Shown one piece after another: positions 1 to 64,000 of a stretch of 64,000 nt of DNA. A program made the position numbers and the translations under genes. Each line of letters begins with the position of its first letter. The first letter of the stretch is position 1. The notes beneath the pieces are model-generated. The model was not told where the DNA came from. It did no database searches and saw only the letters and a program-made list of their open reading frames with translations. Location: the NCBI GenBank assembly GCA_963693365.1, contig CAVNZM010000003.1:11939651-12003650 (forward strand), written 5' to 3'. This stretch comes from Amoebidium appalachense (lineage: Eukaryota > Protista > Ichthyosporea).

Positions 1-768
1 GGCCGCCACACCAGCGACCCGTAGCCAAACACCCACAGCTCCCCCCCTACTGCCCCACTTGTGGCCCCCCCACCGGTCATGGTGGCTGCGTGCCCCCGTG
101 CAGTCCTGTGTATCTTCACAAAGTGCCCACCCTCGTGCCCTGCAGTGTGGCACCCTGGCCCTGGCCTTGTGTGCCTTGTATGCGTGGTGCCTGCCGCACA
201 GGCCCTGCTTGCAGTGGTCGGCCACGGTGGCTGAGTGTCCACAGGGTGCCCTGTGCATGCATGTGTATGCTCTGCATGGCGCCGCTGCACTTCATGATCA
301 TGGGCCCGGCCGCTTGCGAGCGGCTCAGCGATTGCGTTATCCCCTCGGCGACGAGTGCCCACAGTCCCAGTGGGACCGACCGTCACTCGGCCTTAGTGTT
401 CGTGAGCAAACGGAGGTGCCGTTAGCGTTGTCCACAGCCCCTGTGTATGCCTGCCAGCCCACCGCCGCACAGCCGTCCCCGCCCTAGTAGCACACTAGCA
501 CGGCCACGGCTTGTGCCTGTTTCCGGCCTACCCGTGGGCCTGTGTGGCCATGCTGCTCTCGGCCCCAGCCAGCCCCAGGGCCCTGGCAGACCCGTGGGGC
601 TACGCCCTGGCCCGCCACTGGCTGCTGACCGGCCAGCTGGCTGCCTGCCTGGCCCCTGCCGACCTGGCCGCAGCTACGGCCGCCCTGGCCACCAAGGAGA
701 CATGGCGCAAGCTGCTGCAGCCGCCGAGGGTATGGACAGGGTGGTGGTGGGTGGGTGGGTGGGTGGGT

Positions 769-833
<65 letters not shown>

Positions 834-1998
834 TATATAGCGAAAGGGAGCCAACTGAGGGCGGCTGCAGGGGCAGGAGGATAACGAGGACAGTGTGGGG
901 GCACTGCGGCTGCTGCTGGCCCGACTGGTGGCCGAGGCCCACTGCAGCCTGCTGGCTGGGTCGGGCCACGGCCAAGGGGCCTGGCTGGGGGGCAGCGGGG
1001 CAGCGACGCTGGAGACGGACCAGAGAGACTGGGCACTGGCCGACCAGCCTCACTGGCTGGCTGGCGCTGCTAGCCTCGTCCAGCCCCCACCACAGGCCCC
1101 CACTATGGACCTAAATAAGGACCTCAACCTGGACCCTAGCTTGGACCCCGTTTTGGACCCTGCTTTGGACCCCACTGTGGACCCTACTTCTTTGGACCCC
1201 AGTGTGTCGGGGGTCTCTGAGCTAGCAGCCAGTTCGCTGCCGCCAATACCAAGTCTGGAGGACCTGGGCCATGGCCTGGTACGTGAGGTGGTATGGTGGT
1301 GGGGGTGGGCTTGGGGGTAGTGATAGTTGATGGTGGTGGTGGTGGCAGTGGTGGTGGTTGGGGAAGGGGGGGGGGGGAGGGGGGGGGGGGGGGGACGGGG
1401 TGCAGGGGAGGTGGGGGGGGGGTAGGGGGTGGTTGGGGTGGGAGGGAGGGGGGGGAGTTGTGGTGGTGCTGGTGGTGGGTAGGGAGGGGAGGGGGAGGGG
1501 GGCAGGAGGGGGTGGTTGGGGGGAGGGAGCTGAAAGTTGTGGTAGTGCTGGTGTTGGTGGGGGGAGGGGGGGGGATTGGGGAGGGCTTGTGTGTGCGTGG
1601 GGCTTGTGTGTGTGTGTTTGGGAAGAGGTTGGGGAGGGGGGGGAGGGGGGAAACTGAAGGGATTGTGGTTGTTGTGGTGGTGGTGGTGAGGGGCTGGGAG
1701 GGGAGGGGAGGCGAGGGGGGCACGGTCCTGAGGCTTTGTGTTCACAGGACGAGCTAGACACTGAGGCGCTGCTGCTGGCGCTGGCCGAGACAATACCACC
1801 CCCAGGCCTCAGGTGCACATGCAGCCCCCCTCAGGCATAGGTGGGGCCAGTGAGTGGGTCTCTGTGGCTGATAGGGTGTCTGCAGGCCCGTCAACTGGGT
1901 GGCTGCGGCCGGCAGACTGGCTGAGTGCCGCACAGCAGAGGAGTGCCTGGCAGAGGTCAAGAAGGTGTGTGTGTGCGTGTGTGTGCGTGTGTGTGTGC

Positions 1999-2030
<32 letters not shown>

Positions 2031-2143
2031 GTGCGTGCATGCGTGTGTGTGCATACTTTTGTGTGTACAACGACAAAAAGTAGCAAAGTCCATGGAGGGG
2101 TGATCAACTTTGCTTTCTATCTTAGCGCACGGGCGCGCGCGCG

Positions 2144-2196
<53 letters not shown>

Positions 2197-3320
2197 CGTG
2201 TGTGCCTACATCTGTGCTGTTGCTGTGCCTTGGCCCGCCTGACATGCACCCATTCAGCTGCTAGAGGACTACCATACGGGCCAGCCAGCAGCAGCCCACG
2301 AGTATGCCCAAGGGGTTGAGGCCCTGGCTGCTGCCATCCTGCAGGTCTGCTGCCGAGACCACAATCCCCCACCCCTCCGTCATGTCATTGACTGTGTACC
2401 TGCAGCGGCCCTTTGACCCGGACCCTCCGTCACCGCCACCAAGCAGTGTTGGTCCCCCCGGGCCACACGACATGGTGCTGGCCCCCAGCAAGCATGCAAG
2501 ACGGGTCACTTATGCCCAGCGCATGGCTAGGTGGGGGCACAAGGCGTTGTAATGCTGTTAACAGGTGGCATGGCATTTATCCTGGCTGTGGTGTTGTTTT
2601 CATGATCATTTTCCATGGCTGCTGTTCGTATTACTTGGGGGCTGGGTTGTGCCTGCCAGGCACTGACCCCCATGCAGGATGGCACGCAGCCAGCTGCGGC
2701 GGCAACAGAGGCTGGGGGATAGGCCGGCAGTGGGCCCCCCACGCCCACACCCACTGCTGTGTGCCAGCTGCCTGGCCACCCACCCTGACACCCACATAGG
2801 TACATACCCTCCCCCCCCCCCCCCAAAAAATAAAATAAAATAAAAAATAAAATAAAATAAAATAAAATAAAAATAATAATATAAAAAAAGCAGCTGGCCA
2901 CATGCCCCTCTGACCGCCCACCCCCAGGCCCCCCCCGCCTTGCCACAGCGCTGGACCCCACGTTGCCTGGGTGGACGGCAGACCAGCCAAGGCTCTATGC
3001 CCCATTGTGTGCCCTGGCAGACACAGGGCCACCAGACAGGTACGCGCAGGAGGGGAAGGGGGGCGGGGGGGGGGGGGGGGGGGGGGGATGGATGAGGAAG
3101 CGGGGAGGAACATACTGATATTGTTGCAGCCCAGCAGAGGAGGCTGAGGGGGGGCAGTGGGCAGACACTGTACAGGCCATGTGGCATCGTAGGCAGGTGG
3201 GGTGAGGGGGGGAAGGGAGGGGAGGGGGGGGGAGGGGGATATGTCGGAGTAACAAGAGACTGCAGAGGGTCAGAGAGCTGCGATCAGGCCTGGTGCAGCA
3301 CATGCAGAGTGGACCCGTGC

Positions 3321-3363
<43 letters not shown>

Positions 3364-3962
3364 GTTGGTGTGTGGGTGTGCCTGCATCTGTGTTGGTGTG
3401 AGTGTGTCTCTGTTGGTTTGTATGTGTCTGTGTGTGTGCGTGCACATGCACATGCTAGGGCTGCAGTGTGCCAAGCATGATCATATACAGCCCATGAGTG
3501 TGCACCATCATGTCTTTGCTTGCGTTTTTTTTGTGTGTCTCATATCCACCCCCTATTTGGCGCACAGTGAATGGCCCAGATGGCTCGCTGGTGCACTGTG
3601 CTGACCCATGCAGCAGGTTGATGTGCCCCCTGGGCCCAGCCTGAGCATGCCTGGCCTAGTCCACGGCCACATGAGCCCCACCACGGCACCCCCCATGCTG
3701 GCAAAGGCCGTGGCTGCCGTGCTGACTGCTGAGGGCTTCACTGGTAGGGGAGGGGTGGGAGCGGGTGGGAGGGGTGGGAGGGAGGGGGGGGGGGGAGGGG
3801 GGGGGGGGGGAAGGCGATATCTCACATGTACATGCAGGGGCAAGGCAGCAGGCCATGGGGGTGCTTGTGGATGTGGCAGCTGAGTTCTTTGGCCGTGTGG
3901 GGGGGGCATGCAGGGTGGCTGCAAGCACAGGCACACTGGGCCCGGTACGTGGTGGTGGTGGT

Positions 3963-3993
<31 letters not shown>

Positions 3994-5885
3994 GGGGGGG
4001 GAAGGGAGTGGGCTCGGCACATTATGTTGATGGGCACACACAGGCACAGGCAGCAAAGCTACTGCAGACGGTGGGAGGGGTGACGGTCGAGGGCCTGTGC
4101 GCATACATGGGTGGGTGCAGGGGAGGGGTGTGTGTGTGTGTGTGTTTGTGTGTGTGTTTGGGGGGGGGGGGGGGGGGAGGGGGGGAGGGGGGAGGGGAGC
4201 AGGTTGTGGTTTGGGGGCAGATAATGATGGGCAACAGGGGAGGTGGCTGGACGGGAGGACAGGCTGGAGCAGCTGGCAGGCACACTGCAGCAGCGCACCA
4301 TGCAGGTACGTGGGTGGCTGGAGTTGGAGGGGAGGGGGGGGGGGGGGGGGGGAGGGGGGGGGGGGGGGCATGGCGTGGGAGGTGAAGTTGACAGGTTGGG
4401 GGCAGGCACAGGCAGAGAGTTCAGACTGGCCGGCAAGTCATGATGTGGGCATGATTAGGTGGGTGGGTGTGGTGAGGGGGGAGGGGGGGGGCTGTGAGCT
4501 GACTGGGTTGTGCAGTGGACACCTAGGGGTGGACCTTGGGCTGGACTGGCTGGGCATGCGGCAGATGGGCATGGGGCAGCGCACGGTAGGTTGTGTGGCC
4601 TAGGAGTGTGTATGTTGAACTATGAACTATGTGTGTTCTGTGAAGCATATGTCCCATGAGTGTGTATGTTGAACTATGAACTATGTGTGTTCTGTGAAGC
4701 ATATGTCCTATGTCCCATCCCATGTCATATATCCTGTCTTGCTGTACCCCACTGCCCCTTTTCTGTGGCCTCCTGCTGTGGGCCTACTGGGGGGGCTGGG
4801 CTTTACTGACTGACTGGTGGGCAGGTGCCCGATGGGCTGCTGGCTGGCATGGACCTGGACTGCAGCCGCCCATACTGGTGCGTATGGGTGTGTGTTGGGG
4901 GGGGGGGGGGGGGGATGGTGGTGGTGGGGGGGGGGGGGGGGGGGATGGTGGTGGTGGGGGGGGGGGGGGGGGGGTTTGCAATTGGGGGTGTGTGACTGAC
5001 TGGGGGTTGGGGACAGTGCGGACATGCAGCCATCAGACCAGACAGGTGGGTGGATGGGCTGTGTGGGTGGGCTGGGGGGAGGAGGGGTGGGGGGGGGGGG
5101 GGTCTGTTGCAGGGGATGAAGCATGTGGGTGGCATGGCGACTATCTGCATCCTAATTTTGATTGGTTGGCTTTGCTGGTGTGGTGCACATGTTGCCTTTT
5201 TCTTTTTTGGGGGTGGATGGGTGGGCGGGTGGGTGGGTGGGTGGGGGTGGTGTGGGGGAGGGGGGGGAGGGAGGGGGGCAGAGGGAGGCTGGCAATGGCC
5301 GGTGGTGGCTTGGTCTGACGGCTGGGCGGTGCAGGGGAGGACGACCATGCCAGGGGGGATAGCAAGGTGGGGAACCTGGTGTGGGGGGATGGGCTTTTGG
5401 GGGGCAATGGAGCATTGCACTGGTGGCATGGCCCCCAGGCAGCCATGCGTGGCCGTGGGGGGTTAGGATGGCAGGGGCACGTGTGTGCTTCCCACCGTCT
5501 GGCTGGGCGGACCCCGTGTTGTGTGTGTGTGTGTGTGTGTGTGTGCGTGCGTGCGTGTGCGTGTGTGTGCGTGTGTGTTTGCGTGTTTGCTCCCCGTGTA
5601 TTCCCGTGCAACATGTGCAGTGTTTATCGGCGGCAGGACTGTTGTTTGTTGTTCTGTCTGTTCTCCACACAGACAACTCAACTCCACTGCTATGGTGCAC
5701 CTCTGCTCTGCCGCAATGCCATGCACCACCATGCCTATGGCACATGCATGGGCGCTTACACGTGGGGGTGCAGGGCAAGGCCAAGAAGATGGGCCCCAGG
5801 TCGTAGTACCAGCCATGGGCATACAGCCGGGGTGGGGGTTGGCACCCACAGGCACCGGCCAATAGGAATGAAGGACAGGGCATGA
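1..5885 (+). CDS. Multi-exon gene, 5' end probably outside the window; C-terminal exons resemble the SPT7/SUPT7L (bromodomain-associated, histone-fold) region of SAGA. Exon model incomplete, end approximate.
   Basis: GC-rich exons between GT-AG microsatellite introns. Spliced exons ~3617-3743, ~3838-3945, ~4044-4109, ~4238-4305 read PMLAKAVAAVLTAEGFT-GARQQAMGVLVDVAAEFFGRVG...AKLLQTVGGVTVEGLCAYM...REDRLEQL, matching my recollection of the SUPT7L pattern (AVATILAHAGF...LETLTDVAHEY...VFHEVG). Confidence 0.45.
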
Positions 5886-6527
5886 ATGCGACAGAAAAAA
5901 GTTAAAATGACAGCGGCCAAGTGATCGAATATCGTATTTTTTTGGCTGGTCAATTGAACGAAAGACATACATAAGGTGGCTGTTTATATCAGAAAGAAAC
6001 GAATGGTTTACATTGAATGGCTGGCTAATTAAATATTAACGAATTGTGCACATTGGTAGAACATTTGCCCACCACATGCAAGCCCGGCCCGAAGTGTGGC
6101 CGTAAGCATCTCTACGCATCCAGCCACCTCAGTGGCTTAACTATTATTAGCTGCCCACCATGGCCATGCCCCAAGCACATCTACCCCTCAGGCCCCACAG
6201 CCCCAAACCTTCCCTCTCGGGCCCACATATCCACACATGTACATTTATGGTGCACGGCAGGGCCAGCCTGCCATTTATGGTCATTCGTGCATGCACCCCA
6301 TTGGTGCTCCTTCGTGCATGTCTGCTGTCTAGCCCCCTCAACCCTGCTTCCTGCGGCTGCGCCTGCTGCCCTCTGCCGCCACCTCTGGCTTCACCCTGTG
6401 CCCATACCCTAATTGAGCCCTGCCCTGCACCCACCCTCACCTGCACCGCACTTACCCCGGACACTGACCATCGCCCGTCTGCCTTATAATATTAACGCAG
6501 CCACCGTTCTTCCGTCCCACCCTTAAA

Positions 6528-6654
<127 letters not shown>

Positions 6655-6865
6655 GAGGGGGGAGGGAGGGAGGGAGGGAGGGGGGGGGGGGGGGGAGAGG
6701 GAGGGGGGGAGGGAGGGAGGGAGGGAGGGAGGAAGGGAGGGAGGGGGGGAGAGAGGGAGAGAGAGAGAGAGACAGAGAGAGAGCACCCTTAACAACCACC
6801 CCATCTGCTTTTAACACCTCCACACCCCCACCACCAATCACATGCTCACATATGCAGAGGGCCAC

Positions 6866-9800
6866 CTACGCACTGTCGCTGCCTGCAGTCTTCTTCCTTC
6901 TCTTCCCTGTGGCCTTGCCCTCCCCCTCTGCCTGTCTCTTGGTGCCCCCCTCTGCCCCCTCACTCCTGCCCTCCTCATTGTTCTCCGTTCCATGCCCATC
7001 TACCCCATTCTCTGTGTGTGTGTCCTGCTGTACACTGTCGGTGCCCCTCTCCTCATTTGTGTCCTGCATGCTCCCTGCCTCCTCCTGTGTGTGTGTGTCC
7101 TGCTGCATGCCCTCTACCCCGCCATCCTCTGCTGCAGCCACCTCAGCCACATGTTGCACAGGCATTGGTGCATGCGGGGCACTGAGAGAGATGTCCGGCA
7201 GAGGGGCCACACCCCCCCTCAGGCGCTGGCACGTATAGTCCACTAGGAATGTGCGCTGCAACAGCCTGTCCACCCTCGAGAGGTGCCGCTCCGTGTAGGG
7301 GATCAGCCCTGCATGCCTGTCAGCCGCTGTACCATTGTGCCACAGGCCATGCCCAGAAATTGCCCATAACCTATAGCCTCAGGCGCACACGCAGTGCCCT
7401 ACAGGCACCCTACAGGCGCACACACACGTGCGCCCTTCACATGGCACATGCAAGCATGGGCACGCTGAGCCAGACACGGGCAGATAGACGTGCATGCAGA
7501 ATTCACTCCCACAGGCACACACACGTACACGTACCCTCAAGGATAGCCTTCATGTTCGGCACCAGTAGCAGCTTTGTCGGGGCCACGGTCTGCAGCACAC
7601 AGCCCAGCACGGCCTGCGCCACCTGCACACCCAGTCAGCACCCAGCCAGCACCCTGCATGCACAAATCAACACCCCCCCCCCCCCCCCCCTTTTGCCCAC
7701 ACAGGGCCACTTACCAGGGAGTGCTTAGCGTTTGTGTTCCAGTCCTGCACGTAGCCCAGCAGCTGCCCTAGCTGCTCGCTGCTGAGCCCAGACACCACAG
7801 TGCAGAACGATGCCTGCAGCACCATGTCAGCACCTCGAACACACGGTTTTTTTGTGGCCGGAGGGGGGGGGGGGGGGGGTTTGAATGCGGAACACAGTAC
7901 GAAGTACGCATACACGATGAGAAGCATGGTGCAGGACACATGCAAAGGCAAACATTCAACTATGCAGCATCAGCCATGCGCACAGTATGCGTCATAAGCA
8001 GAGCCCATCCTCAGGGAGGGCCCAAGTCATCAATTGCGTCTGAGTTTCGACCCCTTAGCCCGCGTATATACGACGCTCCAACTCAGACAGCAGCATCAAC
8101 TGAACTTGGGTGGGTCAACCCGTCTTGATCAAAGACGAGCAGGGTTGCTTATGCAAGCAAGGTGAGCAAAACGGTGAAGATGTGTGTGCAAACTAATGCA
8201 GTGCAGCGACAAACGCGTGTGCTTACAGATGCACGACACAGAGCAACCATGCCCGGTTGCATGGAAGTAAAGATGTCTCCACACAGTGGTCTGTCCTGAA
8301 AGGACACCTCTGAAAGAAGACAGGGGGGTTTGAATGCGGAACACAGTACGAAGTACGCATACACGATGAGAAGCATGGTGCAGGACACATGCAAAGGCAA
8401 ACATTCAACTATGCAGCATCAGCCATGCGCACAGTATGGGGGGGGGGGGGGGGGGGGGCATGCATGCAACGAAAGCACACACGTGCACACCAATGCACAC
8501 ACATTCGACACCCATGCACGCATGTCCGTCGTACCCCATGTGCACACATCCACAGCCATTCATATGCAGGCATGGCTACACGTACACACGTACCCACAGA
8601 CACCCATGCACACATCTACACACCCATGCACACACCCCATGCCCACATCTACACACCCATGCACACACATCCACAACAAATTCACAAACGTACACGGGTA
8701 CAGTCACACCCACCCACACCCACACCCACCCACCCACACCCACCCACGCACCTTGCCGTCACCATCCACCAGCAACTCATTAGCCAGGGCCCTGACCCTC
8801 CTCGGGTGGTTGAGTCTCAGGGCCAGGGCCATGGCCTTTGCATAGTCTTTGGCCTGCAGCAGGTTGCCCAGCTCCTGCTCCCTGCAGTGACGTCAGCACA
8901 CAGCCACTATACAGTGTGCCACACAGGCAGCTCACCAAAAGCACACAAAATGGCCGTGCACACACGCATAGTTCCCTCCCCCCCCCCCCTCTCTACCCAC
9001 ACATCGACCAACGCGTACACACATACACACGAGGAAACGCACACACGCACACGAACACACACAAACACACTCACTTTCTTCCCACCATTCTTCCCTCCCA
9101 CTGAGGCAAACACAAATCCCCCTGTCCCAGGCACACACCCACACATTGCCCTTACACGCACTGACATCCCCCCCCCCCCCCCCCCCCCCCCCGCGCAAAT
9201 CACACACACACACTCACCCCCTCCTTCCCCTCCTTCCCCTCCCCTCCTCCCCCACCCCCCCACCCACGCACCCACGCACCCCCCCACCCACGCACCCACG
9301 CACCCACCCACCCACACTCACATGAGCACCAGCTGCTCCGCTTCCTGTGCCCTCCTCTCCTCCTCGACCACGGTTGTGTCTCTCCACACGTTGATCACAC
9401 TATCTCCCCCACCGCTGATTACTTGCTCCTCCGCGCTGTTCTTGCACAGCGCCCACACCTGCACCCCTGTCAGTGCTCATCCCTCCCCTCCCTCCCCTCC
9501 CTTCCTTCCCCCGAAACACACACACACACACACCCGTCCACCTACCCACCCACAAACACACACGAACACAAAGAAACACAAACTCACCCACCCACCCACC
9601 CACCCACCCACCCATCCAGCCACCCTCTTACCTTATCCGTGTGCCCATCCATAGTAGCCACACACTCATTAGTCCTCAGTGTCCACACCTTGACCAGCCC
9701 ATCTGCTGCTGCCGATGCCAGCTGCAGGCCTCTGGTGAGGTACGTGACCTTGAGCACACCTCCAGTGTGCCCCTCCAGTGTCTGTGCACACACACCGTCA

Positions 9801-10146
9801 GCAAACGGAACAACTCCCCTCCCCCCTGCCCGCCCCCTCCCCTCCCCCCTGCCCGCCCCCTCCTCCCCCCCCCCCCCCCCTCCCGCCCTCCCCTCCGACC
9901 TTATCCCTCCTTCCCCCCCCCCCCCCCCCCCCCGTTATGTGCAGTACCTTGAGGCATGTGTAGTCTGCCACACTCCATACTTTGATTGTTTTGTCCCCCG
10001 ATGCAGTGGCTAGGCACTGGTCTACAGGCGAGAACTCAACGTGCCAGACTGCAAACATTAGTCAGTGGGCGTGCACGTGCATGATGAAGGACATGGGCAG
10101 CAGCGCGCGTGTGTATGCATGCGGTAAAGGGGTCGGTAGGGTACCA

Positions 10147-10223
<77 letters not shown>

Positions 10224-11311
10224 CACACGCGCGTGGTACGCGAACAGTTGTCAATCGCGTGTGTGTGGTTGCTTCGGAGCCTTCATCTCTAAGCTGCATG
10301 AAAGTTATGTGTGTGCGCCCGGTACCGTGCACATGGCCACTGCCGTGTGTTACAACACTGTGCGCCACGTGCACACGTTTGTTTGTGTTTGTGTGTGAAT
10401 GTATGTGTGAGTGCTTGCAAGTATGTGCGTGTGTTTTCATATTCATGTGTGCATGCGTGCGAGAGTGTGATGTGTGCATTTTTGTGTGCGAGTGTTCGTG
10501 TGAGTGTGATGTACACATGTGTGTGTGTGATGTATGCATGTGTGTGTGTGATGTATGCATGTGTGTGTGTGTGTGTGTGAGTATGTGTGTGTGCTGTGTG
10601 TGTGTCCACGTTCTACGTGTGCGCATGTTCGTGGGTGTCCATGTCGGTCAGTGGGGTGAATGAATGCTCGTGTTTGGTGTATGCATGCATGCATGTGTGT
10701 GTGATGTATGATTCTGCGTGCCCGTGCACGGGGCACCTACTGCCTCTCTTGTGGCCTTTGAGTGTGCCCAGCAACTGCATGTCGCTGACACTCCACACCT
10801 GCACCCCCCCTCAGTCTGCTGCCCTGCAGCCCACCACCCGCCATACATCCAGGCACCACACAATACCCCCCCCCCCACACACACACACGTGGCCCACCTT
10901 TGCTGTGCGGTCGTGTGAGCCGGTGGCAAAGATGCGGTCGTTTGGTGCAACGGCTATGGTGTTGATGTCCTGCTGCCAGTGTCAGCCATGCACTGATGGA
11001 GGCGCCCTCAAAGGGTGGTTGCAGAGCATACAAGGGACAGGCAAGTCACCTCCCCCCCCCCCCCCCCCCCCCTCCCCCTCCACCCTCCGCATCTTTCTCA
11101 CTGAGGCCCCCCCTTCCTCCCCATCATTTATCGCCCCTCCCCACTCCTCCCCCCCCCCCCAAAAAAAAAAAAAAAAAAAAAAAAAACAAACAAAAACACA
11201 CACACACACATGCACACCACCCCCAACCCTTTCGCACGCCTTATAATGGTTTTGGAAAGCAACTATACCCCCCTGCCCCCCTCTATTTACCTATGCCCGG
11301 CTGCGCGCGTG

Positions 11312-11396
<85 letters not shown>

Positions 11397-13423
11397 TGTC
11401 GTGTGCCTTGTGTGTCTGTCTTGCCTGTAGCGCCATCGGCTGCTCCGGCACCTCGTCGGCCCCATCTGCTTTCCAAATCAGCCGCCACCCTGCCCCTCTT
11501 ACGCGCATGCACACCATATCCATACCACATGCCCTGTTTCCCCTATACACGTCCTTTTACCATATATCCCAAGCACACACTACCATACCATCCCAAGCAC
11601 CCACCCACTAACGTGCCACCCACCCCATGCACACCCTACCACAACACCCACCCACCCACTAGCATACCACACCCACCCACACACCTACATACCACACACT
11701 GGGGCTGTGGCCCACAGCTTTACTGTGCGGTCCTGTGAGCCGCTGACAGCAAATGCTGCCGACTTTCTTGCAAACGCCACCGCCCCCACACCCTCCGTGT
11801 GGCCCGTGCCTACGGCCACACACGGGAAGCTGCACCCCAGCCGTCAACAACGCCCCCCCCCCCCCTCCCCCCCCAACCACCCCATTTGGCGGCATGGGGC
11901 AACCCCCCCCCTTCTTCCCCCCCCCCCCCTGGCTGCATGGGGCACGTGCACACACCTCAGGCTGCCATCAGGGCCGTCCACCCTCCTCCACACCCTCACG
12001 GTGGCATCCTTTGCTGCCGTCACAACGTGGCTGCTATCGTGGCTCACATCTGCACACAGTCAGCATCACCCAGCCAGCCCCCCTCCCCCCCCCACCCCCC
12101 CCCCCCCCCCCCCCTGTATGTGCACCTACCCACGGCCAGCACTATGCCCGTATGGCCCTGCAGCACGTGGCAGCTGTGTGTGTCCATCTGCAGGATCCGC
12201 AGCTGCACAAGTGCATCAGTACCTCCATGCATGCAGCAACCAAGCATGCCCACACCAACACACATGCTCATGCTCATGCTCATGCACACACACACAGACA
12301 CACACACACACACACACGCAGATCTAGACACACACACACATGCACTCACACACCCGCACACCCGCATGCACGCAAGCACACGTTCGCGCGCACACACACG
12401 CACACACGCACACACGCATGCATGCATGCACGCACACACGCACACACGCACACGCACACACACACCTGCTCGCTGTTAGTAGCCACAACCAGGTGTGTGT
12501 CATTCATGCACCGCAGATCGATAACTTCATCATTATAGCCCACCACATGCCTGGCCACCTCCAGCCCAGGCAGTCTGTGCACCACTATGTCCTGCCTGCT
12601 GGTCACAGCAACTAGCTGCTGGCTTATCCCCAGCAACCTGCATTTGCCCCCACAGTCAGGACCCAGTACCCATAGCCCCCTCTCCCCCCCCCCCCCCCCC
12701 CCTCCCTCCTCCCCCCCTTCCCCCCCCCAATTTGCACGTACGTCAGCTCGACCATCTCTGCCGTGGTGGGTCCAGCCACCGATCTCTGCACACAGTGCCC
12801 TGTGCCCAGCCCCTGTGCAAACACAGTCAGCGACCCCCCCCCCCCCTTCTCCCCCCCGGATGTTCAGCACTCACCCAGATGCGCAGCACCCCCTTGTCTC
12901 CAGCTGTTGCAAAGTACTCCTTGTCTGTGCCCCCAGGCACCGTGCCTGCAGGCAGCATGCACAGCCCCTCCACGGCCTAAGGCACCCAGCAGTGAGACAG
13001 GGCCAACCCCACAGCACCACACATCACACCAACCAATCCATGCCATCCCCATCCCCATACCCCCCGCACACGCACATCCCTGAGAACACCACGCTCCAGT
13101 CTACCCTCGGCAACCCACAAGCCTCATCGCTTAACCCCCCCCCCCCCCCTCGCTCTCCCCGTTCCACCCGACGCATGCGGGCATTCTTCCCCCCATCCAC
13201 CCACACGGGCACTCTTGTACATCCACATATTCCCCGTTTGCCCTAACCCCGCCTTCCCGTTCTTTCAACCAATGATTCCATGTGCCCTCACAGTGTCCTG
13301 ATCTGACCCTGGCCCCGTTCCCCCTGCCACAAACACACACACATACACACGTGCCTTGCCATCCCCTTCTTCGCTTGCTACCCTCCCACAATCTTCCGCC
13401 CCACCAAACCCCAAACACACCTA

Positions 13424-13454
<31 letters not shown>

Positions 13455-14106
13455 TAAACCCACACACCCCACCTCGTTGACCGGCACAGCCATCTGCAGC
13501 CTTGCACCCTTCTTGGCCAGGCGCCACACACACACAGTGCGGTCCCGTGACCCCGACACCAGCTGGCTGCCATCAGCAGAGAACACTAGGCCCCGCACGG
13601 CTGACACGTGGCTCTCAAGCACACCCGCTGCCCTGTGCCCTCGTCAGCACCCCCTGCCCCCTGCTTCCCCCCCCCCCCCATCCCCCATACTTCTTAGTCT
13701 GCAGGTCCCACAGGCGCACGTGGCAGTCTGTTGCTGCCGAGGAGGCCAGCAGCAGACGCTTTGGGTCGGGGTGAAAGGTGAGGGCAGACACCACCCCCTG
13801 GCTGCCCTTGAACGAGTGTGTCACGTAGCCCTGCACCCCCCCTCAGCACATGCCCACACACTGCCATCCCCTGCCCCCCCCCCCCCCCCTCCCCCCCCCT
13901 CCCCCCCCCCCCCCCAAAAAAAATATGAAAAATAAAAAAATAACAAACAAACAGGGCACCCACCTTTGCGGCATCCCAGACCTTGATGGCACCATCACTA
14001 GCGCCAGTAGCCAGCAGGGTGGCTGTTGGGTCCCAGGCCATAGTGGCTATGGGCCCATCCAGGGACTGTAACAGCAGTCAGAAACCTATGCAGACCACCC
14101 CCCTAT

Positions 14107-14188
<82 letters not shown>

Positions 14189-15361
14189 TGAACGTGGACA
14201 GCTCTGTTGCTGTGCGCCAGTCCCACCGCCTCATCATGAGACTGCGGCTGGCCGTCACCAGCACACTGTCGTCGGGACTCAGAGAGAGGCACGTCACAAG
14301 CTCCCCATCCCAAAAGCGGGGGAAGAAGGGGGAGGGGGGGGGGGGGAGGGGGGGAGGGCGTGTCAGGCGGTGTGGACAATGTGGTGTGTGCACAGTGGTG
14401 TGGACCCTGAGCCACGTTGTGTGTGCAGTATGGTATGTGGTGTGTGATATGTGGTTTGGGCAAGTGCTTTGTGCTGTGGTGTGTGCCGTGTGCCGAGTGT
14501 TTGTGTGACAAGCTTGTTGATATGAGTGAGTGTTGTGGGTGGCTGCCAAGCCTTGTGTGCAGGCAGTTGGGTGTAGTTGGGGTTGTCTTCTTGATGCGTA
14601 TTGTGGTAAGTGGACGAAGTGGTGTTGTAAAGTCAGCGGGGTGGATGTGTAGTCCGGGTGTGTAGTGTGAGTGTGTAGTGTGGGACAGATGTGGTAGGTG
14701 GGTGGTACGGGTAACGAGTACGGAAGTGTAGTGCGGGTGTGTGGTGTGAGTGTGTAGTGTGAGTGGTGTGGGTGTGTGTGTGGTGTGTGTGTGTGTGTGT
14801 GTATGTGTGTGTGTGTGTGTGCGTGTGCGTGTGCGTGTGTGTGTACCAATAATGTTAGCTAGAGCCATAGCATGTTTGGATCTCTACGTGGATGCATACA
14901 CCTTGGTGGTAGTATGTGTTTCTCTGTGTGAACGTGTTGTCGGGCGACAGTCGTGTTCTAGCTGCTGTGCATGCCGCTAGGTCTTTCCTATGAGTGTGCC
15001 AGCGCAATAAAACCGCCTAAAAACGGTAGGAAAAATAAACCACGTAAGCACGGGTCCGCTTTGCATGCAACATACCCCCTTTAGTGTCTGAAAAAGACGC
15101 CCCGTCTCGAAGTCGGTGACTTTTATCTCGTCTGCATTGATGGTGAACATGTACTTCTCGTCTGCAGTAAACAGCACACGACCGGTGGTGTAAAGCACGT
15201 CGTGCTTGTCATCTAGCGCAAAGCTGTCACACCCACAGTCAGCATACAACAATACCCCTTTCCTCCCCCCCCCTTCCCCTCTAACTCGCCCTCTACCGAC
15301 CAGCCCACCTTGTCTTGAGCCGGACGGTCTCCCCGTCCGGCGTGCGCAGTGGCTTGACCAT
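6866..15361 (-). CDS. TBL3: Transducin beta-like protein 3 / U3 snoRNA-associated protein 13 (WD40 repeats plus Utp13 C-terminal domain), many exons
   Basis: ATG at 15361 ([34 protein letters not shown]). WD40 exons: [120 protein letters not shown]-terminal Utp13 motifs [11 protein letters not shown] and [26 protein letters not shown]; stop at 6866. Confidence 0.92.
7875..8438 (-). mobile_element. (C)n-associated 450-bp structured element, subfamily 1, copy A (about 1.25 head-to-tail units) in a TBL3 intron
   Basis: Reverse complement of 17317-17986. Flanked by G runs; internal junction GACAGGGGGGTTTGAATGCGG at ~8320-8340. Confidence 0.85.
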
Positions 15362-15887
15362 GTTGCCTGCCCGGGCCTGTGCGCGAAACAGGCTGTGTGC
15401 TGCGTGTGGCTCAAACTTGGCTAGGCCCGTATACACACAGCTATACGTAAGTCAACAGAGGACTCCGTTCGTTATTGTAGTTTTGTGCCTTAAGAGTCAC
15501 ACAGTGCGTGTACATGTGCACGTGCATCTACATGGGTGGCAGCATGGTACCGTGTCAACCAATCAGCTGCCACTTATAATGCACTCTTATCCAATCAGTG
15601 ATGGCTCATTGCGTAAGCTGGAAAATGCAACCACTGCACAAAATGCAAGAGTCAGCTGAAAGACGCGAAGCCATGCATCACTCGTTTGCACCCACCTTCA
15701 CGTTGACTGGCCCGCATTAGCACCGCCAAGTCACGCAAGGGTTTGGTACTCAGGGCTGCACACCAAGGCCTTTCTCTTGGCACTCCGAGGCCTTGCTTTA
15801 CACGCAGAGGGCTTGGCTTTACACCACTTCCGCCCACACGCGCACCAGCCCCCAGTCTGGTTCCAGTGGGCCACAGGCACTTTGCTT
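15362..15887. promoter_or_regulatory. Probable bidirectional promoter between TBL3 and spastin
   Basis: About 0.5 kb between divergent start codons; two CCAATCAG boxes (~15560, 15591) and a CACGTG at ~15519. Confidence 0.45.
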
Positions 15888-17112
15888 ATGGCCGAGGCCG
15901 GACGCACGCTGCCGGCCAGCATACGGCGGCAGCGTGAGCTGCACGAGGTTGGCTATGCGGCCGTCAAGCAGGGCCTGGCCGCTGACGAGAGTGGCGACCG
16001 CGCTGCCGCCCTGGCTTGCTACCTGCGGGGCCGCCAGGCCTTCCGCCAGGCCCTAGCTATAACCTTCAGCCCGACAGAGGCAGCCAGGGCCCAGCAGCTG
16101 ACGCAGAAGATAAGGGGCAACATGGAGCTGATAGAGGGCCGTATTAAGGACCTCGAGGACAAAAAACTCGGTGTGTCCCCAGCAGCCACCGGAGAAAAGA
16201 AGGAAATTTTCTGCAGCCGTGCGCAACCTAGACCCCAAGCTGCGAGACATCATACTTAACGAGGTGCTGACCACAGACACGGGCACGTGCTTTGACGACG
16301 TGGCCGGGCTGGAAGCAGCCAAGCAGGCACTGAGGGAGATAGTCATTCTGCCTGCCCTCAACCCGGCCCTGTTCACAGGCCTGCGGGCGCCTGCACGAGG
16401 CCTACTCCTGTTTGGGCCACCGGGCAACGGCAAGACGCTGCTTGCCCGAGCTGTAGCACACGAGGCGAAGGCCACGTTTTTCAGCATCAGTGCGTCCAGC
16501 CTCACCTCCAAGTGGCTGGGCGACAGCGAGAAGCTCGTGCGTGCGCTGTTTGCACTGGCCAGGGAGGTGCAGCCGTCCATCATCTTCATAGACGAGATAG
16601 ACTCGCTGCTCAAGGCCAGGGGTGACGGGGAGCACGAGGCGTCACGGCGGCTCAAGACCGAGTTCCTTGTTGCGTTTGACGGTGTGGCCACGGCCGCAGA
16701 CGAGCGGCTGCTTGTGCTGGGGGCCACCAACCGGCCCCAGGATCTGGACCAGGCGGCCCTGAGGCGGTTCCCCAAGCGGCTGTACATACCCCTGCCCGAG
16801 CAGCCCACCCGGCTGGCGCTGCTGGCCAGCCTTCTGCGGGGCACGGCCCACAGCCTCAGCACGGCGCAGCTGGCGCAGCAGCTGCAGGGCTACTCGGCCT
16901 CGGACATAACGGCCCTGGCCAGGGATGCAGCCCTGGCCCCCGTCAGAGAGCTGCCGGCCCACAAGGTGGCCAGCCTGCAGTCGGCCGGCATCAGGCCCCT
17001 TGTGCTGGCCGACTTCGTCAGCGCCAGCCAGCGCATACGGCCCTCAGTGGGCCCAGACACCCTTAGGGAGTTGGAGGACTGGAACAGAACTTATGGCGAC
17101 CTGCAGGCCTAG
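15888..17112 (+). CDS. SPAST: Spastin (MIT domain plus microtubule-severing AAA ATPase); apparently intronless, with one +1 frame break near 16160-16210
   Basis: MIT-like segment [36 protein letters not shown] (ORF to 16259). AAA ORF 16171-17112 has [21 protein letters not shown], Walker A GPPGNGKT, pore loop SKWLG, Walker [21 protein letters not shown] and [10 protein letters not shown]. Start codon uncertain. Confidence 0.88.
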
Positions 17113-17316
17113 GGGGGAAGTGGCCTTGATGGGCACATAGGCGGGGCCATACATGTGGGTTCTTGGCTGCTGGGCTAAACACTAGCAACCTCACCTAGAG
17201 AACGGGGTTACCCTGCTTGGATGCCCGTGAGTTGAGTGAGTGAATGAATGAACGCACATCGTGTGGTGTGCCTTGGATACCACAGCTCCCCATCCACGAA
17301 CCCCCCCCCTTCCCCC

Positions 17317-17986
17317 CTGCTGTCTGAGTTGGAGCGTCGTATATACGCGGGCTAAGGGGTCGAAACTCAGACGCAATTGATGACTTGGGGCCTCCCTGAG
17401 GATGGGCTCTGCTTATGACGCATACTGTGCGCATGGCTGATGCTGCATAGTTGAATGTTTGCCTTTGCATGTGTCCTGCACCATGCTTCTCATCGTGTAT
17501 GCGTACTTCGTACTGTGTTCCGCATTCAAACCCCCCCTGTCTTCTTTCAGAGGTGTCCTTTCAGGACAGACCACTGTGTGGAGACATCTTTACTTCCATG
17601 CAACCGGGCATGGTTGCTCTGTGTCGTGCATCTGTAAGCACACGCGTTTGTCGCTGCACTGCATTAGTTTGCACACACATCTTCACTGTTTTGCTCACCT
17701 TGCTTGCATAAGCAACCCTGCTCGTCTTTGATCAAGACGGGTTGACCCACCCAAGTTCAGTTGATGCTGCTGTCTGAGTTGGAGCGTCGTATATACGCGG
17801 GCTAAGGGGTCGAAACTCAGACGCAATTGATGACTTGGGCCCTCCCTGAGGATGGGCTCTGCTTATGACGCATACTGTGCGCATGGCTGATGCTGCATAG
17901 TTGAATGTTTGCCTTTGCATGTGTCCTGCACCATGCTTCTCATCGTGTATGCGTACTTCGTACTGTGTTCCGCATTCAAACCCCCC
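17317..17986 (+). mobile_element. (C)n-associated structured element, subfamily 1, copy B (about 1.5 tandem units, period 450 bp)
   Basis: TGTCTGAGTTGGAG occurs at 17321 and 17771. Both units end CATTCAAACCCCCC, and the copy is flanked by C runs. Confidence 0.88.
17322..17409 (+). ncRNA. Candidate hammerhead ribozyme with rearranged strand order (repeated at 17772-17859, 8001-8088 on minus, ~42001-42088, ~56114-56201, ~58382-58469)
   Basis: Three core strands: GUCUGAG-U-U / GGAG (17322-17334); GGGUC-GAAA-CUCAGAC (17357-17372); CUCC-CUGAGGA-UG-GGCUC (17392-17409). Stems I, II and III can all form, and subfamily 2 shows compensatory changes. Confidence 0.6.
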
Positions 17987-18689
17987 CTTCCCCCCCCCCC
18001 CCCCCCCAACACACACACACACGCGCGCGCGCGCTCATATGACGACCAGCATGGTGGTTAATTACATTGTTAAGGTATACACACACACACTGCCAGCTCG
18101 AAGAACAGCAAATGACACGGCAACAAAGCCGCCATTTGCCTGCATATATTTAACCCGCTCACAGTGTGCAGACAAGGTGCTTGTGTTACATTCTGGACAC
18201 AGGGGCCCACCCACACCGTGCCATACCTGTGGCAAATGCAATCCTATTCCCAAACAACCAAAACATGTCTGATAATGCGAGTATCTTTGGGGTCGAATTT
18301 ACTAAATCTATAGTACTGATAAGGTCTGACACTGCCACTGTACAGATATTGTATAACATTATCAGTGTCCGTATAGCGTATGAGTCTGAAATTATGCTAT
18401 GGTAATGTGCAGTTCTATAAACATGCCCACTGTGAGAAACAGCCAGTAATGGGTCCCAGGCTAAAGGCATGGGCCCAGAAATATATAAATATATCTTCCG
18501 TTCGAAACATTCGTGTTTTCCATAAACTAAACAATGACGTCCACAGGCAGTCACCGTGCTTGCCCTAATTCAACACCCGTAGGTTTTGTATGTACAATAA
18601 ATAAAGCAAGACACACCACATTCATATCAATCTGCGGGTCAGCGCCCACCCTGCCTAGCGGTGCATATGCATCCAGCTTATGTGCACGG

Positions 18690-19167
18690 CTAGTCGGCCA
18701 TTATGGGGGCATATCCCCTGCGGAAGATGCAGGCCTTGGCCATGGGGCACACGGCCAGCAACAGAATGGCCGTGAACGCTGCAGAATCACAGTGTCAGCA
18801 TACAGCCGGACAAGCCCCTGCCTCCCATAACGACCCCTCCAAAACACACACACACACACACACACACACCACCCGTGCACCCCGCCCCCTGGCATGCAGT
18901 CTCGACCCAGGCAGTCCATTCCAACCTCTGGCCAAGCAACCGAAGCAAGCAGACACCCTCATGCCGCAATACTCTCACGCCATCAACCATGACCACCACA
19001 CCCCACACCGCTACCTTTCAGCCGTGGCAGCCCAATCCTCCCCACACCCCACCCCAAGACATTCCCCCTTCCCCATTATAACCCCCTCTCCCCCCTCCTT
19101 CTCCCCCCCCCCCCCCCCCCCCCCGGCGCCCCTGCCCCGCCCCAACATGTGTACACACGCGTGCGAG

Positions 19168-19210
<43 letters not shown>

Positions 19211-20052
19211 TGTGTGATTATCATAACCCCTCCTCCCTCCCCGTCGGGCCCCATCATACGCGCTCCTCCTATCCTCCGTCCCCATGACATGTTTGCCTTC
19301 CCTCGCCCCCCCCTCCCCCCCCCCCCCCTCCCCCCCCCCCCTACCCCCCCCCCTCTCCCCCACACACTCGACCGCGCGCAAACACCACCACATCACCCCC
19401 GCTTGTGGCCGCGTCCCAGGCCGTCTCTGTGGTTTCCTTCACCTGCCCCCCTCCCCCTCCCCCCCCCCCCCCCCCCCCATCCCCCCCCCCTCCTTCTCGG
19501 TCCCCCTACCCCACGCCATTGCTCAAGCACAGCCACCCACCAGCCAGTGCAGGCCATGCGGCATAGATGAAGGGGCAGACATCGTCCCAGCTGCAGTGCC
19601 TCTTTTCCTCGTCTGTCTGTGTCAGGCCCTTGGCCACGTAGTAGGCCATGCCCCCCACCCCCCCCCTAGCAGTGTGCCCACCCCCATTGCCAGCCAGCTG
19701 CCCAGCACACACTCGTCCACCGCATAGCCCCGCCACAGGGCAGCCAGAGCCCACATGGCCACACCGCCTGTTGCAGCGGCAGACAGGCCAAACACACTTG
19801 CCGGCCATGTCAGGTGGTGGGCCGCCACCACCAGGGACCCCCCACTCAGCAGCTCCAGCAGTGCCGCCAGCAGCAGCAGCCAGCCCACACCCTGTGCACG
19901 TGTCAGTTCTGCACGGTAACTAGGCGCCACATACAGGCAGGGTGCACATCAACGTGCAGGCATATACACAGGCAGTCGTGCAGGCACACACACACAGGCA
20001 GGTATGCCCACACACACAGACATATGCAGGACGCACACACACAGGCATATAT

Positions 20053-20084
<32 letters not shown>

Positions 20085-20445
20085 CCACACACATAGGCAG
20101 GCAGGCAGGCACACAGGGAGACAAGCAGTGATGCGCACACACATGAGGTATGCAGGTACACACACGTGCGCAGATATGCACACACACACACACAGGCAGG
20201 TAGGCACACACCTCGTGGGCTGCATTAAAGACACCCTCACGTGAGGCCAGTGCTGTCAGTGAGCCACTCCACTTGAGCGTCATAAACGCCTGCACACACC
20301 CCCTGTCAGCCTTCCCCGTTGGCCCTCCCAAACCTCCATACAGCCAACAGCACAGCCTTAAATCGTCTGCCACCCCCAACACCGTCACCAACACCCTCCC
20401 AAACAAACACATACACACCCCACACACATACACACACAAACACAA

Positions 20446-20487
<42 letters not shown>

Positions 20488-21300
20488 TGAGAGAGGGGGG
20501 GGGGGGGGAGAAAGAGAGGGAGAGGGAGAGAGAGAGAAGCAGACACAGACACACAACACACACACACACACACACTCACACACTCACACTTACACACCAC
20601 CACATACATCCCCCACCGAACCGTTATTGCTCAGTGCCTACGTCACACCCTTCCACATGCCGCTCTTACCCAAACAGCCGCACACCAGAAGCTGGTGATG
20701 TTAAGGGGGTCGTGGCGCTGGGCACCCGCCACGAGGTAGGCAATAAAAAACGCCGTGCTGGCCGTCACACCCACCAGCCCCACAAATATCCCTGCACACA
20801 GCCGTCAGCGCCACGATCCTGCCGTCCTAAAGGTGACAACGTACAGAGCTTGCATGCCATGCAAAGAAGCCTCCCCCCTCCCCCCGCTCCTCTCTCCCCC
20901 TCCTCCCCTCCCCCCCCCCCAACCCCTCCCCTCCCCCCCCCCCTCGCAGGGCAGACACATGCCTGCTGTAGACATAAACACGGTCGCCGGGTCCTGTGCG
21001 CGCTTGTCCAGTAGCCGCAGACCCACCGCTGTCAGCCCGGCATACACCGCAGACACAGCCCCCCTGTGCACACACCCAGTCAGCCGGCACCGTAACAAGG
21101 AATTCAAAGCACAGCCAGGCGCCCAGGTGTTCTGCTGCAAGCCCAACCTCCAGCCGGCAGCCTCAAGACCCACCCAGGCGGACCACCTACCAGGTTGCAG
21201 CGTGCCAGGCCCCGTGGTGGCCAAACGTGCCCAGTACACTGGCCCCTATGAAGATGCCCAGCACGGCATACCAGAACATAACCTTGGACGCGGGCGGCAT
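18690..21300 (-). CDS. HRG-1 / SLC48A1-family heme transporter-like membrane protein, apparently with a second HRG-like domain
   Basis: Exons 21300-21191, 21063-20963, 20791-20670, 20289-20212 splice to MPPASKVMFWYAVLGIFIGASVLGTFGHHGAWHAATWGAVSAVYAGLT...GIFVGLVGVTASTAFFIAYLVAGAQRHDPLNITSFWCAAVWAFMTLKWSG, matching the 4-TM HRG pattern (TSYY..VWSF...KW). Further hydrophobic exons at ~19890-19515, ~19442-19373 and ~18778-18690 end RRGYAPIMAD*. The 3' exons are less certain. Confidence 0.7.
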
Positions 21301-21490
21301 TTTTAAGCTCTAATGCGGTTACTGGGGAGCGTATGCTACGTTGGAAGAGGCTGCACGCGCGCTGCAGCTGCTAAAGCCGGTTTAAAAATGCAGTTAGAAA
21401 AATGGAAAAAGGTGTTGCAGCTGGTCAGCTGTGCACGTCAGTTGTGCTGCGGCGAAGGCTGCAGTCTGCAGTGTTCACTGTTATCAGTTA

Positions 21491-22160
21491 TGTGATGGTG
21501 TCAATGGTATGCGATTACGACCGGTGGCGCATTTTCATTGGGTCGCTCGGTGAGCTTCCGCCGATCGCCTGAAACTGAATGCCTAAGCTAGTGGTACATG
21601 AGACTAAGGAACAAGAGGGGAAAAGGGGAACGAGGCACTTAGTGTGAGAGACGGTGACGGCACTCACACAGAGCTGCCGAGAGTCTGTATTGGGCCTGTG
21701 CTTGTGAGAGCGATGGCCAATCTGGCTGCCGTGAGCCGGGTGCGCCTGCCTATACCCCAGTGCGGGCGAGGTCACGTGATCTCGCTCGGGCATTCCCCCC
21801 GGGGGAGTTGAGCTCGTCCCGAGCTCGAGACCAGGAGAAAAAAAGGGCGGCTAACAGAGTGACCAGCACCCAGGGTATAAGGCAGCACCGAAGGTGGCAG
21901 TTATGTACAGGCATACTAGAATACAGACATGTGGCAGATATTATGAGGTCTAGCGATAGCTTAAAGGCTGTGTGCTATAATTTAAGCAAGCCTATTGAAG
22001 CTAAATTAGATCTAGAGAACTCGGCTAGGGCTAGCTATATTTGCAAGAAAAATTGGATATGACGCTCTAGCTAGCGGCTAAAGCACAAGTAGCTAAGATG
22101 CTACTAAAGAACGTGTCAAAAGTAAGTTTAGCGTTATTTAATAAAGCCTTCATGCATATA
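21491..22160 (-). mobile_element. Possible 3' LTR-like sequence of the adjacent gypsy element (no matching second LTR found in the window)
   Basis: Non-coding, non-microsatellite block downstream of the gypsy integrase. On the minus strand it ends in ...CATCACA and has TATA-like and polyA-signal-like words. No partner repeat seen. Confidence 0.25.
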
Positions 22161-22249
22161 ATATGTACAGGCACGCATTCATGCATACAACATGTGCAAT
22201 CGAATTTTTATTCGAAAATATAGTGTGTGTATGTGCGTGGGTGTGTCAC

Positions 22250-22361
<112 letters not shown>

Positions 22362-22458
22362 AGCAGCTCGAGTGAGTAGCCAGGTTGGTACAGGGGTGGC
22401 CTTGCGAGATAGGGTGCTCGCCTCGTGCACGTGGAAGTAGGCCTAGAAGGCGGTGGCG

Positions 22459-22500
<42 letters not shown>

Positions 22501-22731
22501 AGGGGAAAAAAAAGGGGGGGGGGGGGGGGGGGGGAGACAGGAAATGAGGGAAAGGCCTAGCGATTCGAGCGGCTCGAGTGAGTAGCCAACTCAGAAGGAG
22601 GTGGCCTTGCGAGGTAAGGCGCTCGGAAAAGAGAGGAGTGTATAATAAATAAATATGATGTTCATTTTTTTTGGGGGGGGGGGGGGGGGGGGGTTTGGGG
22701 ACGGTAGGTAATGGGTGCCTACTGGTTACCA

Positions 22732-22763
<32 letters not shown>

Positions 22764-22849
22764 ATCTTTTTATATTTCGATCATGCGGTCATCCGGAAAC
22801 TGTGCGGGTTGACCGTTATGATCAGCGGCCAAGTAGTACAATCGGCCGT

Positions 22850-25800
22850 CAGGTGCATATGCCCATCCAGGGGAGATCCACATATACGATAGTAGGGCGT
22901 GGATATGCGGGTAGGGTGCCAAATTGGGCATATGGGGGTCCGGATATGTATTTTGAGGGAGAACGTAAGTGATGTAGTGAGGAGGCGGGGGGGAAGGGGG
23001 GGGTAGTGGGGGTGGGGGTGGAGGGGGAGCGGCCTGCGTAGGTACGGCTAGGCCGGGGAGGGGAAGTCGGAGAGTGGGTAGAGTGGGTGGCTGGGCAGGC
23101 ATAGCTTGAGGCATGGGGGAGGGAGGGGGAGGGGGTTGTGGAAGATGTTTTGGAGGGGCAGGGTGAGGTTGAGGTTGAGGTTGAGGGGGGCGGGGGGAGG
23201 GGGCGTGCGCGAAGGAGGCGGTGGGGGTGGGGGTGGAAGGGGAGGGCCTGAACGACGAATTCTGCATCCTCAGGAAGATCTTCTTCCGCAAGTGGGTGTT
23301 GCCCAGGTGCGGGGGGATCTTGTGGTTGTGGGAGAGGTGGAAAGGGTAGGATAGCATCGTCCAAGGGGCGGTCATCTCGGTTGATAAATGGTTTTTTTTT
23401 TTTTTTAACCCATCGTGATGAACCGGATTTTTCATAAATTTACCGCGTGGAGTGACAAGTTAGTACAGTTCAGCATCGCCAGGGATGCGATGGGCAAGTG
23501 GCGGTATGGACCTTGCCACATGTGGAGTAATTTACCAGTGCGGTAGCGTTGGGTTACTGGTGTGTGCACCCACACTTGTTGGCCAGGTGTATATATGCGC
23601 ACGCTATGAGAGTGAGCATCATCATATTGCTTTTGCTTTGCTCTCGCTTGACGAAAAGTCTCCTGTGAGGCCAATCGTGCATCCTGCAAGCGGTGTACAA
23701 GTTGTTGGGTGTACACATTTTCAGGGAGATGGGCACGTGCCGTGGGGTGCTCAAATTCCAGCTCAACGGGAAGTCTGGGGTCAATACCAAAAAGGAGGTA
23801 AAAGGGGGAATTACCTCTGCTGGCATTGAGGGAGGGGCGCAACGCAAAAAGTGCGGTGGGTAGATAAATATCCCAGTCCTGGTGGTGGGAGGAAACGTAC
23901 ATGTGCAGGACACGGATAATATCCATATTTGCCTTTTCCACCAAACCATTGGACGAGTGGTGGTACGGTGGGATAACGATACGATCTATGCCCAGTAGGC
24001 GGCATACATCGGACATAAGTTTGCCGGTGAAGTTATTTTCGGCGTCTACAATCACACGCCGGGGAAGAGAATAGCGGCAGAATATTTCATCCACGAGTGT
24101 GCGTGCGATGGTGTCTGCCTTTTTATCCGGGATTGGGAAAGCTTGAATTCAATTGGTTAAATTGTCAACAACAACGAGAATATATTTATTGCCGTTGAAA
24201 GAAGGAGTCAGTTTAGTGAGAAGGTCAACTGATATCTCCTCGAATGGTTGTGTTGGTAAGCGGGGGGAATATTGGGAACTTCACGGGCCAATCCGTGGTG
24301 AGGATCGCGGCCGGCGTGGCAGGTTGTGCATGATGCAACATAGTGGTGTATGTCGCTGTACATGGTCGGCCAATAAAAACGTTCGCAGATTTTCTGATAG
24401 GTTTTAGAAAATCCTAAGTGGCCACCAAGTACGCTATCATGGCAGGCCTCAAGTATTTTACGTTTGAAACCGCGTGGTACCACGATTTGAAAGCTTGGTC
24501 CATGTGCTTGAGCACCCGGTCGGGTGGGTACAAAGACATGGTATAGGGTGTTGTTGTGCACCATATACTAGTGTCACGTTCAAGCACGAGACGGCGTGCG
24601 AGTTTATCATGCTCTGGTAGGATATTGTGCACCAAATAATCTATAATGGGGCGCACATCAGGGTCTGCGAGCTGTGCTTGTTGTAGCTTGTTGGGCTTAA
24701 TGGTTTCGAAATTGGGAACAATCGCGGAGACAAAAGGACAGGATTGGTGGGTGGAAGAGGGGGAGGGGGGCGGGGGGAGGAGAGGAAAATCGAAGGATCG
24801 GGTGGGGGGGGGGGGGGGGGGGGTAGGGAAGGAGTTGGGGAGGGGCCATGTGACGGAATGGTCTTGCGGGGAAGAGGGGGGTGGGGGGGCAGCGGGGGGT
24901 CCCGGAGGAGGAGAGGAGGAGGGGGATACGAGGGGGGCATACACGAGAGGAACAGCGGGGGGAAACTGCGCCTGCCTGGACAGTGCGTCTGGGACCACGT
25001 GAAGCTTGCCGGGCCTATGTACAATATCAAAATCGTATTCAGACAGCTGTAACGCCCAGCGGGCTAGACGGCCAGTCAGCTGCTCCTTGATCATGAGGAA
25101 CTGTAAAGCACTGTGGTCGGTAATCATAATAAAGCGATTACTGTAGACATAGGGGCGGAATTGCTGCACGGCATACACACATGCAAGTGCTTCCAATTCT
25201 GTGGGTGCATATTTTTTCTCAGCGCCATGATGTAGTGCGCGGCTTGCGTATGCAATTATGGGGTATTCGTCAGCGTTATTACCCATTTGATAGAGCACGG
25301 CACCCAGGCCGCGGGTGGAACCATCACATGCAATGTAGAATGGTTTAGAAAAATCGGGGTGGTGGACCACGGGGTCGCTAAGAAGCAACTGCTTGAGTTG
25401 TTCAAATGCGGCAGTGTGCTCTTCTGTCCAACGCCATTCAGCACCAATGAAGGTGAGATCACGTAGTGGTTTTGCGGTGGTGCTAAAATCTTTGCAAAAG
25501 CGGCGATAGTGGCCCGCAAATCCGAGGAAAGATAAAATTTCCTTTGGATTTCGTGGGGGGATCCAATCACGAACGGCTTGTAATTTTTTGGGTTCAACGC
25601 GTATGGCTTTTGCAGATATGAGGTGGCCGAGATAAACGGCTTCTGGGACTGCAAATGAGCATTTGGTCATATTCAGGCGTACGCCGTTTTCAAGTAGGCG
25701 TTTGAAACGATTTCAAGATGGCTTAAATGTTCATCAAAATTCTTGCTGTATATCAAAATGTCGTCCAAATAAACGGTTACGAAATTCCAAGTTAGGCCGT

Positions 25801-27200
25801 GTAGCACGAAACTCATCATGCGTTGATAATCAGCGGGTGCATTTTTTAACCAAAAGGCATGGCGACAAATTCAAAGTGACCATCAGGTACTGTGAATGCG
25901 GTAACGGGTGCTGAATCAGGGTGCATCAGCACTTGCCAATATCCCGATCTTGCGTCACATAACGTAAAGACAGATGCTCCGCGTATATCGTCAAGTGAGT
26001 CATCTATGCGGGCCATGTGGTAGAGGGTTTTTAAAGTGATTCGATTGGCCGCCCTCACGTCAAAGCAAAAACGAATTGTGCCATTTTTCTTCTTAACCAA
26101 TACGATTGGGTTCTTATAAAGACTGCGAGATTTGCGTATAACTCCGAGTCCTTTCTCAAGCATATCCTTGACTTCTTTGGATATAACTTGGCGTTCGGTT
26201 TCTGAATAGCGTCGTGTTTTGCATGACATCGGTTTTGAATTTGTGAGGGTGATGTAGTGGTAGTGATTGGTGGCTTTGGTCATCGAGCCAATCACATCGC
26301 TGTTTGTAAGTTCTTTGTATTTTTGTAAGAGAGCGAGCATGCAATCTTGTTGATCGGGGGATAAATGCGATAAGTGGGTATCCCGTAGTTCTTCGATGTC
26401 TTTTTCAGTCATTGTTTTTGAAGGTTCAGGAGCAACACTATCATAAATGCCCTCATAACCAAAAGTTTGATTATAAGTGGGATCATGCGATTTGGCAGCC
26501 GGAGGGGGCTGGGGGGGGGTTCTTCAGAATCCGCTATGCGTGCACGTTTGTTGTGGGGTTGCAGGGCAGCCACCAAGTGCGGTGCTTGGGCGGCGGAACG
26601 TGCACGTGTAGAGTGAGATAAAGCAGCTTGGTGTGCATATATCTCTTGCACCAGCGTGTTTTCCATATTGTTTTTGAGTTATGGGGGTCTATCGTAATTT
26701 CGATATCTGGGCACGGAGCAATGTATGCAATATGTCCGACAGTGCACACGGCAATAACCAAGGTTTTGTGTAACTTGATGGGGTGATTGGTTAAGTTCAT
26801 CACGTGCAAGTAACATTTCTAGTCGGGGAGTGAATCATCTAGGTGGTACCCAACGTCAAGACCATCCAATTTGCACAAGTGTTTGGGGTCTTTACTTGGG
26901 GAAATTTCAACAAGTTCGTAAAAGTGCTGTTTTTGTTAGCCTGGGATATAGCAGGGGATATCATATGCTGTGTGAGGTGGAATTAAAAAAAAATTATCAG
27001 CACTTAAAAAAAATTATCAGCACACCGCACATAATACGTGGTTTCTGGTGTGGAGGGCGGAAGGGGATTTTGATTGGCGGCCGAGATAGCGGCCAAAATC
27101 GCTTGAGCAGGGGAGATATAGGCATGAGGGGGTGGCCTACAGTACCACTCGGCGGTACGTGACAAAGGTTTAGCAGAGGGGGGGTGAGAAAAAGAACATC
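22850..27200 (-). mobile_element. Degenerate Ty3/gypsy LTR retrotransposon pol (RT-RNaseH-integrase order) with several frameshifts
   Basis: RT: NPIVLVKKKNGTIRFCFDVR, DARSGYWQV, TAFTVPDGHFEFVAMPFG, VYLDDILIYS (~25745-25775). RNase H: ACDGSTRGLGAVL, YAPTELEALA, TDHSAL, RLARWALQL. Integrase zinc finger HDSVLGGHLG...CTTC, core NGLVEKAN, and GPY motif WQGPYR. Boundaries approximate. Confidence 0.9.
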
Positions 27201-28440
27201 AGCAAACCTACCCCCGTTACTTTGGGTGACATTGGTATACAAACGGTTATCCATGACACAATGGTATACACGCTGGTAACCTTGTATACACGATATTATA
27301 CACAATACGTCACCTCAATGCTATCCCTGTACAATATGATAACGTCGTGATAGCGTGTTGGTAACATCATGGCAGTGGTACATTCCTGTATAACTGCTTA
27401 GGTTATACATTGTGTTACCCAGATGTTACCAAAGGTGACACAGTGTCCATGTTAACATTGTGTCTACCATAGTGTACAACATACTGTATAATTATGTGTA
27501 TACTATATCTGTACCAATTGTAACATATAGGCGAGGGTAACAATATGGTGACATTAAGGCATACGGGGGTACCAATCCCGATATACCAACCCTATAGCAT
27601 ACTTGTATCTTATAAGATAGCAATTGCAATATTCTGCGTATTTTTGGGCATCCGTTTGTAACCCTTGTGGTATCCCCCGGATTGAGTCAGGGGGGTAAAA
27701 ACGGGGGACAGCAGTTTGTGTGAAAAAGTTGAACTTTTACACCAATTTTATGCCAATCAGGACATACCGAGAGTACTACATGTCAGAGGGTTAGGTCTAG
27801 GGTGAGGCGCCAGGATAATACAAATGTTACACAGTATGCTACACGGGGATAGCTGTGGTAACATTAGATAACATTTGGGTAACATCGTGTATGTCAAAGG
27901 CTAAATATTTGGCGTACGCACTTGTGTACATGCTGATACCTAGTAGTGGCAGTGATAACAATAGAGATACCATTTGGGGTTCTTTATTGTATACCACTTT
28001 TTTATCCTTTTTGTTATCAATGCCCGTGTGGTACCACTCTACGGCGAGGGTAACAACCTGGTACCCTACATGTATTCTCACGGATATTTACATGTATACC
28101 ACTCTGCTACCAATCTATTGTCCTTTGTGTTATCCCTGCCATGGTGGTACCACTCAGTGGCGAGGGTAACAACAAGGGTAACAACAGGGTACCCCATTTG
28201 TGTCACATATATACCAAAATGCTGTCCACTGTGGTATACTCGCCACCCTGCCATCATTGGTACCACTCAGTGGCAAGGGTAACAACAAGGGTAACAACAA
28301 GGTACCCCATTTGTGTCACATATATACCAAAATGCTGTCCACTGTGGTATACTCGCCATGGTTTTACAATAACGATAACCCTGATATATATTAAGACAAC
28401 AATGATACATCAACTGTCACGCACTGTGACAGTCCTCGGG
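27200..28440. repeat. Degenerate tandem repeat (~113-116 bp unit at its right end) built from GGTAAC/GTTACC/GGTACC words
   Basis: GGTACCACTC at ~28030, 28146 and 28259. Near-identical unit AGGGTAACAACAAGGGTAACAACA...CCCATTTGTGTCACATATATACCAAAATGCTGTCCACTGTGGTATACTCGCCA occurs twice. Confidence 0.7.
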
Positions 28441-29774
28441 TGACCCCTTTTTTCCGCCTTTGGTGAGTGTGTGTGTTACGGTGTGTGTTTGAAATGGGGG
28501 GGGGGGGGGGGGGGGGGAAGGAGGGGGGGGGGGGGGGGTGCGAGTGTGCGTGTGTCACGCTCCAAGTGCGTGTGCGTGTGCGTGTGTGTGTTTGTGTGTG
28601 GGTGCGCGTGTGTGCGTGTGTGTGTGCGCGTGCGCGCGTGTGTGTGTGTGTGTTCGGGTGCGCGCGCGTGTGTGTATCTGTGCGGGGGGGTGTTAGGGGG
28701 GGGGGGGGGGGGGAAGGGGGGGGGGGGGGGAAGGGGGGGGGAGGGGTGGCGGAGGGCTAGGTGGGTATGCACGGAAAGAAGGCCACGATGATAGGGAGGA
28801 TTATCGAGGTGTATGCCTGCCTGGAGATGGCCTTGCAGAGGGCTGACACAAGAAGTGACTACCTGCACTGGGTTTCCCGATGCGCTTTTATTACACTCGC
28901 GTTTGAACACGCAGATGCACATAAGTTTTTTGAACTGTTCTCACAACATCATTTACATGCATCTACTTTGGCATCACCATTTCTTTGGCAAGTATGGAAT
29001 CTGAACTATGACGTTGGATACGTTACATGCATCTCCTAAGTGTTTAGGTGCCAGGTACAAAAATGAAATAAATAAAAAAAGGATGCATGCTGAACAACCT
29101 GTTAGCCATGCCTTTCTGAATCACTGCTACTCATTAAGCTTGCAACTGCTTGCTTCATCATTTCCCTCAAAACACTCTTGTTGGCATCGAACGTAGTGCC
29201 CCTGATAGGGGCCGCCGTTTCTTCTTCATCGCTGATGACAAAGCCTCACTGGTGTTGGGATAAGTGTCCTGCCTACAAGATGGGTGTTAGGGTTCTGTAT
29301 GCGCAGTTTATCCCCGCAAAGCGGTGTCTGTTTCGTGCGCGTCATTGTACGTACACCTGTGAATAGGTGGAAGTAGGAAGAGAATACTAGCCACTACTAT
29401 TCCTCCCTACCACCTACTGAGGCGGTGTCTCCTTTTTCCTTCCCTTTTTTTCTTTTTTTTTTTTTTTTTTTTGCAAAGCCGCAAAGCCGCCACAGGTAGA
29501 TGTATAACGTCGCATGTGCGGCAACACGTCAGTACGTGTTAGTATTCCTCCTGTTCTCTGCTATACTACCAGTAGTACTAGTAGTGTTGTACGTATGGCT
29601 CCGAAGCGCGGCCGTGCAGTACAGTTTTGCGCAAAATCCATAGCAAATACATGATCCCATTGGTCGCAAATCACATAGGTATTTGGATACATATGTCGCC
29701 ATTTTGGACAACCGCCGGCTAAGGGGAACACCCAAGCAAACGGTAACATCAACATCCCACCCAAATACGAGAGG

Positions 29775-30311
29775 GTGTATTTCAAAGTCAAGCACGGCAG
29801 ACGCCCACACAGGGCCATGTGGTCCATCTTCAAGGCTCTCGGCTTCCGGTGCTCTCGCATCCTTTGTCTGTCCTTCATTGGATACGATGTGCTGGAAGTA
29901 GCAGTACGGGGCGACTATAACCGTGCGTTCATCCGTGACGCGACAAAGGGGTGTGGAAGCTTCTTCACCCACCTCCCAAGCTACGACCCATGCGCGCCGG
30001 AAAACATTCAGAAAGCAGACAAAGAACGTAAAGTGTCTGCTAAGAATGCGTGCGCCACACGTTGTCGTGTACGCATCAGCAAGGCAAAAGAGTTCCTCGC
30101 AAAGTTGGAAAACGATGCTACGAGCGTGATAGACACGGACACGAAGGAACCAATGTTTTCTGGTGAGAAACTGCTCGAGCGCAAACGCCGATGCGAGATG
30201 GAAATCGAGCTCTTCTGCGAACTGTTCGCGCTGGCGGAAGGTCGTGCATACGACCCCGTAAGCGACAAGTGGGAACCAACCCCACAGGTGTCGGACCAAA
30301 CCGATGCCTAA
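29775..30311 (+). CDS. LINE ORF1 (true start uncertain)
   Basis: Lies directly upstream of, and overlaps, the APE-RT ORF. RVYFKV...IFKALGFRCSRILCLSFIGYDVLEVAVRGDY resembles ORF1s of fungal-type LINEs as I recall them. Confidence 0.55.
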   Translation: MYFKVKHGRRPHRAMWSIFKALGFRCSRILCLSFIGYDVLEVAVRGDYNRAFIRDATKGCGSFFTHLPSYDPCAPENIQKADKERKVSAKNACATRCRVRISKAKEFLAKLENDATSVIDTDTKEPMFSGEKLLERKRRCEMEIELFCELFALAEGRAYDPVSDKWEPTPQVSDQTDA

Positions 30312-33300
30312 TTTATCCTTCTTCTTCTGGAATGCTCGGACACTGGGCCCCCAAAAGGGCCTCCCCCCCGGGACACTCGACGATAAAATCAGCTACATAC
30401 AACAACAGACAAACAACCACACGTTTACAGTGATTTGCGAAACACAGTTTAAAAACCACCACAAATTCAACTCTACATTGGTCGACACATCCACACACCC
30501 CGGTTACGCGAAAAACCGAGGCATTATTGTACTTGCCGCACCACACGTGAGAGTGAAGTGCAAACCGGTAGCAAAAACGGAATTCTCGGTTTCTATAGAG
30601 TTTCTTTCTAATGTTTTTACTTTTGTATATTACCCACCATCTATGTCGGTTGTCGAATTGACTCACGAGTTGTCACAGTTACCAATGTCCACTGTTATTT
30701 TAGGTGATTTTAACACGCGACTCCACCACACAGACACACTGCAAGTGAGTGTCGGGTACCCATCTAAGCCCCCGGAGCGTGCTATCCCTTTAGCAAGGTA
30801 TGTCCAAAGTCACACTTTGCGGTTCCCTCAAATATCCCATGCCCACAACAACGACTGGGGAGTGGCCTTTTGGCCATCAACCATGTCAAAACTCTCTCTC
30901 CCTCCTAACCTCTCTAGGTCATCTGACCACTCTCCTATCCTTTTCCTACCTAAGATCTCCCTTGATCTGCTCCCCCCTCCCCCTCCCACCTTTCGCCTCC
31001 GTCTATCCCAGCTTAAGTCACAGTGGGGTAGAGTTGATGTATGTGTATGCTATGCTACGAAACACCCTATATATATGCGCCTATTAGAATCTGCACAAGC
31101 CAGGCCAGATTCACATCTCGTACTAGATACATGCACTAACTTTATTGTTGATGATTTGATAGATCTCGGTGATTATGCTGGCGGTGGTAGGAAGGAATAT
31201 CCCGATGCTCTCTTGTTACCAAACACCACTCCCGCTAGACTAGGTGAACCCCTGTCTCAAAAGGAAAGCTTGCGCCGGCTTGCTAGTATGAATCGATTTG
31301 GCCCCCCTGCTCGTATTATTGGTGATACCACTGGAGACCCCCTCATAGACTCTGATAAGTATTTCTCGGAACTGTTTAAAGATAGGACCCCCGCTCAGAA
31401 ACCTATTGTGTGGCCTGTAGACCCATCTATCCCCATAGAATCGATCCTCCCCTTTTTCAGTCCCGATGCCATATGGTCTGTGATATCTAGTTATAGCTCT
31501 AGTAAGTCTTGTGGACCTGATGGACTCCCTGCTGGGTTTCTTAAAATCCTTGTTCCCTCCTACCCACAAAAGGAAAGTGATCGTGCTATTAAACCTGATC
31601 TTACTATCATGTTAAGCTCTCTCTTTTCTTGGTGTGTTAAATGTGGACATGTCCCGTCATCTTGGTTAGATACCTTAGTGATCCCCATAGTTAAGAAGGA
31701 CTCTGAGGGCCCCATATCATCCTTTCGCCCCATTACACTAACCCAGGTTGTTCGTAGATTCTTTGAAGCTTGCTTACTTAGGTTATTTGCACCGTGACAT
31801 CACCCTAGGTTTCAATCTATTCTTCACATACACCCATGCCAATCCGCTTTTCGTAAAAACAATTCATGTTATGTTCAAATAATGGCACTGCACGATTCTA
31901 TGCAAGTTGGTGCACAATATGTTGGCTTTATTGATTGGAAAACTGCTTACGATTCTGTCTCCCCTGGTCTCCTATGGGAAAAGCTTGCTGCACGGGGTGT
32001 ACCACACTGCATTGGTGTTCTGTTAGAAGCACTCTTGTCTCAAACCTATGGTAGAGCTGTGGTTAATGGGCATCTTTCATATGGTTTTGCTCGTACTAGA
32101 GGTCTCTTGCAGGGTTCATTGCTTAGCCCCTTTTTGTTTAACCTATTTATAGATGATTTGGCTGTCAAGATTTACGCCGAAAACGATGACCCTATTAATA
32201 ACTTTCCGCCTGCACTTCTCTATGCTGATGATCTGTCCCTCCTTGCCCGTACCCCTAGACGCCTGCAAAGATTGTTCGATGTAGTGTCAGAGTGGTGCAA
32301 GGCAAACCTTATGATCCTTAACATAGACAAATGTGGTGTTCTTGTACCTGATATAGCTAACAATTTACACACATTTACATTATCATCTAAACCTGTACCT
32401 ATAGTTCCAGAATACAAATATCTTGGTGTTCCGGTTGATTCTGTTGGTGTTATGTTTCCCCATATGGTCGAAAAGAGGGTAGAGTTGGCTCGTAAGCGGT
32501 TAGCTTTCTTCTCGGCTAATATTTTTAAAGACACACCCCTCCATCCTTCTATTAGACTTACATTTATTCGCACTTTTGTCTTCCCGGCATGTGAATATGG
32601 TTTACCCCTTCTCGCCGCTTGGATCAAGAAAGAGAGAACTAGAGCGCTTAAACCCTTGGCAAATTTCCTTGAAGCAGAAGTTGCCTCCTTTCTATCTAAC
32701 AACTGTTGTAAACCTGGGCCTGTAACGCTCTCGATATATGGTCTGGTCCCAATAGCTGCTAGAGTATCCTATCTCGCGCTGAAATTCAATAAGCACATAA
32801 GCCGCTTAAAGAAGTATTTGCCCTCCCACCCTCTCTTCTCTATCCGACCTGTCCCCTCCTCACCTCTCCCCTCTTTCCTCCCCTCTCTCTCCCCTTCTCC
32901 CCTGGGCCGGGCACAAATACAAATAAACCCCGCAATAGTGTGTGTGTGACTTTGGACTGCCACTTACTTATTAAACATGTACACAATCACAAGATAATCA
33001 CGCAATATAACAAATGGAAAAAGATACCACACGACACTAGACCCGATGAAAGCATACACCTTGAAAAACTAAGCCTTATGTCTCGTTTTATATATACTGA
33101 CCGCCTCAACCATATTGCCAAATATGGCACTCGCAAGTGTATAACACCTAAATACATATTACCTTCCTGTAGAACTGGTCTTTCTCTAGCTGATGGTATT
33201 ATTGATCAATTACCACGCTTTTACTGTACACGTGCTATACAGTGGAGATCTAATAAGTATAAGGTGGCATCATTTGCATGCCCAAACAACACACACACAC

Positions 33301-33342
33301 ACCAGTTTAACCGGTCATGTATCGCCAAATGTAGTTTGATAG
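30304..33342 (+). pseudogene. LINE ORF2: APE endonuclease plus reverse transcriptase, disrupted
   Basis: APE motifs FWNARTL, ICET, YYPP, ILGDFN, SDHSPI. RT motifs KSCGPDGLP, FRPITL, QSAFR, FIDWKTAYDSV, GLLQGSLLSPFLFNLFIDDL, YADD, YKYLG. In-frame TGA at 31795-31797, frameshift near 32820-32950, then the copia insertion. Confidence 0.9.
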
Positions 33343-34051
33343 TGTTATTTTGTGTGGGTAAACGGAGAAGCAGAGAGCACAGATGGGTGTTATGTAAAAC
33401 ACAACACAAAGACACACGGGAAAAACACAACCGGAGAGGAGGAACGATTTCTGGAACCATAGGAAGTGAATACGACTGCTTATGATTTATTTCAAGATGA
33501 GGTCCCTTTTATACTTGGGAATGTGAAACGATAAACCAATCAAAAGAATGAAAACTATGAGTGTAAAATATATCGAATAAAATGTCTGTCGACATTTAGA
33601 ATATAAAACTCAATCCTCCAATGAAAGAAACTTCTAATAAAAGCACGGAAACATTTAATAAAATGAAACCACTTATGTAACTATTAATTCATAACATATA
33701 TTTATACATGTTCTTATCATAACACGTCTAAATATAATTATTCCTAATAGTTGAAGAACATAGCACAATGCTACGTCGTGGGAAAGAAATGAGAAAGGAA
33801 TGTAAGTTACTATATTTGGGAAAATACAAACGAGATATGATTGGATGACATATATAGATTTTGACGCAAACGACAATACGTGTGCGCGAGCTAAGTATGT
33901 CGATACGTACACAGATCTAAGATGTCGTGTACACGGAAACGGAAAAGAAAGAAAGAAATGAAGAAAGGAAAAAGGAAACAAACTACAACAACTAATAAAT
34001 AAATACCAAACTCAACTTCTAAGTCTTGCTGAGAATTAAGTGAAGATGACA
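33343..34051 (-). repeat. Copia 3' LTR
   Basis: Direct repeat of 39029-39737 with TG..CA ends; preceded on the minus strand by the polypurine tract. Confidence 0.95.
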
Positions 34052-34532
34052 TCCCCACTCAAGGGTTGGAAGTTGGGTTCTCGTGAAGTTTGTTGATGTG
34101 ACTGTTGATGTTAAGACTTTCACACATGTAGAAGTAGGTGCCGTGAAGTCACAGTCAAGTTTCCCCACTCGAGAAGACAATGGAGAAGACTTGAAGGTGC
34201 AAGCCGGGGAAGAAAACCAAAACGGAAGAAGCACACAACGACGGTTGCCTCTGAAGACTCGGAAGATGACGGTAGCCAATGACGTGATATATAAATATAT
34301 ATAGAAGAAACAACTAGTGTATGTGTGACGTGTTGGTGGCTAATGATAAATACATTATATATATGGTGGTATATAAATAAACGACGGATGGTGGAGAAGA
34401 AATCCCCACTGAAGATGCACACACTGAAGATCGATGAAGACAGCAGTAGACTTTCGTTGGGAGGTGTCTCTACACGGTGATGTGTAGACCACTGGCCAGG
34501 GCCCCAACCTACTTGAAGACCACTGTAGATGA

Positions 34533-34581
<49 letters not shown>

Positions 34582-34582
34582 C

Positions 34583-37500
34583 TCAGTCACGAAGACTGAG
34601 TGAATCACGGTGCTGCTCGTGGGAGGGCCCGGGCAGGGGCTTGGTGAAGATGTCAGCCACGTTGTCTTTGCTGGACACGTAGGTGACGACCACATCCCCA
34701 CTCTTGATGTAGTCCTTCGTGTTGTGGTAACGGACTGCAATGTGTTTGGTCCGGTGCTTGATGCTGTTGGTGTGCAGGAGGGCAATGGTGGACTGGTTGT
34801 CACAGTAGACGGGGGTGGGGTCGGTCATCGGGTAGCCGAGTTCACGGAGGAGATCACGGTGCCAGATGACGTTTTGAACAGCAGCATTGATGGCCAGAAG
34901 CTCAGCCTCGGTGGTGGATGTTGCCGTGATGGACTGCAGCTTCGAATACCATGTGATGGGTATGCCCTTGAAGAAGATGACGTATCCGGTGGTTGAACGA
35001 CGGGTGTTGGGGCAGTTGGCAAAGTCAGCATCAGAATAACACTCCAGCAAGGGGGTGTTGTCGTCGGAAGCAGACTTGTCGTAGTGAAGGCCGAGGTTGG
35101 AAGTGCCGATGAGGTACCGAACTACACGGAGTAGACATTCCCATGCAAGTTTGGTGGGGTTGGCACTGAATCTACCGAGGTAGCCGATGGCAAAGGAGAT
35201 GTCGGGCCGGGAACAACGAGCAACCCACAAAAGACGGCCGAGTAGTTCACGGTAGGGAACCTTGATGGGTGGTGAGTCGTTCTCGTTGATGGTGATGACG
35301 GTGCCGACGGGAATGGGAGTAGCCTTGGGGTGAGCATCGTTGAGGTTGAAGTCTCTGACGATGTCGTTGATGTAGGATTGCTGAAGCAGCTTGAGGTGAC
35401 CGGGGGTGTGGATGAGCTGGGTGCCAAGGAAGATGTCGGGAAGGTCAACCTTGCAGAGAGCTGACTTCATGATGTGGTCTACTAGATCCTTGGTGTGGGA
35501 GGAGTTGGCCGTGCAGATGATGATGACGTCGTCCACATAGTTGCCAGTGAGGATGATGTCACCGTTGGGGAAGGTCTTGATGTAGACACATGGATCTGAA
35601 CGGAGACGTTCGAGACCGTGAGCAAGGAGGACCTTGTCGAAGTACTCATACCAGGCCAGTGATGCTTGCTTGAGCCCGTAGAGTGCCTTCTTAAGTTTCC
35701 AGACCTTGTGTTCGTTGCCGGGGGTGATGAACTTGAAGCCAGGTGGTGGCTCAATGTAGATGTCTTCTTGAAGAGGACTGTTGAGGAAGGCAGTTGAGAC
35801 GTCGAGTTGATGAATCTCATGGTTGCCGTCCACACCGATGGCAAGGAGGGCACGGACGGAGGAGGACATCACCACGGGGGAAGAGGTGTCACCGTAGTCA
35901 ACACCGTAGACTTGAGTGAAGCCCTTTGCAACACCACGAGCTTTGATCTTGGTGTCACCGGCTGAGTTGAGGACTTTCTCAGTCACAATCCACTTGAACT
36001 TGATGATGTTGGCACCAGGGGGGGATCAACAATGGTGAAGACATCCTTGGTGATGAAGGCTTGGTACTCGGAGGTGAGGGCAGCTATGACGGCATCACCG
36101 TTGGGACCGTTGCAAAGCTTTTGAATGCCCTTGGGGAGCTGGTCAATGTTGATGGTCGGTGCTACGATGCTGACCAGTGCCGTTGGAGTCTTGGTGAGAC
36201 GTGTAGACCGACGAAGGTTGGGCTTGGGGGGGTCCTTGAGGGGGGTGGTGGCCGGGTAGGTGGTGGAGGCCGGGATAGGGGCATGGAAGCCAGGAATAGG
36301 ACCGGTGGTGAGGGGGGCATCGGTGTCCACAGGGCTGCTCGTGGCCGAGTGGAAGGTGGGGGACCCAGGACGAACCGGAGTCATGTAGCCGGGTTGATGC
36401 ACAGCAACGGGGGGGGCCGGCAGCAAGGGTTGTTGGCCAGTGGGGGGGGGGCTCGGGGGAGGCACGGGTTCAACCGGGGCTGGTTGGTTGTGCCAGGACG
36501 GTTGGGAGATGACCACAGACGGAGTTTCATCGTCGTCGTCGGAGGGGGGGTCCAATGTCGGCAGATCGGGTTTGGGGGGAACGGAGACCTGATTGGTGCT
36601 GCCCGTGAATTTCGACTCGTCGAAGATCACATCACGGCAGATCTTGATTTGGTTGCTGGCAAGGTCGAGGATCTTGTGTGCCTTGGAGGGTAGGTCCCAG
36701 CCGACGTAGGTGCCGACTCTGACGGTTGATGCCAGCTTGTTCCTCTTTGACCGGGGAACATGGACATAGGCAGGGGAGCCGAACACGTGGAGCTGGGAGA
36801 CGTCGGGTTTGAAGCCGTGGAAGGCCTCGAAGGGAGTGTTGCCGTTGGCAGCAGATGACGGTGTGACGTTGATGATGTAGCTTGTATGCTTGAGAGCAGC
36901 AACCCACAACTTGGGAGAGAGAGGTTGGTCCTTGTCGGCATGGAGGAAGCAACGGACTGTCTCTTGCAGTTCTCTCATCTTCCGTTCAACAACACCATTG
37001 TGTTGTGGTGTGTCGACGGGGGCAAACTCCATGATGATGCCCTTCTGCTTGCAGTAGGCCTCGGTGTCCTTGGAGGTGAATTCAGAGCCGGAGTCAAACC
37101 GAAGATGGGTGACGATCTCAGGTGTCTGACGTTCGATGGTTTCAACGAGAGACTGAATGTGGCTGAGGGTTTCACCACGGTTGTAAAGGGGGAACACGGT
37201 GGTGTAACCGGTGGCATCACAAACACACACCAGAGCAACCTTGTAGCCTCCGTAGGAAGCACAGGGAGCTTCGAAGACGTCCAGGTGCCACTTAGCACCG
37301 GGAATGGTGAACTTGGAACGGGTGCCGGGAAAGGGGGCCTTGGTGGTCTTGCCAGACATGCAGCCGAAGCAGTCACTGTTGTCGGGTGACTTGAGGGAGG
37401 GGGGCATGCCGATGACAAGCTCATCCTTGGCCATCCTGGTGACGGTGGAGAGGGCACGGTGGCCGAGACGGTTGTGCCAAAGGGTGAGGTCGTCGGGTGG

Positions 37501-38952
37501 TTGAGTCCTTGCTGTGTAGGCTTGGACCCCCGGGTGTTTAGGAGTCTCAATCACATAGTCAGTGATGTAGTAGAGACCGTCGAGGGGGGTGAGATCTGTA
37601 ATAATGTCACCATTACGGCTGTAGAGGAACGACGGGTGGTTGTCTGTATCGTCACAATGACCTAGGAGGCCGGCAGCTGATGCCATGGAGGTAGACACGA
37701 GGAAAGACGGTGCCTCGGGTACGTAGTAAGCATTGATGCTGCACGGTGTTGGGTGGCCGTTGTAGTGCAGTGTTATGTTGATGATGCCACGTTGTTTGGC
37801 ATTGACTGTGCCGAGGCCGTGAATGGGGGTGGGAGGACACGGGGTAAGGGAGGAGAAATACTCCTTGATGGGGCAGATGTGTGCATTACAAGCACTGTCC
37901 CAGACGGGGTCGTTACTGTCAGGTGTGCCGGTGGAGGAGATGAGTGCAAATTTCACACTCTTGTCACCTTTCTCCTGCTTGGCACGACGAGCAACTGTGC
38001 AGCCAGGCTCCGGGCATGCTGTGATGTGGTGGGGCTCATGGCAGTAGGAACACTTCACACTGTTGGTGTTGTGCTGTCGGTTACGGTTGTCCCTGTTACC
38101 ACGGTGGTAAGGGGAAGTTGAACGGGGGCCGGGTGACTTGGAGGGAGGACGAGGATCACGGGAACGGGACGGGGAACGGTGAGGTGTATGCTCACGTCGA
38201 GGAATACGGTTACGGAGGTCACCGGGGGGAAGCACTCTGCTCTGGAGTGCACGGAGGGGACGGTTGTTGACGGTTGCACCTGTGCCTGCGTCGATGAGGC
38301 CGGCACGGATTTCAGCTCCTCGGATGTCACTGATGAGCATGTTGAAGGACGGGTAGGCCTTGTTGTTCATCCAGTAGTCGGAGCAGAGACGTTCAATGTC
38401 GGGGCAGACCAGGGCTGTGTTCTTCCGGATGTGGAGGAAGAACTTACGTACGACATCCTTGTGCTGGACGGGTTCGTCGAGGCAGGCAAGTGTCGTAGCC
38501 AGACGTTGGAGACGGGTGAGGTATGCTGTGACGTTGGGGTAGTCTCGTAGTTCAAGCTCCTCGAAGGTGACTTGAATCTGGGTGACTCGGGCCTCCTTCT
38601 CTGCTACATACGCCATACGTAGGTTGTGGAAGACTTCACCACCGTGGACACCGTCTTGCATCCGGCCGGAGTCGTAGAGCTCGGTCGGGTGGACGGACTG
38701 GTTGAGGATCTGGTCGAGGACGTCGGAAGCTTTCTTGTAGGAGTCCTTGGTGGTGTAGCCTAGCCACTGGTTGGCTTCAGCGCCGTCAACCCACTGTGGC
38801 CTCTTGATAGCGTCAACGAATTTCTCGGCAATGGTGGTTCTAATGAACCGGTGAATGAGTGGCTCCCACTCGAAATAATTAAGACGTTTCTCGTCTCGTT
38901 TCTCGGACGGATTCCATATTGGAAGGTTGATATACGACGGTTTGTCAGTCAT
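34583..38952 (-). CDS. Copia gag-pol polyprotein (gag, CCHC knuckle, protease, integrase, RT, RNase H) with one frame break in a G7 run at 36018-36024
   Basis: Zinc knuckle CSYCHEPHHITAC; protease VWDSACNAH; GAG-pre-integrase WHNRLGH...CFGC; integrase RFDSGSEF...PQHNGVVER; RT KARGVAKGFTQ, QLDVSTAFL, KALYGLKQ, YVDD; RNase H YSDADFA, STTEAE, RTKHI, ADIFTK. One extra C restores DPPPGANIIKFKWIVTEK. Confidence 0.95.
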
Positions 38953-39028
38953 GATTGAAGCAGTAAGACTGAGAGATTTTCGCGGTTGTAGCGAGATTGT
39001 GTGTTAGCGTGCAAAGGGGCCGTAAACC

Positions 39029-39737
39029 TGTTATTTTGTGTGGGTAAACGGAGAAGCAGAGAGCACAGATGGGTGTTATGTAAAACACAACACAAAGACA
39101 CACGGGAAAAACACAACCGGAGAGGAGGAACGATTTCTGGAACCATAGGAAGTGAATACGACTGCTTATGATTTATTTCAAGATGAGGTCCCTTTTATAC
39201 TTGGGAATGTGAAACGATAAACCAATCAAAAGAATGAAAACTATGAGTGTAAAATATATCGAATAAAATGTCTGTCGACATTTAGAATATAAAACTCAAT
39301 CCTCCAATGAAAGAAACTTCTAATAAAAGCACGGAAACATTTAATAAAATGAAACCACTTATGTAACTATTAATTCATAACATATATTTATACATGTTCT
39401 TATCATAACACGTCTAAATATAATTATTCCTAATAGTTGAAGAACATAGCACAATGCTACGTCGTGGGAAAGAAATGAGAAAGGAATGTAAGTTACTATA
39501 TTTGGGAAAATACAAACGAGATATGATTGGATGACATATATAGATTTTGACGCAAACGACAATACGTGTGCGCGAGCTAAGTATGTCGATACGTACACAG
39601 ATCTAAGATGTCGTGTACACGGAAACGGAAAAGAAAGAAAGAAATGAAGAAAGGAAAAAGGAAACAAACTACAACAACTAATAAATAAATACCAAACTCA
39701 ACTTCTAAGTCTTGCTGAGAATTAAGTGAAGATGACA
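39029..39737 (-). repeat. Copia 5' LTR
   Basis: Direct repeat of 33343-34051; followed on the minus strand by GGTTTACGGCCCC at the PBS position. Confidence 0.95.
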
Positions 39738-39913
39738 GATAGACCACATAATACCGCAACACACACACGTCACATTCACAACAGACACCCAGAAAGATAG
39801 CCTACCTGTAAATTACAACATCCTTGATTTTATACTAAACACGCGTAACTACGACCTGTTTATTAGATGTATTGATTGGCTTGAGAAACACATCACTACA
39901 AAATTATAGCGCA

Positions 39914-39988
<75 letters not shown>

Positions 39989-40020
39989 CCAGCTGATACC
40001 GAGTGTCCCGAGGGGAGCCC

Positions 40021-40053
<33 letters not shown>

Positions 40054-40899
40054 GGGGAACCCTAACTAATTGATTTCTCCTTGTAGTCTTTATGGTGTCT
40101 CGTAGAGAAAGTAAACCCTGATATATAGTCACCACCCGACATCTATGTACGTGATCATGATATACCGCTGAGGGGATATTCCGAGCAAACCCCCCCCCCC
40201 CATACCTGAGACTGGTTCTCTTTGCCTCGAGTAAACAGCGTAAACCCCCCAACCACCTTTGTATCATTTAGATATCTTTTTTACCAGTGGAATTCGTATG
40301 GGTAGACTGGCGTATCATAATGTTACGTAGCCCTTGTTGCTTCACAGTTTAGGGCCAAAAGGTGAGGCGGCCCGAAACACGTTTACAGGTGTAGGCCTTT
40401 TGTCACTTGTGAACCCAGCGGAATTACGTTTCTATGTTTCCATGTTTTGCCTCGCGGGTATTTTTGTCACACCCTTTTACTCTCTTCCTCTGTACTCATT
40501 TTCACGCTTGGTAGAGAAGTTGCACTAAGTCGCACGCATGGAATTTCGTTGGCAGCCAGTAAAGCTCTGTCTAGAAAACCGTTTGGCCGGGCGGTGTATA
40601 GGTGCGTGCAGGGCTACAGCCACTTGTTGTAACGGTGAGTGCTTTTTTTTTTTCCGCACATCATTTTAAGTGTGCCTCTCTCTCTTCTACCCCCATCTTC
40701 CCATCCCCCCCCCCCCCCCCCCCCCTCCCCCTTCTCTATCTTTTCCCGTGACCCTCTTTTCTCTTTTCTTGCCCCTTCTCCATCTCCGCGCCGTTCGCGT
40801 GCTCCCTTACATACAGATCCACTCTGTATTCGCTATGTACTTGGATCGCTCGAATGGAACAAAAGTCGCATGATGGATCAGCCATTTGGACAGCGCGCG

Positions 40900-40972
40900 T
40901 ACCTTTTGGCCTAGCGGTTAGAGCTCCCAGCTCGCAGCCGCGAGGATTGAGGTTCGAGTCCCCAACCCACCA
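40900..40972 (+). pseudogene. tRNA-derived sequence (tRNA pseudogene or SINE head)
   Basis: A box TGGCCTAGCGG and B box GGTTCGAGTCC at tRNA spacing, ending CCA; acceptor and anticodon stems do not pair. Confidence 0.55.
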
Positions 40973-41176
40973 TGCCAAATTTTGTGTCCCCGAGACGCAT
41001 CAAAGTTTACAGCATCCCCCTCCTCCTCCCCCTCCATTTTGTTTTAGTCCTATGTCTTTATGCCCCCTTGTTCCTTGCAATACTTTTCTTTCTTCGAAAC
41101 ATCCCTCACTCCCCTCACCCCCTTCCCCCCCAAACCCATCACCACGGACGCTGCCAGTGTAACCACACCCCACCCC

Positions 41177-41493
<317 letters not shown>

Positions 41494-41814
41494 CCACCCA
41501 CCCATGCATACATGCACACACACAAACTTCCCCTTCTTCCTCTCAACTCTCTACCCTCTTTTACGTTTCACTGTGTGTTTCCTCTCTCGTTCTAGCACCA
41601 GTTTTGCTAACCGTTACAAACTTCACCTATTCTTGTTCAAGCCTCGACTGGTTGCTGAAATCACCTCCTTTCCTTGTCCTTTTATGACCCCCCCACCCCT
41701 CCTCTCCCCTCCCTCTCCCCCCCCCTCCCCCCCCCCCCCTCCCTTCCCGGCTGAAGCCTTAGTCTCTACTGAATAATCTCTGTCCTTGTGACCCACCCTC
41801 TCGTCCTTCACTCC

Positions 41815-42211
41815 CTTTACTTCCATGCAACCGGGCATGGTTGCTCTGTGTCGTGCATCTGTAAGCACATACGCGTTTTTCGCTGCACTGCATTAGTTTG
41901 CACACACATCTTCACCGTTCTGCTCACCTTGCTTGCATAAGCAACCCTGCTCGTCTTTGATCAAGACGGGTTGACCCACCCAAGTTCAGTTGATGCTGCT
42001 GTTTGAGTTGGAGCGTCGTATATACGCGGGCTAAGGGGTCGAAACTCAGACGCAATTGATGACTTGGGCCCTCCCTGAGGATGGGCTCTGCTTATGACGC
42101 ATACTGTGCGCATGGCTGATGTTGCATACTTGAATGTTTGCCTTTGCATGTGTCCTGCACCATGCTTCTCATCGTGTATGCGTACTTTGTACTGTGTTCC
42201 GCATTCAAACC

Positions 42212-42212
<1 letters not shown>
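41815..42212 (+). mobile_element. (C)n-associated structured element, subfamily 1, copy C (5'-truncated single unit)
   Basis: Near-identical to 17588-17982; ends CATTCAAACC followed by a C run. Confidence 0.85.
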
Positions 42213-42242
<30 letters not shown>

Positions 42243-42629
42243 TTCTTCCTGCCCGGTTCCCCCATACCTGTTCGCCTCGATTACTTGCAGTATTTCTTCT
42301 TATCCCTCCCCGTTAACTATCAATTTTTTTCCCTCTTCTCCCATTGATCCTGTTTTGGTCCTGTGTCCCTCTATTCCAATGTCCTTTGCGATGCTTTGCT
42401 TCTTTGGCTGCCACCCTCGAATGCACACATCATCACCCCCCCCCCCCCCCCCCCCCCCCCCTTCCCTCTCGTTCCAGCGCCGGTTTTACCCATTATGGAC
42501 TTAACCTGCTTTTGCTCAAGCCTCCACATGTCTGAAAATTTACCCCTTTCTCTCGTACTCTTTACCACCCCCCCCCCCCCCCCCCCCCCCTCTTGTCCTC
42601 TTACTACCCCTTTCCCCCCAAAAAAGCAC

Positions 42630-42641
42630 ACACGCACACAG

Positions 42642-42678
<37 letters not shown>

Positions 42679-42803
42679 ACACACACAGCATTCGACACCG
42701 TCCAATCTTGTTCTCACCAAGGCATCCACATGCTCGCACACAGTGCAAAAACATGCGCTCACACACACGCACGCACATGCACACCGGGACACACACACAC
42801 ACC

Positions 42804-42863
<60 letters not shown>

Positions 42864-43091
42864 ACACACACACGACGTACACAGACATGCTCACACACAC
42901 AAACACACAACACACACACACACACATACAGAGAGACACACACACATATGCACACACACGGTGCATTTCCTCCCCTCCCCTTCCCTCTCCACAGAGCACA
43001 CACACACACACACGTGCACACATGCACACACACGGTGCATCCCCCCCCCCCCCCCTCCCTCTCAACTGAGCACATACACACACACATACAT

Positions 43092-43142
<51 letters not shown>

Positions 43143-43794
43143 CACACATGCACACATGCACGGACACAAATCCCCCCCTTGCCCTTCCCTCTCCACCGAG
43201 CACATGCACACATGCACAGACATGCACATACACACACACACCACACACGACGCACACAGACATGCACACACAGACAAACACACAACACACATACACACAT
43301 ACACACACACACACACATACACACACACACACACACACATGCACACACACGGTGCATTTCCCCCCTCCCCTTCCCTCTCCACAGAGCACACACACACACA
43401 CGTGCACACATGCACACACACGGTGCATCCCCCCTCTCCCCCCCTTCCCTTTCAACTGAGCACATACACACACACAGACATACACACACACACAACATAC
43501 ACAGACATCCACACATCAGACACAGACACGCATACACACACACACACACACATGCACATATGCACACACAGACACACACACATGCACATGCACACTCACA
43601 TATGCACACACACACACACACGCAAACACGCACACACACACACACATACAGATATGCACACACACACACTGTCTCTCTCTCTTTCTCTCCCTCCCTCCCT
43701 CCCTCCCTCCCCCCTCCCTCCCTCCCAACCATCCCTTCCTCCCTCCCTCCGTCCCTCCCTCCCTCCCTCCCTCCCTCCCTCCCTCCCTCCCTCC

Positions 43795-43848
<54 letters not shown>

Positions 43849-44100
43849 CACATGCACATGCACATGCACACTCACATATGCACTCACACACACACGCAAA
43901 CACACACACACACACACACACACATACAGACATGCACACTCTCTCTCTTTCTCTCTTTCTCTCCCTCCCTCCCTCCCTCCCTCCCCCCCCTCCCTCCCTC
44001 CCTCCCTCCCCTCCCTCCCTCCCAACCCTCCCTCCCTCCCTCCCTCACACATACACACACACACACACACGTACACAAGTACACACGTACACACGTACAC
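42630..44100. repeat. Compound CA/CCCT microsatellite region with internal block duplications
   Basis: CACACGGTGCATTTCC..CCCTTCCCTCTCCACAGAGCACA occurs at ~42955 and ~43345; the CA-to-(CCCT)n module is duplicated at ~43580 and ~43860. Confidence 0.75.
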
Positions 44101-44489
44101 ATATAACCCTCTCTTCTCTTATGTAGTATCGTAGTAACGCTAGACAAAGGTACTACACGGGTGTTGGTTGGATGATGACAGTACATGTACCAGTGGGATT
44201 GATGCTGTTTACTCCAGGCAATGTACCAGTGTGTCGATTGATTTAGCTAATATTAGATCTATGTTTAGCTGTGTGTTGTTTTTTCTCCTTTTTGTATTTA
44301 AGGCCTGGCCGGCCTCATAAAATCCTATCTAATCTTACTCGAAATTGAGCTTTTTTGGCCTTGAAGGCCGATCTTAATAAAGTACTGTGAATGTGTCCCC
44401 TGATGAGGGACTCTAGTCGATATATCTGCAAAACGACCCCCCCCCCCCCCCCCCCCCCCCCCCTTAAACACACACACACGCACACACAC

Positions 44490-44534
<45 letters not shown>

Positions 44535-44759
44535 AAAACAAACAAAAAAGAATGAAAAAAAGAGCGAGAGAAAGTTGTTTCTCGTATGTTACCAGCACGT
44601 AAGCAAGTATTTTATTCATTCACAATACATTGTTAGGTATGTGTAGTATATTATGGTGTTATTATTTTTTGGTTTACAATATGGTGTCCACGTTCCCAAT
44701 ATATCGTTATTGTCGACCAACTACTATGGTAGTATAATGCTATGATGACAATTTGTGCA

Positions 44760-45540
44760 TGCGTTACTTATAAGCATCGGGTTTTTTCACTAACTACCCA
44801 CAGAGTAGCTTCTAGCATGATAAATTCACCACAAATTATAAGGGGGATGGTGAATGTGCCCTTGGAGTACGAGGGTCACACGAAAAAAACACAACGTTGT
44901 AGCTCGTATTGAACCCCCCTTGTAGCATAGTATATGTCCATGTGTTACCTAGGCATTTTTGGTTTTTTCAATAACTACCCACAGAACAGCTTCTCGCACG
45001 AGAAATTTACCACAACGTTTATGGGGGGGATGGTAAATGTGCCCCTGGAGTACGAGGGCCACACGAAAAAAACACAACGTTGTAGCTCGAATAGAACCCC
45101 CCTTGTAGCATAGTATATGTACATGTGTTACTTACACATTATTGGTTTTTTCAATAACTACCCACAGAACAGCTTCTAGCACGAGAAATTTACCACAAAG
45201 TTTATGGGGGGATGGTGAATGTGCCCCTGGAGTACGAGGGTCACACGAAAAAACCACAACGTTGTAGCTCGTATAGAACCCCCCTTGTAGCATAGTATAT
45301 GTACATGTGTTACCTAGACATAATTGGTTTTTTCAATAACTACCCACAGAACAGCTTCTAGCACGAGAAATTTACCACAACGTTTATGGGGAGGATGGTG
45401 AATGTGCCCCTGGAGTACGAGGGTCACACGAAAAAAACACAACATTGTAGCCCGGATTGAAACCTCCCTGTACCATATACATCATATATCATGCAGCATG
45501 TGTTACTTTCGCGTTATTGGTTTCCTAGCACGAGATATTC
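44760..45540. repeat. Tandem repeat, ~181-183 bp unit, about 4.3 copies
   Basis: TAACTACCCACAGA at ~44791, 44972, 45155 and 45337; GGAGTACGAGGG.CACACGAAAAAA in every unit. Confidence 0.9.
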
Positions 45541-45887
45541 AGCACACAGTTGGGGTTGTGGGGGCAGTGTACACCTACAATATCAGGGGTACCGCGCGGC
45601 AAAACACCCCCCCCCCCCCACCCCCCCCCCCCCCCCCCCCGTCACGCGTGCGATGGTGCACTAATTATTACGTCAACTAGGCAGGGTATAGCATCAACGT
45701 TATTATATGTGCTGCTGAGTTTCTTCGGTTGCACACCCGTCACCAGTCAATTTATTGGTGTTGGCGCCCACCTATGACACCACCTCGGAAGACTGGGGTC
45801 ACAAGTGATGCACACGGTGGGTAAATATCATCAAACTGTAGCTGCAAAAGAATGTGCAATTATGCATCACTGTCTGGTATTTGTCTA

Positions 45888-45924
<37 letters not shown>

Positions 45925-46589
45925 CCCCGTCCCCCCCCTCCCCCCCCCCCCCACCGGGCCCTCTCCCCTCCCCCTCCCCCCCCCCCCCCTCCCCCCCCCC
46001 CCCCCACCCCCCCCCCCCACCGGGCCCTCCCCCTCCCCCCCTCCCCCCCCCCCCCCCTCCCCCCCCCCCCCTCCCCCCCCCCCCCCCCCCCCCCCCCCAC
46101 CCACCCACCCCAGGCCTCTCCACACCACACACACACGCACCACACACACACACTGCTGCAGAGCTACATGGATGCCATCACCATCACACGTGACGATATT
46201 TAATTAGTATTGGTGATATTGTACCAATACGTAACGTATACTGGTAAGGTGGTGGTGGGTGGGTTGGGGGGGGGGGGGGGGGGGGGGGGGGTTCAACACA
46301 ACCGAAACTGTCGGTGTTACAAGTGGTTCGGTCTTAGGAAGTTAGAACGGTGATTTTTTAATTAATAGCGGGAAACAATATTATCCCCATTGCATATGGG
46401 GGGAACGAGGAGGGGGGAGGGGAGGGGGGTTTCACAACGAATTCTTAATCGACTGTGCATAATTAATGTATATTGCACATGTAGCCTGAAAGATTAAAGT
46501 GAATGTGTGTATGTATATGTGCAAGTATATTTGTGTATGCAATACATGTACAAGTATTAGGGATTGGTTCTTTGCGAGTTCAAAGAGTA

Positions 46590-46740
46590 CATAGAGGGGT
46601 CGCGGGTTCAGATCCCGTCGGGATCGTCTTTTTTCTCATCCTCTTCTCGCTGGGGTAAAAGCCAGCACACCTTTACTGGCGTCATCACAACCATCGGCAG
46701 TGGTTCACAACCATCGGCAGTGGTTAGGTTGTGATCTCAA
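46590..46740 (+). other. tRNA 3'-half / SINE-like remnant with a 21-bp tandem duplication
   Basis: GGGTTCAGATCCC (B-box/T-arm-like) followed by a T run; TCACAACCATCGGCAGTGGT occurs twice at ~46685-46726. Confidence 0.3.
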
Positions 46741-47010
46741 GGCTAGCAAGATCGCTAGTCTCTGCACCAGGACAAAATCCAAAAGTTAATGTGTGTTTGT
46801 GTGTTAAGTTTTTTGGGGGCTTCAGGGTGCGGGAGGGTGTGGGAGGTTGCGTGAAGAGAGTTATGTTGGGGTTGTGAGGGGGGTTCGACACGCATATTAC
46901 TAGTCATATCCTTCGTCATCATGCCATTGGATGGGGGAGCTGGAGTTGGGGGTGGAGGCTCTAGAGGGGTGTGTGCGTGTGATTGTGTGTGAAGGGGGAG
47001 GGTCAGGGGG

Positions 47011-47049
<39 letters not shown>

Positions 47050-47474
47050 ACCACCTGCCACCCCGTTGCCTTGGGCTCTTCCGACGCATAATTCACTTGT
47101 TGGCTGGCATGTGTTGTTGGTGCCTGCATCAGGGAAAATGGTCAATACATCTTATCAGGGCGGTCAATACATCTATTGTAAGTGACACCTAAGACATTGC
47201 CGAGTCTCCATGTATGGACAAAGTGATATGCCCAAGCCTAAGTGATATGGCATGGTGCAATAAACACTGTAAACATCATCAAGTCTGATCATTTTTCGAA
47301 ACAATTTACCTTACAATCCTACTTACCGTAGTTACTGAACCAACATTATAATCAACATTAAATTCTGGTGTCAGGCTATTTGGTAGTGAGTGTGCGCGTA
47401 CGTTGTTTTTCTTTTTCTTCCTGCAGTTATATTCCTTTTGGTTGCTTTTTTGGTTGGTTGGTTGTTTTTTTTGT

Positions 47475-47518
<44 letters not shown>

Positions 47519-47679
47519 TATCCGTTATAAAATGACCGTGTTAGATCACCTTATTAATGCTGCACAGTATGATATTGTGATACGGTGTCGTAACTTTCTC
47601 TCGGAGCTACCAATGCTAGCTTCTGCTTATCCATAATCTATACTAAGGTTGTTTTATTGCATACAGTGTACCTAAGTCA

Positions 47680-48318
47680 CTAGCTGCATTTAGGAATAGT
47701 GTGCTTTGAAATTCTTTCTTCTATCTCTGCTTTAAGCTTTTTTATAACTTCTGCGTGATCCTGTGACTCCTGTTTCAAGCGTGCGTTTTGAGCTGCGTAC
47801 TTACTGGCTTCTTTCTCTTTCAGTCTGTACTTTTTCATCAACTCCTCCTTCGAAAGCTCAAACAGCTGCCGATCTTCATCGGTCAAGTCTGTACGGGCAC
47901 GCGCAACTTTCTGGGGAGTATCTCCCTCTGTAGACTCGTCAAAAATCTGTCGTTTTGTCCCCCGCGTAATGCGTTGCTCACCTACATTCTGCCGTGCTGT
48001 CTCTAACTTTTTCTTTGCCCAGTATTCTTCTTCTTCGTTTTGAGAAAAAGGGAGGACGGTGGCTTTGTCTCTCAACCTATTAGTAACAGGGTCAAAGCAC
48101 TCTAGAGCAAAGTGACGCCTGCAAAGGCGGTGTTCACGCGTGCTTTCGATTATGTCTAGGTTTTTCTTGTTTATTTTGTCTATTCTGCCTATTTTCTCAA
48201 ACCACTGCTCTCGCAAAACCTGTCGTTTTGAGGAAGTAGCTTTATACTTGGGAATCCTTACTGAACCTTGCCCTACTTTTTGGTTGCACCAGTTTGCGGC
48301 GCAAGAGCAGCCAGTCAT
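47680..48318 (-). CDS. THAP zinc-finger domain protein with C-terminal coiled coil (possibly transposon-derived)
   Basis: MTGCSCAANWC...IPK...REQWFEKIGR...HRLCRRHF...RLRDKATVLPF matches the THAP C2CH signature (C-x4-C, P, W, C-x2-HF, L..AVP-like). K/E-rich heptads follow. AT-rich and intronless over this span. Confidence 0.75.
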   Translation of the reverse strand: MTGCSCAANWCNQKVGQGSVRIPKYKATSSKRQVLREQWFEKIGRIDKINKKNLDIIESTREHRLCRRHFALECFDPVTNRLRDKATVLPFSQNEEEEYWAKKKLETARQNVGEQRITRGTKRQIFDESTEGDTPQKVARARTDLTDEDRQLFELSKEELMKKYRLKEKEASKYAAQNARLKQESQDHAEVIKKLKAEIEERISKHTIPKCS

Positions 48319-48837
48319 TGGTACATACTGTGCCACAAACTACTTCTACTAAACGTGTTTAGCTCTGCAAAATAAATAACTATCAATTATATAGAGGGGT
48401 AAGTGCCTAAAAAGTGTAGGAAAACCTGAAAAAACCGAGCGAGGTTTTCACGTTTTTCTTGTCGGTTGGTGACCGTAAGTGGTCTGATCGATTGGTTGGT
48501 CCCATTTTCGCGCCACCCGGCCCTCATATGATTGGAGAAAGTGGTCTATTGGCTGCGCTGGAAAACGCAGTAGGCGGTCAAGTGAGGCTGGGCCCCTGAT
48601 GATGTCCGCAGCAATACAAAGTGCATAAACCCCCATTATAAAGGTCGACCGATCGGTGATCGTTTAGAGTAGTTACTATATATGGTATTATGATCAGCTT
48701 GGCGATTCGTTCACCATAGGATGACGTCACCAGGACATGTCTTCAAAAGCTTCACCGCAGCGCTTGTCCAAGTCAGTTGCTGTCGACCGTCGAGTAAGCT
48801 TTGAGAAAGAAAGACGTTCAAACGAAAAGTAGGCAAC

Positions 48838-61076
<12,239 letters not shown>

Positions 61077-62235
61077 CGCCCATATATGGCAAAGTTCCAA
61101 CCTTCCAAAAAAGGAAGAAAGGAGACGTGTCACGTGTGCACGTCCAAACAAGGAAGCCAAAGAGGTGACCTGATTGGCTGTTCAGTGGGATTTATGGACA
61201 AAGCCATGGACAAAGATTGAGAGAGAGCATCGGCAAATACGGGGACTTAAGCAAATGTTTCCGATCTGGGCTCGGCAAGCCACTCTCAGGAATTCGGGAT
61301 TTGTTCATGTCTTTTGCCCGGTTGCAGCCCCGTTTTCGTTTCTCTGTTTCTTCTTCTTTTTTTTATTTTTTTATTTTTTTATTTTTTTTTTTTTTTTTTT
61401 TTTTTTTTTGGGAGGGGGGGGGGGGGGGGGGGGGGGGGGGTCCTTTTTTTCCTTCCTTTTTTTCTTTTTTTTTTTTCTTCTTTTTTTTTGTTTTTTTTGC
61501 TTGGTTGTTGTTATTTGGGGAAGGGGGGGGGGGGGGGGGGGGGGGGGGGGAGGGACATGTTAAATGTAGTAACAGGATAGCCTCTGTACCATGCAAAGTG
61601 ACAAGTGACCAAAAAGGAACAGAGGGAGAAAGGGAAAACTAGAACGAAAAATCGTAGTGTGGATGGCATGTATGCGTGGTGTTTCGTAAGGAACATTGAA
61701 ATGTGGGTTTTACTTGGTCGGGCACTCTAAGTGAAAGAAATGGAATCAAATGAATGAAACGAGATGTTATGATGCTTATGAATGGCTTCGATTTTTCGAA
61801 AAGACAATGTCATTCAGAGTATGGTGTCGTATTGGCCCACCCTCTTCAACTCAGTTAGTGAGCAACAACTTGTATTCTGCTCGCATTTTTTTGCCCCTCC
61901 TTTGTCTTTGTCTTGATTCGACTTCTTTGATAGTAAAAGTATCTGTCAGCCGGTACAGGAAGAGCTTTTTGGTTTTTTGAATATGCAACGAATATTTCGT
62001 AGTAATCCACCTTCTAGTATAGTGCACGAGGTTTGGATGGACCTGAAAAAAAATAAACTTCTTTGATCTCACTCATCATCTTTCGATAACAATTGATTTA
62101 TAATACTAGTCAGCGTAGGAAGAAAGGTGTGTGTGGGCATGTGGTTGCGGGTGATGGTGGTGGTGGTGTGTGTGTGCGTGTGTGTGTATGTGTGCGTGTG
62201 TGTGTATGTGTGTGTGTGTGTGTGTGTGTGCCTAT

Positions 62236-62269
<34 letters not shown>

Positions 62270-62531
62270 TTGAGGGGGGGGGGGGGGGGGGGGGGGGGAT
62301 ATGCTTATCTGCAATAACAAGGCTGAGTCATATATCTGAACGCATCAACACCCACTTAATCTAGATCTGTATGTGACAGCCTCATGTATCCACCAGAAAA
62401 CATTGAATATAAAAAAAAAATAATAGGAATAGAGGTGATGGCCGTAATTCATATTCAATAATGGTGGTCTAGCGACCACAGTCATCAGTGATATTATACT
62501 GTAACACCCTCCCCCTTGTCGTTCTATAGTT

Positions 62532-62657
62532 TCATTCTCACCAATACAATTACGTTTTACATAAACATGATTACGGTTTTGTGCCGGTCCATGTTTCATT
62601 CTCACCAATACAATTACGTTTTACATAAACATGATTACGGTTTTGTGCCGGTCCATG
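62532..62657. repeat. Local tandem duplication (~65 bp x2); similar short duplications at 4604-4708, 52515-52629 and 52810-53095
   Basis: TTCATTCTCACCAATACAATTACGTTTTACATAAACATGATTACGGTTTTGTGCCGGTCCATGT occurs twice. Confidence 0.85.
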
Positions 62658-62900
62658 TGCACCCACTTTGAATTCTTCGGTCGGGTGATCGATTTTGCTG
62701 TCTTGAGCTTTTTGCTAGACGTTAACTGTAGTGACTATTGACTGCAGTTTCTAGGCCTTTGCATGCATAAAATCCACTAGTACTATAGTGGAAGCAAAAG
62801 ACCCCCCCTCCCATTGCCTTCCTCCCTTCCCTCCACCGCCCCCTCCCCCCCCCCCCCCCCCCCCCCCTCCCCGCCCGCCCGCACCTTCCCCTTCCCCCCC

Positions 62901-62931
<31 letters not shown>

Positions 62932-64000
62932 GAAAGAAAAGAAAAATGGTAACGTTTTGCACACCCACAACCACACCCATGCACCCATGCACACTCACAC
63001 ACTCACACACACACAACACGGCACTCAAATTAATCTTACACTCACACCCGGTCACATACACTGGGCCACATGTACACGAAGAACAAACACACATCAAAAA
63101 AAGTTTGTGCAGAAATTATTGATATACACTTTAGGAAATGTTTCACATCGATACACGGAATAAAATGAGGGCAGAGCCACGGTGGGACCTATTTAGTGAT
63201 TGTTGCACACACAACCTTAGGGTACATCATTCACAAGTGCACCTTATCGGATACTACACTCTATGCAGGCTCACAAAAACACTCACACATGTGTGCATGA
63301 ATGCCTGCACACACAATGCATACGGTTTGCCATCGTGCACATACATATCCACCGTGGACACATGCCACACACACACGACACGTGCGCGCGTGCACACACA
63401 CACACTCAAACACCCACACCCACACCCACCCACCCACCCACCCACCCACCCACACACAGGGGCACACACACCGCCCCACACCCACTATTGGTTGAAGCCT
63501 CAAACCTTCAGTTGAAATCCGCTAATGCAGGAACTTCCCCTTTGAGTTTTGTAATGTGTCCGACCTAAGACACGTACTGCTAAATTTATTTGCGGCAATA
63601 TCAATATATAATATTCGATTTCATACACGAGTTGTTTGGTGCAAATTTCACCTACAATAAAAATTATTCTATTATTATGTACATGAGGGCCTCAGCAGGT
63701 TGTTACAGCAACCTTTGTGTGGGCACTCGTCATTCATTCTAATGTTTTAATATCACTTTCCCAATATTTCCGCGTAACGTTTAAAAATAGCTTAAAAGTA
63801 TAACACCAACCCAGCAAGAAGACAAAGCAATTTCGCTAATGTGATCTCACATGACATTCAAATCACATCAACCCACAAGTATATTTCTGTTCGATCATGA
63901 AACAATCCACTGCCACATATTCAATATTCGTTCTAAAACTTTAAAATGAAATCGATGGCACTTTTTTTTTTGAAAAAATATATAGAGAGTGTAACACCAT

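Follow-up and report, generated by a model that had tools for sequence, protein, structure and literature searches.

A non-coding 450-nucleotide (nt) repeat in the genome of the ichthyosporean Amoebidium appalachense appears to carry a hammerhead ribozyme with a rearranged, interrupted core. We propose that the core is complete, that its blocks bearing the cleavage site (S), GAAA (G), and CUGAGGA (C) stand in the order S-G-C, and that stem II is formed with a remote upstream strand. Likely self-cleavage after a GUU triplet would free the 450-nt units of what is probably a non-autonomous Penelope-like retroelement. This reading, which draws on sequence comparison and folding, is in our judgment a probable one. 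All copies described here lie in the window, the stretch of 64,000 nt that was analyzed.

A hammerhead core in S-G-C order

A descriptor specifying S-G-C order, a stem III of at least 5 bp, and a stem I of at least 3 bp found six cores in the window, whereas 300 block-wise dinucleotide shuffles yielded 12 cores in total, or 0.04 expected per shuffled window. The six represent only two independent sequence types, subfamilies 1 and 2, which are ∼81% identical across 179 nt. They lie in six copies at five loci, with two copies at 17317-17986. CUGAnGA, GAAA, and a UH site with A15.1-U16.1 are present in all six cores, flanked by stem III (9 bp in subfamily 1 and 13 bp in subfamily 2) and stem I (4 and 3 bp). 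The order differs from the circular ones of types I, II, and III (CGS, GSC, and SCG). A search of Rfam at E values up to 10 returned no hammerhead and no match over the repeat copies; a covariance model built from the window copies retrieved the six copies and two fragments.

A sequence-only reading of this DNA had described the core at 17322-17409 as a non-circularly permuted hammerhead, and the excess over shuffled sequence bears this out. The letters and coordinates it gave are right (GUU at 17328-17330, GAAA at 17362-17365, CUGAGGA at 17396-17402, and stem III), as is the 450-nt tandem unit (17537-17986). We likewise found the change of stem I from GGAG/CUCC to GGG/CCC between subfamilies, the C-to-U change in the 42-kb copy, and the 10-nt palindromes in the linker of both subfamilies, and we agree on the predicted cut after GUU. 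A GACUC at 59.9 kb, cited as improving stem II, is indeed present, but the fragment that contains it lacks every partner strand and therefore cannot support covariation.

The extent of the ribozyme had to be redrawn. The copy at 17322-17409, which differs from the corresponding part of the second unit at one position (G17390 versus C), is truncated, and the complete predicted ribozyme spans 17707-17867. The BLAST block common to both subfamilies runs from 17698 to 17876 (X to X'), with the 3' tip in addition. This shared block begins ∼70 nt upstream of the motif as first drawn and coincides with the predicted complete ribozyme. Helix X, a hairpin, a helix bridging stems I and II, a kink-turn, and the retroelement context all go beyond that motif. 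Of 21 variant positions listed, three lie within the ribozyme, whose 161 nt make up 36% of the unit, and none in its core, a weak indication in that the positions are not independent. The subfamily 2 copy at 56046 may extend upstream to ∼55640; the intervening ∼400 nt (55640-56045) are unique sequence, probably the remainder of a longer unit.

Table 1. Elements of the predicted ribozyme and copies of its carrier repeat in the window
Feature	Positions	Strand	Details
Complete predicted ribozyme	17707..17867	+	X - hairpin - Y - P - kink-turn - S - linker - G - P' - C - X'
Helix X, 5' strands	17707..17718	+	8 bp with 17860-17867; 17716-17718 form 3 bp with 17854-17856
Hairpin between X and Y	17721..17741	+	8 bp
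Y, remote 5' strand of stem II (positions 10.1-10.5)	17744..17748	+	pairs with 17807-17811
Helix P strand and kink-turn bulged strand	17750..17764	+	P pairs with 17831-17839; bulge 17760-17762, G17763, A17764, partners G17829, A17830
S block: stem III strand, GUU, stem I strand	17772..17784	+	predicted cut 17780/17781
S-to-G linker	17785..17806	+	10-nt palindrome at 17788-17797
G block: stem II 3' strand, GAAA, stem III 3' strand	17807..17822	+	GAAA at 17812-17815
C block: stem I strand and CUGAGGA	17842..17852	+	CUGAGGA at 17846-17852
Motif of the sequence-only reading: S, G, and C blocks in the 5'-truncated first unit	17322..17409	+	lacks X 5' strand, hairpin, Y, and P 5' strand
5'-truncated first unit of partial tandem, pseudo-LTR-like	17317..17536	+	
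Full 450-nt unit, subfamily 1	17537..17986	+	ends at C-run
Subfamily 1 copy, 116-nt partial and full unit	7874..8438	-	sense within Utp13-like WD40 gene
Subfamily 1 copy, 5'-truncated	41815..42215	+	ribozyme complete
Subfamily 2 copy	56046..56300	+	ribozyme complete; Y 56091-56096, predicted cut 56126/56127, CUGAGGA 56188-56194
Subfamily 2 copy, truncated within X	58326..58568	+	inserted at C-run ending an older copy
Old 3' fragment	54167..54295	+	begins at CUGAGGA
Old degenerate 3' fragment	58201..58325	+	
Old 3' fragment	59897..60030	+	C block and X' only

Stem II and the helices around the core

The pairing of stem II is where our model departs most from the motif as first drawn. Strand Y, upstream of the core, pairs with the 5' end of the G block entirely by Watson-Crick pairs; in subfamily 2 one C-G pair becomes U-A and a sixth pair is added. 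It is present in five of the six cores, compared with 0.003 expected (1 in 300 shuffled windows); the exception is the 5'-truncated copy at 17322. The stem II of a hammerhead is closed by a purine 10.1-pyrimidine 11.1 pair, and in the same five cores the first pair made with Y is G-C, this closure being absent from the truncated copy. Besides Y, four of the six cores have a helix X of at least 7 bp, which occurred in none of the 300 shuffles; the 58-kb copy is cut within X. Pairing of 17750-17759 with 17831-17839 makes helix P, which lengthens stem III into a rod. Aligned to the full model, 41 pairs are paired in 98% of 161 cells, while slid controls reach 28 to 48%, and two-sided changes occur in stem II, helix P (one), and stem III. 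The alignment holds four distinct, related rows from two subfamilies, so that covariation is consistent with the model without being significant.

Could the core instead be a plain type SGC hammerhead, in which CUGAGGA, an inserted UG, and a GGCUC/GGGUC helix follow directly on one another? The descriptor permits such a stem II in all six cores (four to six pairs, with wobbles), one- or two-nt insertions are allowed for by Eckert et al. (PMC10085705), and in the truncated first unit it is the sole stem II available. As a working helix, however, GGCUC/GGGUC fares poorly: it shows no two-sided change, contains two wobbles, and loses one pair in subfamily 2. Its duplex energy is −5.6 and −2.6 kcal/mol in subfamilies 1 and 2, against −8.5 and −7.7 kcal/mol for stem II with Y. 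When a full copy is folded, its strand sits in helix X (pair probability 0.98 for the 8-bp part and 0.32 for the 3-bp part), and its own pairing has a probability of 0.0. The pairing is also absent from the metagenomic and split Naiad examples described below. An uninterrupted block C, with the stem II strand at most 1 to 2 nt from CUGAnGA, can thus be drawn only as a weak, non-covarying helix, and we give the plain type SGC reading little credence. Scoring stem II by nested folding with the rod masked gave near-zero probability for both versions.

We conclude that stem II is probably completed by upstream strand Y and that the wobble-rich version is probably wrong. The two extra nucleotides and the wobble-rich stem II, which the sequence-only reading had listed as caveats, vanish once Y is used. 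Because Y pairs from upstream and the strand following CUGAGGA enters a separate helix, core block C is split in this model. A transcript of 17300-17420, whose copy lacks Y, is therefore predicted not to cleave alone.

Two further elements accompany the core in the window. Between P and stem III, the sequence of each of the five complete copies fits a kink-turn, in which G:A and A:G pairs come after a bulge of 3 nt, in agreement with the published definition and rules, which give an angle of 50 degrees (PMC8191799). The kink-turn letters differ between subfamilies: −1b:−1n is A:U, and 3b:3n is U:U in subfamily 1 and A:G in subfamily 2. In addition, the S-G linker of both subfamilies contains a perfect 10-nt palindrome, as found in 1.7% and 0.5% of letter shuffles, with self-duplex energies of −11 and −12 kcal/mol.

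The resemblance might also be due to chance, or the RNA might be a box C/D-like kink-turn RNA without a hammerhead role. The motifs are short, and the kink-turn of subfamily 1 is of the C/D type. That of subfamily 2 is Kt-7-type and lacks the box C/D letters, for which reason a box C/D snoRNA was dropped as a candidate. Against chance stand the shuffle control and pattern scans of viral sequences (1, 108, and at least 121 loci), in which none of the 230 loci listed fit the full model; the Rfam result likewise gave no match over the copies. We regard this explanation as scarcely credible.

The same layout in other elements and its published relatives

Nine of 54 Naiad consensus sequences (PMC8557442), with pairings read by eye, have the same X-hairpin-Y-P-S-G-P'-C-X' layout. 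Five are Amil, Anas, Aacu, Obim, and Ovul; the other four stand in file parts 9, 12 (two sequences), and 19. The nine fall into about six independent groups that differ in their stem II pairing, for example GGCUCC/GGAGCC, GACACC/GGUGUC, and GACGCC/GGCGUC. Stem I and stem II each contain one mismatch in Naiad_Aacu, and helix X is weak in the Octopus elements (Obim and Ovul). Also by eye, Naiad Bfor is a variant of the split layout with a 2-bp stem I, six more consensus sequences are of type CSG (Nbra-1, -2, -3, Smim, and those in parts 13 and 15), and several others resemble further variants. The consensus places viewed covered 49 of 62 for CUGAUGA, 23 of 23 for CUGACGA, 25 of 25 for CUGAGGA, and 37 of 43 for CUGAAGA, matches that span line ends being missed. 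The Chlamys consensus matches viewed contained no permuted core, although (C)n targeting is a Chlamys trait; the cores seen were canonical and had been listed before (PMC8557442).

Craig et al. (2021) described Naiads as having no canonical hammerheads, with eight "half cores" (available part of PMC8557442). Standard descriptors cannot match the split S-G-C order, which would account for Naiads having been reported without hammerheads and with only half cores seen; the split layout likely supplies the ribozyme missing from them. The type CSG Naiads come from nematodes and a spider and have clean CSG hammerheads at their ends (PMC8557442, File S5). Some arthropod Naiads (File S5, parts 16 to 19) have S-G-C order, a 7-bp stem I, a helix after A9, and a local hairpin before GAAA; they are possibly a further variant.

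One of 14 metagenome pattern matches, at 640-860 on the minus strand of contig L006, has all the helices with different letters: 14 pairs in stem III, 5 in stem I, 12 in Y, 5 plus 5 in X, and 11 in P, with a fold z score of −4.0. The covariance model from the window copies did not retrieve it, and it is therefore a structural analogue found by pattern and, by that test, not a sequence homologue. The other 13 matches were set aside as chance. The L006 rod is 24 bp long and has no kink-turn; kink-turn and palindrome are both absent from L006 and from most Naiad examples. Two contigs from the viral scans (L071 and L089) carry hammerhead-like motifs in canonical order just upstream of a start codon.

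The sequence-only reading had asked whether the strand order was new. The order itself is published as type SGC, found as HRIMA-1 and its variants in viroid-like metatranscriptome contigs by Eckert et al. (2023; PMC10085705), with cleavage validated and a fourth helix bridging stems I and II; a split block C was not found in print, as far as the sources were available. Our model shares with type SGC the strand order, the conserved core, the covalent link between stems I and II, and a helix bridging their other sides. It poses the same geometric puzzle, since in both the bridging helix can join stem III directly although the ends lie far apart in the crystal structure (PMC10085705). In contrast to type SGC, block C is interrupted: an upstream segment provides the stem II strand, and A9 continues into helix X. 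The linker is 18 to 22 nt rather than ∼3 nt, a kink-turn is present, and the source is a genomic DNA repeat rather than a metatranscriptome.

Type CSG, published from two metagenome examples (PMC10085705), has the same cyclic strand order, and the split form can be described as CSG opened between A9 and 10.1 and closed by X; type CSG itself keeps the stem II strand beside CUGAnGA and has neither helix X nor the hairpin. As in the pseudoknot hammerhead of Zhan et al. (2024; PMC11300833), a remote strand supplies helix II while the core remains a hammerhead; in that ribozyme, the loop of an additional stem-loop acts as the pairing partner, and the available text describes no S-G-C order or helix X. 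In the available parts of these papers and of PMC13725137, PMC10162972, PMC13159263, and bioRxiv 10.64898/2026.07.22.740005, we found no split block C and no permuted hammerhead in Naiad or Chlamys elements, although the Eckert variants could share the layout. We therefore regard the S-G-C order as known and the split-core layout as unreported as far as found in this literature, most likely a variant of the known hammerhead.

If correct, the model would overturn the stated assumption of Eckert et al. that CUGAnGA and the adjacent stem strands can be separated by at most 1 to 2 nt (PMC10085705), and it would add a layout beyond the six enumerated permutations. According to the available part of that paper, the genomes of known organisms yielded no permuted types, with the exception of a single doubtful GCS case. 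The model would bring into eukaryotic genomes a class of non-circularly permuted RNAs so far reported almost exclusively from environmental sequences, and the absence of reported hammerheads from Naiads would be accounted for.

The carrier repeat and a proposed mode of action

Insertions of the non-coding 450-nt unit share a 3' end at a C-run and vary at the 5' end. All five larger copies end at a C-run, in a genome rich in C-runs, and the copies have no poly(A) tail or LTR. Partial tandems of 1.26 and 1.49 units occur, with a C6-7 run in the internal joint; the head-to-tail joint was present in all four sequencing runs examined (three samples). The 17-kb insertion is flanked on both sides by C7-TT-C6 (17303-17317 and 17981-17995), which resembles a target-site duplication but is of low complexity. 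Copies lie in sense inside a Utp13-like gene (PF08625) and a GPN-type GTPase gene (PF03029). More than half of the unit's words occur in 20 listed runs from eight studies with six organism labels, 6 of the 20 possibly from the same source.

Chlamys and Naiad elements, including their non-autonomous forms, are characterized by pseudo-LTR tandems, 5' truncation, and (C)n targeting, and Chlamys inserts at microsatellites, (C)n or (CA)n (PMC8557442). The repeat resembles them in its partial tandems, 5' truncation, and (C)n targets, and in the way of their non-autonomous derivatives; the ribozyme layout shared with the nine Naiads stands at the 3' end of their consensus sequences. It differs from them in that no coding partner was found here and in its host, which is not an animal and falls outside the hosts named in the available part of that paper. 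The 10 window frames scanned yielded neither a Penelope-type reverse transcriptase nor a GIY-YIG gene, and a 57-amino-acid frame upstream of the 56-kb copy gave only repetitive proteins, with matches inflated by repeats. The carrier is probably a non-autonomous Penelope-like element.

Were the ribozyme as described, its carrier might still be something else, either an integrated viroid-like circle or a repeat mobilized by a LINE or LTR element. Type SGC is known from viroid-like contigs (PMC10085705), and the window holds LINE-like, copia, and gypsy-like genes with no Penelope gene among the frames scanned. The partial tandems, the fixed 3' end at C-runs, and the want of a poly(A) tail or LTR speak against such carriers, as does the occurrence of the same layout at Naiad 3' ends, and we consider them improbable. 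The repeat has affinities with non-LTR retrozymes as well (bioRxiv 10.64898/2026.07.22.740005), which are short non-coding tandem units with one hammerhead each. Together with the dimeric type I Penelope hammerheads (PMC4209133), these also share the palindrome, a proposed dimer cleavage, and circular intermediates. There, however, the palindrome lies in loop III, whereas here the order is non-circular and the palindrome lies in the linker between stems I and II; the type I hammerhead that marks each non-LTR retrozyme unit is absent from the repeat.

In the mechanism that we propose, helix P and stem III would form one long rod whose apical loop bears the cut site, the stem I strand, the stem II strand, and GAA. 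This loop would dock at the base of a rod, on the two flanking strands Y and CUGAGGA, held together there by X. By rough arithmetic (arms of ∼70 and ∼25 Å at 50 degrees), the rod base lies ∼57 Å from the ends of stems I and II, compared with ∼30 Å for a short rod of the Octopus type. By this estimate, links of 0 to 3 nt would not let so long a rod fold back on itself, and cleavage would therefore most likely be mutual, in a dimer whose two units dock loop to base, each bent by its kink-turn and braced by the palindrome. For other Penelope-like elements, hammerheads that depend on dimers have already been proposed (PMC4209133). Alternatively, the RNA might fold in cis once partly melted, or adopt a CSG-like fold spanning neighboring units of a tandem. 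Cut units would then circularize, the internal C-run would act as primer for reverse transcription at C/G tracts of the genome, and partial tandems would arise as copying continued around the 450-nt circle; a circular template primed in this way would explain the C-run 3' ends, the 5' variation, and the tandems alike.

The main challenge to this mechanism is that the RNA may derive from a hammerhead yet be dead or very slow, its fold kept as a structure for recognition or priming by reverse transcriptase. None of the five larger window copies starts at the predicted cut, and of 89 loose ends, the 22 listed all begin elsewhere as well. Stem I is short, at 4 bp (3 bp in subfamily 2), the site is GUU, and the geometry in cis looks strained. 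The break between A9 and 10.1, for which we found no tested precedent in the literature, may slow or abolish catalysis, and low in vitro activity has been reported for minimal Penelope hammerheads (PMC4209133). Against loss of function, both subfamilies retain CUGAnGA, GAAA, the UH site, and the R10.1-Y11.1 closure, as do L006 and Naiads with unrelated stem sequences, and related Naiads carry textbook type CSG cores. We therefore hold a dead or very slow RNA to be unlikely, and an active ribozyme remains our preferred reading.

A broader conjecture, which we find doubtful enough to offer only tentatively, is that a four-strand hammerhead opened in its core is the ancestral ribozyme of Penelope-like elements with an N-terminal endonuclease, from animals to unicellular opisthokonts, and that here it works only as a dimer bent by the kink-turn and braced by the palindrome. 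If this were true, dimer-only cleavage would cut tandem transcripts into circle-forming units and leave single copies in host introns silent. The role of ribozymes in Penelope-like retrotransposition could be tested with a 170-nt RNA, and a dimer-gated ribozyme could be of possible use in engineering.

Other features of the window were noted in passing. A spastin-like gene (MIT and AAA domains) at 15660-17112, with a repeat copy 205 nt downstream of its stop codon, has an unbroken 325-codon frame and lies opposite an intron-rich WD40 gene region; the closest named matches to its protein are from Capsaspora (63%) and early-branching fungi (62%), which suggests an opisthokont host outside the animals. 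A degraded gypsy-like element on the minus strand (23432-26523) retains RNase H, integrase-like, and reverse transcriptase frames, and a LINE-like element with a reverse transcriptase (PF00078; 29679-33485) is split by a stop at 31795-31797. The copia-type LTR element at 33343-39620, on the minus strand, has one in-frame stop or frameshift between its integrase and reverse transcriptase frames; its two 592-bp LTRs are identical, and its insertion is therefore very recent. A THAP-domain frame (PF05485; 47680-48339, minus strand) possibly belongs to a DNA transposon, and a tandem repeat at 44751-45523 consists of roughly four copies of a ∼182-nt unit with 83 to 90% identity.
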